Source: Escherichia phage vB_EcoM_PHB13
Reading direction: 5' to 3' (one strand)
Length of the DNA stretch: 64,000 nt
Sequence record: MK573636
Positions 1 through 64,000 of this stretch are shown one piece after another. Each line of letters starts with the position of its first letter. Positions within the stretch are counted from its first letter, which is position 1. Both the position numbers and the translations under genes were made by a program. The notes beneath the pieces were generated by a model. That model was not told where the DNA came from and did not search any database. It saw only the letters and a program-made list of their open reading frames with translations.

Positions 1-171
1 AGCGCATCATGGCTTCCTGTGCAAGAAAATAGCGATATCTCAAGACCTGCAACTGTATTCGACCGTGGCGTTGTCTTTATCGATATTGACGAGACAGTAG
101 CAAAACTGCGTAAGAAAGCAATCAACAAGAAAAAGGTGATGTGGGATGAAAGAATATTTGAAACTGTTGCG
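1..171 (+). CDS. 3' end of upstream gene (partial; possibly dihydrofolate reductase by T4 synteny)
   Basis: Open frame enters window and stops at 169-171, overlapping td start by 26 nt. Identity not verifiable from 56 residues. Confidence 0.3.
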
Positions 172-1366
172 TGATGTTCTTGATAATGGCTGGCCTCGTG
201 AAGACCGCACGGGGGTAGGTACGCTCTCTAAATTCGGCGCAGAGATGCGAATTGATTTAAGCAAGGGTTTCCCATTACTGACCACTAAAAAGATGGCTAC
301 AGCCTCTGTAATTGGCGAATTGCTATGGTTTATGGAAGGGTCACTTGACCGCCGTCGCTTACAGGAAATTACACGCGGTAAGTTTGACGAAGAAGCCTTT
401 GACATTTGGCGCGGTAATTGTCTTGATATGAAAGAAAAGAATCCTTTGCGATTCAATGGTTATAATGTTGGCAATATGTATGGTATGGCATGGCGACGCA
501 AACCGATTCATCCACACGGTGAGATCAAAATTAAGCGCGTTAAGAGCAAATATACACATACATTTAAACACCCGTGGGTAGAAGACTTTACGCCAACCAA
601 TGAAACAGAAGACCGTTTATGTGCTATCTGGCGTGGTATGATTTATGAAGAGTTTGATTGTATTCTGGTAGCAGACCACTGGAAGACTCAATCTAATTTT
701 GTTAATGATGCATATTGCTTGTGGGGATTCCAGGAATGGGTAGATAGTGGTTATTTCGATTATCTGCTTGATAGTGATTATCTGGGTGGCGACATTTTAG
801 CACCGGATACCACGATGTTTGTTAGTATGGACGTAGACACATCAAGCACTAAAGACGATGAAGAATATGTCTATCGCCCGAAGATTTGGGAAGACCAGTT
901 ACAAAACGTGATTGAACAAATTAAAAACAATCCAACGGATCGCCGGATCATTATTGACTCATGGAACGTACAAGGAACACATAATGCTGTATTAGGTGTA
1001 TGTCATCCTTTCGTGCAATTCTATGTCAATGAAGGTAAACTGTCTTGTATGTGGTTTCAGCGAAGCGTAGACAGCTTTTTGGGCTTGCCCTTTAACGTCG
1101 CCAGCTATGCGCTGTTAACTCACATCATAGCGAAAATGTGTGATCTTGAGGTAGGAGAACTGATTTTCTCTGGTGGAGATACTCACATTTACAAAAACCA
1201 CTTTAATCAAGTTATGGAACAGTTAAGCCGTGTTCCGTTTGATAAACCAACAATTGAGTTGCCGGAATTTAAATCTTTAGATGAGATATTGACAAAGACT
1301 CCGAAAGACTTTAAAATTCACAACTATCAAAGCCATCCAGCGATCCCCGCTCAAATGGCAGTATAA
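146..1366 (+). CDS. td: thymidylate synthase (ThyA family) with ~120-aa internal insertion
   Basis: ThyA motifs: N-terminal RTGVGT, catalytic Cys in GVCHPFVQFYV, QRSVDSFLGLPFNVASYALL, GDTHIYKNH. 406 aa versus ~265-286 typical; upstream of nrdA as in T4. Confidence 0.85.
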   Translation: MKEYLKLLRDVLDNGWPREDRTGVGTLSKFGAEMRIDLSKGFPLLTTKKMATASVIGELLWFMEGSLDRRRLQEITRGKFDEEAFDIWRGNCLDMKEKNPLRFNGYNVGNMYGMAWRRKPIHPHGEIKIKRVKSKYTHTFKHPWVEDFTPTNETEDRLCAIWRGMIYEEFDCILVADHWKTQSNFVNDAYCLWGFQEWVDSGYFDYLLDSDYLGGDILAPDTTMFVSMDVDTSSTKDDEEYVYRPKIWEDQLQNVIEQIKNNPTDRRIIIDSWNVQGTHNAVLGVCHPFVQFYVNEGKLSCMWFQRSVDSFLGLPFNVASYALLTHIIAKMCDLEVGELIFSGGDTHIYKNHFNQVMEQLSRVPFDKPTIELPEFKSLDEILTKTPKDFKIHNYQSHPAIPAQMAV

Positions 1367-1372
1367 ACAAAG

Positions 1373-1388
1373 GGGGGCGAAAGCCCCC
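1373..1388 (+). other. GC stem-loop (GGGGGC-GAAA-GCCCCC) after td, no U-tract
   Basis: Perfect 6-bp stem read directly; no T-run follows, so likely RNA structure or processing site rather than strong terminator. Confidence 0.4.
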
Positions 1389-1436
1389 AATATGGAGGAT
1401 AAAACTTGTTCCTGCTAAAATATGAAGTGAGGTAAT

Positions 1437-3680
1437 ATGATTAAAAATGTTGTTAAGTCTTCCGGTCTGACTGTTCCGTTTGAAAAAGAAAAAGTAATGA
1501 AAATTCTGGAAGCGGCAGCCGAAGGTCATAACGTTGATCCATATGAATTGTTTGATATGGTTGAACCACTTCTGACAGAAGGTATGTCTACCAATGATAT
1601 CCAGAAAGTATTGATTAAGGTCGCCGCAGATAACATTACTGTAGAAACGCCTGATTATCAATATGTAGCAAGTAACCTTGCAATGTTCGCTCTTCGTAAA
1701 TCAGTATACGGTCAATTCCAACCGATTGATTTTTATAGCCATATTGAGCGTAATATTGCAACCGGAAAATATGATCGTGAAATTCTGCAAAAGTATTCCC
1801 GTGAAGAAGTGGAATATCTGGAGAAATTCATCGACCATAAACTTGATTTTAAAATGACCTATGCTGGTGCGATGCAGTTAAAAGAGAAATATCTTGTTCA
1901 GGATCGCAGCACTAAGAAAATCATTGAAACACCGCAATTTGCGTATATGCTGATCGGTATGTGCTTGCATCAAGAAGAGACAGAAAATCGACTTGAACAT
2001 GTGATTGATTTTTATAATGCTGTTGCGAATAAGCAAATCTCTCTGCCTACTCCGATTATGGCAGGTGTGCGTACCCCAACACGCCAATTTAGTTCGTGTG
2101 TGGTGATTGAAAGTGATGACTCATTGCAGGGCATCAACGAAACAGCAAATGCAATCATCAAGTATATTAGCAAGCGTGCTGGTATCGGTATCAACGCTGG
2201 CATGATTCGCGCGGAAGGATCTAAGATCGGGCATGGTGAAGTTCGTCATACTGGCGTTATCCCATTCTGGAAACATTTTCAGACTGCCGTTAAGTCATGC
2301 TCACAAGGCGGTATTCGTGGCGGGGCGGCGACTCTCTATTACCCAATGTGGCATTTAGAGTTTGAAAGTCTTATTGTGTTGAAGAACAATAAGGGGGTGG
2401 AAGATAACCGCATTCGTCATCTTGATTACGGCGTACAGATTAATAACCTGATGGTAGAGCGATTCCTTAAACGGGATTACATTACTCTGTTTAGTCCAGA
2501 TGTTGCAGGTGGCTTGTTGTGGGATCTGTACTTCCGAGATGAGGAAGGTTTCCGCCAGCTTTACGAAAAACTGGAAAAAGATCCGAGTGTTCGTAAAACT
2601 CGTGTTAAAGCCGAAGACCTGTTTTTAGCGGTGGCAATTGAACGTTTTAACACTGGTCGAATCTATCCAGCGTTCACAGACAACATGAACAATCACGGGG
2701 CGTTTATTCGTAATGTAGCACCGATTAAACAATCCAACCTGTGTTGTGAAATTGCTCTGCCGACAAAACCGATGGGTCGTGATGATTCAGAGATCAGTCT
2801 ATGCACTTTGGCAGCATATGTTTTAGGAAACTTTGATATCGAAAATATGGAAGAAGTAGAACGCATTGCTATGGTTATGGTGCGTGCACTTGACAACCTG
2901 TTAGATTATCAGGATTATCCTGTAGAACAAGCTCTGACAGCCAAAAAACGTCGCTCTCTGGGTGTTGGCGTGACTAACTTTGCATCGTATCTCGCGGATA
3001 ATTTCTTCACATATGAAGACGCTAACGAGTTTACGCATAAAACGTTTGAACGCTTGCAATATGCTCTGATTAAGGCTAGTGTGCAACTAGCAAAAGAGAA
3101 GGGTACTTGCGAACTGATGCACGAAACACGTTATGGTCGCGGTGAACTGCCTATCGACTGGTACAAAAAGACAGTAGATGAACTGGTTGATCCGGTGTAT
3201 GAGATGGATTGGGAAGAACTGCGCGAAGACCTGAAAAAATATGGCATTCGTAACAGTACGCTTTCGGCTCTGATGCCTTGTGAGTCGTCTTCTCAGGTAT
3301 CTAACAGCACAAACGGTATTGAACCGCCTCGCGGGATTGTATCGGTTAAAGGATCAAAGGAAGGACAATTTAATCAGGTTATTCCGAACGTAGAGAATAA
3401 TGCTGATGTTATTGACCTGCTTTGGACACTGATCAAGAAAGGTAACAAGCCTTATCTGACACTGGCAGCGATTATGCAGAAGTTTGTAGATCAGGCGATT
3501 AGTTCCAATACATCCTATGATCCAAGCACTTATAAGACTGGTAAAGTCGATATTGCTGATGTGTTAGATGATATGTTGTTCGCTCAACATTACGGTCTGA
3601 AAACCCTGTATTATGCGAACGTTCGCGACGGTGCAGATGGTACGGAAGACGCTAGCGAGTGCTCATCTTGCAAGCTGTAA
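1437..3680 (+). CDS. nrdA: ribonucleotide reductase class Ia large subunit
   Basis: 747 aa; active-site NLCCEIALPT motif, C-terminal CSSC redox pair; strong Shine-Dalgarno GAGGT; T4 synteny td-nrdA-nrdB. Confidence 0.93.
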   Translation: MIKNVVKSSGLTVPFEKEKVMKILEAAAEGHNVDPYELFDMVEPLLTEGMSTNDIQKVLIKVAADNITVETPDYQYVASNLAMFALRKSVYGQFQPIDFYSHIERNIATGKYDREILQKYSREEVEYLEKFIDHKLDFKMTYAGAMQLKEKYLVQDRSTKKIIETPQFAYMLIGMCLHQEETENRLEHVIDFYNAVANKQISLPTPIMAGVRTPTRQFSSCVVIESDDSLQGINETANAIIKYISKRAGIGINAGMIRAEGSKIGHGEVRHTGVIPFWKHFQTAVKSCSQGGIRGGAATLYYPMWHLEFESLIVLKNNKGVEDNRIRHLDYGVQINNLMVERFLKRDYITLFSPDVAGGLLWDLYFRDEEGFRQLYEKLEKDPSVRKTRVKAEDLFLAVAIERFNTGRIYPAFTDNMNNHGAFIRNVAPIKQSNLCCEIALPTKPMGRDDSEISLCTLAAYVLGNFDIENMEEVERIAMVMVRALDNLLDYQDYPVEQALTAKKRRSLGVGVTNFASYLADNFFTYEDANEFTHKTFERLQYALIKASVQLAKEKGTCELMHETRYGRGELPIDWYKKTVDELVDPVYEMDWEELREDLKKYGIRNSTLSALMPCESSSQVSNSTNGIEPPRGIVSVKGSKEGQFNQVIPNVENNADVIDLLWTLIKKGNKPYLTLAAIMQKFVDQAISSNTSYDPSTYKTGKVDIADVLDDMLFAQHYGLKTLYYANVRDGADGTEDASECSSCKL

Positions 3681-3688
3681 AATAAGTG

Positions 3689-3717
3689 TTGACGCGGGGA
3701 GAAATCCCCGCTATAAT
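3689..3717 (+). promoter_or_regulatory. early sigma70-type promoter TTGACG-N17-TATAAT with spacer palindrome GCGGGGA-GAAA-TCCCCGC (PeSL-like)
   Basis: -35/-10 hexamers and inverted repeat read directly, immediately after nrdA stop. Confidence 0.6.
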
Positions 3718-3748
3718 ACAACCATCAAAAACAAGTGAGGATTTTATT

Positions 3749-3916
3749 ATGACCAAATTAAAATGTGTTGCTGTAGATTTTGAGCTAGCTGATAGCTTTG
3801 TTGTCGGTGATGTATATGATGCTCGACATGATGGGACTTGCTACTACGTTGAGGATGAATACGGCGTAGAATGGGCTATTCTTCCTGATGATAAATGTTT
3901 TGAGGTTGTCGGATAA
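3749..3916 (+). CDS. small hypothetical protein (55 aa)
   Basis: ATG after GTGAGGA SD downstream of promoter at 3689; ORF-track start 3686 lies inside the promoter and is rejected. Confidence 0.5.
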   Translation: MTKLKCVAVDFELADSFVVGDVYDARHDGTCYYVEDEYGVEWAILPDDKCFEVVG

Positions 3917-4089
3917 TGGCTACTGTATGGTTATTGATTGCAATCAGCAATTCAATGTATAATTACGGAAATATGTCAAGCATTGAGTTTGCAACAAAGC
4001 AGGATTGCGTTAAAGCTCGCGAGGTTATCCGCGAAGACAATAAACGCTTTATGAATCTGTACTGTGTTGAAAAGCAGAAGGTGAACTAA
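3916..4089 (+). CDS. small hypothetical protein (57 aa), tandem paralog 1 (MATVWLL...)
   Basis: ORF below 60-aa track cutoff; N-terminus MATVWLLIA; SD GGATAA; paralogous to next ORF. Confidence 0.45.
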   Translation: MATVWLLIAISNSMYNYGNMSSIEFATKQDCVKAREVIREDNKRFMNLYCVEKQKVN

Positions 4090-4256
4090 TGGCTACAATA
4101 TGGTTATTGCTTTCCGTTAGCGTAGGCGTATATAATAAAGGAACTGTTACCAGCGTAGAGTTTTCATCACATCAAAATTGTTTTGAAGCTGTGCAGGAAT
4201 TGCAGCAGGATAGCGAAATAAACAGAAATACTAAGTTCTTTTGTGTTAAAAAGTGA
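4089..4256 (+). CDS. small hypothetical protein (55 aa), tandem paralog 2 (MATIWLL...)
   Basis: Start overlaps previous stop (TAATG); shares MATxWLL, SVEF and FCV/YCV motifs with preceding ORF. Confidence 0.45.
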   Translation: MATIWLLLSVSVGVYNKGTVTSVEFSSHQNCFEAVQELQQDSEINRNTKFFCVKK

Positions 4257-4271
4257 TAGTGAGGTGAATTA

Positions 4272-5435
4272 ATGAGCGTATTTAATCGTGAACATGTTGA
4301 TATTATGAATGAACCGATGTTTCTGGGTAGTGGGTTGGGTATCGCTCGCTATGATATTCAGCGTCATCAAGTATTTGAAGAATTAATTGAAAAATCTCTG
4401 TCATTTTTCTGGCGTCCAGAAGAAATTTCACTCGCAACCGACCGTATTCAATATCTTAATATGTGTGACGTTGAAAAGCGTTTCTTTACCGAAAACTTGA
4501 AGTATCAGACATTACTTGATTCTATTCAAGGTCGCGCACCGTCCGCAGCATTTGGTCCAATTGTATCTGATCCGACTCTCGATACATGGTTGCAAACATG
4601 GACATTCAGCGAAACGATTCATAGCCGAAGCTATACACACATTATGCGTAACTGTTTCATTGATCCGGCTAGTGAGTTCGACCAGATCATCGATAACCCT
4701 GCTATCATGAAGCGAGCGGAATCTATCGGGCAATATTATGATGATGTTCTGGTGAAAATCCGTGAATACGAGGACGCTAAAGAAAGTTTTAGTCGTTCTT
4801 CTGAAAATGAATTTGACCTTGATGCATATTCTGATAGCATTTCGTACGTGGAAGAAACTAAACGCAATCTGATGGACTCACTCTATCTGTGTATGCATTG
4901 CGTTAATGCACTGGAAGCAATCCGTTTTTATGTGTCCTTTGCATGTACTTTCAGCTTTGCCGAACGTGGTTTACTGGAAGGTAACGCGAAGATCATGAAA
5001 TTTATTGCGCGTGATGAACAACTTCACTTAAAAGGAACACAATACATTATTCGTCAATGGCAAACGGGGGCTGATGGTGATGAGTGGAAACAGATTGCGG
5101 AAGAACTTGAAGACGAAGCAACGAAAATCTTTCTGGATGTTGTCGAGCAAGAAAAAGAATGGGTAGATCACTTATTCGCAATGGGGGCAATTCCTGGCTT
5201 GTCACCGGAAATTCTGAAAACCTATGTAGAATACCTGGCAGATTCCCGTATGCGTGCTGCCGGACTGAAAAGCCCGTTTAGTGTTCGTCGTCATCCGTTA
5301 CCGTGGATGCGTAAATGGTTGAACTCTGACGAAGTACAGAATGCAGCGCAGGAAGTAGAGATTATGTATCTGGTATCTCAGGTTAATACCGATTTAACAG
5401 ACGACGACTACAACCGATTCGGGAAATATCTATGA
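4272..5435 (+). CDS. nrdB: ribonucleotide reductase class Ia small subunit
   Basis: 387 aa; di-iron ligand motifs (ETIHSRSYTHI, EAIRFYVSF...ERGLLEGN); uninterrupted (no intron). Confidence 0.92.
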   Translation: MSVFNREHVDIMNEPMFLGSGLGIARYDIQRHQVFEELIEKSLSFFWRPEEISLATDRIQYLNMCDVEKRFFTENLKYQTLLDSIQGRAPSAAFGPIVSDPTLDTWLQTWTFSETIHSRSYTHIMRNCFIDPASEFDQIIDNPAIMKRAESIGQYYDDVLVKIREYEDAKESFSRSSENEFDLDAYSDSISYVEETKRNLMDSLYLCMHCVNALEAIRFYVSFACTFSFAERGLLEGNAKIMKFIARDEQLHLKGTQYIIRQWQTGADGDEWKQIAEELEDEATKIFLDVVEQEKEWVDHLFAMGAIPGLSPEILKTYVEYLADSRMRAAGLKSPFSVRRHPLPWMRKWLNSDEVQNAAQEVEIMYLVSQVNTDLTDDDYNRFGKYL

Positions 5436-5908
5436 TATATTTTGTCGATTTAGATTTTACGATCACAGATCCAACGCATCGACTAGCAAAGATGCCAACC
5501 GAAAATCTTGATAAAGTCGAGTCGTGGATCGAATATAACAAGGCATGTGGGGGAGATTCCCCCATTTACGATGTAGTTCGTGTTATTAATGCTCTTTCCG
5601 ACAACGGGCATTTGATTTACATCCTCACCGGACGAAGTTCACATGCTTACATGGAAACAATTGATTGGTTAATTTCTAACGGGGTGTGTTTTGATAAAAT
5701 CTTTATGAGAGGCCGTACCGATTCCCGTAAAGACTATCACATCAAATTAGAGGTAATTAAATCCTTTGATAAAGATGAAGTTGTCGGAGTCTTTGAGGAT
5801 AACCCAGAAGTGATTAAAGTTTTGCGTGAAAATGGTTATCGTGTCTTTGACGTAGGAAATCACAAAGATAAGACGCGAGCGGATATTGCAAATCACGGTC
5901 ATGATTAA
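5432..5908 (+). CDS. HAD-superfamily phosphatase-like protein
   Basis: N-terminal DLDFTITD matches HAD DxDxT motif I; start overlaps nrdB stop (ATGA coupling). Confidence 0.55.
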   Translation: MIYFVDLDFTITDPTHRLAKMPTENLDKVESWIEYNKACGGDSPIYDVVRVINALSDNGHLIYILTGRSSHAYMETIDWLISNGVCFDKIFMRGRTDSRKDYHIKLEVIKSFDKDEVVGVFEDNPEVIKVLRENGYRVFDVGNHKDKTRADIANHGHD

Positions 5909-5920
5909 TGTTTGTTCAAA

Positions 5921-5945
5921 GTCGCCCATAGTGGCGACTTTTTTT
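5921..5945 (+). terminator. rho-independent terminator (GTCGCC-loop-GGCGAC + T7)
   Basis: 6-bp GC stem followed by TTTTTTT directly after 5432-5908 gene. Confidence 0.8.
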
Positions 5946-5956
5946 GTTATTGGGTG

Positions 5957-5985
5957 TTGACAATCTGATCTTGCCATAGCATAAT
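5957..5985 (+). promoter_or_regulatory. early promoter TTGACA-N17-CATAAT
   Basis: Hexamers read directly; 25 nt upstream of ORF 6010. Confidence 0.6.
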
Positions 5986-6009
5986 ACGCACATCGAAACG
6001 GAGGAACAT

Positions 6010-6228
6010 ATGGAAACAGAAGAACAAGTCATTGCATATTTTCATCGTAAAAAGATGAAACTTAGAATCGAAAAGCAGTACATCAATCACTACATTGACC
6101 GAGTTCACTTAACAAGTACACCTTACCTATTCCGGTTGATAAACCCTAGAAAACGGTGGGAGAAGTTGGATAGAAACACAAAAATAATTGATAAGCTCAC
6201 CCAATGGTGGAATGAATACAACAAGTAA
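6010..6228 (+). CDS. hypothetical early protein (72 aa)
   Basis: ORF with SD GGAGGAA, preceded by promoter. Confidence 0.5.
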   Translation: METEEQVIAYFHRKKMKLRIEKQYINHYIDRVHLTSTPYLFRLINPRKRWEKLDRNTKIIDKLTQWWNEYNK

Positions 6229-6242
6229 AAAGTAAAAAGTAG

Positions 6243-6270
6243 TTGACACTGAATAACGGGGTAGTAAGAT
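6243..6270 (+). promoter_or_regulatory. PeSL-like early promoter TTGACA-N16-TAAGAT with GGGGTAGTA/TACTCCC stem
   Basis: Direct reading; same cassette family as 6747 and 17337. Confidence 0.6.
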
Positions 6271-6301
6271 ACTCCCATCAAGAAAACAAAGGAGAATCAA
6301 A

Positions 6302-6520
6302 ATGAAATTTACTTGCACCGACTCTATCAACAAACACTTTGTAGTGGGCGAAGTATACGAATCTACTACCATTCGCCAGCGTGACCTGATGGGTCGCCTT
6401 TACAATCAGCCAGTATTCATTATTGGTGAAGAATTGTTCTACATTGAAAACCGTCCGTGGGTTGCTTTCAATAAACGAGGACGCAAGGTAGCAAAATTCG
6501 AACTTGTCATTAAAAAGTAG
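6302..6520 (+). CDS. hypothetical early protein (72 aa)
   Basis: ORF with SD AAGGAGAATC shared by all PeSL cassettes. Confidence 0.55.
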   Translation: MKFTCTDSINKHFVVGEVYESTTIRQRDLMGRLYNQPVFIIGEELFYIENRPWVAFNKRGRKVAKFELVIKK

Positions 6521-6549
6521 TTGACAGCATGAAACGGGGGTAGTAATAT
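6521..6549 (+). promoter_or_regulatory. PeSL-like early promoter TTGACA-N17-TAATAT with GGGGGTA/TACCCCC stem
   Basis: Direct reading. Confidence 0.6.
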
Positions 6550-6588
6550 ACCCCCCATCGAAACGAAATACACTTTAAGGAGAATCAA

Positions 6589-6738
6589 ATGAACAACTTT
6601 GACGCGGTACTGAAAATGGCAATCGAAACTTACGCGGAGATCTCCGGCGAGAAAGTAGAGGACATTATCAAAGAATGTCAGAACTTTGAAAGCCAGACAG
6701 CCAAGAATGTTCAAATGTTGATGTTTGCGGTTGCATAA
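6589..6738 (+). CDS. small hypothetical protein (49 aa)
   Basis: ORF below track cutoff, correct spacing after PeSL SD AAGGAGAATCAA. Confidence 0.4.
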   Translation: MNNFDAVLKMAIETYAEISGEKVEDIIKECQNFESQTAKNVQMLMFAVA

Positions 6739-6746
6739 AAAAGCAG

Positions 6747-6775
6747 TTGACAGCATATCACGGGAGTAGTAAGAT
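6747..6775 (+). promoter_or_regulatory. PeSL-like early promoter TTGACA-N17-TAAGAT with GGGAGTA/TACTCCC stem
   Basis: Direct reading. Confidence 0.6.
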
Positions 6776-6808
6776 ACTCCCATACCAAAACAACTAAGGA
6801 GTATCAAG

Positions 6809-7207
6809 ATGATTAAATTTCAAACTCGCAAAGACGTTCTGGACTTCGTTAAAGTTTTCGGTTACGCTGCATTGCAACATGCAATGGACAAAATGACCAT
6901 CTCCCCAGATCAGACTATGCTGATCCGTATGGTTAAAGCAACCGCCTACAAAAACGACATTACCCTCTCAGAAATCAACGACGGTAATACTGTCCGCGAG
7001 GTAATTGTTTCTTTCGAATCACCGAAAATTGGCGGTTTTCATACCACGATGTTAGGTGAAATCACTGTCACTGTATACGGGCAAGGTGGCGGAGTGTTTA
7101 CCGTCAAAGAAGCAATGGAAAATGGAACGCTGAACAAAGAAAAACTGGAATTTGTCCTGAAAATCATCAAGGAGCGTAACGAAGCTCGCGATATTCTGGA
7201 AAGTTAA
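6809..7207 (+). CDS. hypothetical early protein (132 aa)
   Basis: ORF with SD AAGGAGTATC; followed by terminator. Confidence 0.6.
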   Translation: MIKFQTRKDVLDFVKVFGYAALQHAMDKMTISPDQTMLIRMVKATAYKNDITLSEINDGNTVREVIVSFESPKIGGFHTTMLGEITVTVYGQGGGVFTVKEAMENGTLNKEKLEFVLKIIKERNEARDILES

Positions 7208-7214
7208 TAAGGTG

Positions 7215-7240
7215 GGCGGGAGAAATCCCGCCTTTGTTGT
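7215..7240 (+). terminator. rho-independent terminator (GGCGGGA-GAAA-TCCCGCC + T-rich)
   Basis: 7-bp stem and TTTGTTGT tail. Confidence 0.7.
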
Positions 7241-7257
7241 GACGTGAGGAAAGGATA

Positions 7258-7719
7258 ATGATTAATGAGCTAATAGAAAACTATGGATTCGTTAAATATT
7301 CATGTTTAGAGTGTAAAGATGGTGATGTGATTCTACCGCCTCAGAAGAACCGTTTAAATGTTCTTTATGCTATTGTGGTTGATGATGAACTGGTATACAT
7401 TGGTCAGACTGTCAATCTCAGAAAGCGGATCAATTATTACCGGACTAGCATTAACAGACAAACACCAACAGCGGATACTCGCAAGAGTAAGAATATTCAT
7501 AAGGCGCTAGAGGAAGGGAAGACAGTAACATTCTATTACCGCCAGTGCTTTGAGTTATATATTGAGAATCCAACGGGTAAAGATATTATAAGCACTGCCG
7601 ATATCGAAGAACCTGTTTTGATCACCAAATTTAAACCAGAATGGAACACAAATTATGTCAACAAAAGAAAACAACAAAAAAGTTTTAGCATTGTTCAAAA
7701 ATCTGATGGCACTATGTGA
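7258..7719 (+). CDS. denA: endonuclease II (GIY-YIG family DNA endonuclease)
   Basis: Colinear with remembered T4 DenA (YAIxxDDELVYIGxTxNLRKRINYYRT). 3' end overlaps rnlA start by ~65 nt in another frame. Confidence 0.8.
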   Translation: MINELIENYGFVKYSCLECKDGDVILPPQKNRLNVLYAIVVDDELVYIGQTVNLRKRINYYRTSINRQTPTADTRKSKNIHKALEEGKTVTFYYRQCFELYIENPTGKDIISTADIEEPVLITKFKPEWNTNYVNKRKQQKSFSIVQKSDGTM

Positions 7720-8824
7720 CGGATCTGATACGTTCTATTACAAAGATGAAATTACGGCGATGCAAACCCGTATGCGCATTTTTAGCTATCTGTACTTGAG
7801 CAAACCGGAAATGTGGAATAAACCAGATGCGTTAGAGTGTCGCGGGATCATGTTTGAAATTGACGATAAAGGTCGTCCGGTCCGCATCGCATCTCGTCCT
7901 ATGGAGAAGTTTTTTAATTTGGGTGAGAATGATCGCGCTCGCTTTAAGCCGGAAGATGTGGAAATGGTCATGGACAAAATGGACGGTAGTCTAGTAAGCA
8001 CATACATTGATAACGGCTATGTTCAGTTGAAGTCTAAAGCGGCCTTGTACTCAAGCCAGGCAGAGAGAGCAAACGGTCTTCTGTATTCAGAGAAGTATGC
8101 GGATCTACGAGCTAAGATCGCTGATATTGGGTCTGATTATACTTTCAACTTTGAATATACAGCACCCAGCAACCGAATTGTTGTAGAATATTCTGAACCG
8201 TCGCTAACACTTCTGAATGTACGCCATAACGTCACAGGAGAATACGTACCGCATCAAATGCTATTTGCTGACGCAATCCTACGTTCTCATCTGGTAAATG
8301 CGTTACAGGTTGATTCAGCGCGTTTTAGTAATATTCTTGATGAAGTTCGGACCGCAGAAGGTATCGAAGGAATTGTTGCACGCACTAAAGACGGTCAAAT
8401 GTTCAAGGTGAAGAGTGAATGGTATATTGGTGTGCATAACATTAAAAACACATCGATGTTTCCTAATAACCTGATCTACTATGTCGTAGAAAGCGAAACC
8501 GATGATTTGCGTGCTGCATATGAAGGCGAACCGGAAGCACTGGAACGAATCGAGCTATTCGAGGAAGCATTCAGGTCTATTCTTCGCAATGCCTTCACGA
8601 CAGCAACAGAATTTTATAACGCACACGCGGGAGAAGACAGAAAGACATATGCATCCAATGCGACTATCGAATCACGTAAACATGGTGACGCACAAGCATA
8701 TATTTTCATGTGTCTGATGATTGCATTTGATGGTCTTGATTATGACCGTATTCTGGCTTCAATGAAAACCTACTATCTACGGAATTATAAGAAACTGATT
8801 CCGGCTGATAAGATTGATTGGTAA
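7655..8824 (+). CDS. rnlA: RNA ligase 1 (T4 Rnl1 / gp63 homolog)
   Basis: Strong match to T4 RnlA incl. ALECRGIMFE, VRIASRPMEKFFNL and adenylylation motif KMDGSL. Start may be a downstream Met. Confidence 0.88.
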   Translation: MSTKENNKKVLALFKNLMALCDGSDTFYYKDEITAMQTRMRIFSYLYLSKPEMWNKPDALECRGIMFEIDDKGRPVRIASRPMEKFFNLGENDRARFKPEDVEMVMDKMDGSLVSTYIDNGYVQLKSKAALYSSQAERANGLLYSEKYADLRAKIADIGSDYTFNFEYTAPSNRIVVEYSEPSLTLLNVRHNVTGEYVPHQMLFADAILRSHLVNALQVDSARFSNILDEVRTAEGIEGIVARTKDGQMFKVKSEWYIGVHNIKNTSMFPNNLIYYVVESETDDLRAAYEGEPEALERIELFEEAFRSILRNAFTTATEFYNAHAGEDRKTYASNATIESRKHGDAQAYIFMCLMIAFDGLDYDRILASMKTYYLRNYKKLIPADKIDW

Positions 8825-8830
8825 TAATAA

Positions 8831-8854
8831 GCGGGGCTTGCCCCGCCTTTTGTC
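8831..8854 (+). terminator. rho-independent terminator (GCGGGG-CTTG-CCCCGC + TTTTG)
   Basis: Read directly after rnlA stop. Confidence 0.7.
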
Positions 8855-8866
8855 GTTGGGGGTAAT

Positions 8867-9190
8867 ATGTCAAAACTGATATACATTGTTATCATATCTG
8901 TGTTGCTGGGGGTAGGTGGCAATATGTGGTGGGAAAATAAAAAGGAGGTAGATCGACTGAATCAGGAATTTACAGAGTATAAGAAAAAGACAGATGAGAA
9001 GATGAAGATTGTAGACTCACTACAAAAGGAGATGTACGGAATAAGAACTAAGTTTGCAGAAGAACAAAACAAAGCAATGAAAGACGCTACACGAGGCTAT
9101 GTAGTAGCACAAAAACCCAAGTTGGTAGAGAAACAGCTTAATGATTCATTTAAGGAGTTTACCGAAGAATTAAAGGAGGCTACTAAATGA
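8867..9190 (+). CDS. putative i-spanin (N-terminal TM helix + periplasmic coiled-coil)
   Basis: 107 aa; hydrophobic LIYIVIISVLLGVGG then charged helical region; next to pseT where T4 places its spanins. Confidence 0.55.
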   Translation: MSKLIYIVIISVLLGVGGNMWWENKKEVDRLNQEFTEYKKKTDEKMKIVDSLQKEMYGIRTKFAEEQNKAMKDATRGYVVAQKPKLVEKQLNDSFKEFTEELKEATK

Positions 9191-9306
9191 GCATAGAAAT
9201 ATTGCCTACACAAGAGCAGATAAGCAATTTTAATCTGGTTGATTATCTGTGGATAGGTGCAAGCATTATTATCCTGATGGTGTTTTCAATTTTCGTGATA
9301 CACTGG

Positions 9307-9639
9307 ATGTTTAAGAAAGCACATAAGAATTTTCAGACCGCCATAATCCATGTCTTCGCTGTGCCTATTGTATTTGCTCTTTCTTCGTGTACAATGGACC
9401 ATTATTCACAGGAACCGAAATTACATCCTCCACTACCAGCACCAATAGAAAAAGTTGACATTGACCTGAATGTGGATACAATAGACGGTAAGCCTAGAGT
9501 TTCTATGTCGTGGGAGGACTCCCAAAAATTTAGAGTCTGGTTGGCTGATATTAAGAGATATACACTTGAAAGTAAGTTGATCCTGTGTTATTATCGCAAA
9601 GAACTCAATGAGGAACGGTGTAAACCGAAGGAGAAATAA
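9307..9639 (+). CDS. putative o-spanin lipoprotein (lipobox LSSC)
   Basis: Signal peptide MFKKAHKNFQTAIIHVFAVPIVFA + lipobox LSS-C, Pro-rich mature part. ORF track opens at 9187; the Met at 9307 is chosen because it gives a lipoprotein signal. Confidence 0.45.
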   Translation: MFKKAHKNFQTAIIHVFAVPIVFALSSCTMDHYSQEPKLHPPLPAPIEKVDIDLNVDTIDGKPRVSMSWEDSQKFRVWLADIKRYTLESKLILCYYRKELNEERCKPKEK

Positions 9640-10517
9640 TGCCGAAATGTGAAGTGATTTTAACCGTTGGTTGTTCTGGGTCCGGTAAAACTACATGGGC
9701 TATGGAAACGTGTAAACGGTTTAGTAATTATCGTAATGTGAATCGTGATGATCTTCGTCTTATGTTGTTTGGTGTTGACTCACCTTTGAAATACAAATAT
9801 ACTAAGGAAAAGGAAAAGCTGGTAGAGTCTATTCAGAGAATGATTGCTCGCGAGACTCTATCACGCGGATTAAGTATCATTATCTCTGATACTAACCTGA
9901 AAGAAAAACATCGTGTATTCTACAAAGAACTTGCAAAAGAATTTAACGCGGTGTATACTGAACAAGTGTTCAATGAATCATTTGAGACACTAAAGAAACG
10001 TAATTTCTATCGCGGCGAGAAAGCAATTCCACTTTCTCATTTGCGCAACCAATTTTATCTGATGCAGGAATATATGGGTCAAGAAGTATACAATCCGAAT
10101 ACCATGCTGCCGAAGGCAGTGATCTTTGATATTGATGGAACATTAGCGGATAAGGGCGGTCGTCATCCGTTTGACTGGACAAAGGTCAAAGAAGATAAAC
10201 CACGTCCGCAAGTGATCGAAATGCTTAAACTGTATCGTGATAATGGCTATCGTATCATTACATGCTCAGGGCGTGAGGATGTTTGCGAAGAAGATACTCT
10301 GCAATGGTTGCGTGAACAGGGTATTGAACCGAGTGATCACTTTCAACGTGAAACTAATGATCGTCGTCCTGATCATGAAGTGAAGAAAGAGATTTTCTTC
10401 TCTGAAATTGCACCGCGTTATCATGTTGTGTTGGCAGTAGATGATCGTGATCAAGTGGTTGACATGTACCGCTCAATTGGTGTAGAATGTTTTCAGGTTA
10501 ACTACGGAGACTTTTAA
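9639..10517 (+). CDS. pseT: polynucleotide 5'-kinase / 3'-phosphatase
   Basis: Colinear with T4 PseT: Walker A GCSGSGKTT, NRDDLR, phosphatase motif VIFDIDGTLA, C-terminal RSIGVECFQV. Confidence 0.9.
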   Translation: MPKCEVILTVGCSGSGKTTWAMETCKRFSNYRNVNRDDLRLMLFGVDSPLKYKYTKEKEKLVESIQRMIARETLSRGLSIIISDTNLKEKHRVFYKELAKEFNAVYTEQVFNESFETLKKRNFYRGEKAIPLSHLRNQFYLMQEYMGQEVYNPNTMLPKAVIFDIDGTLADKGGRHPFDWTKVKEDKPRPQVIEMLKLYRDNGYRIITCSGREDVCEEDTLQWLREQGIEPSDHFQRETNDRRPDHEVKKEIFFSEIAPRYHVVLAVDDRDQVVDMYRSIGVECFQVNYGDF

Positions 10518-10720
10518 TGTTTACCGATAAAATCAAGCAATTAGGCGAAGCACTTGCTAAACGTGGTTTTAGTGTTGATATTGAACCAGCGCCAGTTATG
10601 CCGTTTAGCGATGAACGTCGTAGTTTATATGTCATCATGAGAAATAATCATGGTGTGAATACATTCAATGTAAAACAGTATAGCGACGGATCAGTAGAAT
10701 ACTTTCGCGTATACGGTTAA
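10517..10720 (+). CDS. hypothetical protein (67 aa)
   Basis: ORF coupled to pseT stop (TAATG). Confidence 0.45.
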   Translation: MFTDKIKQLGEALAKRGFSVDIEPAPVMPFSDERRSLYVIMRNNHGVNTFNVKQYSDGSVEYFRVYG

Positions 10721-10741
10721 TTAATATGTGAGTATTATATT

Positions 10742-11248
10742 ATGTTGTCACAAACTTACATGCAGATCGCCTATCTAATCGCAAAGAACTCTAAATGCGT
10801 TTCGTGGAAGGTAGGCGCACTGATCGAAAAAGACGGGCGAATCATTTCTACTGGATTTAACGGCACTCCAGCAGGGCAAGTAAATTGTATCTGTCATGCA
10901 CATAAAAGCGGTTGGCTGGATGATGACGGCAAAATGATCTCAGAAAAACGACCAGAGCATAGTGCATGGTCACAGAAAAACGAGATCCACGCTGAATTAA
11001 ATGCTATTTTGTTTGCTGCCCGTAGCGGTGTATCGATTGAAGGCGCTAGTATGTGGTGTACTGCTTCACCGTGTCCAGATTGCGCTAAAGCAATTGCAAA
11101 CAGTGGAATTAAACATTTATACTATTGCGACACATATGATCGAAATGGTGGGCGTGATTGGGCTGATATTCTGAATAATGCAGATATTACGATCACGCGT
11201 ATTCCAAAAGCATTATTGACTGATTTGAAGGGTATTGATAATGACTGA
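10742..11248 (+). CDS. cd: dCMP deaminase
   Basis: Zinc-binding deaminase motifs HAELNA and SPCPDCAKAI; T4 synteny (pseT-cd-31). Confidence 0.88.
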   Translation: MLSQTYMQIAYLIAKNSKCVSWKVGALIEKDGRIISTGFNGTPAGQVNCICHAHKSGWLDDDGKMISEKRPEHSAWSQKNEIHAELNAILFAARSGVSIEGASMWCTASPCPDCAKAIANSGIKHLYYCDTYDRNGGRDWADILNNADITITRIPKALLTDLKGIDND

Positions 11249-11561
11249 ACAAGTTGATAATATCGCACTTCGTGAAGCACTAAAGAAAATGTTTTCGGTC
11301 GGTACTCACTCTTTGCAGTTTACTAAGAAAGATGGTACTGTCCGTGAGATGATCGCCACGCGAGATCCGGCACTGATGCCATTTGAAACATACGAAAAAT
11401 GGTTAGTTCCTAATGTTGAAAAACCGCGTAAAGAATCAGAAACATCTTTGCCAGTATATGAAATTGCAGTTGAAGGTTTCCGTAGTTTTGGGCTTGATAG
11501 TCTGATTAATGTAGACGGGCTGACTCCAGCGCAGATCGTCGAAATTTACGGTGGCAGTTGA
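11235..11561 (+). CDS. hypothetical protein (108 aa)
   Basis: ORF overlapping cd stop. Confidence 0.45.
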   Translation: MIMTEQVDNIALREALKKMFSVGTHSLQFTKKDGTVREMIATRDPALMPFETYEKWLVPNVEKPRKESETSLPVYEIAVEGFRSFGLDSLINVDGLTPAQIVEIYGGS

Positions 11562-12175
11562 CAATGGAAACAAAAGATGATAATATCGTATTACCAGCGC
11601 CGGAAGAATGGAGACAAGCTGTAGGTTATCCGTGGTATGAAATCTCTAATTATGGTAGATTGAGATCTATTGACCGAAGTATCGAATTTTATAGAGAAGT
11701 TTCTCCCGGTAATATTAAGCTCGTAAAACAAAAACGTGCTGGTAAAATAATAAAACCAATTTTAGACCGATATGGATATTATTATTCAACATTGTCAAAA
11801 CAAAAAGACAATGGTAAAATCTCAGTTAAAGCCGAAAAGATACATCGACTTGTAGCAAATGCATTTCTAGGAGACGTTACCGGACTTGAGGTTAATCACA
11901 TCAATGGTGTAAAAACCTGCAATTATGTGTGGAATCTAGAAATAGTAACCTTACTAGAAAATATGAGACATTCATTTAGAACTGGACTCAATAACAATGT
12001 CGGTGAAAACCACTCACGGGCAAAACTGACAAATGCGCAAGTCGAAGAAATAATGCGGCTTAAAGGAAAAGTTAAGAAGCAAATTATAGCTGATATGTTT
12101 AATGTTTCTTATTGTTGTATAGCGCAAATACATTCCGGTCTGCGGAGAAATCCAAAGGTCGCGAAATATAAATAA
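11558..12175 (+). CDS. HNH homing endonuclease (Mob-like, NUMOD4-type N-terminus)
   Basis: PWYEISNYGRLRS motif and HNH core HINGVKTCNYVWNLEIVT; inserted between cd and gene 31. Confidence 0.7.
   Translation: MTMETKDDNIVLPAPEEWRQAVGYPWYEISNYGRLRSIDRSIEFYREVSPGNIKLVKQKRAGKIIKPILDRYGYYYSTLSKQKDNGKISVKAEKIHRLVANAFLGDVTGLEVNHINGVKTCNYVWNLEIVTLLENMRHSFRTGLNNNVGENHSRAKLTNAQVEEIMRLKGKVKKQIIADMFNVSYCCIAQIHSGLRRNPKVAKYK
12167..12174 (+). promoter_or_regulatory. late promoter -10 box TATAAATA upstream of gene 31
   Basis: Exact TATAAATA ~38 nt upstream of gene 31 ATG, overlapping end of HNH gene. Confidence 0.5.
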
Positions 12176-12211
12176 TTTACTATTGAGATGAATTGAAGAG
12201 GTAAGAAAATT

Positions 12212-12535
12212 ATGACCGTTAAAACTCCTAAAGCACTTGGTGACTATGTGATCATTGAAGCTAAAGCGGAAAGCGCAGGGACCGAAGTAAAGAGCGATTT
12301 TGGTATTATCATCGAGCAAAAACGAACTATGGGAGAGATTCCTTTAGTCGGTAAGATTATTGATATCGGTGATAACGTTGATAAAGAATTGCTGGGCAAG
12401 ACTGTATTGCTTCCTCATGGGAAACTTAATAAAGTTCCTCATCCAGACGTTATTAACGGCGTTAAGAAGGAAGAAGAGATCGACCTGAAATGGACTGTAA
12501 CGCACAAACAGAATATTGTGGTAGTTTACGGTTAA
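12212..12535 (+). CDS. gp31: co-chaperonin GroES homolog (gp31), capsid folding
   Basis: 107 aa; colinear with T4 gp31 (GEIP loop, NKVPHPDV); SD GAAGAGGTAA. Confidence 0.8.
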   Translation: MTVKTPKALGDYVIIEAKAESAGTEVKSDFGIIIEQKRTMGEIPLVGKIIDIGDNVDKELLGKTVLLPHGKLNKVPHPDVINGVKKEEEIDLKWTVTHKQNIVVVYG

Positions 12536-12546
12536 TGATTTTAAAC

Positions 12547-12576
12547 GGCGGGAAATAATCCCGCCTATATTTTGGC
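12547..12576 (+). terminator. rho-independent terminator (GGCGGGA-AATAA-TCCCGCC + TATATTTT)
   Basis: Read directly after gene 31. Confidence 0.65.
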
Positions 12577-12617
12577 TATATGATTTTGTAAGTTATTGAT
12601 TATTAAGGAATTTTATT

Positions 12618-12782
12618 ATGAAAACTATGAATGTAAACATCCACGAAATCCATACCGAAGTATTCACCGAAGAAGACCAGTTTGGTGTATGGGTAAATCC
12701 TCATTCGATTACTATCGATATTCCTAATGACGATTATGATCCGTTCTCTCTGATTAGCGAGATTAGTTTCAATGACTTCTGA
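12618..12782 (+). CDS. small hypothetical protein (54 aa)
   Basis: ORF below track cutoff; acidic; weak SD. Confidence 0.3.
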   Translation: MKTMNVNIHEIHTEVFTEEDQFGVWVNPHSITIDIPNDDYDPFSLISEISFNDF

Positions 12783-13251
12783 AATTGATATCTATGCGGG
12801 TGGACCTTATCCATCGGGTGAATTGAGTAATTTCAATAAAAGACCATTCCGTCTATTTGGTTGCGATATTAACAGCACAGAAGGATTTTTACAGGGGCTA
12901 AGATTTAAGAACCCTCAGAGACAAAGAGAAATCTTTTTGATGCATGGTGGCAAAGCAAAAAGAACCGGAAGAACTGAAAAGATTGAGAATCACATGTTAT
13001 ATTTTCAGGGTCGCCCGATTCATCGAATGAGTGAGCATTATTACAAACTGGTACATCTGGCATTTGTTACGATGGCACGGAATAACCCAGAATTTTGTAA
13101 AGCATTACTCTCGACCGGAAATAAGAAATTACGTCATAGTATAGGTGGAACTGATCCGTTAAAGACTATATTGACTGAATCGGAATTTTGTAGTATCCTC
13201 AATGATATTCGTGAACGTTTAACAAAACGAGGTGAAAATGTCAATTCTTAA
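12772..13251 (+). CDS. NADAR (YbiA/DUF1768)-like protein
   Basis: Motifs LSNFNKRPF, STEGFLQG, GKAKRTGR, LLSTGNKKLRHS match NADAR family signature from memory. Confidence 0.55.
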   Translation: MTSEIDIYAGGPYPSGELSNFNKRPFRLFGCDINSTEGFLQGLRFKNPQRQREIFLMHGGKAKRTGRTEKIENHMLYFQGRPIHRMSEHYYKLVHLAFVTMARNNPEFCKALLSTGNKKLRHSIGGTDPLKTILTESEFCSILNDIRERLTKRGENVNS

Positions 13252-14734
13252 TATCATTAATCAGCTTGCAGCAACAGACAAAACATCGCTGAAAGAAAAG
13301 ATCCTGAAAGAATCTGCAAGCAATGAAACGCTGAAAGAATGCTTTTATCTGGCATATTGCAAACAGGTTACGTTTGGCGTAAAGAAATACGATAAACCAT
13401 CGCGTTATTCGTCTGTATTGTCTTTATCCGGTGCATTACAGGTCTTTAAAAATAAACTTGCCACGCGTCAAGTAACTGGTAACGCAGCATTACAGCTAGT
13501 TACCGATACTCTGACTTGCTTGTCAGAAGATGATGCTAAAGTTGCAATGATGGTCCTGAATCGTGATCTGGAATGTGGTTGTTCCGCTACCACTGCAAAC
13601 AAGGTATGGAAGAAACTGATCCCCCAGCAACCGTGTCACCTTGCATCGTCATGTTCTGATAAGACTATTGCTAATATCAAGTATCCGGCGTATGCACAAC
13701 TTAAAAGCGATGGCGCTCGTGGTATGGCTGATATTGACGGGGAAACATTAGCAATCTATACCCGTTCAGGTAATACCTATCAGGGACTTGATGATTTGTT
13801 TGCGGTTTTAGAGCGTCTACGAGGCCGTGGAATTGTTCTAGATGGCGAATTGGTATATATGCCTACCCTTTCGCAAACACCAGCGCAGAACTTCGTTGAG
13901 AGCATTTATGATGGTACTCTGTCATGGATATTTGAAGAAGAGGAAATGCCATTAACGCCAGTAGCGGAAGCAGTAAAAGAATCCGTTGTTGCAGATCGTC
14001 AGACCGGAAATGGTATCCTCAACAAATCACTGAAAGGAACTATTCCAAAAGAAGAAGCCCAATGTATTGTTTACACTGTCTGGGATGTTATCGACCGTGA
14101 TGTGTATTACGGAAACGAGAAAGCAACGAAGCAATATAAAGATCGATTCGAAGAACTAAAACAGATTGTTGAAGAACTTAACGATCCTCGTGTTCAGATA
14201 ATCGAAAACACTGTAGTTAACAATATAGATGAAGCTCGCGAAGTATATCATCGCTATGTAAACATGGGCTTAGAAGGTATTATCCTTAAAAATTTACATG
14301 GTGTATTTGAAGATCGTCGCAGTAAAGATCAGGTTAAATTTAAAGAAGTGATTGACTTCGACGCGGAAATTGTTGATGTATATCCGCATAGTAAAGACCC
14401 TAATAAGGTAGGCGGTTTTACTGTCCGTAGTGCGTGCGGACGAATGATGACTAACACCGGATCGGGATTGACTGACACCACAACCGAAAAAGGTGATGAT
14501 GGTATTGAACGTGTAATTCCGTTCGATCGTCGAAATGAACTCGACCGAGAAATGTTATGGGCTGACCGTCATAACCTGATTGGAAAAGTCATTGAGATGA
14601 CATGCAACGGGTATATCCGCAGCAAATCACGTAAAGAAGATGAACCGGAGTTCTCTTTATTTCTCCCGATCATCAAACGTATTCGCTACGACAAGACCAC
14701 TGCAAATACAGTAAAAGAGGTATTCGATGTGTGA
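13232..14734 (+). CDS. gp30: ATP-dependent DNA ligase
   Basis: 500 aa; colinear with T4 gp30 incl. RDLECG and adenylylation motif KSDGARG. Confidence 0.9.
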   Translation: MKMSILNIINQLAATDKTSLKEKILKESASNETLKECFYLAYCKQVTFGVKKYDKPSRYSSVLSLSGALQVFKNKLATRQVTGNAALQLVTDTLTCLSEDDAKVAMMVLNRDLECGCSATTANKVWKKLIPQQPCHLASSCSDKTIANIKYPAYAQLKSDGARGMADIDGETLAIYTRSGNTYQGLDDLFAVLERLRGRGIVLDGELVYMPTLSQTPAQNFVESIYDGTLSWIFEEEEMPLTPVAEAVKESVVADRQTGNGILNKSLKGTIPKEEAQCIVYTVWDVIDRDVYYGNEKATKQYKDRFEELKQIVEELNDPRVQIIENTVVNNIDEAREVYHRYVNMGLEGIILKNLHGVFEDRRSKDQVKFKEVIDFDAEIVDVYPHSKDPNKVGGFTVRSACGRMMTNTGSGLTDTTTEKGDDGIERVIPFDRRNELDREMLWADRHNLIGKVIEMTCNGYIRSKSRKEDEPEFSLFLPIIKRIRYDKTTANTVKEVFDV

Positions 14735-15200
14735 TAATGAAGGGGCGAAAGCCCCTAAACCTAAAAAATTGTCAAAGAAAGAGCAACGCCAGATCCTGAA
14801 AATGAAATATGGTGGACGTTGTGCCTATTGTGGCGAGGAACTAGGGGATCGCTGGCACGCAGACCACATCAAACCAGTATTGCGACGCTCAAAGGTAGTC
14901 TATGATGAAAATGGACGAATTGCCCGTAATGATGATGGATCGTGGAAGTATAAGGTTGTAGGAATGCATAAACCGGAACATGATATACTTGATAACATGA
15001 ATCCGGCGTGTGTGCAATGCAATCTTTATAAAAGCTGTATGGGCTTAGAATACTGGCGTAAGTTTATACGCGAGAACTTCCAGAAGTACATTCAGCGAAA
15101 TATGGGGTTGCGAGCGGCTAAACGCTTTGGCTTGCTGTCAATTCATGACCAGCCAGTAGAATTTTATTTCGAAAAGTACGAGCGCGAAAATAAGGAGTAA
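14727..15200 (+). CDS. HNH endonuclease (zinc-finger type)
   Basis: CAYCGEE...HADHIKP...NPACVQCN HNH signature; hairpin GGGGCGAAAGCCCC sits in first codons so true start may be Met26 (14802). Confidence 0.6.
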   Translation: MCDNEGAKAPKPKKLSKKEQRQILKMKYGGRCAYCGEELGDRWHADHIKPVLRRSKVVYDENGRIARNDDGSWKYKVVGMHKPEHDILDNMNPACVQCNLYKSCMGLEYWRKFIRENFQKYIQRNMGLRAAKRFGLLSIHDQPVEFYFEKYERENKE

Positions 15201-15207
15201 CCATTAT

Positions 15208-15552
15208 ATGTTCTTTATGTTTATCTATATCCTTTTTGTTTTCCTGGTAGGCATGTACGCAAGCCGTTTAAACCGTAGCGTTATCGGTTATGTTCTCCTA
15301 TCTTTGATCATTAGCCCGTTGATCACCTTTATCATTTTGTTGGTGTTGGGTCCAACTAAATCATATGAACAGGAACAAGCAGACAAGCTAAAAGCAGAGA
15401 TGGTAGAGAAACAATTTGTTCAACTGTATCTAGAAAACCCAGAGTTTGAGGAAGTTTCCACCCTTAAGCGAATGTATGACGATCTAACACGATACCCTAA
15501 CTATCGAAATGTGCTGGCTATGGAAGAAGCCATTAAGCTCATGAAAAAATAA
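15208..15552 (+). CDS. small membrane protein (2 predicted TM helices)
   Basis: Hydrophobic segments FIYILFVFLVGMYA and VLLSLIISPLITFIILLVLG. Confidence 0.5.
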   Translation: MFFMFIYILFVFLVGMYASRLNRSVIGYVLLSLIISPLITFIILLVLGPTKSYEQEQADKLKAEMVEKQFVQLYLENPEFEEVSTLKRMYDDLTRYPNYRNVLAMEEAIKLMKK

Positions 15553-15565
15553 TTCAAAAAAGTTG

Positions 15566-15594
15566 TTGACAGGGGATCACGTATCCCCTATACT
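15566..15594 (+). promoter_or_regulatory. PeSL early promoter TTGACA-GGGGATCACGTATCCCC-TATACT
   Basis: 17-nt spacer is a perfect palindrome. Confidence 0.65.
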
Positions 15595-15637
15595 ACACAC
15601 ATCAAAACGAAACACACTTTCTTAAGGAGAATCAAAA

Positions 15638-15949
15638 ATGAAATACATCGTAACGCTGCCAATGATTGACTTCGACGGAACCATGAACACCCAGAAGACC
15701 ATGAGCGCGGAGAACCAACTGAAAAACGCTACCCTGATTCGTGAAGTTCGCAAGGCACTGGCAAAAGAATTTAACACCAAAATTCATTCTGTAACTGGCG
15801 AACGTTTCGCGGATCATCTTGATATCAATATCAAACCAGTGCGCAACGGTGTTATCTCTGTAACAACCAACCGCCCACATGCTGACGCTGATAATCTGAC
15901 CGCTCGCGCAGAAGATGTAATTATGACCGTTATCATGGAAAAACTTTAA
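15638..15949 (+). CDS. hypothetical early protein (103 aa)
   Basis: ORF with PeSL SD AAGGAGAATCAAAAATG. Confidence 0.55.
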   Translation: MKYIVTLPMIDFDGTMNTQKTMSAENQLKNATLIREVRKALAKEFNTKIHSVTGERFADHLDINIKPVRNGVISVTTNRPHADADNLTARAEDVIMTVIMEKL

Positions 15950-15958
15950 AAAAAGTTG

Positions 15959-15988
15959 TTGACAGGGGAGGTTAAACTCCCCTATAAT
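15959..15988 (+). promoter_or_regulatory. PeSL early promoter TTGACA-N18-TATAAT (GGGGAG/CTCCCC stem)
   Basis: Direct reading. Confidence 0.65.
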
Positions 15989-16022
15989 ACACACATACCG
16001 AAACGAACTAGGAGAATCAATT

Positions 16023-16202
16023 ATGAACTTCAACGAAATCATCGCTAAAATCCGCTACAACGAAGAAACCATTGAACTGATGCAAAACAATATCACCAAT
16101 GGATATATGATTGCAGCGTCACAAGAAATCATTGATTTGACGGTAGCAGAAAATGCTCAGTTGAAACATCAACTTTCAACGGCTGGCGTGATTGTTATGT
16201 AA
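16023..16202 (+). CDS. small hypothetical protein (59 aa)
   Basis: ORF below track cutoff after PeSL SD. Confidence 0.4.
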   Translation: MNFNEIIAKIRYNEETIELMQNNITNGYMIAASQEIIDLTVAENAQLKHQLSTAGVIVM

Positions 16203-16219
16203 TAAAGAGAGGTGACTAA

Positions 16220-16522
16220 ATGGCAAAAGTTCAGGTAGGTGAGGTCTTCAAAATGGAAGACCATACCGTGGAAGAGATGAAAGGCGCAGTATTGAAAGTA
16301 ATTAATTCAATGTGGCGTAGTGTGCTTTACATCAACTTTATCGACGGTGATGTGTGGTGGGCTAGCGATAGCGATAAATGGGATATCAAGTTCTACAAAG
16401 GTCATACTCACTGGTTAGGATCAGAGGATGTTGTAGAAGTTCTGGCGGTTGATGTTATGCCAGGAGAGATCGAGAATCTTAGCGGAACAGCAAAAGAAGC
16501 ATTGACACGCCATTTTGCGTAA
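16220..16522 (+). CDS. HxHW/VLAVDV paralog family member A
   Basis: GHTHW then VLAVDV; SD AGAGAGGTGA. Confidence 0.55.
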   Translation: MAKVQVGEVFKMEDHTVEEMKGAVLKVINSMWRSVLYINFIDGDVWWASDSDKWDIKFYKGHTHWLGSEDVVEVLAVDVMPGEIENLSGTAKEALTRHFA

Positions 16523-16578
16523 TGTAGTATAACAATAATCGGGAGGGTAATACTCTCCCACAAATTGAGGATAATATT

Positions 16579-16770
16579 ATGTGTGGTCTTAAAATGGTTG
16601 CTGAATATAAGCGAACTGGTAATGTTATGATGTATCGACGCAATGCCAACGAAGAATGGAAACCTTCAAACCGCATTAAATCCATCCAGACGTTTATGAA
16701 TAACATCAAAGAAAACCTTTTCGTTAAGCGTGCTGGTGCTGGACATTGGGAAGTTTACGAAGCTGTATAA
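16579..16770 (+). CDS. hypothetical early protein (63 aa)
   Basis: ORF with SD GAGGATAA. Confidence 0.45.
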   Translation: MCGLKMVAEYKRTGNVMMYRRNANEEWKPSNRIKSIQTFMNNIKENLFVKRAGAGHWEVYEAV

Positions 16771-16786
16771 TTTTGAGGAAAATATT

Positions 16787-17095
16787 ATGGAACAAACTAA
16801 GCTATTTGTCGCGGAACCTTTTGTAAGAGACAATAAAAATCTGGCTAAAACAATCATTTTGTATTCGGATTGGATCTTTTATATCGATGGTAATTTAGAC
16901 GTATATTGTCGCACAGCTCCAACTGATTCGTTTTATATCGAAGAAAACGACACTCATAATCATTGGTATGATGGAAACGACAAAACCGAACTAGCTGTTG
17001 TCCTAGCGTCAGACGTAGAACCTGAAAACGCGGACAAAGTAGCAGACAAATTTATGAAGTACGCATATAAAGATAAAAATGAAGATGAAGAATAA
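16787..17095 (+). CDS. HxHW/VLAVDV paralog family member B
   Basis: THNHW then VVLASDV; start moved from track 16730 to Met after SD GAGGAA. Confidence 0.5.
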   Translation: MEQTKLFVAEPFVRDNKNLAKTIILYSDWIFYIDGNLDVYCRTAPTDSFYIEENDTHNHWYDGNDKTELAVVLASDVEPENADKVADKFMKYAYKDKNEDEE

Positions 17096-17102
17096 AAAGT
17101 TG

Positions 17103-17131
17103 TTGACAGGGGATCACCGATCCCCTATAAT
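17103..17131 (+). promoter_or_regulatory. PeSL early promoter TTGACA-GGGGATCACCGATCCCC-TATAAT
   Basis: Perfect palindromic spacer. Confidence 0.65.
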
Positions 17132-17165
17132 ACACACATACCAACGAGATATAGGAGAATCAAAA

Positions 17166-17333
17166 ATGTTCCAGACTAAAGCAGAATGCGAAGCATACAT
17201 TGTAGCAAACCACGGTGAAGACTACCTGAAATTCGATATCGTAGTAGCACAGAAGATCACCGGAATGGTTGCAAAATATCTGGGTGTTAAAGAAGGTTAC
17301 TATCCTAGCAACGCACCAGAAATTAACAAATAA
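17166..17333 (+). CDS. small protein (55 aa), duplicate copy 1 (MFQTKAECEAY...)
   Basis: Track start 17079 spans the promoter and is rejected; paralog of 20424-20591. Confidence 0.5.
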   Translation: MFQTKAECEAYIVANHGEDYLKFDIVVAQKITGMVAKYLGVKEGYYPSNAPEINK

Positions 17334-17336
17334 TAG

Positions 17337-17365
17337 TTGACAATGATTAAAGGGAGTAGTAAGAT
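17337..17365 (+). promoter_or_regulatory. PeSL early promoter TTGACA-N17-TAAGAT (GGGAGTA/TACTCCC stem)
   Basis: Direct reading. Confidence 0.6.
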
Positions 17366-17397
17366 ACTCCCATCAAGACAACAAACGGAGAATCAAA

Positions 17398-17577
17398 ATG
17401 AAAGCTATCGAAGTTCAGAAGTACATGGAAATCATCGTTGAAAGTAAAGCACATTTAGTGTTGACTACTCACGTAGGATATGATAAAAATGTGCATATGC
17501 TGGTAGACAACATCGGCTGGATGAAGTTTAATCCTAACGAGAACGTACAAGCTCAAGAAATGACCATCCCTTTCTAA
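17398..17577 (+). CDS. small hypothetical protein (59 aa)
   Basis: ORF below track cutoff after PeSL SD. Confidence 0.4.
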   Translation: MKAIEVQKYMEIIVESKAHLVLTTHVGYDKNVHMLVDNIGWMKFNPNENVQAQEMTIPF

Positions 17578-17589
17578 GAGGAATATATT

Positions 17590-17868
17590 ATGATGCGAAT
17601 TACTGCAACGCTGGATAAGACACACAAAGAAAGATTTTTCGGTATGATCTTAAAAACGCCGATTTTCGATAATTACCTTTATGTTGACTATAACGGTCAC
17701 ATTAGCTATAAATGTAAAAATGATATTCGTGATTCCTTTGGTGATAAATCACAAGCCGATATTCACGATCATTGGTGGAACCATGACGAACCTTTACGGG
17801 TTATCGCAGTTGATGTAAAAACAACAAAAGAAGCTGATAAGGTAGTGAATGATTATGAGCAAATTTAA
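17590..17868 (+). CDS. HxHW/VLAVDV paralog family member C
   Basis: IHDHWW then VIAVDV. Confidence 0.5.
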   Translation: MMRITATLDKTHKERFFGMILKTPIFDNYLYVDYNGHISYKCKNDIRDSFGDKSQADIHDHWWNHDEPLRVIAVDVKTTKEADKVVNDYEQI

Positions 17869-18064
17869 AGATTATAAAGCATATCAACAGATCTTGCGAG
17901 TATACGAACCAGAGTTCGCCGAAAAGATGATGGAAGATGCATCAAAATGCCCGTCCTTTTCTGGAAACAAAAACCATTATTCTACTGGTATTGTATCATG
18001 GAAAGAAACCGCATATACTCAACAATGGATAGATGTGTTTTCAAAAACTCTTGATTGGTGTTAA
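17849..18064 (+). CDS. small protein, MSKFKDY tandem paralog 1
   Basis: N-terminus MSKFKDYKAY; MMEDA motif shared with next ORF. Confidence 0.45.
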   Translation: MIMSKFKDYKAYQQILRVYEPEFAEKMMEDASKCPSFSGNKNHYSTGIVSWKETAYTQQWIDVFSKTLDWC

Positions 18065-18282
18065 TTATGAGTAAATTTAAAGATTATCGAGCATATAAAG
18101 CGATCTGCGATATATTCGATGAAAAGACCGCTCATGCAATGATGGAAGATGCAGAACAATATGAATCATTCGTCAATTCCAAAGATTGCACAGTAAACGA
18201 GGTTGTGTGCTGGAAAGATACAAAGTATGAAGAAAAATGGATTACTGTGTATTACGGAGAACTAGAATATGAAATTAACTAA
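18055..18282 (+). CDS. small protein, MSKFKDY tandem paralog 2
   Basis: N-terminus MSKFKDYRAY; MMEDAEQ; start possibly at internal Met 18067. Confidence 0.45.
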   Translation: MVLIMSKFKDYRAYKAICDIFDEKTAHAMMEDAEQYESFVNSKDCTVNEVVCWKDTKYEEKWITVYYGELEYEIN

Positions 18283-18589
18283 AAAGATTTTCCCAGAATT
18301 GCGTAACTGTCTGTTACTGGTTACTGAATATAAACCTTATACGATCTACTTGTATGTTGATGAAAATCTGAAAATCCGTTACTATGATTATACGTCTCCA
18401 GTAATGAGATCATTTGCTCACGCGATAGCAAACAATTGTATGAATCATAATCATTGGGTAAGTGATAATGATCATGATGCGTCAGAAGTTGTAGTGATCG
18501 CATGGAATCTATCACCAGCGGAAGCAGATCAAGCACGCATTAAGCATTATGCGAAAAACAATTGGTTTGACCTTATAAGTGAGGACTAA
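18269..18589 (+). CDS. HxHW/VLAVDV paralog family member D
   Basis: NHNHW then VVVIAWNL. Confidence 0.5.
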   Translation: MKLTKKIFPELRNCLLLVTEYKPYTIYLYVDENLKIRYYDYTSPVMRSFAHAIANNCMNHNHWVSDNDHDASEVVVIAWNLSPAEADQARIKHYAKNNWFDLISED

Positions 18590-18593
18590 TATT

Positions 18594-18872
18594 ATGTTCA
18601 AAGTAGGTGATAAGTTTATTCTTAGTCGTGATATTCTCCCTAATCTGAAAGGTTGTATCATCAATCCTAGTAAAAATTCATGGTTTTATCTGTTTATCGA
18701 CGACAAACTGAATGTACGCGCCGAATATAAAGAAGGTCTTCGTACTGGTCTAGGTTTCTTTCACGATCATGATCATAGCCATTGGCTAAACGGTGGATTC
18801 GAAGCAACGGTGCTAGCGGTTGATGTGACTTACACGAACATCATAGAAAAATATCAAAAAATTATTTTATAA
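18594..18872 (+). CDS. HxHW/VLAVDV paralog family member E
   Basis: HDHDHSHW then VLAVDV; start placed at ATG after SD GAGGACT. Confidence 0.5.
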   Translation: MFKVGDKFILSRDILPNLKGCIINPSKNSWFYLFIDDKLNVRAEYKEGLRTGLGFFHDHDHSHWLNGGFEATVLAVDVTYTNIIEKYQKIIL

Positions 18873-18878
18873 AAAGTG

Positions 18879-18907
18879 TTGACATAAGATCGGGTGTATA
18901 GCATAAT
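18879..18907 (+). promoter_or_regulatory. PeSL early promoter TTGACA-N17-CATAAT (GGGTGTAT/ATACACCC stem)
   Basis: Direct reading. Confidence 0.6.
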
Positions 18908-18953
18908 ACACCCATCGAAACGAGATACACTTTCTAACTAGGAGAATCAAATT

Positions 18954-19241
18954 ATGGCATACATCACTATCACTCTGAAAGTTAACAAATTTGCTCACGC
19001 TGCACACGAAACCGATAATGCAATCCGTAACAACAAGTTTGCACGTCTGGTACGCGATGCAGTAGCTAAAGAGTTCAACTTCAAATTTGCAGATGGTAAA
19101 GTTATCACTAAATGGACTCATGACGGCGAAACTAAAGTAGAACTTGCTGACAACTTCGCAAATCAGGAATATGCACACCGCCGCATCAATGAAATCATCA
19201 GCGATGAACTCTACTACGGAGTACAGGAAGGTTTGTTTTAA
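18954..19241 (+). CDS. hypothetical early protein (95 aa)
   Basis: ORF after PeSL SD; weak AKEFN similarity to 15638 ORF. Confidence 0.5.
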   Translation: MAYITITLKVNKFAHAAHETDNAIRNNKFARLVRDAVAKEFNFKFADGKVITKWTHDGETKVELADNFANQEYAHRRINEIISDELYYGVQEGLF

Positions 19242-19246
19242 TATAG

Positions 19247-19268
19247 GGGGCGTTAAGCCCCTTTTAAT
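19247..19268 (+). terminator. rho-independent terminator (GGGGC-GTTAA-GCCCC + TTTT)
   Basis: Read directly. Confidence 0.65.
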
Positions 19269-19290
19269 CTATCTGAATGAGGATATCACT

Positions 19291-19599
19291 ATGAAAAATC
19301 TTGTAGTTGAATTTACCCGCGAGAATTTACCACAATTTCGCAATTCTCTGCTTAAACTAGAGAACAGTAATTATGATGTATATTTTTACATCACCGAAGA
19401 TCTAGAGATCCTTTACGCTGATTACCCAGGTCCGATCCGTACCTTCGAAACCGCATCAAAATATAAAAATGTGCACGGTCATGAGCACTGGTTACGAGAA
19501 AACCCAGGTCGCAAGAAAGCACGCGTTAAAGTGTTGGCGATTGACATAACACCAGCATACGCCGACCGGATTGCACAGAATGATTATTTGTCTAAATGA
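19291..19599 (+). CDS. HxHW/VLAVDV paralog family member F
   Basis: HGHEHW then VLAIDI; start moved from track 19144 to Met after terminator and SD GAGGATA. Confidence 0.5.
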   Translation: MKNLVVEFTRENLPQFRNSLLKLENSNYDVYFYITEDLEILYADYPGPIRTFETASKYKNVHGHEHWLRENPGRKKARVKVLAIDITPAYADRIAQNDYLSK

Positions 19600-19606
19600 T
19601 TTCATT

Positions 19607-19633
19607 AGCCGACCTTAGTGTCGGCTTTTTTAT
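19607..19633 (+). terminator. rho-independent terminator (AGCCGAC-loop-GTCGGCT + T6)
   Basis: Read directly. Confidence 0.75.
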
Positions 19634-19657
19634 TGCATAAAATTTAAAAAAAAGGCA

Positions 19658-19686
19658 TTGACACCAGATCACGCCTATAGCATAAT
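19658..19686 (+). promoter_or_regulatory. PeSL early promoter TTGACA-N17-CATAAT
   Basis: Direct reading. Confidence 0.6.
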
Positions 19687-19726
19687 ACACCCATCGAAAC
19701 GAGATACCACTTAGGAGAATCAAACA

Positions 19727-19996
19727 ATGGCGCTGACTAAAACCACTACCAACTTTGCAAAACGTCACGGCTTCGACCTTGAAATCAATAGCTTTAACGA
19801 TTACACCCTTCTGTGTGTATATGAAATCGAAAATGATTGCGAGTGGATGTTCAGCTATCGCGTAAACGAAGACGGATCTTTCACTTGGAACGGAAATATC
19901 TATCTTGCACAGGAAGTAAAAGAAGAACTTCCGGCGACTATCAAAGATGAGAAACATTTACGTCAAGTTTTAAAATTTATTTCTGAAAATATCTAA
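19727..19996 (+). CDS. hypothetical early protein (89 aa)
   Basis: ORF after PeSL SD. Confidence 0.5.
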   Translation: MALTKTTTNFAKRHGFDLEINSFNDYTLLCVYEIENDCEWMFSYRVNEDGSFTWNGNIYLAQEVKEELPATIKDEKHLRQVLKFISENI

Positions 19997-20003
19997 AAAG
20001 TTG

Positions 20004-20032
20004 TTGACACCAAAGTAAGAACATAGCATAAT
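20004..20032 (+). promoter_or_regulatory. PeSL early promoter TTGACA-N17-CATAAT
   Basis: Direct reading. Confidence 0.6.
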
Positions 20033-20065
20033 ACACCCATACCGAAACGAACTGGAGAATCAAAA

Positions 20066-20347
20066 ATGAAATTCATCAAAGCAACCGAAATCCTGAAAAA
20101 CAAAGAAGCATACATCGGAAACATCGTTGGTATGAACATTCGCGGCGCTGGTAGCCAGTGGACCAAACTGGTTGATGTTAAAGCTAAAGGCGATAAAATT
20201 GAGTTCACTGTAAAAATGCTTACTCATAACGCACATATGGGTATCAAGACAAAAACGATGGCAGCAGATAAAAGCATCAACTATCAGGATCTGGGTGATT
20301 GGCTGAACTGGTGCAAAATGCACAACATCGAAACTAATCACGAATAA
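20066..20347 (+). CDS. hypothetical early protein (93 aa)
   Basis: ORF after PeSL SD. Confidence 0.5.
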   Translation: MKFIKATEILKNKEAYIGNIVGMNIRGAGSQWTKLVDVKAKGDKIEFTVKMLTHNAHMGIKTKTMAADKSINYQDLGDWLNWCKMHNIETNHE

Positions 20348-20361
20348 TTTTAAAAAAGTTG

Positions 20362-20390
20362 TTGACGGGGATCGGGAGATCCCCTATAAT
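20362..20390 (+). promoter_or_regulatory. PeSL early promoter TTGACG-GGGATCGGGAGATCCCC-TATAAT
   Basis: Direct reading. Confidence 0.65.
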
Positions 20391-20423
20391 ACACACATAC
20401 CGAAACGAAATAGGAGAATCAAA

Positions 20424-20591
20424 ATGTTCGAGACTAAAGCAGCATGTGAAGCATATATCATTGAAACCCACGGCGAAGATTATCTGAAATTTGACATTGT
20501 AGTAGCACAGAAGATTGTAGGGATGGTTGCGAAATACCTCGGAGTTAAAGAAGGTTACTATCCAAGCAACGCACCGGAAATTAACAAATAA
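20424..20591 (+). CDS. small protein (55 aa), duplicate copy 2 (MFETKAACEAY...)
   Basis: ~85% nt identity by eye to 17166-17333; identical C-terminus GVKEGYYPSNAPEINK. Confidence 0.5.
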   Translation: MFETKAACEAYIIETHGEDYLKFDIVVAQKIVGMVAKYLGVKEGYYPSNAPEINK

Positions 20592-20606
20592 TTTTTATAA
20601 AAAGTG

Positions 20607-20635
20607 TTGACAGGGGAGACACCCTCCCCTATAAT
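20607..20635 (+). promoter_or_regulatory. PeSL early promoter TTGACA-GGGGAGACACCCTCCCC-TATAAT driving the 20676-22731 operon
   Basis: Direct reading. Confidence 0.65.
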
Positions 20636-20675
20636 ACAACCATCAAGACGAGATACCACTTAGGAGAATCAAACA

Positions 20676-20927
20676 ATGGCTAACATCGAAACCGCAAAGA
20701 AAATCGCTAAAGACCTGAACGTTAAAGGCTTCCGTAAACTGAAATTACAGCGTGTACGCTACACCATCGGCAAACAGTGCTCTTTCATGAGCGAAGAAGT
20801 TGCTAACAGCCTCATTGATAACCTGATTGCGGCTGGCTGGGAAGTTGCGGATCTGAAAACTTGCCGCGAACTGGCTAACAAAGGTCTTTTAGATTCTGTT
20901 ACTATAAAACCAATGGGGGCAGCGTGA
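20676..20927 (+). CDS. hypothetical protein (83 aa), first gene of operon
   Basis: ORF after PeSL SD; stop overlaps next start. Confidence 0.5.
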   Translation: MANIETAKKIAKDLNVKGFRKLKLQRVRYTIGKQCSFMSEEVANSLIDNLIAAGWEVADLKTCRELANKGLLDSVTIKPMGAA

Positions 20928-21169
20928 AAAGAAAATTAATTAAACGAAATAAGGAATTTTTGAATAACTGCATTAAGGTTGCTAATGGTTGGCCTTTGTT
21001 CCTCTTCCTTTATGATTGGTATTCTAAACAATCGGTAGAGGAAACACGACACTATAAGAAGATCAGAAAAGAATCATATACAAAACAAGGCCGCATTAAC
21101 GGACTTTACTTAATGTGGCACGGCAAAGAACCTTCTAAAATCTGTGTTGGATTAAAGGGGCGTATATGA
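20924..21169 (+). CDS. hypothetical basic protein (81 aa)
   Basis: ATGA-coupled to neighbours. Confidence 0.45.
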   Translation: MKRKLIKRNKEFLNNCIKVANGWPLFLFLYDWYSKQSVEETRHYKKIRKESYTKQGRINGLYLMWHGKEPSKICVGLKGRI

Positions 21170-21882
21170 AACAAAAATTAATATTCTGCAACTTTGACGG
21201 ATCGGGGATAATGGGGCTAGAATGGGCTAAAGCAGGTCATAAGGTGATCTGCTTTAATGCAGATGATGCCGACCACGGCACATACAAAAAGTATAATACC
21301 CGATTTGAACATCCAAACATTACATATGTAAACACATGGATTGATTTGGATTGGCTGGAAAGAGCAATGGACCTTGAATGGGGAAAACCAGATATTATCT
21401 TTGCATTCCCACCGTGCACCAATTTAGCTGTTAGTGGCGCTGCACACTTTGAACGAAAGAAACGAGAACAAGGACCATTAATTCAAGTTCATGATGTAAG
21501 GGCAGCTAAAATAACCGCTTATTTGGGCGAATGGTTAGAAGTTCCCTACATGATAGAGAATCCTGTAAGCGTTATCTCTAGCATGTGGCGTAAGCCTGAT
21601 TACATGTTCCACCCGTGGGAATATGGCGGTTATTTGCCGGAATATGATATACATCCTACGTTTCCTGAGTATATTGCCTCCCGTGATATGTACCCGAAAA
21701 AGACTTGCTTATGGACGGGACAAGGTTTTATAATGCCAGAAAAGAAACCTATACCGATTAATAAAGGGTACAGTAAACAGCATTCTAAGCTAGGCGGGAA
21801 AGGAACCAGAACAAAGACTATCAGGTCACTTACCCCGCGAGGATTCGCAAAGGCAGTATTTGAAGCCAATAAGGATCTATGA
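21166..21882 (+). CDS. compact C5-cytosine methyltransferase-fold protein (variant motifs PCT / ENP)
   Basis: Motif I FDGSGIMG, motif IV FPPCTNLAVSG, motif VI ENPVSV, motif IX RSLTPRGFAKAV; only 238 aa. Confidence 0.55.
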   Translation: MKQKLIFCNFDGSGIMGLEWAKAGHKVICFNADDADHGTYKKYNTRFEHPNITYVNTWIDLDWLERAMDLEWGKPDIIFAFPPCTNLAVSGAAHFERKKREQGPLIQVHDVRAAKITAYLGEWLEVPYMIENPVSVISSMWRKPDYMFHPWEYGGYLPEYDIHPTFPEYIASRDMYPKKTCLWTGQGFIMPEKKPIPINKGYSKQHSKLGGKGTRTKTIRSLTPRGFAKAVFEANKDL

Positions 21883-22211
21883 TGGGATTGTTTAAGTATT
21901 CGCTAACGTCAAATTACGATAAACAAGGTCATTGCATCAGTTGCCCTGATTGTCGTAGCCATAACATCGAAAGCAAGATCACCGATCATATTGATGGACT
22001 TTGGTCGCCAGCAAGCGAGATAGAATACTATTGCGCTGATTGTGGAATTGTAGTAGCATATTGGGCATACGGATCATATGATCCTTACTTCCAGATGGGA
22101 GAGCGTTCAATCCCTGCTCTTATCTGGAGAATTAAGAACAATATCCGCCATTCATGGGATGAGTTCTTAAAAGATATTGATTTACGTGATGATCCATTCA
22201 GGAGACTATAA
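21879..22211 (+). CDS. zinc-ribbon protein (two CxxC pairs)
   Basis: CISCPDC and CADCG cysteine pairs; coupled to flanking genes. Confidence 0.45.
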   Translation: MMGLFKYSLTSNYDKQGHCISCPDCRSHNIESKITDHIDGLWSPASEIEYYCADCGIVVAYWAYGSYDPYFQMGERSIPALIWRIKNNIRHSWDEFLKDIDLRDDPFRRL

Positions 22212-22212
22212 C

Positions 22213-22731
22213 ATGAACCGTTTGACGCCTAAACGCCGTTACTATACCAATACTAAAAACTTTGTCATCTCTGTTTATGAGGCGTGGTTAGAAGATGGCT
22301 ATATCAACATGAACCCAGATTACCAGCGTCCTTTGGTATGGGACACCGAAAACAAACGTATGTTTATCGAAAACCTGATTAATGATTTTCCGGTTGGTGC
22401 TATCGCAATGGCTAAGATTGATGATGGCTCTCGCTATGAGATCGAAATCGTGGACGGTAAACAGCGTTTAAACGCAATATTCTCCTTTATGAAAGATGAG
22501 TTTAGCATTGCTGGTAATGATGATTCTATGTTGTATTACAGTGATTTTACGCCAGCAGAAAAGCGACGTTTTCGCAATCTCGGACTACCCGCGATCATGA
22601 TGGAAGAGAGCACACGAGAAGATCGATTAGAATATTTCTACAAAACAAACTTTTTCGGTGTGCCTCAATCAGAAGATCATCGCCAGCATGTGATTGCATT
22701 ATTGCAAGATGAGCAATTAAAAAATAACTAA
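22213..22731 (+). CDS. DUF262 / ParB-like (DGQQR-motif) domain protein
   Basis: DYQRPLVWD and DGKQRL motifs; start placed at ATG after SD GGAGA (track 22177). Confidence 0.5.
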   Translation: MNRLTPKRRYYTNTKNFVISVYEAWLEDGYINMNPDYQRPLVWDTENKRMFIENLINDFPVGAIAMAKIDDGSRYEIEIVDGKQRLNAIFSFMKDEFSIAGNDDSMLYYSDFTPAEKRRFRNLGLPAIMMEESTREDRLEYFYKTNFFGVPQSEDHRQHVIALLQDEQLKNN

Positions 22732-22738
22732 AAAGTTG

Positions 22739-22768
22739 TTGACAGGGGGATCGGTGATCCCCTATAAT
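22739..22768 (+). promoter_or_regulatory. PeSL early promoter TTGACA-GGGGGATCGGTGATCCCC-TATAAT
   Basis: Direct reading. Confidence 0.65.
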
Positions 22769-22804
22769 GCAAACATACCGAAACGAACTACTAAGGAGTA
22801 TCAA

Positions 22805-23017
22805 ATGGCTAACATCGAAATCATCATTACCGACGTAACTTATGACCGCATTAACGAAATCGGTACTGCTTTGCTAGAAGATGGAACAACTCGCACCATC
22901 AACTACGCAGAATACGTTGAAATGCGCGGTTGTATTAAACGAGTAGGAAAATATATCCTGATTGAAAAAGACTATTCAGGATACACATTAGAGCAATTGC
23001 TCGATGGTGCATTATAA
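22805..23017 (+). CDS. hypothetical early protein (70 aa)
   Basis: Start after PeSL SD; track start 22736 spans promoter and is rejected. Confidence 0.5.
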   Translation: MANIEIIITDVTYDRINEIGTALLEDGTTRTINYAEYVEMRGCIKRVGKYILIEKDYSGYTLEQLLDGAL

Positions 23018-23023
23018 TAAATT

Positions 23024-23046
23024 GGGGCGTTAAGCCCCCTTTTCAT
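23024..23046 (+). terminator. rho-independent terminator (GGGGC-GTTAA-GCCCC + TTTT)
   Basis: Same hairpin family as 19247. Confidence 0.65.
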
Positions 23047-23084
23047 AAATATAGGTTTATAGGTTATCAACTAGAGGATATAAA

Positions 23085-25136
23085 ATGTTTAACTTAGAAA
23101 TCGACGATCTAATGATTGAATCTTTCGAGAAATGGCTGTTGACGGAAGAGGAAGAAAACTTTGGCAGTATTGCTCCGGTACAGTGCTTAAAGCCTAAGCA
23201 GAATCCTAAACAGCTTTTTGCAGTACAGACACGCGATAAAGATGTGATTGTCCGTCTTTGTAACTTCACCAACAAAACACCTAAAATCATTCGTATGGGT
23301 GACAAGACCGCACATGTTGTACTGTGCGAAATGAACAAAAGCGGTCGTATTGTACAGCTTAAAAATGGTCTAGGCGATAACCCGATTGCAGTTATGGCAA
23401 GTGCTTTTGATGTGGTTATGGAAACAGCCCGTAAAGCGCAATTAGACGCTGTTATGTTCCGTTTTAACGTATCCCGCATGAAAGGTAAGACCGAACTGGT
23501 TAAGCGCGTTATAGAGCGTTTGGTGCGTCGTACACCGAAGTTTGAAGTATTCCAGCAGGAAGTAATGACCAGCAAAAAGATCGCTTTAGTTGTTGTCAAG
23601 CGTCGAGGTATGGCGATTGATAAGATTAAAGGGATTAAACTTGATGAATCCTTGTTCACTAAAGTAGAAAGTGATTTAGGTGATCGCTGGGTATCTAAAG
23701 CTACTGGCGAATCTCTGACTAAAGATGAAGCATATGCGGCTAGTCTTGTGTCAGAAGAAGAACGAAACGCGGAAGCAGAACAACGCGTAGCGGCTAAATC
23801 TCGTTTGACTAAAGAAGAAATGCTGAAAACTCAAGCGACCTATAACAGCGACTATGTGAATCATCCAGAAAAAATTAATCTTAAACCGGAAGAAGATATC
23901 ACCGAAGCAGAACCTAAGAAACAGTTTAATACTCTGATTGACCGTCAAGCCTTAGAACGTTCAACCGCCCGTTCTCTGAATGACTGGACAAGTGATATTA
24001 TCACTCGCTATGGTTTCATGCGTACTATTTTTGAAAGCGAAGCCGATGCAAAATACGCAGTAAGCGAACTGGTAAAAGTTCAGGACCAATATGATCCGTT
24101 GTCTGCGGAAGTTATCGCAGCATCAATCAAACGCTTAAAAGAAATCATGAGCGAGGAAGTATTCGAAAACAAGATCACTGCGTTGGCAATGGATCGAGTA
24201 GACCAGTCTATGCCAGCAGATGTAAAAGCTGAAATGCTGCGTAGTCATATCACACAGATTAAAACCGATGCCCTTCGTAATGTTGCCTCCGGTATGTTTG
24301 AAGCAATTGCAAGTAACATGGGTGAAATGATGGCAGATATTGATCTTGACCTACCAGGCGCGGAAGGTTTTGTGTTGAGCGAATATGCGGATGCAGCATA
24401 CATCAATATGAACAACTTCCTAACCGATCGTAAGCTGGATGAGTTCGAAGGGATCGCTGACCCAGAAGAATTGGTCAAGATGTGCGACGCACTGGATAAT
24501 GCCTTCGCTAACTATGGCGTTAAACTTGATCCGGGTACTATTCTGTATCGTGGTATGGACTTCCGGTCTCAAATGTGGGAAACTGCACGTAAGCAAAAAG
24601 CGTTTTACTTTAAAAACTATGTGAGCACTTCCCTTGCACCTAACATTTTTGGCGGCTGGAATGCAAACGTGGCTAGTGCCGTTGCTGGTGTTGATTCTAT
24701 GGCTGGCTCTCGCGGTGAAGGTGGCGCGAATGTTGCTTTCTCCATTGCTGGCGCGGAAAACATCCCTGTATTGCCAGTAGGTAACAAAGCATTTGCTTAC
24801 AAAGAATGCGAGATTTTACTTCCTCGCGGTGTTGTGTTATCCTTTGATACGGTAACTCGTGCTACGGCATCGACGGATTCACAAGAAACATATTACATTG
24901 AGGCACATATTATGAACAAAAGTGAACTGGCAGCATTACAAGAATCTGGCGAAATGATCGCGGATGGTGATGCATTCATCCGTGAAGGTGTTGTTAAACC
25001 TGCTTCTGACCTGTCTTTCTCCAGATTCATTACAGAAGCTAAAACCGAACGTAAGAAAGCAGATAAGGCAACTCTACGTCAGCTTATCGCTGATCTGGTG
25101 TCTGTAGACGCAATGCCAGATAAATTTAAAATGTAA
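23085..25136 (+). CDS. alt: Alt-like ADP-ribosyltransferase (virion-packaged in T4)
   Basis: 683 aa; matches to T4 Alt (FTKVESDLGD, FYFKNYVSTSLAPNIFGGW) and R-S-E ART triad (YRG, STS, ECEILLPRG). Confidence 0.8.
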   Translation: MFNLEIDDLMIESFEKWLLTEEEENFGSIAPVQCLKPKQNPKQLFAVQTRDKDVIVRLCNFTNKTPKIIRMGDKTAHVVLCEMNKSGRIVQLKNGLGDNPIAVMASAFDVVMETARKAQLDAVMFRFNVSRMKGKTELVKRVIERLVRRTPKFEVFQQEVMTSKKIALVVVKRRGMAIDKIKGIKLDESLFTKVESDLGDRWVSKATGESLTKDEAYAASLVSEEERNAEAEQRVAAKSRLTKEEMLKTQATYNSDYVNHPEKINLKPEEDITEAEPKKQFNTLIDRQALERSTARSLNDWTSDIITRYGFMRTIFESEADAKYAVSELVKVQDQYDPLSAEVIAASIKRLKEIMSEEVFENKITALAMDRVDQSMPADVKAEMLRSHITQIKTDALRNVASGMFEAIASNMGEMMADIDLDLPGAEGFVLSEYADAAYINMNNFLTDRKLDEFEGIADPEELVKMCDALDNAFANYGVKLDPGTILYRGMDFRSQMWETARKQKAFYFKNYVSTSLAPNIFGGWNANVASAVAGVDSMAGSRGEGGANVAFSIAGAENIPVLPVGNKAFAYKECEILLPRGVVLSFDTVTRATASTDSQETYYIEAHIMNKSELAALQESGEMIADGDAFIREGVVKPASDLSFSRFITEAKTERKKADKATLRQLIADLVSVDAMPDKFKM

Positions 25137-25153
25137 TTTTTAAGAAATAATGG

Positions 25154-25182
25154 TTGACTCAAACGGGGACTAGTTTTATACT
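25154..25182 (+). promoter_or_regulatory. promoter TTGACT-N17-TATACT overlapping alt terminator hairpin
   Basis: Direct reading; stem CGGGG(A)CTAG/CTAGCCCCG then TTTTCTG. Confidence 0.5.
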
Positions 25183-25214
25183 AGCCCCGTTTTCTGTTAT
25201 ATGGGAGGTTTAAA

Positions 25215-26039
25215 ATGTTCAAGAAATTACAGGATTTTCGTCTTTCAGAAGAATCACGCGAATCAATGATGGAACGTATGGATAATTACATCGAAACATA
25301 TGACATTGAGGGGATTAATGGTTACATGATCACTGAGATGATCAGCGATCAGATTAACTTTGATGATTATGTGAAGGTTATCCGCTTCCTTGAGCGTGAG
25401 ACACAAGATTATGGATTTGTCAAGAAAATCATTAATGTGATGTATGAAGTACACTCCGAAGACTTTGGAGATAATGTATTCAAACATTACAAACATAACA
25501 ACATAACCCCAGCAGAATATAATGCAATCTGTGATTATGTGTCTGAACAATACGAATGGGTAAATGGTGCTCTCTTAGGGGAAGAAGACATGACCGATGA
25601 GATATCAGAGATTGTTGATTTGATGGATTGCGCCATGGATAAAACCGAAAAGTTAAACGGTACTCTTTATCGCGGTCAACATCTTGACATTCAGACAATA
25701 GAGCGTATTATTGAAGATAAGGAATTTACCTTTAAAAACTTTGTGTCAACCAGCATGACACCGATCATCTTTGGAGGCTGGCTATCAAACAGCACTAGCC
25801 TTTATTGTGAGAATCGATATGAATCCATGACCGGAAAGATGCAACATTCTTGTAATGTATCGTGGGTAATTGACGTAAAAGATCATAAAGGTTTTGTTGT
25901 TGGGTCAATTGCATGGAATCCTTGCGAATGTGAAGTAATTTTACCGCGCGGGACTTGCGTCAAGGTAAACGACGTAGTAGAATCTTTCGGTGATGAGAAT
26001 CGTAGACAATTTACAATTTTCGGTGAGGTGACTAAATGA
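25215..26039 (+). CDS. ADP-ribosyltransferase, short Alt/Mod-like paralog
   Basis: R-S-E motifs LYRGQ, FTFKNFVSTSMTPIIFGGW, CECEVILPRG; 274 aa. Confidence 0.7.
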   Translation: MFKKLQDFRLSEESRESMMERMDNYIETYDIEGINGYMITEMISDQINFDDYVKVIRFLERETQDYGFVKKIINVMYEVHSEDFGDNVFKHYKHNNITPAEYNAICDYVSEQYEWVNGALLGEEDMTDEISEIVDLMDCAMDKTEKLNGTLYRGQHLDIQTIERIIEDKEFTFKNFVSTSMTPIIFGGWLSNSTSLYCENRYESMTGKMQHSCNVSWVIDVKDHKGFVVGSIAWNPCECEVILPRGTCVKVNDVVESFGDENRRQFTIFGEVTK

Positions 26040-26548
26040 AAATGATTAAACTGATTGGTCTTGCGGCTTTAGTGGCTATGCTTAATGGGTGCGCTGTGCA
26101 TGATCTGGCACTTGCATCTAAGAATACACACGAGTTTGTACGGTCATGTGAACGATGGCAGAAAGAGTCACGTTTTCCATTTAATAGCGTTGAAGATTGC
26201 GTGATTGACTACCTTGAAAAGAAAGACGCCTCATTACAGCGTTTAGGTCGTCAACCGGAATCAGCAGAACAGATCGCAAAGATTAAGGCAGATAAAGAAG
26301 CAGAGAAGAAACGCATTTACGAATATTATTATGGTCATGAAAATTCAATTGAAGAAATGAATCGCAAAGCAATGGAAGATGCCGACCGTCGTAGAAAATT
26401 TGGAGTATGTGTAATCGGGACGGAAGCAGCATATCAAGATGATCTTTCGGCTGCATATGAGGAAGGGGATTATGAAAAACTTCAATTGCTACAATCAAAA
26501 CAGTATCGCTATAAACTACGCAAACAATGTGATGATTTAATCAAATAA
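26036..26548 (+). CDS. putative lipoprotein
   Basis: Signal peptide with lipobox LNG-C (MKMIKLIGLAALVAMLNGC); start overlaps previous stop. Confidence 0.55.
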   Translation: MKMIKLIGLAALVAMLNGCAVHDLALASKNTHEFVRSCERWQKESRFPFNSVEDCVIDYLEKKDASLQRLGRQPESAEQIAKIKADKEAEKKRIYEYYYGHENSIEEMNRKAMEDADRRRKFGVCVIGTEAAYQDDLSAAYEEGDYEKLQLLQSKQYRYKLRKQCDDLIK

Positions 26549-26550
26549 AA

Positions 26551-26575
26551 GGCGGGGATTATCCCCGCCTTTCGC
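26551..26575. terminator. bidirectional terminator hairpin (GGCGGGG-ATTAT-CCCCGCC) between convergent genes
   Basis: Sits between stops of 26036-26548 (+) and gp54 (-). Confidence 0.6.
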
Positions 26576-26578
26576 TTA

Positions 26579-27511
26579 TCAGAACCAGTTAGTGACAGTA
26601 TTCACCACACGCCCACCAACGCCATTTAGACGCGATAAAGCATTACCAGCAGCAGATAACCCACTATCAAGTAAATTATTGCCGAACGTGTTTGTTATTG
26701 CGTTTATTGCCTTATCCTCAATCCATTCTCGCGCGGCTTGCTCTCCTACAGCACCAGTTTGCATAGAACGATATGCGAAAGTAACATCGAATGTTGTGAT
26801 TTCGTTGTTGTTTTCATAGTTTAATTCCGGTGCACTCACACCAACAGGAACACAACCATTAAACATCATGATCGTGTGAGGAACTCCCATTCGGTTATGT
26901 AAGTTGACCTGAATATCTGCTTCAACGTCAACAGGAAGCGCACGAAGCCCTGTAACGGGGTCTTCTACTGAGTTAACCCAATCCTGCATTGCTCGATAGT
27001 TTGATGCGCTAGAGTCCATTCTAAAGCTCAATACAAGCGGATCGAAATCACGTCCGGTAATTCGAATGTTTGGCGCATTGTGGTTACGGTCCATTTCATA
27101 ATTCAATCTGTTTTCTGGAACCTTAACAGCATACACCAGAAGACCGCTTGTCTTATATGCCATATTGAACCAGTCAAGCGCATATGTACCAACATCAAAT
27201 TGCCCCAGAAGAGATTGAACTACGCGGGATGACATTGCACCTAAAAGATACTTTTTGACACCAGATGAATCAACAGCACGCCTAACACCCTGTACAGCAA
27301 GATTTGTTAATGCGTCAGTATAATCACCACGAGTAATCCCGAAATAGTCATTTAATGCATTTGGTATAATATCATATACCGCACCGCCCATACTTTCTAG
27401 GATCGCTTGTGTCTTATTACTTGGAGTGGTGGCAAATGCCACGCTGAATAAGTTAGATCGCTGAAAGTCAAGGTTAGCGGCTTGTTCGTTAAAGTCATTT
27501 AAATCAAACAT
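26579..27511 (-). CDS. gp54: baseplate tail-tube initiator
   Basis: Size and order 54-48-29-28-27-51 as T4; start overlaps gp48 stop. Confidence 0.7.
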   Translation of the reverse strand: MFDLNDFNEQAANLDFQRSNLFSVAFATTPSNKTQAILESMGGAVYDIIPNALNDYFGITRGDYTDALTNLAVQGVRRAVDSSGVKKYLLGAMSSRVVQSLLGQFDVGTYALDWFNMAYKTSGLLVYAVKVPENRLNYEMDRNHNAPNIRITGRDFDPLVLSFRMDSSASNYRAMQDWVNSVEDPVTGLRALPVDVEADIQVNLHNRMGVPHTIMMFNGCVPVGVSAPELNYENNNEITTFDVTFAYRSMQTGAVGEQAAREWIEDKAINAITNTFGNNLLDSGLSAAGNALSRLNGVGGRVVNTVTNWF

Positions 27512-28569
27512 TATGCCGCACTCCCAAATATAGTACCACGGGAAAGTGTCAAGATCTCTCTAAATGATACTTCCAGAACAAAGGTACTCGGCAAGTTAGG
27601 AGAAATAGCAAGGCCATTAAACTTACCATCAGGCGACTTGTCCAGACGTACACTTGAGATCTGAGCGGGACCAAATGCATCGCTACGCCCTTCAAACGAT
27701 GTACGCTTACCGAAGTTAGAGATCATCCATATTGTCGGGTTAGATACAGTAATTGCGTTTGATAGAAAATCGGTGATCCCTTCAAACAGAGTATCATTTC
27801 TCTTCGCTTCCTCTGGGGTGGATTTTCTCAATAGTGTATTTTTATACCACGCATCAACTTCCGCTTTTAGTTCTTTTGCGGTGCTTGAAATACCACTAGA
27901 TCCATAAGACAATTCTAAAAACGTTTCGTATATGATCAGAATATTGCGAAGGTCTTCAATACTACGTGGGGTTAAATGCCATACATAGTTTTTAGTTCGT
28001 GCGTCAGCACCCGCATACATGCTTCGTGCAGTATTATAAATCTGTTCACCGTGATCGGCAAGGTATCCACCAGTAATACTTTCGATACCACCAAAAACGG
28101 CAGTAGATGCCATATTAGAAAGAGCACCGCCTAAAGTACCACCGCCGCGAGAAATGACAGATTCACCAACATCATTAAACTTATGGCTAGCAGCGTCAAC
28201 GTCAGATTGACTACGAGGAAGAAGAATATTAGCAATTGCCTCTCGGTCAAATGCAGCATTTCTCCCACCCAAATTTAAATCAAAACCAGCGATATTAACG
28301 CTACCACCAAAACCACTAGCAACATTTTTCTTTTTCCTGAAATCACGCAACGATCCGGTAGTACGAGATGTATAATCGTATGCAGTGAATAACAGACCAT
28401 TATTATATAAGTCGTTGATATAATAACCGCTAGCATCATTACCGCTAGCACGTTCAGCGGGGAATTGAGCGGTTAATGTTTTCCCTTTATTTTTTGAGGT
28501 AAAACCAGCGGAGGTTTTAACCCCCGCTTTAAAGCTATCAACGGCATCATTGATAACACTAATTTTCAT
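27511..28569 (-). CDS. gp48: baseplate tail-tube cap
   Basis: 352 aa; synteny. Confidence 0.7.
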   Translation of the reverse strand: MKISVINDAVDSFKAGVKTSAGFTSKNKGKTLTAQFPAERASGNDASGYYINDLYNNGLLFTAYDYTSRTTGSLRDFRKKKNVASGFGGSVNIAGFDLNLGGRNAAFDREAIANILLPRSQSDVDAASHKFNDVGESVISRGGGTLGGALSNMASTAVFGGIESITGGYLADHGEQIYNTARSMYAGADARTKNYVWHLTPRSIEDLRNILIIYETFLELSYGSSGISSTAKELKAEVDAWYKNTLLRKSTPEEAKRNDTLFEGITDFLSNAITVSNPTIWMISNFGKRTSFEGRSDAFGPAQISSVRLDKSPDGKFNGLAISPNLPSTFVLEVSFREILTLSRGTIFGSAA

Positions 28570-30296
28570 TAAAAGTTCCCCATATTAATTGTACCGGGGG
28601 CATCAATTCTAGTTGTTGGTGCACCCTGTTTAATAGTTCTATTGTTTGTTACAATTTGTGTATTATTTACGTTTGAGGTCTGATTTGTCGTTTGTTGCTG
28701 GATTGCAGCTTGTTTCTGCATTTGTTCAGTACGTTCCGCTTGTTTTGCTGTTTCCGTTTCAGTTGCAGGAACAGGATTAGTTGGAACCACACCATTAGTT
28801 TTATCAGCATACATCTCATCAAATTTTTCAATAAGACGCTCTAACTGAGAACGATCACTTTCAACTAATGTAGGATCTTGAACTTGCTCACGGTAAACAT
28901 CAATATCCTTTTTCAACTCTACCATTCTTTCTTTGTCATAGTCACCGCTCAAATTCTCCATAACTTCATTAATATTATTGATCGCACCCTCGCTTTTAAT
29001 TCTAAGTTTACGACTAGCAGATCGTTGTTCAGCAGAAACAGACTTGTATTCCCCTCGTTTTAATTCTTCTTGTCGTTTCTCTGCGTCAACATCCTTTTGA
29101 TCTCTCCAGCCCAGACTAACAAGACCTTCATTAAATTTATCTTTAATAGATTCGCCTATGGCCTCGCCAATATCACGGGCTTTTCCTGTCCATCCTGTGC
29201 GCTCTCCATATTTGTCTTCTTCGTGTTCAGACTCGACCTTATCCATTAATTCGAGTTCTCTGTCATTTGGCTTATAGCCTTTAGCAACAGCAGACTTTAA
29301 AGCACCGTATTCTAAATTATCGGCATAATCACCCATACCAGGGATCATGCGAAGAATTTTAGCAATACCAGTAGTGATAATTCGATCAAGTTGGATAAAG
29401 GTTTTATAGAATGCATCACCAATACCCATAACCAGCGATTTAATTAATTCTTTATATTCTCCTTTAGACCAATAATCTCGAACCTGACGAACAGTAGTTA
29501 AAATATCGCTAATAGGACCAGCCCATCCTCCGGCCTTATCCATAAATTCATTGAATTTTGTTTCGAATAAATCACTCCAATATCTGAAATGAACCATCAG
29601 GGTATCAATAACAAAAACAATACCCAGCAAAATAGCACCCCATTTTGCGGCTTCTGCCATTGCGGTTAAGGTGATCTTAAATAACATCCCTAAGACCTTA
29701 TTAGAGATTCCTATGGTTTCTTTAAATCCACCACGAACAACTTTAATAAGATTTTCCATAGAGTCTTTATCTAACTCTTTCCTTTTCTTCTTTTTGTCTT
29801 CCTGTTCAGGTTTCCTCTTAGGGAGATTCTGATAATTGTCGTTGTTAGGTTGTTCAGGGACAGTAGGCAAAACTGGCTGAGGTGATGGCATTGTTTGCGG
29901 TTGTTCCGGTTTTTTCAGTGCTTCTTCAATCGCACCAATACCGCTAGCCATTTTACTGACAACACCAAATCTACGTTCCATCATAACACCAAAACCACGT
30001 AATTTCTCATTCATCTGAGAAGAGAAATTATTGAGTTTTTGCAATTCTTCATAAGTTTTTTGGGTATTGCCAGCGGTAGATTGTGTATTTTCTGCCGTCA
30101 ATTCATTGGCTGCGGTGTTATCCTCTACCGCACCAACAACTTCATTAGATTTTTGTTCCACTGTCTCCGCCACCAATTCGGTAGCGGCTTGCAAATTATC
30201 AATAGAATCAAGTTTATCTAATTTGTTAAGTTTATCAATCGGGTTTTCTTCCGCTTCCTTGCGCATCCCGCGAAATGATGTTAATGCGTCATTCAT
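28569..30296 (-). CDS. gp29: baseplate hub / tail-length tape-measure protein
   Basis: 575 aa, coiled-coil/low-complexity N-terminal half; synteny. Confidence 0.7.
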   Translation of the reverse strand: MNDALTSFRGMRKEAEENPIDKLNKLDKLDSIDNLQAATELVAETVEQKSNEVVGAVEDNTAANELTAENTQSTAGNTQKTYEELQKLNNFSSQMNEKLRGFGVMMERRFGVVSKMASGIGAIEEALKKPEQPQTMPSPQPVLPTVPEQPNNDNYQNLPKRKPEQEDKKKKRKELDKDSMENLIKVVRGGFKETIGISNKVLGMLFKITLTAMAEAAKWGAILLGIVFVIDTLMVHFRYWSDLFETKFNEFMDKAGGWAGPISDILTTVRQVRDYWSKGEYKELIKSLVMGIGDAFYKTFIQLDRIITTGIAKILRMIPGMGDYADNLEYGALKSAVAKGYKPNDRELELMDKVESEHEEDKYGERTGWTGKARDIGEAIGESIKDKFNEGLVSLGWRDQKDVDAEKRQEELKRGEYKSVSAEQRSASRKLRIKSEGAINNINEVMENLSGDYDKERMVELKKDIDVYREQVQDPTLVESDRSQLERLIEKFDEMYADKTNGVVPTNPVPATETETAKQAERTEQMQKQAAIQQQTTNQTSNVNNTQIVTNNRTIKQGAPTTRIDAPGTINMGNF

Positions 30297-30811
30297 GATA
30301 GGCGATCCAATATGTTAATTCCACCATAGATAGTACCTTCCGGTGTATCCAGTGCAATAGTTTTTCTTAATCCTGTAGCCCAATCCATAATAAAAGCTGG
30401 GAAATCATGGAAGTCTACGCTAGGATCGTGATAATGATGACTCAAGAAATCAGCGTCATCGATAATGGGGTCAGAAGTATACATTGGATTTTTAAATTTA
30501 AAGACTTTACCATTTAAAGTAAATTCAGTCTCTGTACAAATATACACATCAGACAGCTTAAGACCATCTTTTTCTTCCAGACACTTACCATTAAACGCAC
30601 AAAGGTTAAGCATAACCAATTCAGACTCGGCAGCGTTTAACCCAGGACAGATTGAATCAAGAAGAATCTTTAATGTTTCATCACAGCTACGAACATCTTT
30701 TAATAATCGATGTTGCTTAATCCCCATTTTTGGGATCTTAATATGTTTCCCGTTTATCTCTAATTTTTTTACAGGAACAACAAATTTTAACATAGGTTTA
30801 GTTTCTGTCAT
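30293..30811 (-). CDS. gp28: baseplate distal hub subunit
   Basis: 172 aa; synteny. Confidence 0.65.
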   Translation of the reverse strand: MTETKPMLKFVVPVKKLEINGKHIKIPKMGIKQHRLLKDVRSCDETLKILLDSICPGLNAAESELVMLNLCAFNGKCLEEKDGLKLSDVYICTETEFTLNGKVFKFKNPMYTSDPIIDDADFLSHHYHDPSVDFHDFPAFIMDWATGLRKTIALDTPEGTIYGGINILDRLS

Positions 30812-31920
30812 TATATCTTACCTTCAAATTTGACTTCCTGTAATTCTTCGCTGTTACCGATCATATACAGGTGAGTTAATGATTGCTCTCGGCTAATTTC
30901 ATGCACAACTTCGTCAACAATAAAATCATTGCGTGCTTGTTGCTTCTCATCAAAGAATCGAATAACCATACCGGGGCGCAACGAAAAATTACCGTGACAC
31001 ACGGCGGTAGCATATGAATCATATTGTTCTATTGTGGCAAGTTTAGAACCTTCCAAAAACGCATTCTTATAAGTTAAATCGCCATAAGCGCCACCATGAG
31101 CAAAGTGTGCAATATTATCCCCATTACCAACAATAATTTTATTATACTGCTTAGTAACAAAATCAATAGTTGTGTATGTCACATTGCTAAACGAATTTTT
31201 AACTTTAGCATTGCTCTTAGTCTGCCATTCGAAATTAAAAACCATCAGATTAGGCGACATATCAATAAATTGCCCCATGAGTCTAGGCTCACAGATTATA
31301 GCTGGTATTGGCTCATTTTTTAGTATTGTATCGTGTCCAGCGATCGTTATACCATCAAAATCTTCCCAGCAATACACGAAAGACTCTGTTTCTACGCTTT
31401 GCCCGTATGCCCTCACAAAATCCATATAGTCATTTATGGTACTAACCCACGGACAACGAGGAATAACAACGTTATCACCCTTTATAGTAGGTTTCCATAA
31501 AGGAACTTCCTTATAGATGGCATCAATCATGCTAGTTACGTTATTAACCGCGTTATTTGTCAATGAGCGAGAAAATTTAAGGTTTAATGTTTCGTGATAG
31601 CTCTTTAACTGGAATGTTAAAATATTGTCGGATTTTTGGTCAATTGTTACATTACTATGAGAGATCCCATAGATTCGGTTAAACACTTCATCTGTATTAG
31701 CAGTGGATAGCGAAATCTGAATGATCTCTCTCCCGTTTAATTTTGTATGCATCGCCTTATTATCATAGAATTGCAACAATCCTTCATTCACCCCACGAAT
31801 CGAATCACGCAGAGTCATTGTAACAAAGGTAGCACCCAACTCTATAAAGCGATGATTTAGAAATGCCTCATAATCCTGATAAAGTTTTATTGAGACATTA
31901 GGAAACCCCGTTCTTTGCAT
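30811..31920 (-). CDS. gp27: baseplate hub subunit
   Basis: 369 aa; synteny. Confidence 0.7.
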   Translation of the reverse strand: MQRTGFPNVSIKLYQDYEAFLNHRFIELGATFVTMTLRDSIRGVNEGLLQFYDNKAMHTKLNGREIIQISLSTANTDEVFNRIYGISHSNVTIDQKSDNILTFQLKSYHETLNLKFSRSLTNNAVNNVTSMIDAIYKEVPLWKPTIKGDNVVIPRCPWVSTINDYMDFVRAYGQSVETESFVYCWEDFDGITIAGHDTILKNEPIPAIICEPRLMGQFIDMSPNLMVFNFEWQTKSNAKVKNSFSNVTYTTIDFVTKQYNKIIVGNGDNIAHFAHGGAYGDLTYKNAFLEGSKLATIEQYDSYATAVCHGNFSLRPGMVIRFFDEKQQARNDFIVDEVVHEISREQSLTHLYMIGNSEELQEVKFEGKI

Positions 31921-32668
31921 TATTTGCCTCTTTTACGTCTTTCTCGACCAGTGTCAGCGCAATGTTTCTCTCAATCGGTAACATATCCATAAGATCACTG
32001 ATAGAATAATTTGATTTTGCCAATAGATGGTTTATTCGATAAAAGATGAATAACTCATCTGGATTCAACAACAATTTGAATAATGGAAGAAGACCTATGT
32101 ATTTCAGGTCATGACTTTCACAACAAGATATCTTTTGTTCGATCTTGATTGTGTGCATCTGCTTAACAACTTCTTCAAATTCAGCAAATGAGATTGAATC
32201 GATAACCTGTTCTCTAACTTCTTCCGGTAATTCAGTCCATAGATAATCATTAATACCATCAGATACACGCTCTATCGCATCCAGAAACGTTTTTGCATAG
32301 TCGGTTGATGGTTTAACATACCGGAAAGTTATTTTAAGCCCTGCGGCCTCTAGAACGATTGGTTTTAGTGCTTCAATCTGTAAGTTAAGCAACATTTTTC
32401 TTTCTTTGTTGCAAGTCGGGCAAGTAAAGCAAAGCGGTATCTTTGTTTTACCTATTGAGCTAGTAAAAACGTTCAGGAAAATATATTCACGAAATGCAGG
32501 GTCTACGTCTGGATATATTTCTTCTAGTAGCTCATCCAGGATAGTTTGTTCTTCTTCTGGATTCATCTTAATTTCAGTTGACACCAGAAGGAAATCTCTG
32601 TAATCTTTAACAGTGAAAGGTTTAAATCGCTGTACACCTTCCGGTAGTTTTATTCGGATAATATTCAT
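31898..32668 (-). CDS. gp51: baseplate hub assembly catalyst
   Basis: 256 aa; CxxC...C motif; synteny; late promoter upstream. Confidence 0.65.
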   Translation of the reverse strand: MNIIRIKLPEGVQRFKPFTVKDYRDFLLVSTEIKMNPEEEQTILDELLEEIYPDVDPAFREYIFLNVFTSSIGKTKIPLCFTCPTCNKERKMLLNLQIEALKPIVLEAAGLKITFRYVKPSTDYAKTFLDAIERVSDGINDYLWTELPEEVREQVIDSISFAEFEEVVKQMHTIKIEQKISCCESHDLKYIGLLPLFKLLLNPDELFIFYRINHLLAKSNYSISDLMDMLPIERNIALTLVEKDVKEANNAKNGVS

Positions 32669-32688
32669 GGTATAATCCCCCTTTCGGG

Positions 32689-32696
32689 TATTTATA
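32689..32696 (-). promoter_or_regulatory. late promoter -10 box TATAAATA for gene 51
   Basis: Exact reverse-complement TATTTATA ~21 nt upstream of gp51 ATG. Confidence 0.6.
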
Positions 32697-32738
32697 AAAT
32701 ACTAAATAATTCTATGTGTTTATAAAGGGTGTTTTATT

Positions 32739-33368
32739 ATGCAATACTTTTTCAAGATCCAATTAGGCGAAAAGTTGATACACGCCCGTGCTTTCACCTT
32801 CGGCGAATTTCAAAAACTGGTAGCAGCAAAAGAGACTGGCAAGCTGTCAGAGGTTGTTATAGAGATCATACATGAATGTACGGGGATCAATGCATTAGAG
32901 CTAGAGAAATGCGAAGCAGAATATATTTTTCTTCTCTTATGGTGTCACAGCCTCAATAAGATGAAAATTGATGCTACTTGGGTATGTGGTGTATGCAATA
33001 AAGAGAAAGTATATTCTCTTGATGTTTCACGCACACAGATACCAGAAGTTGAACCGTATATTCTGGACTTAGGTCAAATAAAAATTAAATTTCGTCAACC
33101 TAAGTTTACAGAAGATGTTGATATTATGCAGATGGTAATTGCATGTATCGAATATATCGTGATCGGCGATCAGCAATTCAATATAGACGACCTGAACGCA
33201 CAGGACTTTGACCGTGTGCTGGATATGCTTACCACGGATAAAGTGGAAGAAGTGATCGACGAGCTAACAAGAAATCAAATCACGCTGGCAGTACCGATCA
33301 AATGCGAATGCGGGGAATCTGGTGTATATTCATTATCAGGTCTATCCAGTTTCCTTAAAATTCTTTGA
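32739..33368 (+). CDS. gp26: baseplate hub subunit
   Basis: 209 aa (T4 gp26 208 aa); adjacent to gp25. Confidence 0.65.
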   Translation: MQYFFKIQLGEKLIHARAFTFGEFQKLVAAKETGKLSEVVIEIIHECTGINALELEKCEAEYIFLLLWCHSLNKMKIDATWVCGVCNKEKVYSLDVSRTQIPEVEPYILDLGQIKIKFRQPKFTEDVDIMQMVIACIEYIVIGDQQFNIDDLNAQDFDRVLDMLTTDKVEEVIDELTRNQITLAVPIKCECGESGVYSLSGLSSFLKIL

Positions 33369-33763
33369 GGTATAACATGGCAACTATTAATCAGATGTAT
33401 ACTGATTTGGATCTCAATATATCCAGATCGTGGAATAACGACGTTAAAAAGAACATAGGGATTAAAGCGGTTAAGGATTCTATTCTACTGATCGTAACTA
33501 CTCGCAAAGGATCTCGTCCATTTGATCCACTGTTTGGATGCGATCTCAATAAATCACTGTTTGAGAACATGAACCCACTGACAGTGGATACCTTATCAAA
33601 AAACATTAATGAGGCGATCCGAAACTATGAACCACGGGTCCGAAACCTGACAGTAGAAGTAACTCCGCAGTACGACGATAACTCAATCATAGTATCAATC
33701 TACTTTTCAGTAATAGATAACCCGGATGATCTTGAACAACTACGCATAAGACTTGCAAAGTGA
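33365..33763 (+). CDS. gp25: baseplate wedge subunit (lysozyme-like fold)
   Basis: 132 aa, colinear with T4 gp25 (TTRKGSRPFDP.FGCDL, IRNYEPR, FSVIDNPDD). Confidence 0.9.
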   Translation: MRYNMATINQMYTDLDLNISRSWNNDVKKNIGIKAVKDSILLIVTTRKGSRPFDPLFGCDLNKSLFENMNPLTVDTLSKNINEAIRNYEPRVRNLTVEVTPQYDDNSIIVSIYFSVIDNPDDLEQLRIRLAK

Positions 33764-33810
33764 TTTTGTGTGTGATATGATATAGGTCTTAGTGTGAATA
33801 AGGGGATATT

Positions 33811-34218
33811 ATGGACCTAAACGATTTGAAAGAACAATTAGAAGCTGACATGAAGATCGATGCGACTAAGTTGCAATGGGAGGCGCTGAATAATCCGGTA
33901 GTATACTCAAAGTGGTTAAGGATTTACAGCGAGGCAAAGCGAGAGACGATTGCACTTGAGGCTAAAAAGAAAAAGGCTATGAAAAATCGTCTTGATTTTT
34001 ATACTAACCGTAGTGATGACTGGTGTCGCGCAGAGTACGAGAAATCAGAATTGAAAGTTGTCATGGCAGCAGATGACGAGATCTTGCCACTTGATACGAA
34101 AATTGCATATTACCAGATGGTAATGGATTTCGCTGGTCGCGCACTTGATATCGTTAAATCTCGTGGATTTGCGATCAAGAATGCTATAGAATTGCGTATG
34201 CTGGAATCTGGTCGCTAA
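33811..34218 (+). CDS. uvsY: recombination mediator protein UvsY
   Basis: 135 aa, colinear with T4 UvsY (YSKWL, KSRGFAIK). Confidence 0.88.
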   Translation: MDLNDLKEQLEADMKIDATKLQWEALNNPVVYSKWLRIYSEAKRETIALEAKKKKAMKNRLDFYTNRSDDWCRAEYEKSELKVVMAADDEILPLDTKIAYYQMVMDFAGRALDIVKSRGFAIKNAIELRMLESGR

Positions 34219-34238
34219 ATACATACAGGAGGAATTTT

Positions 34239-34415
34239 ATGAAAATCTGTATTTGTTGTAAACAACCTGTCGAGGATGCGTTAGCCGTCCAGACAGAAAA
34301 CGGCGTTGTTCACACTGGCTACTGCTTACAGCTAGTAACAGAACGTTCGATTAGTGAAGATGCGAACGGCGAAGAACAAGAACAACTCGTAGAGCAAACA
34401 ATGCTGTTAATGTAA
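34239..34415 (+). CDS. small Cys-rich hypothetical protein (58 aa)
   Basis: ORF below track cutoff; SD GGAGGAA. Confidence 0.4.
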   Translation: MKICICCKQPVEDALAVQTENGVVHTGYCLQLVTERSISEDANGEEQEQLVEQTMLLM

Positions 34416-34447
34416 TTTGTTGATAACCGATTTTAATTGGTTTATTT

Positions 34448-34473
34448 TGCCCCATCATTGATGGGGCTTTTTT
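34448..34473. terminator. bidirectional terminator (GCCCCATC-ATT-GATGGGGC + T6)
   Basis: 8-bp stem with T-run; between convergent genes. Confidence 0.75.
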
Positions 34474-34478
34474 ATATC

Positions 34479-34715
34479 TTAAAAATCCTCTTCTGGCTCC
34501 TCTTCTGGCTCGTTGTCGGCCTCCAATTGCTTACGGCGTCCAGCGATGGCATCACGGATCGAAATATCATCAGCAGGTTTCAATTCTGTTTCTTTCTTGC
34601 GCTTCTCATAATATGCCTCAAGTTCATTTAATCCCTCGATAGTATTACAAGAATAAATCTTACTCATGAAACCGTCAATAGCGGCCTCAACCAAAAAACG
34701 TTTAAAGCTAATCAT
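34479..34715 (-). CDS. uvsW.1: UvsW.1-like small acidic protein
   Basis: 78 aa immediately downstream of uvsW as in T4; acidic C-terminus. Confidence 0.6.
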   Translation of the reverse strand: MISFKRFLVEAAIDGFMSKIYSCNTIEGLNELEAYYEKRKKETELKPADDISIRDAIAGRRKQLEADNEPEEEPEEDF

Positions 34716-34758
34716 TTTTAATCTCCGTAGAATAAAGGGGCATTAAAGCCCCTATTTA

Positions 34759-36261
34759 TTAAATCTCGATGGTTTTCGTGACATATTCGAATCGATCGGT
34801 GTTGTAAATTTTTATTCTTTCAAGGGCATGTTTAAGAGCATAATTAAGGTGACTAAACTGTTTCTTAGCATTCTTGCTCTTTGTCTTCACCGCCAGATGA
34901 TCTATAAGATCCCAGACCGTTGCAATATCCTTAGAACCATGTTTACGCAATGCACGACCGATACTCTGACGAACGATAGTTGATTCCTTCACTGGATGAC
35001 CGAAAATAACATGGTGCAAATTCTTAATTGAAACACCAGTAGAGAACACACCATAGGATGCAACACAAATGATCCCGGTGTCACCCTCCGCCATTTTCTT
35101 AAATTCATCACGTTCTTCTGTCTTAACTCCACCGTCAATATAATAAACCTTGTCGTGTACCTTCTGTAACGCGTCATACATAAGTTTTCCGTGCTTAGTA
35201 TTGCGGAACATCAGGAATACGTTTTCTCCCTTCTTAGCGAGTTTTAGCGCCAAATTGCAAGCAAACTTATTACGTCGTGGGTTAGATGTAATATACTTGA
35301 TCTCTTCCGCATATTCTCTCCCCTTAACCGCGCTACATTCCTCATCGGTATAACGAAGGAAAAGACAGTTAATTTTCAGTTTTGTCACTTGCCCTTCTTC
35401 CATCAGGCGGTCAATACTCACGATCTTAGAAATATCACCGAAAAGCCCGACATACTGCATCATGTTAGCTTTCCCGTCACGAGGGGAACCAGTCATACCG
35501 ATCTTAAATTGGCAATGATCCATATCAGTAACGATGTTTAGCAGGTTTTTAGCAGTGGCTTTGTGACATTCGTCAACAATAACCATCCCAAATTGCTGGA
35601 ACCACTCACGAGGTTGTTTACATGCAGATTGCCACGTACTAACAACGATCAGGCGATCACCTACGTGTTTACTAGTACCGCTCATGATAGTATGAATTGC
35701 TTCATAAGGAAACTGGCGATAATCAACAAAGTCATCACGCATTTGCAGCACTAGCGACGTGGTAGGAACGATGATCAACACTTTCCCTTCGTAGTTCTCT
35801 AAGTACCAACGAGACAACATACAAGCAATCGCAGATTTACCAGCGGACGTAGGCAAAACTAACATACGGCGTTTATGATGAATACCTTCAAAGACGGCCT
35901 TTGATTGATACCAATGAGGGGTGATCCTGTTATCACCGGAATATAATTCTAAGTCATTACACCATTTTGTAATTTCTTCTTCTGTAACTTGTTCTTTTTC
36001 GAATAAGCGAGGATCTACCCATACGCTATAGCCCATATTTTTAGCGAAGATTCCCACGGTTTTAGTTAGGCCGATTGGCAGCTTTCCGTTGTAATCTAAA
36101 AGACGAATACGCCCATCCCATCCACCATACTTAAATCTTTTTTGAAACCGCGCTCCCTCGACTTCAAAACTAAAATAATCTCGCATTTCTAATAAAATTG
36201 AATCGCTACATTCAATTTGAACATGGGAGTAGTTCAGAAAGTGAATTTTAATATCTTGCAT
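34759..36261 (-). CDS. uvsW: UvsW DNA helicase (SF2)
   Basis: Walker A LPTSAGKS, DECH box MVIVDECH; N-terminus MQDIKIHF matches T4 MDIKVHF, so ATG at 36259-36261 preferred over track GTG at 36276. Confidence 0.88.
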   Translation of the reverse strand: MQDIKIHFLNYSHVQIECSDSILLEMRDYFSFEVEGARFQKRFKYGGWDGRIRLLDYNGKLPIGLTKTVGIFAKNMGYSVWVDPRLFEKEQVTEEEITKWCNDLELYSGDNRITPHWYQSKAVFEGIHHKRRMLVLPTSAGKSAIACMLSRWYLENYEGKVLIIVPTTSLVLQMRDDFVDYRQFPYEAIHTIMSGTSKHVGDRLIVVSTWQSACKQPREWFQQFGMVIVDECHKATAKNLLNIVTDMDHCQFKIGMTGSPRDGKANMMQYVGLFGDISKIVSIDRLMEEGQVTKLKINCLFLRYTDEECSAVKGREYAEEIKYITSNPRRNKFACNLALKLAKKGENVFLMFRNTKHGKLMYDALQKVHDKVYYIDGGVKTEERDEFKKMAEGDTGIICVASYGVFSTGVSIKNLHHVIFGHPVKESTIVRQSIGRALRKHGSKDIATVWDLIDHLAVKTKSKNAKKQFSHLNYALKHALERIKIYNTDRFEYVTKTIEI

Positions 36262-36297
36262 AGCGAATAGCCTCACTCAATAAATACAGTATACAAA

Positions 36298-36305
36298 TAT
36301 TTATA
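36298..36305 (-). promoter_or_regulatory. late promoter -10 box TATAAATA upstream of uvsW
   Basis: Exact reverse-complement TATTTATA 37 nt upstream of corrected uvsW ATG. Confidence 0.5.
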
Positions 36306-36331
36306 CAAACACCCCCAATCAGGAGAATAAC

Positions 36332-37057
36332 ATGTTTGATAAAGAATATTTCGAAGAACTCCGCGCTATTGCGGCGTCCGACGACAAAGAAGCACAGAAA
36401 ACCGCTAAAACAGAATTAGCGGACTACGCGAAACAATTTGATATTAAGGTCAAAAAGACGTTCTCACTAGAGAACATGATCGAGTTCGTAGAAACCGAAT
36501 TAACTAAACTGGCTTCCGAAATGGAAGAAGAAACTCCGGCAGAAGGAACCAGTATTAACGATCTTATTCTGGCAGCAGACACCGCAGATGATAAAGTGGT
36601 ATTCGACGAAGTTGATCCGTCTCTGGTTGAAGCAATGAAAGAACCTGAGATCGTCATTGAAGAAACAAAAGAAGAATCTCCAGCAGTTGAACCAGTGGTC
36701 GAAGAAGTTAAGTCAGATGTTGAAGAAGCACCGGAAGTTAAAGTGGAATCTCCGGTAGCCAACATTTTCTCTAACGAAGCAGAGCATCGTTCCCCAGCAC
36801 ATGACACTGATTCATTTTGCGATCTTACCGGCTTCCGTCCGACCATTTGCTTGATCGGTGGCGGTCGTGGTTACTACTCCTGCCCGTGGTGGATTTTCGA
36901 CTGGATCGTTAATACTCCAGATTGGAAGAAGTATCCAGAGCGTTTCCCGCACGCGTATGTACACGACACCCTCAAGTCACTGATCTATTATATCAAACGC
37001 GATGGGTCTGTCAAGGTGCGAGAGACTAAACATAGCCAATTCCACACACTCAAGTAA
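36332..37057 (+). CDS. acidic low-complexity protein with Hoc-like C-terminal motif (possible Inh homolog by synteny)
   Basis: E/P/V-rich linker; C-terminal CPWWIFDWIV resembles Hoc GWWVFDEIV; between uvsW and hoc. Confidence 0.45.
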   Translation: MFDKEYFEELRAIAASDDKEAQKTAKTELADYAKQFDIKVKKTFSLENMIEFVETELTKLASEMEEETPAEGTSINDLILAADTADDKVVFDEVDPSLVEAMKEPEIVIEETKEESPAVEPVVEEVKSDVEEAPEVKVESPVANIFSNEAEHRSPAHDTDSFCDLTGFRPTICLIGGGRGYYSCPWWIFDWIVNTPDWKKYPERFPHAYVHDTLKSLIYYIKRDGSVKVRETKHSQFHTLK

Positions 37058-37322
37058 TTTTTGGGTGATAAAAGTTGTGAAATATTTGTTATACTTTTAA
37101 TTGTAGTTCCGTTATGCAATTAAAAAGAGGATACTACATGTCTAACAAAATCAATGTATTACATCAAACAGAACAAATACCCAGACGAGATCGATACTAT
37201 TTCGGCCTCGTTGCATCACTATTCTAATACTCATGTATTGGAATCTCGCAATGGTTATCTGGTTGATGACAATCAACTATTTCAATTAATTAAATTCGGA
37301 TTTTCGATGGGAGTGGCTTTAT

Positions 37323-38537
37323 ATGGCTTTCACAGTATCAATACAATCTAACAAAAGATGTTTTCTTGCTGGAGATGGTTTCACCTTAACGGCGACTGTA
37401 GCGGGTGACGAACCATTACCCAGCAATTTGACATATACATGGACAAAAGACGACCAACCGCATGAAAATAGCACAGCTACGCTAACTGTAGCAGACGCAA
37501 CAAGTGAAAATGCGGGTAGCTATAAAGTAACGGTACAAGATACCGATACGACGGAATCAGTAGAATCTGAAGTTTTCCTCATGGAAGAAGCTGAATTAAT
37601 CGTAAATATCACCGAACCGCAGCATTTCTACGTATCATCACAAAAAGACGTAGAATTACATGCAACAGTAAATTTTTCTGGTGGGAAGACCCCAGCAGAC
37701 AACTATGAACTACATTATAGTTGGAGTAAGGGCGAAGACGTTATAGACACAAAACAGGATATTACAATCCAAGAATTTACAGCAGATAAAAACGGCGTGT
37801 ATACTGTAAAAGTGTGGGGTGAGTCGGAAGATTCAGCCGCTAGCGCATCGACTAAAATCATGCTGGCAACAATGAACGTAGATCAGGATGTGGTGGAATC
37901 AAAGACCGTGGCACTAGGTAATGAGATCTTACTTAATTATGTTGTGTCAGAGGACATTGTAGGCGATTCTAGCGGTATGCCTAATTTGACGATCAAATAT
38001 AACTGGTATTTGCAGCGCGAAGGGCAACCGTCACCGACTCTAATCGGTAGTGAGGTCGGCGAAGCACTGGAAGGATTTTCTATCATGCCAGACGGTCATC
38101 TGTTCAAAGAGAGTGCTACTTACGATGACACAGCCAAATTCTGGTGTGTTGCTAAACTATATCAACAGATCGAAGATGAAACAGTAGAAGTTGCAGCAAG
38201 TACAAGCCGAAAATGTTCAATGGAAGTTGTTAAAATGTTTCGTTACGTACACCCGATCCCGTGGCGCAAAACTTCATTTATCTACATTGGATGGTGGGTA
38301 TTTGACGAGATTGTTAAATTCAATGAGGCTGGGTTAGAGTGGCGTGATCGAGAAGTTTATTCAACCAGCAAGTACGCCAAAGATCTGGAGACAATCGCGG
38401 CAGCGGAAGAAAAATATAGTGATTGCACTTGCATGGAATCTCGCAATGGTTTCATGTATCATTCCAAAGAGTTACATAAACTGGACCGAGATACGTTAGA
38501 GCGAGTTCTACGCATTCGTGAAACGCATCCTGCTTAA
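37323..38537 (+). CDS. hoc: Hoc outer capsid decoration protein (Ig-like domains)
   Basis: Ig-like repeats; C-terminus matches T4 Hoc (YVHPIPWR, GWWVFDEI, ESRNGF). Confidence 0.8.
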   Translation: MAFTVSIQSNKRCFLAGDGFTLTATVAGDEPLPSNLTYTWTKDDQPHENSTATLTVADATSENAGSYKVTVQDTDTTESVESEVFLMEEAELIVNITEPQHFYVSSQKDVELHATVNFSGGKTPADNYELHYSWSKGEDVIDTKQDITIQEFTADKNGVYTVKVWGESEDSAASASTKIMLATMNVDQDVVESKTVALGNEILLNYVVSEDIVGDSSGMPNLTIKYNWYLQREGQPSPTLIGSEVGEALEGFSIMPDGHLFKESATYDDTAKFWCVAKLYQQIEDETVEVAASTSRKCSMEVVKMFRYVHPIPWRKTSFIYIGWWVFDEIVKFNEAGLEWRDREVYSTSKYAKDLETIAAAEEKYSDCTCMESRNGFMYHSKELHKLDRDTLERVLRIRETHPA

Positions 38538-38548
38538 TGAAATCTATC

Positions 38549-38576
38549 AGCCATCCTTCGGGGTGGCTTTTTTGTT
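38549..38576 (+). terminator. rho-independent terminator (AGCCATCC-TTCG-GGGTGGCT + T6)
   Basis: Read directly after hoc. Confidence 0.75.
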
Positions 38577-38584
38577 TTTAGTGC

Positions 38585-38612
38585 TTGACAGAGCGATTTA
38601 GATGCCTATAAT
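38585..38612 (+). promoter_or_regulatory. sigma70-type promoter TTGACA-N16-TATAAT
   Basis: Direct reading. Confidence 0.55.
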
Positions 38613-38738
38613 GGCACGCATCGACATGCTACTGTCATAGTGAGGCGAAGAAAATATTATGAATATGGGGTTGAAAATGGCTTTAATAACTGTTACTGTC
38701 CTATTCGTTGTTGTGTTTATGAATGTATGAGGTGAAGT

Positions 38739-38936
38739 ATGAATGAGATTGTACGATTGATCAAAGAAGCACCAATCGAGATGTATTTTCTGGCTTTGGT
38801 TGCAACAATGGTCTATCAGCTAGTCGCATGTCATGTGTGGAAGTCGGAAAATGCGTTTATCCGGTTTTTTGGTACTGTCATGATCCAGTTTCCGGTACTG
38901 ATCACTATCCTGTTAATCGTCAATGGGGCGAAGTGA
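38739..38936 (+). CDS. small membrane protein (65 aa)
   Basis: Two hydrophobic segments; preceded by a 23-aa hydrophobic mini-ORF at 38659-38730. Confidence 0.4.
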   Translation: MNEIVRLIKEAPIEMYFLALVATMVYQLVACHVWKSENAFIRFFGTVMIQFPVLITILLIVNGAK

Positions 38937-39211
38937 TGGACAAGAAAACAGCGTTAATGGTTTACATGCTACGCGAAGACCACGGTCTTAATTTTGTTGA
39001 TATTGCTAAAAAGATTGGCGGGATCAGCGGACAAGATGCGGCTAAGGCATGGTTGATGGTAAAAGATGCACGCGAGGCTTACGCCAGCCGTGAAAAGGTT
39101 GTTTATCGTAAACACCACATCAACAAAAAATTTAAAAATAAAGTTCAAAAACGTGTTGACAAGCCAAATAACACTGTTATAATGGACGCATTCAAACGGG
39201 CAATGTCCTGA
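38936..39211 (+). CDS. small basic protein (91 aa)
   Basis: Start taken at MDKKTALMVY (GTGATGG overlap with previous stop) rather than track 38828. Confidence 0.4.
   Translation: MDKKTALMVYMLREDHGLNFVDIAKKIGGISGQDAAKAWLMVKDAREAYASREKVVYRKHHINKKFKNKVQKRVDKPNNTVIMDAFKRAMS
39155..39183 (+). promoter_or_regulatory. sigma70-type promoter TTGACA-N17-TATAAT inside 3' end of preceding ORF
   Basis: Direct reading. Confidence 0.5.
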
Positions 39212-39257
39212 TTTGTAATTAATATTCTGAATAACTAATCAATAGAGGTGACTAATT

Positions 39258-39695
39258 ATGAAATTCCGTAAAAACCACGTAGCAATGAAAAAGGCAATGT
39301 TCGAAGCATTCAAAGCAGTTGATCAGGGCGGTGTTACTCTGATTGAGCAAATTAATGTTGATGTTTGGCAATCTCCGGCGATCACCTGCTCCCGTCTTGC
39401 TACGGCTGGACTTCTGAAAGTTCACAGCTCTACCGCATACGACGAAGCATTGCAAGTTATTAAGGCTTTTTCTGGAGACGTTACCAGCAAGTTGGTCTAT
39501 GAGAATAAAGGTGAAATTGCGGTTGCTCACGTAGGCAACAATATCCAGATGGAGATCAAGATTAAGGAAGGGTCTAAACGCAATCAGATGCTTGTTCGCT
39601 TCCAACCATACAAAACTAACGTAGTGCCGGATGATCTGATCATCTCTAAGAGTAATGTTACCATTCGCCGAAATCAGATCGTTATCAACAAATAA
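39258..39695 (+). CDS. hypothetical protein (145 aa)
   Basis: ORF with SD GAGGTGA; followed by terminator. Confidence 0.55.
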   Translation: MKFRKNHVAMKKAMFEAFKAVDQGGVTLIEQINVDVWQSPAITCSRLATAGLLKVHSSTAYDEALQVIKAFSGDVTSKLVYENKGEIAVAHVGNNIQMEIKIKEGSKRNQMLVRFQPYKTNVVPDDLIISKSNVTIRRNQIVINK

Positions 39696-39703
39696 TTAAC
39701 ATT

Positions 39704-39730
39704 AGCCGTCCTTCTGGGCGGCTTTTTTGT
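39704..39730 (+). terminator. rho-independent terminator (AGCCGTCC-TTCT-GGGCGGCT + T6)
   Basis: Same family as 38549 and 63084. Confidence 0.75.
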
Positions 39731-39781
39731 ATCTGTTATCAACATAATTTTAGTTTACATGTGCACAATATTAATACTGTT

Positions 39782-39808
39782 TGATTAAATTGTGACCAAA
39801 ACGAAGAA
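39782..39808. repeat. 27-nt imperfect direct repeat, copy 1 (TGATTAAATTGTGACCAAAACGAAGAA)
   Basis: Matches copy 2 at 24 of 27 positions, ~148 nt away, in 380-bp AT-rich non-coding region. Confidence 0.6.
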
Positions 39809-39929
39809 AGATCTTTAGAACATAGAAAATGTATCTTTGGTTAATTATTAATCACTACATATTGTAACACAAATGTTATACTCCGTAGGAGTTCGCGAAG
39901 CGATATCCTTTTGTGTAGTTTTTACATAT

Positions 39930-39956
39930 ATGATTAAATTATGAACAAAACGAAGA
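39930..39956. repeat. 27-nt imperfect direct repeat, copy 2 (TGATTAAATTATGAACAAAACGAAGAC)
   Basis: See copy 1. Confidence 0.6.
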
Positions 39957-40108
39957 CTTATCTTATAGAATAATAAAAATTTGTTTCGAACATTTATTAA
40001 TCAATTACTGGAAGTGTTTTAATGCTCGCTGTGCTCGCTTCCGCTACGCGGATACTTGTATTTGTTATTAACTTGTAGTATGATATTGCTTTCTATGGAG
40101 GAAATATT

Positions 40109-40696
40109 ATGTTTGACCAGTTACAAGATCTATTTGGAGTAAAACCACTTCGTAGATGTGCTCTTATAGGCTCTAGAAAAGCGCCTAACGACATTTTGAT
40201 AATGGCTAGTACCATTGGGAGGGTATTGTCAGAAAATCGCGTTGTAGCGCATTCTGGAGGGGCTTACGGTATGGACAATGCTTTCATGAAGTATTACGAC
40301 CCAGATTATAGAAAAATTTTCATTCCAAATTGGAAGTTTTACGATCATAAGCATAATGGTCGTGATGTGATTGCGTGGCAGACTCTAGAGCAAAAGAATC
40401 TGGCGATGGATGAATTAGAACACGTTTATGATAATCCTCGTTCTATACCGTTATACATGCAAAATCTGTTTTCTAGAAATGTTGCTCAAGTCTTAGGTGA
40501 GACACTTGATGATCCTGTAGATTGTGTGTTATTTTGGGCGAAAGAAGTTAATGGAATCGTTTCGGGAGGAACTCGAATTGCTGTCTATATTGCTCGTAGA
40601 CATGGGATACCATGTTTTAACTTATATCATCAAGAAAATAGATCCGCCGTCGAAAAAATATTGGGCGGATCTGACTTGTCTTGGTTAGATATTTAG
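40109..40696 (+). CDS. SLOG-superfamily (DprA/Smf- or LOG-like) Rossmann-fold protein
   Basis: ALIGSRKAP, AHSGGAYGMDNAF, NLFSRNVAQVLG, NGIVSGGTRIAVYIARRHGIPCF match DprA/LOG signatures from memory; convergent with gene 24. Confidence 0.45.
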   Translation: MFDQLQDLFGVKPLRRCALIGSRKAPNDILIMASTIGRVLSENRVVAHSGGAYGMDNAFMKYYDPDYRKIFIPNWKFYDHKHNGRDVIAWQTLEQKNLAMDELEHVYDNPRSIPLYMQNLFSRNVAQVLGETLDDPVDCVLFWAKEVNGIVSGGTRIAVYIARRHGIPCFNLYHQENRSAVEKILGGSDLSWLDI

Positions 40697-41938
40697 TTAA
40701 GCGTTGTCAATCTCAAGCGGTGGCAGTTCGATTCCTAAAATGTAGGACATTTCTGAACGTCCAGCCATTTTACCCCAATCGTCACCCTTGATGACCTGGT
40801 GTTCTTCCTGATCAACTTTTGATGTGTATGGGTTGACAGAGAGTGAATAACGATTCATAATAGCTACATGATGCTGGAAGCTATTAGGGTCAATTACGCT
40901 CTTATACGCGCCAGCGCCGTCGGCTTCTGTATATGGGGAGTAGAACAGAGAACCTACACTCTCCATATCACCGATCATGTGCTTACAACCAACGAGCATA
41001 TAATCGAAAGGTGTTGTCGTGTCTGCGTACACTTCCAGACCGCAACGTAGACGACCTTCGCTTAGAGCATTGTCGGTTTCTTCCATCCAACCGGTAGATT
41101 GCAGGAGGCCAACCACGCGAGAAGACGCCAAAACGTATGTACCAGCAAAGGAGGAAGTCCGCAACATTTGATTGCTCATCTCGCAAGCATAGCGGTAAAG
41201 TTCACGCGCTTGTGTTGGTGCATCCTGAACGCTAACGAGAGAAAGTACGCCATCAGGGGTGATCCCTTTAATTTTATAGCGAGATGATACAGTGATCAAC
41301 TTCTGAATAATATCTTTGTTGATCTCTTCGGAAGCAACAGTAGCCAGAAGATCAATTACAGAGTTTTCAGAGTTGATTTGGCTTGCCTCAAGATCCTGCA
41401 TTAATTCAGTGGTGAACGAGGTTTTCAGTTTACGAGAACCTACATTAACTTGCCACTTGTCAAACTGCATAGAGGTAGACGCAATTTCGGTGTTTTTATC
41501 TTCAAAGTATTCTACCGATGCACAATCGCTATAGAAACGAATTTTGTTTGTCATTACGCCTTTAAAGATCGCAGCTTCTGGAGTTGCGGCATCTTCACCG
41601 ACTGTACCAGCGGTCACAACTTCGTATACAACATCGCCTGATTTGAATAGTGCGCCTTCGTCATAAGATTTTTCTTTTGAAAACTCTTCAATCTCTGTGC
41701 GATCACCAACCGCTCCACCGTAGGTTGCAGCAGTTCGGAAAGTCATCTGACCATCATGATTAAGATAACGTAGGCCGTACAATGCAGATACTGGTTGATC
41801 CGTTGGTTGGATTGCTACCAGATCAGAGAAAATCAGGTTGTTTACCGCGCGAGTTAATGATAATAGTTGCGGTCGCGCTGTCTGGTTAGCTACTGAGGAA
41901 GTAGATTCCCGCAACAGTTCAGTAAAAATATGAGTCAT
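40697..41938 (-). CDS. gp24: head vertex protein
   Basis: Colinear with T4 gp24 (ELLRESTSS, KRYKIKGITPDG, GSLFYSPYTE); start set at MTHIF because track start 41986 runs over the late promoter. Confidence 0.9.
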   Translation of the reverse strand: MTHIFTELLRESTSSVANQTARPQLLSLTRAVNNLIFSDLVAIQPTDQPVSALYGLRYLNHDGQMTFRTAATYGGAVGDRTEIEEFSKEKSYDEGALFKSGDVVYEVVTAGTVGEDAATPEAAIFKGVMTNKIRFYSDCASVEYFEDKNTEIASTSMQFDKWQVNVGSRKLKTSFTTELMQDLEASQINSENSVIDLLATVASEEINKDIIQKLITVSSRYKIKGITPDGVLSLVSVQDAPTQARELYRYACEMSNQMLRTSSFAGTYVLASSRVVGLLQSTGWMEETDNALSEGRLRCGLEVYADTTTPFDYMLVGCKHMIGDMESVGSLFYSPYTEADGAGAYKSVIDPNSFQHHVAIMNRYSLSVNPYTSKVDQEEHQVIKGDDWGKMAGRSEMSYILGIELPPLEIDNA

Positions 41939-41975
41939 GTTTATGAATCCTGTATTTGCCTTAATGGATATATCA

Positions 41976-41983
41976 TATTTATA
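41976..41983 (-). promoter_or_regulatory. late promoter -10 box TATAAATA for gene 24
   Basis: Exact TATTTATA on + strand ~40 nt upstream of gp24 ATG. Confidence 0.65.
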
Positions 41984-42675
41984 CAAAAAGAAAAAGGAAT
42001 CCGAAGGATTCCAAAAATAAACTTACTTCTTCCTAGAAACATTATCAACGCTACGGTTAACTTTGTTTACCATATTAATTGCATGATCAGAACGAATAAT
42101 TGCATAAGCTAATGCTAACATCAATTCGTTGTATTCCTTACGAGTCATAACATAGCTGTTTTCTTTCTTACTCATGCATTCCTCCTTATGGAGAATTTTG
42201 GGTTAATTCAGGGAACAGCGTACCAAAACCAAAAATTATCGCTAGCGTCACGCTGGAATGCCATAACAAGGTCGACATACACCAGATCTGTATATCTACC
42301 AAATCTATCCGACCCAATATCAACATGAACGCTCATTTCATTCATTGGTCCTTTGCCATGCAGTTACTACGAAAATTGGTGAAATTGTTTGTTGTGTTTT
42401 AATAAATCCAGCATCAAAAGCAATTACACATATCATAGCCACCGGATTTAGGCTCGCGACCCCCGATGTTCTGCATCTTCCTGTCTTTGTTGTGTGTATC
42501 TATTTTTCGCTCCCAATAGAATATAGGCTTGCAACCTTATTTATAACGGGATATAATACGCAAAAAGGGAAGACCCTTTCGAGTCTTCCCTTTGGAATTA
42601 ACACTTTACACTGTCATAAGGTTTATGATAAGTCGGGTATTGCACCCGACCGGAGTTTTTCAGGAATGGCTTATA

Positions 42676-44262
42676 TTAGCAACCTTTAACCCATACACGA
42701 CGGAAGTATGCGTTTTTACCTACGCTGTCTTTGCTCAACATACCGGAGGTGATGCGAGCGGACGGTGCTTGGGATTTGCTGTCTGCAAACGGGTTAATGC
42801 CGATGCCATAGCGAGTCTTGAAGCCCAGAACCGGGTGGAAAGACTGCGGGTCAGTTGCACGCAGCGGAGTCAGAGCAACATACGGAGCATAGTAGATACC
42901 AGCATCCATTTCGTTGTCGCCTTTGTAACCTACGGTGAAGTAGTCTTGACGAGCATACTGGTCGATGAACACTTTGTACTTACCAGCCAGAACACCAGCG
43001 AAAACAGCTTTAGTGGTGTCGGTATTCAGACCTTTTGCAGCACCCTGCATAGCAAGACTGATACCCTGATCAGCAGAAGCCAGAATGTTTACAACGTTAC
43101 GGGAAGCGATAACAAAGTTACCCGCACCGCGACCAGTCTGACGAGCGATTTCAGCAGCTTCTTTGTCGATCTGGTAGATCAGAGATTTGAAGGATTCACC
43201 AGCCCAACGAGCACCGCGAGTATCGATCGGGTCTTGCAGGTCAAATACACCAGCTTTAGAACCAACGGTCTGAGTCATGCCAGTCTTACCAACCTGAGCG
43301 GTAAAGTTGATGACGTCAACGATTTCACGGTTGATTTCAAGCAGAACTTCGTTAGCCAGGATAGCATTCAGTTCAGCGTCAGCATCCATACCGTGTACAG
43401 CACGCAGATCCTGCGCAACTTCGATAGAGTAACGGGCTTTCAGTTGGCGAGATTTCGCTTCAACAACCTGTTTGTCAATACGCATTGACATTTCAGCCCA
43501 CGGGTTATTGCTGGAACCGTTAAAGCCTTCCTGAATTTCGGCAATGGAAGTAGCCATACCGAAAGCGATTTCAGCAAGTTTACCTTCTTCCATCAGCTTC
43601 ATGACAACTTCATCATCTGACTCGCTGCCAGCTTTGGTCGGGGTTACTGCGCCAGCGGTAACGTTTTGCAGATATGCAATGCCAGTTTCTGCGAAGGTGT
43701 GGTGTACAATATCACCTGCTTCAATCTGAGTATTGATAGTTAGTTTAGCAAACGGAGTCCCGGTCGGAGAACCTACAGCTGCACCTTTAGCAGCAAGAGA
43801 GCTATGGAACGCATCAGGTGCATACATCGGATGGAATGCTTCTTTAGCCTGAGACGCCAGCGGATCAGCACCATATACAGAACGGATTGCAAAGATCTGG
43901 CTAGTCGGAGTGCTCATCGGCTGAACGCCACAAATATCAAATGCGATCAGGTTAGGGATAGCACGGCGAACCATACCGATAACAGCCGGACCTACGTTGG
44001 TGATTGCACCGGTAGTCTGACCAGCCGCGATGTGAGATGCATCATAACCGTGGTCGCCAGCAACTTCGGCTTCTGCGATAAAGCCACCGAATGCTTCAAC
44101 AACTTTTTCATCCTTATAGATCGGGTCTACAGCAAAATCCGCTTCCTGAGATTCCAGAATTTTAGCAACCAGTTTCTGCTTAGACGCAGTTGCGATTTCC
44201 GGCAGTTTTTCGTTCTCCAGCAGCGGGGACCATTTTTCCATCAGTTCTTTGGTAGTTTTCAT
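42676..44262 (-). CDS. gp23: major capsid protein
   Basis: 528 aa, high identity to T4 gp23 over full length (RRAIPNLIAFDICGVQPM, GRGAGNFVIASRNVVN, YYAPYVALTPLR). Confidence 0.97.
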   Translation of the reverse strand: MKTTKELMEKWSPLLENEKLPEIATASKQKLVAKILESQEADFAVDPIYKDEKVVEAFGGFIAEAEVAGDHGYDASHIAAGQTTGAITNVGPAVIGMVRRAIPNLIAFDICGVQPMSTPTSQIFAIRSVYGADPLASQAKEAFHPMYAPDAFHSSLAAKGAAVGSPTGTPFAKLTINTQIEAGDIVHHTFAETGIAYLQNVTAGAVTPTKAGSESDDEVVMKLMEEGKLAEIAFGMATSIAEIQEGFNGSSNNPWAEMSMRIDKQVVEAKSRQLKARYSIEVAQDLRAVHGMDADAELNAILANEVLLEINREIVDVINFTAQVGKTGMTQTVGSKAGVFDLQDPIDTRGARWAGESFKSLIYQIDKEAAEIARQTGRGAGNFVIASRNVVNILASADQGISLAMQGAAKGLNTDTTKAVFAGVLAGKYKVFIDQYARQDYFTVGYKGDNEMDAGIYYAPYVALTPLRATDPQSFHPVLGFKTRYGIGINPFADSKSQAPSARITSGMLSKDSVGKNAYFRRVWVKGC

Positions 44263-44295
44263 GTTCTTTAAACCTTGTTTGTTGTTAACCTAAAG

Positions 44296-44303
44296 TATTT
44301 ATA
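44296..44303 (-). promoter_or_regulatory. late promoter -10 box TATAAATA for gene 23
   Basis: Exact TATTTATA on + strand 34 nt upstream of gp23 ATG. Confidence 0.7.
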
Positions 44304-44321
44304 AAGTAGATTTGAATTACA

Positions 44322-45116
44322 TTAGATGAAATTCAGGTAGCGGGATACGCCGGAATCTACAGTTGCCTTTTTATCTGATTTTTCGACATTTTCTGCAATA
44401 ACATTCAGCTTGTCGGCATCAGTATTTAGTGATTCTTCAATCTTCGCTTGTTTGTCTTCTTTCTTAGCAACCATTTCGACAATTGCAGTTAATTTCTTAT
44501 CGAAAGTTTCGCTATATTCCAGACCTTCAATCAGCGCGGTTACTTTTTCTTTCTGAGTATCGGAAAGATCACGAGTGCTTTCATTGATCGCTTGTTCGCG
44601 CTTCATGCCACGAATTTCGCTTTCAAGTTGCAGTTTGGCATCAAAGAGTTCAGAGGTTTTTTCTTTTTCTTCTTTGAGTGCTTCGTCAAGTTCAGCAACA
44701 ACGTCTACAGATTCTTCCGGTACTACAACATTGTGAGTAACGAAAACATCTTTCAGAGAACCAATCAGGGATTCACACAGATCCGCTTTAATATTACGGG
44801 TGACGGCTTCTTTATTTTCTGCCAGCCATTTAGCGCCTAAGTGATTCAGGAATTTATCTGCATCTTCGTACAGTTTGGTTTCAATCTCGGTGCGTGCTTC
44901 TTCGACCTTTGATTCTACCAGTTCATCGGCTTTAGCGGCGATTTTTTCAATGTGGCTTTCTGCCAGTGCAGCAGCATTAGCTTTTACCGCCTGAGCGTAG
45001 ATAGTACCAAAATTTTCTTTTACTTCCGGCGACAGTTCGACGGATTCAAACAGGTCATCGAGAGCAACGTCTACGGTGATCTGTTTTGCTTCTTCGAGCA
45101 GCATTTCTTTAAGCAT
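44322..45116 (-). CDS. gp22: prohead core scaffold protein
   Basis: 264 aa acidic helical protein; synteny 21-22-23. Confidence 0.8.
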   Translation of the reverse strand: MLKEMLLEEAKQITVDVALDDLFESVELSPEVKENFGTIYAQAVKANAAALAESHIEKIAAKADELVESKVEEARTEIETKLYEDADKFLNHLGAKWLAENKEAVTRNIKADLCESLIGSLKDVFVTHNVVVPEESVDVVAELDEALKEEKEKTSELFDAKLQLESEIRGMKREQAINESTRDLSDTQKEKVTALIEGLEYSETFDKKLTAIVEMVAKKEDKQAKIEESLNTDADKLNVIAENVEKSDKKATVDSGVSRYLNFI

Positions 45117-45147
45117 GGTTATAACCTTCTTGTTGATAACGACGTTA

Positions 45148-45843
45148 TTATTTATAGCGTTTAGATAACGCTTCTGCGAGCGCCATAAACGCGCTATTAT
45201 TCGATTCTACGATGTTTTGTTGTGAGGCTGTAGGGTTAGTCACTTTTTCGGTTTTATCGCTTTCTGGTGCGTCTGACGCGCTAGAATCGCTATCCGTTGA
45301 CTCAACCACCGGAGTTACCCACGCATCTGGTGCGCTCGGACCCCAAACAACATCAACACCAACCGTCAACACAAAACCTTCCTGTACAATATTGTATCCG
45401 CGACCAGAGTCTTTCAACCGACCCAACCCACGGGAGGAAACGCCAGGAATCCAGCCAGCGCGAATCAGTGCAGCAAGTTTATCACCTGCGCCTTTATCCC
45501 CTTCAATAACACGGGCTTTACCCATCACGTTATTACCTTCCCACCATAATTTTTCAATTATGATGCAAGCATTAGATGGATCTGGCATTGCTCTTGCTGG
45601 GTGATTAAGTTCGCCTAGAGCTTGATGTGTCTCAACTTGTTCATGTATGTATTTAGTAACCGCATTTTCTAGAACACTGCGAGGATACCAGCGTTTATTG
45701 CGGTTTACCGTTTCGGCTTGCAGGAAAATCCCTTGAATATAGAGATTTCCTGTAGCCTTATCATCAAATGATTCAAGCAATGACGAACTACCGCGAGCAC
45801 AAGGAACGCCCCATTGTTCGATCAGTAATTCGTTCTTTTCCAT
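45148..45843 (-). CDS. gp21: prohead core protease
   Basis: Colinear with T4 gp21 (LLIE.WG, GIFLQAE.VNRNKR.YP, LGELNHP, IRAGWIPGVSSRGLG). Confidence 0.92.
   Translation of the reverse strand: MEKNELLIEQWGVPCARGSSSLLESFDDKATGNLYIQGIFLQAETVNRNKRWYPRSVLENAVTKYIHEQVETHQALGELNHPARAMPDPSNACIIIEKLWWEGNNVMGKARVIEGDKGAGDKLAALIRAGWIPGVSSRGLGRLKDSGRGYNIVQEGFVLTVGVDVVWGPSAPDAWVTPVVESTDSDSSASDAPESDKTEKVTNPTASQQNIVESNNSAFMALAEALSKRYK
45149..45156 (-). promoter_or_regulatory. late promoter -10 box TATAAATA for gene 22 (within 3' end of gene 21)
   Basis: Exact TATTTATA on + strand ~33 nt upstream of gp22 ATG. Confidence 0.55.
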
Positions 45844-45854
45844 GTTGTTTCCTG

Positions 45855-46262
45855 TTATAATCCTAACGCCTTACGTTTACGCATTGCTTTTTTGCGCTTA
45901 CGTTCCGCATGACGTTCGATAGATGGATTTGCACGTTTGGTTTTTGCAGCACGACGGGCAATTTGACGGCGTTTAGCTTTGCTTAGGCCAGTAGTCATGT
46001 AAGCATTACGCTCACGGGTTTTGCGATCTTTCTTACGTGCAACTTCCCCGCGTGCGTTTACATGTTTAACCATTGCTTCATTTACAGTAATTCCGTCGAT
46101 GATAGACAGCATTGCTACCGCCAGTTCAGGCTCATCCTCGGAGATACCTTCAACGATTTTCAATAGTTCTTCTGACTCAAACATAGCCAACATGTCCAAT
46201 TTTTCCTGTGCTTCCGGCAGAAAAGTTTCTAAGTCAGCTTTAGGAGTAAAATCTTTAATCAT
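45855..46262 (-). CDS. gp68: prohead core protein
   Basis: 135 aa, basic C-terminus; synteny 67-68-21. Confidence 0.7.
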   Translation of the reverse strand: MIKDFTPKADLETFLPEAQEKLDMLAMFESEELLKIVEGISEDEPELAVAMLSIIDGITVNEAMVKHVNARGEVARKKDRKTRERNAYMTTGLSKAKRRQIARRAAKTKRANPSIERHAERKRKKAMRKRKALGL

Positions 46263-46274
46263 GTTGGCTTCCTA

Positions 46275-46514
46275 TTATTCGTCGTCTTCTTTATCTTTTT
46301 TATCGTCTTTGCGATCTTCGTCTTCGTCGTCCTCATAATCCATATCTTCATCATCGCGGTCTTTTTCTTCTTCACCTTCGATCATGATACTGGATGCGAT
46401 TTCGACACGCTGAGATTCGATGATCTGGGCTTTTTTAGCCTCCATGATCTTATCAAATTCTTTTTCGATCAGCGTTAGATCGCGAGTTTTAATTGCTTCG
46501 ATAAATTGTTTCAT
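46275..46514 (-). CDS. gp67: prohead core protein (internal peptide precursor)
   Basis: 79 aa, strongly acidic DE-rich C-terminus; synteny 20-67-68. Confidence 0.75.
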   Translation of the reverse strand: MKQFIEAIKTRDLTLIEKEFDKIMEAKKAQIIESQRVEIASSIMIEGEEEKDRDDEDMDYEDDEDEDRKDDKKDKEDDE

Positions 46515-48080
46515 TTAAAAATCCTCTATTTCATCGGGAGTTTGTTTAAAGCGCGGATCGTTCGCTTCTTCTTCGATCTGTTTCTTCTCGGTGTCCATCT
46601 GGTCATCGGTATATTTCAGAATGTCACGCATCACTGTCTGGTTAGAGAAATATTTACCAATGTAAGGTGTAATACGTTCGATTAGACCGATTCGACGTTC
46701 TAAAATTTCCGCGTCTTTAACTTCTGTATAGTAAGAGTCCCGATGGAAAACCACCTTGATATTATTTATTTCACGATCCCAATCGTCTTCCGTAATTACA
46801 TTTTTGAGAATCAGATTATATTTCAGAGGATCGCGCAATACTTCCGAAAACTGTGATTGCAGAGTTCTAATGAATTTCGAAAATTCCAACTCATCGCGAG
46901 TAATTTCTGAACCGTCACCACCGATCACCATATTAGCATCGGAGAGATTGCTGCGTGACAATGGCACACGCAACGCTTCATACAATTTACGGTTAAAGTA
47001 GCGAATATCATCGATATCACTCATACCGGATGCACCGGGTAAAGTAGTAACGTCGGTGATTGCTTTACCATCTCGACGCTGTAACCAGTAGTCCTCTGTC
47101 ATTGATAGATTTGCTTGCTGGTTTTTAAGTTTACCAGTCGATGCATCATAAACAACGCGGTTTTTAAAAGACTGTGCCACTGAGTTCATGTGCTGTGCAG
47201 CCTTGCGGTTGTTCATGTTTCCGGTATCAATAAAGAACACTCGGCGTTCCGGTGCACGCGTGATACGATAAACGACCATTGCGTCTTCCAACAATTTAAG
47301 CTGGTTTGCTGGCTTAACAGCCCGATGCAAATAACCAATGATATATTTATCATCACAATCCATCAAGCCGCTGTGAGCGTATGTAATAGCACTACGAGGG
47401 ATTTTAACGCGACTGTTAGGAGAGAATACTTGACCACCTGCGCAATAAGAGCTATTGCCTACAGTGTAAATGAAATATTCTTTCGTTGCTTTATAAATTT
47501 TACCTTCCGGTGTGTCTTCTGTAATGATCTCGCGAACATATTCAAGATTACGTGGGTCAAGCTGGCGCAATTCTACGATACCATCTTTTGGATTTTTGCC
47601 GATGATTTTATGGAAGAAAATACGCGAATCGACATACCAGCGACGGAACATATCCTGACCGCGCCTATCAAACTGGATAGTGTTTAAAAGATCTTTAAAT
47701 TCTTCATGAATGCGCTCTTTTACAGATTCACTAAAGCCAGTCGCCTCAAGATTTAATGAAACAACTTCATGGCCTTCTTCAAATACAATCGCATCGTTAA
47801 CGATATTTTGTACAGCGTTTTCGACTTCATGGTTATTCATCAAACCGCGATATGTGTTAACTAATTGCTTAGTTGTGCTGATTTTCTGGTCGGTGCTGTA
47901 AAATTGCTGGGTAAGAGAGTTCCACGCGCTAGCAGGTAAATTATCATTAATTTCTACTTCCGTAGCACCATCATTGTTTTTAGGTGCGGCGATAGACTCT
48001 GCTTTATCTTTAATTTGTTCTTCGTATTTGTCGTTGTCAAAATCAGCCCAACGCGCAAGCATTTTTAATCTACTAAACAT
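46515..48080 (-). CDS. gp20: portal vertex protein
   Basis: 521 aa, high identity to T4 gp20 (FRRWYVDSRIFFHKI, GYLHRAVKPANQLKLLEDA, MTEDYWLQRRDGKA). Confidence 0.95.
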   Translation of the reverse strand: MFSRLKMLARWADFDNDKYEEQIKDKAESIAAPKNNDGATEVEINDNLPASAWNSLTQQFYSTDQKISTTKQLVNTYRGLMNNHEVENAVQNIVNDAIVFEEGHEVVSLNLEATGFSESVKERIHEEFKDLLNTIQFDRRGQDMFRRWYVDSRIFFHKIIGKNPKDGIVELRQLDPRNLEYVREIITEDTPEGKIYKATKEYFIYTVGNSSYCAGGQVFSPNSRVKIPRSAITYAHSGLMDCDDKYIIGYLHRAVKPANQLKLLEDAMVVYRITRAPERRVFFIDTGNMNNRKAAQHMNSVAQSFKNRVVYDASTGKLKNQQANLSMTEDYWLQRRDGKAITDVTTLPGASGMSDIDDIRYFNRKLYEALRVPLSRSNLSDANMVIGGDGSEITRDELEFSKFIRTLQSQFSEVLRDPLKYNLILKNVITEDDWDREINNIKVVFHRDSYYTEVKDAEILERRIGLIERITPYIGKYFSNQTVMRDILKYTDDQMDTEKKQIEEEANDPRFKQTPDEIEDF

Positions 48081-48099
48081 TATTCACCTCGAATTGGGA

Positions 48100-48124
48100 G
48101 AAATTAGGCGGGGAACTTCTCCCC
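48100..48124 (-). other. intergenic stem-loop (GCGGGGAGAAGTTCCCCGC) between genes 19 and 20
   Basis: Read directly; family of GCGGGGAGAA hairpins (also 3693, 48650). Confidence 0.5.
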
Positions 48125-48138
48125 GCATGATAATATAT

Positions 48139-48633
48139 TTATTCTACCCAATCGATAGCAAAAGTAACTTCAAACGTTTCAACTTCGTTGTTTTGTTCCC
48201 AATCGAGGGTTACTTCACCAACGTTGGTCGGGAAAATACCGTACAATGTTTTTTCGCTAGTTGATTCGGTGTTACGGTTAAGTTGACGAACAATAGCTTG
48301 TTTCTTATATTGTGCAGGAGTTGCACCAGTGATCGCCGAACCAGTGCCGTGTGTCTGATCGCTCCATGCAACGATAGCATCACGGATCTTGTGTGCGTCA
48401 TCGTTGAATACAGTGATGGTCCAGTCGTCATATACACGGTCGCCAGCGATGTTAATTTTACGGTTTTGATAGCCTATAGCAATTTTTTCTACGGTAGCAG
48501 CCGGGACAGTCGCAGCCTTACACATCAGCTTAAAGTTTTGCCCCAGATACGGGATCTCAACTTCAAACAGGTTAGGACGAGCAAAATCGCCAGACTCGAA
48601 ACCGCGTGTAATATCATTCAAATCGAGTGCCAT
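48139..48633 (-). CDS. gp19: tail tube protein
   Basis: 164 aa, colinear with T4 gp19 (FESGDFARPNLF, KINIAGDR, WPTNVGE). Confidence 0.93.
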   Translation of the reverse strand: MALDLNDITRGFESGDFARPNLFEVEIPYLGQNFKLMCKAATVPAATVEKIAIGYQNRKINIAGDRVYDDWTITVFNDDAHKIRDAIVAWSDQTHGTGSAITGATPAQYKKQAIVRQLNRNTESTSEKTLYGIFPTNVGEVTLDWEQNNEVETFEVTFAIDWVE

Positions 48634-48649
48634 AATTGATATTCCTTAA

Positions 48650-48675
48650 TAGAGCGGGGATTTTCTCCCCGCTTG
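48650..48675 (-). other. intergenic stem-loop (GCGGGGAGAAAATCCCCGC) between genes 18 and 19
   Basis: Read directly. Confidence 0.5.
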
Positions 48676-48706
48676 ATTTAACTTTTAATCTATGCTAATT
48701 TACTGA

Positions 48707-50707
48707 TTATGCCTGGTTAGCTGGACCGATAATTTCGTCAAAGTCAGCACCAGTTGCAACAGCAGTGAAATTGAGCATGATATAGTTGATCGATTTTGCT
48801 GGTTTGATGAACATACTAGCAACAAATTCATTACGATCAATTACATCCGGCGTGTTATTCGTGGTGTCGCATTGTACTCGGAAGTCATAAATGCCACCCA
48901 GAGAGCGAATCGTGCTGAGATATTGCGAAACCTCCATACGGAAGGAAGCGCGAGTAAAGTTATCGTTGTTTTCAAACAGTTTGTATTTGCTTGAATCGCC
49001 GATATTCTTTTTCAGCATGTTAAACAGACGACGAACGTTAATTCGGTCAAACGGGCTAGGAACAGTCGTAGCGGTTTTATCACCCATCAGGATAAACCCT
49101 TCACCACCAGCACCGATTACCGGGTTAATTGCGGCCTGATACAGACGATCGCGGTGCGCCTTGCGAGGCTCAATTGCCAGTTTAACCACGTTCATGATCT
49201 GACCACGGTTATAACCTGCCGGACTCATCCACGGCTGGGATACAGCATCAGTACGAGCGCACAGACCAGCAATATCGGCAGCCAACGGAACCCAACGGTT
49301 TACGTCGTTGTATTTGTCATACTGATATTTGTAGTTACCATCAATAACCGCGTAAGTGGTATTAATGTTCATGTTGTTTTCATTATAGTTTCCTGAACCT
49401 TCGCGCCATGCAATCAGGTTATCAATTGCAGTAGTCACCGGAATATTAACAACAGTGCTACGCGGCGGAGAAACCATTACTAAGCAATCCTGACGCTCAT
49501 CACCGATGGAAACAGCATGTTTCTGTACGGTAGAGAACGCATCGCCTTCGCCAGCACATGCACCAGCGATCAACAGGTTTACGTGAATAGATTCTCGTTC
49601 AGCAAACAGATCCCAACCTTGCATCATCGCACCGATGAACGGATCAGCACCAACACCAGCAGTCGTTGCTTCGTTAGCAGAAACACCACCAGCAAGAGAG
49701 ATAATACCACTGAAACCATCTACCCACCCTTGAGCGGTTGCATAGATGTACTGGCTAGAACCACGAGCAAAGAAGTCGTCCATGTAGATAGAATTGCCGT
49801 ATACGTCTTTATCCCCTTTCAGAGTAGACAGTACATAGGATTCTACCACAACACCATCGCGACGAACAATAAATGCATATTGATTATCATTCTGCGGTGC
49901 ATATGGAATCAGGTTGCGTGCTGCGGTGCGCTCGCCACCATAAGGATACATGGTCAGATCCGGTGCAGTGTTCTTAAACGCACTACGTGCCAGAATTTCC
50001 ACTTCCAGCGAGTTGCCAATCTCACCAGCATAGATCGCGCTTACCGCTGGCATATCATACTTCTGGAGTTTAGTCAAGAAAGTTTGATTTGTGATATTGG
50101 CGCGGGAAGTTTCCAGATCCGTTAAGAGAAGACCGGAATCAGTGACAATTTTAGTTACTGACAGCGCCGCACTACCGTTACCTGACGAAGAAGTGAACTC
50201 TGCCGTCCAACCTCCATCAAGTTCTGGATATACACCGATTGCTTTAGCGTGAGCGATAATTTTACCAGTTGGGATAAATACGCCCTTAACTTTACCATCA
50301 CCATCAACTTTAGTTACTTTACCTGCCGTTTCAATATCTTGACGGTTATGTTTAATCTTGATGGTATCGCCTACTTCATAGTTTGAACCTTCGTTTGTGA
50401 TTTCAAACTCTACGTTACCAGCTAGGGCAGTTGCGTTTTTTGCTTTTTCTTTATTGAGTACACGAACAACACGCAGGTCATTGCCATACTGGAGGAAGTT
50501 AGCCCCGCTCATGAAATAGTCTGCGGTGTTATTATCCGGCTGACCAAATTTATTAACTAATTCAACTTCATTAGTTACTTGAATAATCTGGAAAGCTGGA
50601 CCCCATTGGAATTTACCTACCAGTGCCGCGCGACCAGTCGCAGATTGCACAATGGTAGTGGAGAGAGTAGTTTCTTTCGTTTCGAAACCCGGTGATAATA
50701 GAGTCAT
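48707..50707 (-). CDS. gp18: tail sheath protein
   Basis: 666 aa, colinear with T4 gp18 (MTLLSPG, GKFQWGPAFQI, FMSGANFLQYGNDLRVVR). Confidence 0.95.
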   Translation of the reverse strand: MTLLSPGFETKETTLSTTIVQSATGRAALVGKFQWGPAFQIIQVTNEVELVNKFGQPDNNTADYFMSGANFLQYGNDLRVVRVLNKEKAKNATALAGNVEFEITNEGSNYEVGDTIKIKHNRQDIETAGKVTKVDGDGKVKGVFIPTGKIIAHAKAIGVYPELDGGWTAEFTSSSGNGSAALSVTKIVTDSGLLLTDLETSRANITNQTFLTKLQKYDMPAVSAIYAGEIGNSLEVEILARSAFKNTAPDLTMYPYGGERTAARNLIPYAPQNDNQYAFIVRRDGVVVESYVLSTLKGDKDVYGNSIYMDDFFARGSSQYIYATAQGWVDGFSGIISLAGGVSANEATTAGVGADPFIGAMMQGWDLFAERESIHVNLLIAGACAGEGDAFSTVQKHAVSIGDERQDCLVMVSPPRSTVVNIPVTTAIDNLIAWREGSGNYNENNMNINTTYAVIDGNYKYQYDKYNDVNRWVPLAADIAGLCARTDAVSQPWMSPAGYNRGQIMNVVKLAIEPRKAHRDRLYQAAINPVIGAGGEGFILMGDKTATTVPSPFDRINVRRLFNMLKKNIGDSSKYKLFENNDNFTRASFRMEVSQYLSTIRSLGGIYDFRVQCDTTNNTPDVIDRNEFVASMFIKPAKSINYIMLNFTAVATGADFDEIIGPANQA

Positions 50708-50738
50708 TAGAATTTCCTCATCTTTTTATGCATTATCG

Positions 50739-53059
<2,321 letters not shown>

Positions 53060-53072
53060 AATAAATTACCTC

Positions 53073-53906
53073 TTAAAACTCTCTTACAATACGTGGACCC
53101 GGTGGAGTTGGCGCAACTGGTATTGGAATATCACTAGAATATGATTCTTTGACAGTTCCGTCCCATTCTTCTTGCTCAACATCACGTTTAACGACCTCAT
53201 GATCCACTGATTCAAAATTACCGCTAGGATTTAATTCACGAGAATTAGCATGAAAATCAAGATAAATCGTTCTGATTTCCCCCTTAACGTCGGTGGCTGG
53301 AGGATAGATAAACCCGATGAACTCAAACATAATGGTCCACTCAAGACGACGACGAGAAAACTTATCTTCGCCTACCTGTTCATCTGGAGTGATAGAACTA
53401 ATTGTGACCTGAATATCTCGATCAATCCATACATCATTACCGTGTAGTTCTTTAATCTTACAGTTAAAATGAGGCTGGAAGTAAGGAAGAATCTGTTCAA
53501 TTATCTGAAACATATCATCTTCGCTACGCGTATAAATCCCTAACTCGAAAGTAAACTTATATGGTACAGGATTATATTGTGTTACGCTCCTGATTCCATC
53601 CGCTGTATATTTTGGTACTGTCTTATTTGCAATATTGGTTTTAAAGTTCTGGGCGTATGTCATATCAATCAAAGAAAGACACATACGCGGTAAAATAGTT
53701 TCTACCTTTGCTACGTCTTCCTCACTTGAGATATTGTTATATTTGTCCAGACTCATCATGAATTTTTCTTTCTTTGCGTAGGTAATTGGAACTTTAATAT
53801 AACGCTCACCGTCACTACGCACCCTTTTAATTTGTACGCCGGAGAATAAATTACCCAGCAATACAATATACCGTCTAATTGACGAATTATAGTGCCAACC
53901 GAACAT
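53073..53906 (-). CDS. gp15: tail sheath stabiliser / tail completion protein
   Basis: Start set at MFGWHYNSS (T4 gp15 begins MFGYFYNSS); track start 53936 is 10 codons upstream. Confidence 0.8.
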   Translation of the reverse strand: MFGWHYNSSIRRYIVLLGNLFSGVQIKRVRSDGERYIKVPITYAKKEKFMMSLDKYNNISSEEDVAKVETILPRMCLSLIDMTYAQNFKTNIANKTVPKYTADGIRSVTQYNPVPYKFTFELGIYTRSEDDMFQIIEQILPYFQPHFNCKIKELHGNDVWIDRDIQVTISSITPDEQVGEDKFSRRRLEWTIMFEFIGFIYPPATDVKGEIRTIYLDFHANSRELNPSGNFESVDHEVVKRDVEQEEWDGTVKESYSSDIPIPVAPTPPGPRIVREF

Positions 53907-53932
53907 TTGACCCCCTTGTTTATGAGTATTTA

Positions 53933-54673
53933 TCAAAAATTAGCAAAAGGTGAACCAGTGCCATTAATTGGATCAAATGGGTCAATAAAATCTTGTCCTT
54001 CGCTTCTGAATTGCTTATCTTCTTTGTACTGATCTAAGTTGATATCTGTTAACCCGTCCAGATTAGTGATCGGTGCAAGATCCAGATCCGCGAACTCATC
54101 AACGTTGATTCCCTCGTTGCGTTGTAATTCTGGTCGCAATTCCTCACCGCTATACACGAATTTCTCTGCAATGATTTTACGCATGGCATTTTTGCCAGCC
54201 TGAAAAAACGGCTGATATGGCTCGACGTAATTGATTTCAAATAAATCATTACTCATTGGAATATAAATCAAGTCACCTGATTTTGGCTCTTGATCATCTA
54301 CTTGATGTTTGAATAGGTTAGGATTAACCGTAAAAGTTAGTTCATCATTGGCTTGATAACCGAAACTAGAGAAGAAATTACCCGCGCCTTCATACCCATC
54401 AAATGAGTTAATATAAGCAGCAAATTTCCATGCTTTAGTAAATTTGCTTTGAACATCCTCGCCAAAGATCATGTCTGGTTTGACAAATTCACGAGGGATG
54501 TAATATAATTCTACACCTCGCATCTGAATAGCTTCGGCGACCATAACGTCGGCTAACGTCTGAGTATTTGTATATTTGTGAAAGTTCACATAAGGATTAA
54601 GAATCTCTGATTGTCGTGTATTCTCATAATCCTTTTGCGATTCAAGGCGAGCAAAAAGAGTGTTGTTAAACAT
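53933..54673 (-). CDS. gp14: neck protein
   Basis: 246 aa; synteny 13-14-15. Confidence 0.75.
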
Positions 54674-54682
54674 ATGTTACTC

Positions 54683-54700
54683 CAAATGGGGGAATACTCC
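54683..54700 (-). other. stem-loop GGGGGAGTATTCCCCC between GIY-YIG gene and gene 14
   Basis: Perfect 6-bp GC stem read directly. Confidence 0.45.
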
Positions 54701-54709
54701 CCCAATTTA

Positions 54710-55525
54710 TTAATCTACGAAGAAATAATTTTTGTTTTTATCGGTATTTGATTTAAGTCTTCCGACAATCAATCCTCGCTTAACGTTTAATTTTATAACA
54801 GCTTCTCCTATGCTATTGTATATCACTCCGTTGATGCTTATTCTTCTTGATCTAGTGCTAGTTATTCCGAGTCTAGATTTGCTAATTCTTTCTCTCCATT
54901 CTTTAGTAAAAACACGTCCGGTGTGTTTTTGTCTTATTTTATCTTTCACCTCATCGGATAACGATAGCCCCTTATGTGAATCAGACATTTTTCTTCTCGT
55001 TTCTTCTGTATGTCTTTTTCCTAAATTAATCATCCTTAACTTTTCTTTTGTCTCCTCTGCAATAACTTTTCCTAAGTTATTTTGTCTCATCTTTTCTTTT
55101 GTTTCTTCCGTGTGCTTCCTTCCCTTTTGAGATGCGGACATCTTTTGTCTTGCATCTTTAGTATGTTTCCTTCCGGTATTTTTCTCTGAGATCTTTTTTC
55201 TCATTTCTTCTATCTTTGCTTCATCAGAAACCTTCCACATACAAACAGTGCCACCGCCTTCTGCTATATTATATGTGTCTTCTCTCCTGACAAAATCAAC
55301 CGTAACAATCCTTGCCTCTTCTTTATCCGCATCTTCTCTGCTATCAAATTTTGACAATATCTCTTTAGTGAAATTTTCTAATCCGTGATGCTTAATAGCT
55401 TGTTTTATTATTTTTCCACTTCCCATGTATTTTGTATCGTCTTCTGCCAATCCATCACAAGACCGAACACCTACGTAAATCTTATCGTTTATTTTGTTGG
55501 TTATTTTGTATACATAATGTTCCAT
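54710..55525 (-). CDS. GIY-YIG homing endonuclease (Seg-like) with three NUMOD3 repeats
   Basis: GIY-YIG core YVYKITNKINDKIYVG...NIAEGG; three RKHTEETKEKM-type repeats; sits between genes 13 and 14. Confidence 0.75.
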   Translation of the reverse strand: MEHYVYKITNKINDKIYVGVRSCDGLAEDDTKYMGSGKIIKQAIKHHGLENFTKEILSKFDSREDADKEEARIVTVDFVRREDTYNIAEGGGTVCMWKVSDEAKIEEMRKKISEKNTGRKHTKDARQKMSASQKGRKHTEETKEKMRQNNLGKVIAEETKEKLRMINLGKRHTEETRRKMSDSHKGLSLSDEVKDKIRQKHTGRVFTKEWRERISKSRLGITSTRSRRISINGVIYNSIGEAVIKLNVKRGLIVGRLKSNTDKNKNYFFVD

Positions 55526-55578
55526 TTAGTATCTCCGATATAACATAGGGTATATGATAACATATACCCATATTTATT

Positions 55579-56511
55579 TTATATCATTAGTATACCAAAT
55601 GGTGGATCTAAGTCAAGTAATTCTTGTCGTAATTTCTCAATATCCGCGCGTGCTTCTTCGATGATTCTGACACCATCAACTGTTACACCACCTGGTAATT
55701 GCAACCCTTGATGTTTAGCTAAGATCTGCCCCCATAGCTCACGAGTAAACGCGGTCGCGCAGTCTTTAACCCAGCGGTTATTATATGCGCCCTGCTTGTT
55801 CTCACTGATCGGTCCCATGCCAGCAACAATCCCGCTTAAACCAGCAGTTGGATTATCATAAACGGCGCTAATCCCGCCAGCGGTAGAACATCCTCCAGCA
55901 TGAGCATAACCAGCAACCGCGCCGATCATATCAGGAACGTCTACATAGCTTTTAACATATAATTCAACAACAATGAGATCACCTTCTCGGAAGTTTCCTG
56001 TAATCTTAAGTTGTCCGTTTGCGCTATTATACCAATAGTCTGGCAGTGGATTAAGCATATTTTGCATAGTGGCTCGATAGCTCATAAGCTGTTCGAAATA
56101 TCCTAGATCACCGCCCATTGCATTTGGACCATAAAATTTACTACATCCAGATCCTAAACCGCCATTTACACCAGCTAAACCCAACAGAAAGTCAGTAAAC
56201 CACGGATAAACGGCAGTGCCATCCATCGTAGCCGCGCTACCTACGTTTGTTCTAATTATTTTAGTTACTGCGAATACCCCAGAATCGCTTAAATCAAATA
56301 CCCCGTGTTGCGCTTGCTCTGCACTAACACGAAATACTTTATATCCTTTATTCACACCATCGAAATGATATTCCCCATAGAGTTCTAATGCTCTCTGAAT
56401 ACAATCGTAAATCTGGTCTTCTGTTACTTCTACGTTAATTACTGGTGCGCCTAAACGACGCAGAATAGCGTCTTTTAATTCTCTTGGGTTATTTGTTACA
56501 TATCCTGACAT
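55579..56511 (-). CDS. gp13: neck protein
   Basis: 310 aa, N-terminus near-identical to T4 gp13 ([37 protein letters not shown]). Confidence 0.92.
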
Positions 56512-56532
56512 AATATCACCTATAAACGAAAA

Positions 56533-56557
56533 AGGGGCTTAACGCCCCTTTAATTTC
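56533..56557 (-). terminator. terminator-like hairpin (GGGGCGTTAAGCCCC + TTTT) between wac and gene 13
   Basis: Same hairpin family as + strand 19247 and 23024, here on - strand. Confidence 0.5.
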
Positions 56558-58327
56558 TTATACCGGAGAAATTCCAAAGAGGAACTCTTTAATTTGTAGC
56601 TGTTGCGCTAATGCTTCTTCGGATACGCCCTTAATGCGAATATCGATCCGGTCGCCCTTTTCAATATTTAGGAAAGCACTGGTAGAATAGCTAATTAAAT
56701 CATCAGCTCCATAATGACCATTTCGTACCTCATGTACAATCAGACCATTTTTAGCAATACCGACTACGAAAGTAGCGTTATGTGCCGCATTTACAGAACA
56801 ACGGAAATCACAACGGAATAAGCCTTTGTCGTTAACCGTAACAAGAGATTCGCTCTTAACCATTCCACGCGCAGGAACTTCTTCGGTCATATCGTTTAGC
56901 GGAATCGGTTTATAAACATCCTGTTCGTCAAGTTCAACCGTAATATCTGCGGTATTTTTAAATGCTCCAGCAGCATATGCAACTTGCACCCATTCGCCGT
57001 GCTTACGCAGATAATGAAAACCGTCATCAGGTACATCATCTACTTTGTTTCCGTTAGATGTTTGTAGCTCTTTGACGATTTTAATCACGCCTTTCTGAGT
57101 AAATGGATCTTCTGAACCATCATCGCCATAGATATCACTTGATAGTTTAATAACGCCAGCGGTCAAACCTGATTCGCGATCACCTACAAGCTGTTCCATG
57201 TCCTGTACGCTTGCTTCTAACCGACCCTGAGTGTTTTCTACAACTTTAATACGTCCGGCTAGAGTATGTCGATCGCTGTCAGTGCCAATCTCATTGGAAA
57301 GTCGAACAACTTCACCGCGCAAACCGTCAGCACCGCTTACACCAACAACCTGTTTAAGATCTAAAAATTCTCGCTCTGTGTTGGTTAATCGATAATCAAT
57401 GCTTCCAGCCGATTGAGGCGTTCCGATCTTATTCTCGACAGCCAGAAGACGAGGACGAATACCGGAATCTACACCATTAACATCATTGTTTAGACGTTCA
57501 TAATTAGTTCCCAGCGTAGTGACTTTAGTCCCGATATCAGGGATTGAATCAAACAAAATTGCTTTCTTGACTTCTAGAACTTCGTTTGATAAGTTAGCAA
57601 TGTTTCTTGCGTTGGTGCGGAGACGAACATACACATTTTCTTGTGTTGCAAGAGACGTGTCGCCGATCTCACTGCGCATTTTGTTAACTTGTCTTGTTAA
57701 CTCGCCTACGTCAGAATCTTGCCAGTCGTTTTCAAGCTGAACGATTCGGCGACCGTGGTCATTTAATGCTGCGGTATTCTGAATAACTCGGTATTTGATG
57801 CCAGAACCGGAACTGCCAGCATCAGGGGAACCATTGATATTAAAGTTAGGATAAGAACCCATTTCTTGTTTGATGAAAGAAATGTCATCATAGATTGTTC
57901 TTGTGCTAGGATCGGCAGCGGGGCGATCACCAATCTTGATGTTAAGTTCTGATACAGCGTCTACCGTTGTTTGCAGAGTTCTTGCTGTTTCTCCTAAGTT
58001 CTCTTCGACGGATTCAACTTTTGCGACAGTCTGGTTAACCACATCAATGATACTTCCGTCAGAAATTACCCCTAAAGTTGTTTTAATATCGTTAACCGCC
58101 GTTACAACCTCGTTAACTTTAGCGACGGTTGATTTTGCGTTTTCGTTTACGCGTGCAACGTTTTCTTGAATTGCAACAGGGGCGCGGTTAAGCGTCCCGT
58201 CATTGCCAGTCTGTGTCGTTGCTGCGCTTAAACATTCGCCATTCTTGATCCAGTTAATACGGTGCTGTCCTTCGCTTGGTACACCGTCAACATGTGGGAT
58301 CTCGTGGATGTTTAATTGTTCAATCAT
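56558..58327 (-). CDS. wac: fibritin (whiskers) with extra C-terminal domain
   Basis: N-terminus matches T4 fibritin (VDGVPSEGQHRINWIKNGE); foldon-like YLRKHGEWV is followed by ~140 more residues. Confidence 0.85.
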   Translation of the reverse strand: MIEQLNIHEIPHVDGVPSEGQHRINWIKNGECLSAATTQTGNDGTLNRAPVAIQENVARVNENAKSTVAKVNEVVTAVNDIKTTLGVISDGSIIDVVNQTVAKVESVEENLGETARTLQTTVDAVSELNIKIGDRPAADPSTRTIYDDISFIKQEMGSYPNFNINGSPDAGSSGSGIKYRVIQNTAALNDHGRRIVQLENDWQDSDVGELTRQVNKMRSEIGDTSLATQENVYVRLRTNARNIANLSNEVLEVKKAILFDSIPDIGTKVTTLGTNYERLNNDVNGVDSGIRPRLLAVENKIGTPQSAGSIDYRLTNTEREFLDLKQVVGVSGADGLRGEVVRLSNEIGTDSDRHTLAGRIKVVENTQGRLEASVQDMEQLVGDRESGLTAGVIKLSSDIYGDDGSEDPFTQKGVIKIVKELQTSNGNKVDDVPDDGFHYLRKHGEWVQVAYAAGAFKNTADITVELDEQDVYKPIPLNDMTEEVPARGMVKSESLVTVNDKGLFRCDFRCSVNAAHNATFVVGIAKNGLIVHEVRNGHYGADDLISYSTSAFLNIEKGDRIDIRIKGVSEEALAQQLQIKEFLFGISPV

Positions 58328-59727
58328 TAGCGCACCCTTATGATATAGTTTAATGCCAGACTCTTGACGCGAGTCTCGTTAGCCGTTCTTACGGATCTTC
58401 CTGAGTCAAAGTTAACAGTAGTACCCCAATCATCACCACCACCGTTTTTATAGTTCGTGCTCCATTGACCGCGCTGTGCAGTAAATGCTCCACCATACCA
58501 ACCGCGCCAGCGGTCAGCTACAGGGAATTTACCAGTAATTCTCTGCATTGCGTCTTCTTGATAAGAACCAAATCGACGACCTGGATCAAGGTTTCTTCCA
58601 TGATCGCAACCACGAGCAACTAAACCGCGCATATCAGGAATGTTAAAATTGTCACCTGAACCACCAAAGGTATAACCAATCGCAGAAAATAATTGCGGAT
58701 ATTGATTTTTATTCAGCGAACGACCATTACAGATCAGAAAGTCACCTCGATCGGCATTGAATCCAGAAAGGATAATACCACCAATTGGCATTGCGTGATT
58801 CGCTAATTCATTTTTAGTAACAAACTGGTTGCCGTCTGAGTTTGAACCTTTATAGACGTTTCCGCTTACCGTACCGCCAGTGCTAGGAAGAACCTTAGCA
58901 TTTGCTGATAGTGCAGCGTTAGCCTCACTTCCCACGGTGTCTCGTAGTTTAACAATACCGTATTGAGACGTTGTTGCCTTAGTGCTTGCAAACTTCTTAG
59001 CAGAAACAACTACAGTATCATCTGAACCAGCATTCATCTGTGACTGACTGGCGATCTTAACAGTACCCGCCTGATTCTCATTGGCGCGAGCATTTGCAAA
59101 TGCATAAGGACTAATTGCAAAACCTTCTCGAATCTGGCCTTGTAAAACTTGCGCATTGGTTGCTAACTGAACTAAACCCTGTGCGCTTTCGGTTGCTGTG
59201 TTTTGATCTGGAATTAATCCAGGTACAATCTGTGCAATGGCAGTGTGCATCTTTTTCGGTGTTACTGCCATTGTGTCATCACTGCCAATCTTTGCCGCCT
59301 CAAGAGAACATATCTTAATAGTCCCCTGAACGCTCTCTGACGCCTTTTTAGTGGTGAAGTAATGGTTTAGTGTGTCTGGACCGATTGCTATGTTCTCGTT
59401 GCTCTCTTGCAGCGATTCTTCCATCGTGGCAAATCGGGTAATGCCTTTTACTTCTTTTGTGGCATCTGGACGTGACATTTTAACAGCCAGTGTTTTTGGA
59501 GTCACGATCTTATTGTCTACTGTCCCGTCGTTTACTTCTTCCTGAGTTGCGATTGCAGCGATCCCGGCTGTATCTTCCGTAGCGTCCGGTAATCCATTTA
59601 CGGCAAAGCCATTAATAGCGGCTAAAGCCGCTTGTACGTTGGTAATGCTTTGAGGCCAATCATTTACAGGGTTAAACTTGACGTATTGAGCATCGTCTTT
59701 TACATGGTTAATAGTATTGTTTGCCAT
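58327..59727 (-). CDS. gp12: short tail fibre protein
   Basis: 466 aa; colinear with T4 gp12 (YVKF.P, ATESAQGLVQLAT, REGFAISPY, DMRGL, LALNYIIRV). Confidence 0.92.
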   Translation of the reverse strand: MANNTINHVKDDAQYVKFNPVNDWPQSITNVQAALAAINGFAVNGLPDATEDTAGIAAIATQEEVNDGTVDNKIVTPKTLAVKMSRPDATKEVKGITRFATMEESLQESNENIAIGPDTLNHYFTTKKASESVQGTIKICSLEAAKIGSDDTMAVTPKKMHTAIAQIVPGLIPDQNTATESAQGLVQLATNAQVLQGQIREGFAISPYAFANARANENQAGTVKIASQSQMNAGSDDTVVVSAKKFASTKATTSQYGIVKLRDTVGSEANAALSANAKVLPSTGGTVSGNVYKGSNSDGNQFVTKNELANHAMPIGGIILSGFNADRGDFLICNGRSLNKNQYPQLFSAIGYTFGGSGDNFNIPDMRGLVARGCDHGRNLDPGRRFGSYQEDAMQRITGKFPVADRWRGWYGGAFTAQRGQWSTNYKNGGGDDWGTTVNFDSGRSVRTANETRVKSLALNYIIRVR

Positions 59728-59738
59728 TATACATCACC

Positions 59739-60383
59739 TTATGCAATACGTTTGAAATAATATAGGGTAGTTCCAAATTTCTCTTCTGTACCCATTCGAG
59801 ACCATGAACCATAACCAACACGAGCAGGAGAATCAACATTTCCTGTGATTGTAATTCCGTACTTGTTAATATCGGTTGGTGGATGTTCAAGAGAATCGAT
59901 ATAATGAATTTCTAATTGGTCGTTGCTACTTCCTTTTCTTTTTACTTCTTTGAACATAATGTTTTTATTCATTAGTTCGGTAAATTTTTCCGTTACTTTC
60001 TCACATAGAGAAACGCCGGAAGACCCAACATCAACAATAAATGGATAACCCAAAACATCAATTAATACTTTGTTTGCGTCTGGATTATGCTGATTGTTAA
60101 CAGAACCAGAAAATGACAGAGTTTCAATCTGTCCTGCGGCTTGTGGTGGAGTTGAGTTGGTTGTAACCAACACATCACCAATTCGGATCATTGACAATGA
60201 ATAAAGGTCATCAATTGCAGATTGAACGTTGCTTACATAGGAACCTTTTCTTGATTGATCGACATTAACACCACCGATAGGACGAGAACCACCGATAACA
60301 GGATCTTTCGATCCTGGATCGTATGAAATAAACGCCGCATCGCTGGAAAATACACTAGCTTTTGAACGTGTTTTCGAAATCAT
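59739..60383 (-). CDS. gp11: baseplate wedge subunit / short tail fibre attachment
   Basis: 214 aa (T4 gp11 219 aa); position between 10 and 12. Confidence 0.8.
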   Translation of the reverse strand: MISKTRSKASVFSSDAAFISYDPGSKDPVIGGSRPIGGVNVDQSRKGSYVSNVQSAIDDLYSLSMIRIGDVLVTTNSTPPQAAGQIETLSFSGSVNNQHNPDANKVLIDVLGYPFIVDVGSSGVSLCEKVTEKFTELMNKNIMFKEVKRKGSSNDQLEIHYIDSLEHPPTDINKYGITITGNVDSPARVGYGSWSRMGTEEKFGTTLYYFKRIA

Positions 60384-60384
60384 A

Positions 60385-62187
60385 TTAACCTACCCTTAGC
60401 CAACGATAGACAGTTCTGTATGGAGGAAGAATACCAATCATTGACGGGTCGGTATTTCCCTGATTAACTTTAACATTATCTTCGCGATATTTGGTAAACG
60501 CTGGACCTACTGCATCAGGATCTACCTGACAACCACCGATAATAATATTTCCGTTATCATCTTTTACAAGAACTCGATCGTCGCTCTGTAATTCAGGAAT
60601 CATATTTTTCTTGATCTGGTATGCAACATCACCACCGTTACCCCCTGCGGTGTGTGTAGGTTGACCATGTGTATCAAGATCGTTGTTGTTTAGTGCGAAG
60701 TTTTGATCGCTTGCGTCAGAAGACCAACCAACTAAAAATTCTTTTTCTGCATAACGTACCCATGTACCAAATCCCATATATGTCGCTGGGTTAGCTGGGT
60801 TATGCGCATTTTCATAAATTGTGCCTATAGGATAGAAAATATCGAATATGGAATAGATATCCATCACACGACCTGTATAATCTTCCATTGGGCGTTTAGT
60901 TGCTTGGCTTGGATTCTGGAAATCGGTATATTCAATTCGATTTGTCAGAGTAACTTCATCTTCGTTATTAAGATAGATTTTATCTGCTTTTTCTTTAATA
61001 CCGCCTACACCGTCCCATTCCATTAATGTTCCGATATCATTATTAAACCAGCGAATTGTGATAGTATCTCGGTTATCTAGTGCTTTAGATAATTTAATAC
61101 CAGTCACCACGCTGTTTTCGTCGAACATCAATGAATAATCTTCCCCAGATTCCACCCATTGACCGCCAGCAAGTACGCAGGTTTCTTCCGTTTCACCGTC
61201 AGCGCCTTCACAAATAAAGGAAGGTAAATCCGCATCACCCGCTTTAATCATTTGTGTGCCGTTGATCAGCAATTCAAATGAATTTGGATTAATAAGATCT
61301 CGCTTACTTACGCCTAATTCAACATTAGTAAATTCTTTCTTATTAGCTAGTTCACCAACCCAAACTTCACCAGGGATGGATTCCAAAGTGGTCATTCCTG
61401 TTTCATAAACGCGGATTGTATGAGTAATATAGCTTGACCGGAAGGATGCGATACCGTCCATATAAGTTATGATTTGAATGGTATCACCCGCCGAACAAGG
61501 GAAGCGTAATTTAATGCTTTTACCGTCCAGCGGAACAATATCACCGTTTTCACCGATTGATCCATAGTTAGAATCATCGGTTAAATCCTTGCCATAATAA
61601 AGCAAGTTACCGCGATAATACACTTCAACATTTCGAATATTGTAAGTATTGGAACCAAACACATTAGGGAAGTCTGTTTGTCCTTCGGTTGCAATATAAA
61701 CTTCTTTGGCAACTGTGCTTAAATCGGAAGTGGTGATAGTATCTACTCGTTTATTTTCGACATATTCCCAACGTCCAGGCGCACAATAAACCAATTCAAC
61801 ATCCATGAAATCTTTATACAACTCACGGTCGATTGGAGATCCCTTAATGGTATCACCTTGTGCTGGCTTCAACGTTACGTTATGTGCAGCCCATGAGCGC
61901 CAAACATCACGAAGTTTAATTGTTTTATTATAATCACTCGCGCTTCCTTTAGGCAATTCAACAGAAACAGCGTTGTTCGTTGTATTAATCGCCCATGCAT
62001 CACCAAAATTTGGTTTTAATACTGGTTGTGTGTGAGTTTTCCACGCGCCGGATGCATGAGGGATATCACCATCCCCCAGCTTATTATAAAGTTCAGAAAA
62101 GTTGTCATTAATCTTTTGACCACCTTTTCTTAGATAATCACCTGTACCGTCATCAACAACGTTACCGATATTAATTAATTGTTTCAT
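60385..62187 (-). CDS. gp10: baseplate wedge subunit
   Basis: 600 aa (T4 gp10 602 aa); synteny. Confidence 0.8.
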   Translation of the reverse strand: MKQLINIGNVVDDGTGDYLRKGGQKINDNFSELYNKLGDGDIPHASGAWKTHTQPVLKPNFGDAWAINTTNNAVSVELPKGSASDYNKTIKLRDVWRSWAAHNVTLKPAQGDTIKGSPIDRELYKDFMDVELVYCAPGRWEYVENKRVDTITTSDLSTVAKEVYIATEGQTDFPNVFGSNTYNIRNVEVYYRGNLLYYGKDLTDDSNYGSIGENGDIVPLDGKSIKLRFPCSAGDTIQIITYMDGIASFRSSYITHTIRVYETGMTTLESIPGEVWVGELANKKEFTNVELGVSKRDLINPNSFELLINGTQMIKAGDADLPSFICEGADGETEETCVLAGGQWVESGEDYSLMFDENSVVTGIKLSKALDNRDTITIRWFNNDIGTLMEWDGVGGIKEKADKIYLNNEDEVTLTNRIEYTDFQNPSQATKRPMEDYTGRVMDIYSIFDIFYPIGTIYENAHNPANPATYMGFGTWVRYAEKEFLVGWSSDASDQNFALNNNDLDTHGQPTHTAGGNGGDVAYQIKKNMIPELQSDDRVLVKDDNGNIIIGGCQVDPDAVGPAFTKYREDNVKVNQGNTDPSMIGILPPYRTVYRWLRVG

Positions 62188-63038
62188 GTAGCAACCCCGA
62201 TTTTAATAGTGTCTACGGCTTTAACTGCTAAACGAATATTTTCGCCAGTAGCCTTATACTCTGCATATACTTTATCGCCGGAACCGATGAAATAACGAAC
62301 CGTGTATAGTTCATCTTCTGTCTTCTGCAAAACTGCATATTCCGTCGCATAAACTTTTCCGGCTTTAGAATCAATCATCAGTAGCGTTTCACTTGAACGC
62401 ATTTTTGAACCGGATGTATTGCTAGCGGTAGTTAATAATTTGATGGAAACGTATTCTGTTTTTGCGGCAATAGCAACGTTTGTTGCTACTCCAGTTACGT
62501 TAACTGTTTTATCTAATGGCGTTGTTGTATCGGTAAACATACTTTCGATACCCAATCTCCACGTTACGCGACTACCTTCAACGGCAGTACACCAAACAGT
62601 GACTTTTGAAAATGGTTGTGTTATTGTAGCATCACCGGAATAACCGCTAATAGAATCACCTGCTTGAGTTCGAATATTGAGCGGTGTCGTCGTTGAAAGG
62701 CTACCGTTACTATTTATGAATACAACACCCTCGCCGACCTTTGCTTTAGGTAGAATAGCAATAAGTGCGCCTTGAGTTGTATCGATATCGTGTAGACTCC
62801 CAATCTCAACAGCGGAACCAGCGTAGCTTTGACGTGGATGTTTCTGATAGTATCCGGTTGCATGAATAACCATTCTTCCCACGCCGTGGTCTACGTCTTT
62901 AAACCGTTGATCAGCGAATGCGTCATAGATTGAATCAAAGTTATCGTTAATTTTATTACCGCCATCATATAAGATATCGCCAGTCGATGGATTGCCGACA
63001 GTACCTGTGTCTATTCTTTTCTTTGGAACTTGTGCCAT
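62184..63038 (-). CDS. gp9: baseplate wedge / long tail fibre socket
   Basis: 284 aa (T4 gp9 288 aa); synteny; late promoter upstream. Confidence 0.8.
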   Translation of the reverse strand: MAQVPKKRIDTGTVGNPSTGDILYDGGNKINDNFDSIYDAFADQRFKDVDHGVGRMVIHATGYYQKHPRQSYAGSAVEIGSLHDIDTTQGALIAILPKAKVGEGVVFINSNGSLSTTTPLNIRTQAGDSISGYSGDATITQPFSKVTVWCTAVEGSRVTWRLGIESMFTDTTTPLDKTVNVTGVATNVAIAAKTEYVSIKLLTTASNTSGSKMRSSETLLMIDSKAGKVYATEYAVLQKTEDELYTVRYFIGSGDKVYAEYKATGENIRLAVKAVDTIKIGVAT

Positions 63039-63065
63039 TGTTTAATTCCTCATGTTATGATGTAT

Positions 63066-63073
63066 TATTTATA
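63066..63073 (-). promoter_or_regulatory. late promoter -10 box TATAAATA for gene 9
   Basis: Exact TATTTATA on + strand 28 nt upstream of gp9 ATG. Confidence 0.65.
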
Positions 63074-63083
63074 AAATACATAC

Positions 63084-63110
63084 AAAAAAGCCGCCCACAA
63101 GGACGGCTTA
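63084..63110 (-). terminator. rho-independent terminator (AGCCGTCC-TTGT-GGGCGGCT + T7) after methyltransferase gene
   Basis: Same hairpin family as + strand 38549 and 39704. Confidence 0.75.
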
Positions 63111-63113
63111 TAA

Positions 63114-63953
63114 TTAAATGTCAAACAAATCTGAGAGCGTCCCAGACTCGCTTTCCTGTTTCGGTAAGATAATCTCCTTACTTTCTTCTATTTGTTCGTT
63201 AGGACGTGATTTAGGAGCTTCTACGGCTTCTTTCTCGTAATACCGAACCTCAACCACTTCTGTTAAAACGTTGGTACTATGCCATTCATCGCGATAGATT
63301 GATGTATCGATCCCACATCCGGCATAAGTCACCAAACCAGTTTGTTTGCTCCATTTTAGATATTTATTAGACTTCATGGTCCCGTCATAATAAGGTCTAC
63401 CAGAATAGGCAAAACCAGCGGAACCAACAGGAACAATAAAATAACCTACATCTGCAAACTTCTGGCCTAATGTCATAACCTTAAATTCAAATTCTCCGCC
63501 AGTGTACTCAAATACATCCTTTGTGTCGGTTGTATTGATTTTCCCGAAAGGTGGATTGCTGATCACCACATCGAATTTTTCGTTTGACTCAAATTCGAAT
63601 ACATCGCTGGTGATCCATTCTGCTTCCGGTAATAGTCGCTTGCCAATCCGCGCAAATTCTGGATTGAGTTCGACGCATACGATCTTTTCTGGCTTACAAC
63701 GATGTAACATACAAAAAGATAAGCGACCGATCCCAGCACAAAGATCTAATACTTTTCCTGTGCAATGTGCATCGATGGTAAAATCCCATGCAAGCCCTTC
63801 TGGGGTAAAGAATGCACCGGAACCACCTAGCCCATCGCCATGATAGTTATTATAGCAAAATTCTTTTTCTTCATATGTCAATGGGCGATCTGAATTAATC
63901 AACTCCATTGCTCGGTCGTGTAATTTTTGTTCTTGTTTAGAAAGTCGTGCCAT
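63114..63953 (-). CDS. orphan N6-adenine DNA methyltransferase (gamma-class, NPPF)
   Basis: FFTPEGLAWDF, SAM-binding VLDLCAGIGRL and catalytic VISNPPFG; lies between gene 9 and the upstream gene ending at 63953. Confidence 0.65.
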   Translation of the reverse strand: MARLSKQEQKLHDRAMELINSDRPLTYEEKEFCYNNYHGDGLGGSGAFFTPEGLAWDFTIDAHCTGKVLDLCAGIGRLSFCMLHRCKPEKIVCVELNPEFARIGKRLLPEAEWITSDVFEFESNEKFDVVISNPPFGKINTTDTKDVFEYTGGEFEFKVMTLGQKFADVGYFIVPVGSAGFAYSGRPYYDGTMKSNKYLKWSKQTGLVTYAGCGIDTSIYRDEWHSTNVLTEVVEVRYYEKEAVEAPKSRPNEQIEESKEIILPKQESESGTLSDLFDI

Positions 63954-64000
63954 TATTTAACCTTTGCTGTGACGGTAACGCTATGCCCCAAATAAACATG
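63953..64000 (-). CDS. 3' end of upstream late gene (partial; possibly baseplate gp8 by synteny)
   Basis: Open frame to window edge; stop overlaps methyltransferase start (TAATG). Identity not verifiable. Confidence 0.3.
   Translation of the reverse strand, partial: HVYLGHSVTVTAKVK

Follow-up and report, generated by a model that had tools for sequence, protein, structure and literature searches.

A Candidate Clamp-Binding Tail on an Orphan Methyltransferase of Krischvirus Phages

A methyltransferase encoded by the Krischvirus (RB49-like) phage vB_EcoM_PHB13 was found to end almost like the RB49 DNA polymerase gp43. The similarity suggests that this C-terminal tail, TLSDLFDI, is an epitope for binding the gp45 sliding clamp, and the arrangement of the locus in relatives points to early expression. 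The protein is thus probably a clamp-tethered DNA methyltransferase, expressed early and active during replication. The analysis covered 64,000 nucleotides of record MK573636, which are called the window; RB49 is 98.5% identical to it. If the proposal is true, the clamp tether on the methyltransferase would be new with regard to the literature searched, and the gene and its annotation were already known.

Results

Identification of the Methyltransferase Gene

The first-pass annotation had assigned the interval 63084-63953 to a methyltransferase of 279 aa that contains FFTP, DLCAGIG and NPPF motifs. The protein and its motifs were confirmed, and the interval contains a single open reading frame, which starts with ATG (Table 1). 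The extent had to be corrected, i.e., the coding sequence covers the interval from 63114 onward, and 63084-63113 are noncoding and contain an intrinsic terminator. The motifs are located at aa 48-51 (FFTP, nt 63801-63812), aa 70-76 (DLCAGIG, nt 63726-63746) and aa 133-136 (NPPF, nt 63546-63557). A family alignment of 27 sequences shows no variation in any of the three, and E95 and D117 are also invariant or nearly so in it.

A chance open reading frame was rejected, because the protein matches the profile PHROG 3820 (E = 2e-117; residues 1-250 against positions 1-246 of 255), has 1729 database homologues, and is encoded in a region found in 58 phage records with DNA identities of 90-99%. The PHROG label "DNA methyltransferase" is an annotation with no tested function behind it. 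By sequence, the gene is the homologue of RB49p143 (RB49ORF143w), which is already annotated as "DNA methyltransferase" in RB49. A literature search by name, locus tag and accession retrieved only a table from 2006 with weak Pfam matches for RB49ORF143w. The gene itself is ordinary, a conserved and previously annotated orphan enzyme of Krischvirus, a genus that figures in phage collections and therapy studies.

Table 1. Features at the methyltransferase locus (positions in the window).
Feature	Position	Strand	Description and basis
Methyltransferase CDS	63114..63953	(-)	279 aa; PHROG, Pfam, RB49 annotation
Catalytic core, aa 1-245	63219..63953	(-)	N-terminal helical hairpin and Rossmann fold with FFTP, DLCAGIG, NPPF
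Disordered linker, aa 246-271, APKSRPNEQIEESKEIILPKQESESG	63141..63218	(-)	pLDDT ~50; sequence and length differ among orthologues
C-terminal tail TLSDLFDI, aa 272-279	63117..63140	(-)	Predicted gp45 sliding-clamp epitope
Intrinsic terminator stem-loop	63088..63109, T-run to ~63079	(-)	Terminator scan (= L001 7110-7089); TB34; Nolan 2006
Late-promoter box TATAAATA for gene 9	63066..63073	(-)	3' of the methyltransferase terminator; L001 7074-7067
Upstream cassette ORF, 3' end	63953..64000	(-)	Last 16 codons including stop; RB49p142 homologue
Gene 9 (baseplate wedge tail-fibre connector)	62184..63038	(-)	First late gene past the cassette; RB49 annotation

The Polymerase-Like C-Terminal Tail

The methyltransferase ends with GTLSDLFDI before the stop codon, and RB49 gp43 ends with ASLTDLFDI, a match that had been missed in the earlier reading of the protein. 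In six-frame translations of the window, L001 and L003, the peptide DLFDI was present only at the C-termini of the methyltransferase and gp43. Both gp43 and gp45 are encoded outside the window. The gp43 tail was read from RB49 and was transferred to this phage based on its near-invariance in 58 records, which carry the tail region with at least 95% identity.

The tail of RB49 gp43 is homologous to that of T4 gp43 (EKASLDFLFG), an established gp45 clamp-binding tail, and a review on clamp ligands describes the tails of gp43, gp55 and gp33 as interchangeable clamp epitopes on variable linkers. The same similarity reasoning that was used for the methyltransferase tail had also been right for T4 ligase, where it pointed to the loop that binds gp45 with a Kd of about 10 uM. 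At the position of this loop, the ligase encoded in the window has the sequence GTLSWIFEE. A further ligase segment, GLDDLF, was considered as clamp loop and discarded, because its counterpart in T4 ligase is a conserved segment of the core. In Krischvirus the consensus [ST]L[STD]x[LIF][FY][DE][IE] is common to gp43, gp55, the ligase loop and the methyltransferase.

In the structure model, residues 246-279 have a pLDDT of about 50, and thus the linker and the tail are both disordered. Two related methyltransferases revealed which part is conserved. In a protein with 96% identity (P0001), five linker residues are changed and the tail is intact, and in a protein with 68% identity (P0002) the linker is wholly replaced, yet it ends with TLTDLFDI. 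As in the tails of gp43, gp55 and gp33 and the loop of T4 ligase, the predicted epitope is short and hydrophobic-acidic; it matches the gp43 C-terminus of its own phage and is placed terminally on a flexible, variable linker. At the DNA level, 14 of the last 15 nucleotides match those that end gene 43, so that an old recombination could have made the tail; the codons 5' of these nucleotides differ synonymously between the two genes.

Taken together, these results suggest that TLSDLFDI is an epitope predicted to bind gp45. The fact that the tail is shared with the polymerase suggests that phage DNA is methylated at the replication fork. No methyltransferase was found among the gp45 ligands in the clamp-ligand review and the literature searched, which also yielded no report of a clamp-tethered phage methyltransferase and no clamp-binding methyltransferase from phages or bacteria. 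DNMT1-PCNA alone was mentioned, and it is also the sole methyltransferase-clamp case in a sliding-clamp review from 2022.

Genomic Context and Expected Time of Expression

T4 has no annotated gene in the 63 bp that separate the end of gene 8 (87155) from the start of gene 9 (87219). The view that the methyltransferase was inserted at a site where T4 has no gene is therefore correct. In RB49, the order is gene 8, a terminator, the promoter TTGACA-16-TATAAT, three small ORFs, the methyltransferase, a terminator, TATAAATA and gene 9. Phage TB34 has the same promoter, two small ORFs and the methyltransferase, and its record marks terminators at the ends of both gene 8 and the methyltransferase gene. 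A metagenomic relative with a 65% identical methyltransferase (L017) has the same layout and promoter without the small ORFs. In RB16, GAP161 and KP15, the methyltransferase gene is located between the replication genes 41 and 61. The base composition of the cassette is not distinct from its flanks and thus does not point to a recent acquisition.

The promoter of the RB49 cassette, 3' of the gene-8 terminator, matches the sigma-70 (early-class) consensus at 12 of 12 positions and shares a module with an RB49 promoter of the early-gene region. Nolan et al. 2006 predicted an early promoter at this site, Pe:73830, which is flanked by terminators; it is the sole plus-strand entry in an excerpt of their list of predicted RB49 early promoters. 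The cassette promoter is located outside the window, and early timing is deduced from the sequences of the relatives. At the other end of the cassette, the terminator stem has nine pairs, six of them G-C, and is identical in the window and L001. The TB34 terminator is at the same place, and Nolan et al. 2006 list it for RB49 as 'RB49ORF143w-->9'. The box TATAAATA is the sole perfect match to the T4 late-promoter consensus, which was taken from published papers, in 14 kb of L001, and the window has the same sequence there. It is followed by homologues of gp9, gp10, gp11, gp12 and wac. A late-promoter box 5' of the methyltransferase was not found.

Two details of the earlier description proved to be right, i.e., the gene has its own terminator (stem-loop 63109..63088 and a T-run), and its ATG (63953-63951) overlaps the upstream TAA (63955-63953) by one base in the sequence TAATG. 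The neighbour had been taken for a structural gene, and this is not the case: it is not gene 8, it is a non-structural homologue of RB49p142 with 109 aa, which belongs to PHROG 12630 and has no assigned function. The claim of late expression together with virion genes was also not supported, given the gene-8 terminator, the 12/12 sigma-70 promoter and the lack of a late box 5' of the gene. Based on these sequence features, we propose that the cassette is a self-contained, early-type sigma-70 unit that is insulated by terminators from the late genes 8 and 9.

The cassette ORFs 5' of the methyltransferase have PHROG matches with no function assigned and no Pfam match. The designation as an orphan enzyme was upheld, because the cassette has no nuclease gene and its ORFs have no Pfam match. 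A specificity subunit or a conserved partner gene was not found; the upstream ORF varies between genera or is absent.

Tails of Further Family Members

The chromosomal homologues among the matches listed end directly after the core and have no tail. A chromosomal homologue from Citrobacter borders an island of small ORFs of no known function, a location that offered no hint as to its role. A homologue from a lambdoid phage, the gene of which adjoins the replication genes O and P, ends with QQLDLFGEAA and thus contains QLDLF. The beta-clamp motif Q[LFVIMA]x[LMFI]F was present near the end in 23 of 102 tailed family representatives, compared to a mean of 0.12 and a maximum of 2 in 1000 shuffles of the tails. 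The shorter pattern [LMIF]F within the last 12 residues was found in 53 of the 102 (7.1 +/- 2.5 expected). As judged from these counts, clamp motifs are far more frequent than chance would give and seem to have evolved independently within the family.

For the other T4-like genera (RB16, KP15), an exact covariation of the tails was not found. Their methyltransferases end with [LN]FTF[RTV]IE versus SLNTLFGDDW and SLNDLFGDW for gp43, and [DNT]LF alone is the common core. GAP161 belongs to the same genus as RB16 and added little to this comparison.

A broader generalization, to which we give about even credence, is that a widespread family of small DNA methyltransferases, found in phages and further mobile elements, is recruited to the replication clamp through short C-terminal tails that are interchangeable. 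Users of the host replisome would carry QLxLF, the RB49-like phages, with a clamp of their own, would carry a copy of the gp43 tail, and methylation would be coupled to replication and selective for the DNA of the element itself.

Enzyme Class and Substrate

The protein is a class-I SAM methyltransferase with the motif order of the gamma class, i.e., FxTP (X), D.CAGIG (I, acidic-xxxGxG), the acidic motifs II/III and NPPF (IV, [DN]PP[YFW]). The top Pfam match was the generic family MTS (38.6 bits, above the cut-off), Eco57I (PF07669) scored 27.4 bits versus a cut-off of 25.3, and N6_Mtase (PF02384) remained below its cut-off (16.7 versus 20.4 bits). No match was obtained with MethyltransfD12, the family of Dam. 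In the PDB, searches with the single sequence and with a profile revealed no close solved relative (best E ~3e-4, restricted to the SAM-binding part). The structure model has no separate target-recognition domain, and some 50 residues are inserted between the last strands of the Rossmann core.

HsdM (type I), M.TaqI, M.BseCI and the methylase domains of Eco57I/MmeI are gamma-class N6-adenine DNA methyltransferases. In contrast to these enzymes, the core of 245 aa has no target-recognition domain, specificity subunit or partner nuclease, and it is followed by a predicted clamp-binding tail, which they do not have. Like T4 Dam and further phage orphans, the enzyme is phage-borne, has no nuclease partner and is presumed to methylate its own DNA against restriction; unlike T4 Dam, which belongs to the alpha-class GATC family, it comes from another family.

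A structure comparison identified METTL5 and PH1948 (COG2263, rRNA m6A) as neighbours of the core that score equal to DNA enzymes. Fold and sequence cannot separate a DNA from an RNA (rRNA) target. Of the original assignment to gamma-class N6-adenine DNA methyltransferases, the motif order was borne out. The most likely assignment remains a gamma-type N6-adenine DNA methyltransferase; DNA is most likely the substrate, and N6-adenine would be the target atom.

HPLC-MS of the DNA of Krischvirus TB34 had not detected modified nucleosides. This nucleoside analysis (Durham; TB34, SAP) treats cytosine derivatives only and never mentions adenine methylation, and, thus, it is neutral with regard to m6A. 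RB49 has a separate dam gene, RB49p063, which the first-pass annotation had overlooked; its product has no clamp-like tail. Self-methylation of phage DNA for the evasion of restriction is plausible, and protection would be its benefit.

Discussion

Alternative Explanations

It is unlikely that the enzyme is a DNA methyltransferase with a functionless tail, which would be a recombination relic of gene 43 or a coincidence, and that it acts by diffusion like T4 Dam. The near-identity of the last 15 nucleotides to the end of gene 43 would fit such a relic, the same nucleotides in gene 43 hold a -35 promoter box, and the methyltransferase tails of RB16 and KP15 differ from their gp43 tails. However, the tail was retained in P0001 and P0002 when the linker changed, the codons just upstream differ synonymously from gene 43, and the clamp motifs of the family are far above chance and apparently independent. 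In addition, the tail follows a disordered linker at the extreme C-terminus, which is also the arrangement of gp43, gp55 and gp33. An enzyme of the RsmC, METTL5, TrmN6 or PrmC type, which would methylate RNA or protein (rRNA, tRNA or a release factor of host or phage), is quite unlikely. The NCBIfam equivalog scores were far below the cut-offs (PrmC 37.6 versus 199.1, RsmC 29.2 versus 295, TrmN 16.4 versus 350 bits), although several database labels include 'rRNA guanine-N2-methyltransferase' and 'release factor glutamine methyltransferase'. By structure and by PDB sequence, METTL5/PH1948 come closest to the core, and they share with it the small size, NPPF and the lack of a target-recognition domain, but they match it weakly in sequence (E = 3.8e-4 over about 75 residues), and the alignment with HsdM-type enzymes is longer (206-217 aligned residues versus 171 for METTL5). 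METTL5 needs TRMT112, acts on rRNA, and has neither a clamp motif nor a link to replication genes. A polymerase-like tail and the beta-clamp motifs of relatives would have no obvious role in an RNA or protein methyltransferase, other phages place the gene among replication genes, and in Dickeya phage JA29 and in P0125 the homologue is joined to part of a DNA methylase (PF01555).

Very unlikely, in our estimate, is a late DNA methyltransferase that is translationally coupled to a structural gene and methylates progeny DNA just before packaging. The small non-structural ORF upstream, the terminator after gene 8 with the consensus early-class promoter behind it, the similar layout in L017, and the lack of a late box 5' of the gene all argue against late expression. 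The location on the same strand inside the late baseplate cluster and the overlap of the ATG with the upstream stop codon would agree with it, and some read-through of late transcripts from gene 8 may occur.

Proposed Mechanism and Significance

The early-expressed, clamp-tethered enzyme that we favor would work as follows. The Krischvirus methyltransferase would be made early, from the sigma-70 unit between the late genes 8 and 9. Its tail would dock in the hydrophobic pocket of gp45 clamps loaded on replicating phage DNA, the pocket that the RB69 polymerase peptide occupies, and the enzyme would thereby be concentrated on new phage DNA, slide along it and methylate it soon after its synthesis. 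The likely benefit would be the protection of the phage DNA, in which, in the case of TB34, HPLC-MS detected no modified nucleosides.

A DNA methyltransferase that is drawn to newly replicated DNA via a short clamp motif, as proposed here, resembles DNMT1-PCNA, and it would be a prokaryotic/viral counterpart. The parallel applies to the mechanism only: unlike the phage enzyme, the eukaryotic DNMT1 has an N-terminal motif and is a cytosine-C5 maintenance methyltransferase of an unrelated family.

Should the tail bind gp45, and the QLxLF tails of relatives the beta clamp, this would explain the timely methylation of a fast-replicating phage genome, which would possibly be confined to phage DNA. 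Methylation confined to excised phage DNA was reportedly described by Smith and Jeddeloh in 2005. If both interactions are true, methyltransferases would join the "tool-belt" clients of the clamps of bacteria and phages, and the combination of core, linker and clamp motif would be a sequence rule for finding such enzymes. The tether could also matter for the response of RB49-like phages to restriction and to defences of the BREX type.

Identity and Neighborhood of the Methyltransferase Gene

The last 2 kb of the window were 98.0-98.7% identical to the best 30 Krischvirus records, including RB49, Phi1, JEP8 and TB34, and 58 phage records matched in all, with 90-99% identity. The first-pass annotation had described a protein with three motifs, FFTP, DLCAGIG and NPPF, at a site without a gene in T4, with a start overlapping the upstream stop and with its own terminator. 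This observation was confirmed, because all three motifs were found in one ORF, the ATG shares one base with the stop codon (TAA) of the preceding ORF, a stem-loop and T-run lie 3' of the methyltransferase stop codon, the genes for gp9, gp10, gp11, gp12 and wac lie downstream, and genes 8 and 9 of T4 are separated by a gap of 63 bp in which no gene is annotated.

The gene and its rough class were already known. It is a homologue of RB49p143, which carries the RefSeq name "DNA methyltransferase", and Nolan et al. 2006 give weak methyltransferase Pfam matches for RB49ORF143w. Other records use the names "release factor glutamine methyltransferase" or "hypothetical protein".

Features of the methyltransferase gene and of further sites discussed in the text
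Feature	Location	Strand	Remark
Methyltransferase ORF	window 63114..63953	-	single ORF, 279 aa
FFTP	aa 48-51		invariant in 27-sequence family alignment
DLCAGIG	aa 70-76		invariant in 27-sequence family alignment
NPPF	aa 133-136		invariant in 27-sequence family alignment
Stem-loop and T-run 3' of stop codon	window 63109-63088	-	terminator
AATAAATA	window 63361-63368	-	in methyltransferase coding sequence, ~aa 195
DNA ligase gene	window 13238-14734		
GTLSWIFEE	window 13913-13939	+	within DNA ligase gene
DprA-like protein gene	window 40109-40696	+	PHROG 768
3' end of RB49 gene 43	L003 15793-15810		outside window
RB49p140 and RB49p141	L001 8271-8517		outside window
RB16 homologue	L004 8841-9662		between genes 41 and 61.1/61
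GAP161 homologue	L012		between genes 41 and 61.1/61
KP15 homologue	L015 9001-9777		between genes 41 and 61.1/61

Pfam profiles above the cut-offs were MTS (E = 1.1e-9) and Eco57I methylase (27.4 bits), while N6_Mtase scored below its cut-off. The protein matched PHROG 3820, "DNA methyltransferase", with E = 2e-117. NCBIfam yielded only partial matches far under threshold, e.g., PrmC with 37.6 bits versus a cut-off of 199, and no solved structure was close by sequence. In the AlphaFold2 model (mean pLDDT 83.9), a helical hairpin at the N-terminus is followed by a Rossmann core, which ends near residue 245; a separate target-recognition domain is absent, and disorder extends over residues 246-279. 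In two homologues, those of Dickeya phage JA29 and P0125, the protein is joined to part of the PF01555 DNA-methylase domain. Dam is encoded by a gene of its own in RB49, and, thus, the enzyme is a second methyltransferase.

The Cassette as a Proposed Transcription Unit

Only 47 bp of the window lie 5' of the methyltransferase ATG, and therefore the remaining cassette was taken from the sequences of relatives. Read along the coding strand, RB49 has gene 8, a 12-pair terminator, the promoter TTGACA-16 nt-TATAAT (12/12 consensus positions matched), three small ORFs (p140, p141, p142), the methyltransferase gene, a terminator, TATAAATA and gene 9. Nolan et al. 2006 list this promoter site as predicted early promoter Pe:73830, together with the terminators "8-->RB49ORF140w" and "RB49ORF143w-->9". 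RB49p055 is preceded by a near-identical promoter module (GGTGTTGACAA...GTATAATGCTCACATC, with a T-run before it), which lies among the early genes and on the strand that these usually occupy. TB34 has the same promoter, two small ORFs and the methyltransferase gene, and terminators are annotated 3' of gene 8 and 3' of the methyltransferase gene. A metagenomic relative, whose methyltransferase (P0003) is 65% identical to the window's protein, lacks the small ORFs and has gene 8, a terminator, TTGACA-17-TATAAT, the methyltransferase gene, a terminator, TATAAATA and gene 9.

In the 14 kb of the RB49 locus, a single perfect late box was found, and it precedes gene 9. There is also a single near-variant, inside the methyltransferase gene; its window counterpart, AATAAATA, is one base off the late-promoter consensus and is probably a chance occurrence. 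From this position it cannot drive the gene, and a terminator comes after it. The translationally coupled upstream ORF encodes 109 aa of PHROG 12630, of no known function and without a match in a Pfam search, and is not a virion protein. Coupling to a late structural gene, as had been proposed, was thus not found, and, because of this partner and the terminator and promoter layout, late expression with the virion genes was not supported. Instead, the sequence points to the cassette being an insulated early transcription unit.

RB49p140 and RB49p141 match two halves of one 85-residue PHROG family (16603), and their TB34 counterpart is one ORF; hence the RB49 record probably contains a frameshift or sequencing error.

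The C-Terminal Tail Resembles Clamp Ligands

The methyltransferase ends with ...QESESGTLSDLFDI, and the RB49 DNA polymerase gp43 with ...YEKVASLTDLFDI. In a six-frame translation of the window and of the two RB49 loci with the cassette and with gene 43, DLFDI occurred only twice, each time directly before the stop codon of these two genes. Their last 15 nt are 14/15 identical; just before these, T/S-L-S/T-D is encoded by codons with synonymous differences. The cluster representative P0001 (96% identity) differs at five positions of the 26-residue linker and at no position of the tail, and P0002 (68% identity) has an unrelated, longer linker and the C-terminus TLTDLFDI. Over its last 60 residues, gp43 is conserved with 95% identity or more in 58 phage records, and the methyltransferase is also carried by 58 records.

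T4 gp43 ends with EKASLDFLFG and RB49 gp55 with SLDQFYEIEN; the tails of gp43, gp55 and gp33 have been reviewed as interchangeable clamp epitopes on variable, unstructured linkers. In the window's DNA ligase, DGTLSWIFEEE aligned with the clamp loop of T4 ligase. From these sequences, a predicted clamp-ligand pattern, [ST]L[STD]x[LIF][FY][DE], is common to the Krischvirus polymerase, late sigma factor, ligase and methyltransferase. GTLSWIFEE is aligned with EPEGLDFLFD, the loop by which T4 ligase binds gp45, and follows the pattern of the gp43 and methyltransferase tails; this suggests [ST]L[ST]x[LI]F[DE] as the clamp motif of the genus and a conserved contact between ligase and clamp.

Two further observations concern such motifs. 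The codons TTT GAC ATT for the last residues of RB49 gp43 also make the -35 box TTGACA of the annotated early promoter of the next gene, so that one stretch of nucleotides serves both as a promoter element and as code for the clamp-binding tail. The DprA-like recombination-mediator protein would begin with MFDQLQDLFG, which resembles a clamp-binding motif, if the ATG at 40109 is its start.

Tails and Loci across the Family

Among the best 150 family representatives at 50% identity, the core was complete in 147, and 102 had tails of 9 residues or more. Q[LFVIMA]x[LMFI]F was present in the last 14 residues of 23 of the 102 tailed proteins (shuffled tails: mean 0.12, maximum 2 in 1000 shuffles), and [LMIF]F in the last 12 residues of 53, versus 7.1 +/- 2.5 expected. 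Several other tailed representatives look like the hexapeptide form (QLALGL, QLSLLS). A lambdoid-phage homologue, encoded immediately 3' of the O and P replication genes, ends with QQLDLFGEAA, which we take to hold the canonical beta-clamp motif QL[SD]LF (Dalrymple et al. 2001).

The homologues of RB16, GAP161 and KP15 (Pseudotevenvirus and Slopekvirus) are encoded between the replication genes 41 and 61.1/61 and have a conserved but different tail, [LN]FTF[RTV]IE. Only a [DNT]LF core is shared with the cognate gp43 tails (SLNTLFGDDW, SLNDLFGDW), and the partner is uncertain. The RefSeq start codons in RB16 and GAP161 are apparently placed too far downstream; the KP15 homologue is annotated as hypothetical only, and a detailed published search for DNA-modification genes in KP15 and KP27 missed it.

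Among the matches listed, chromosomal homologues of 236-243 aa end directly after the core without a tail, mostly in Citrobacter and also in Enterobacter, Klebsiella, Salmonella and Pantoea. Homologues on Citrobacter freundii chromosomes (L005-L008) and at locus L020 lie in islands of many small ORFs of no known function, and they resemble integrated mobile elements more than core genes. The tail-less Citrobacter copies adjoin an HNH gene, and the QLSLF-tailed L020 copy is close to ParB-like and Xre/RES toxin-antitoxin genes.

Discussion

The reading we favor, with some reservation, is an early-made, clamp-tethered DNA methyltransferase acting on newly made phage DNA. That the tail is a functionless relic of recombination on a DNA methyltransferase is unlikely, as it is conserved while the linker changes and clamp motifs are enriched across the family. 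Slightly less probable still is an RNA or protein methyltransferase: fold neighbors and generic profile matches favor it, and against it stand the clamp tails, the replication-gene neighborhoods and the DNA-methylase fusions. The late-expressed DNA methyltransferase of the first-pass annotation is the least probable, given the terminator and promoter layout.

The clamp-tethered enzyme would be made early, alongside the replisome, and its tail would dock on gp45 clamps put on phage DNA at primer ends by the gp44/62 loader, from where freshly synthesized duplex DNA would be methylated. Methylation may protect the phage DNA against restriction, and this fits an HPLC-MS report on cytosine derivatives, in which TB34 DNA showed no modified nucleosides (PMC13390438). 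In the same study glucosylated hydroxymethylcytosine was present in DNA of SAP, which is 99.96% identical to TB34, and absent from TB34 DNA; Krischvirus lacks the known genes for this pathway, and the authors left the contrast unexplained (PMC13390438).

In the literature searched, of which coverage was incomplete, no phage or bacterial DNA methyltransferase was found to have been described with a clamp-binding motif, and a 2022 sliding-clamp review mentions DNMT1-PCNA as the only methyltransferase-clamp case. The earlier observation is ordinary by itself, and the interest comes from the proposed clamp tether, which would concentrate the methyltransferase locally on DNA, make a minimal enzyme that lacks a recognition domain somewhat processive, and bias its action toward replicating phage DNA.
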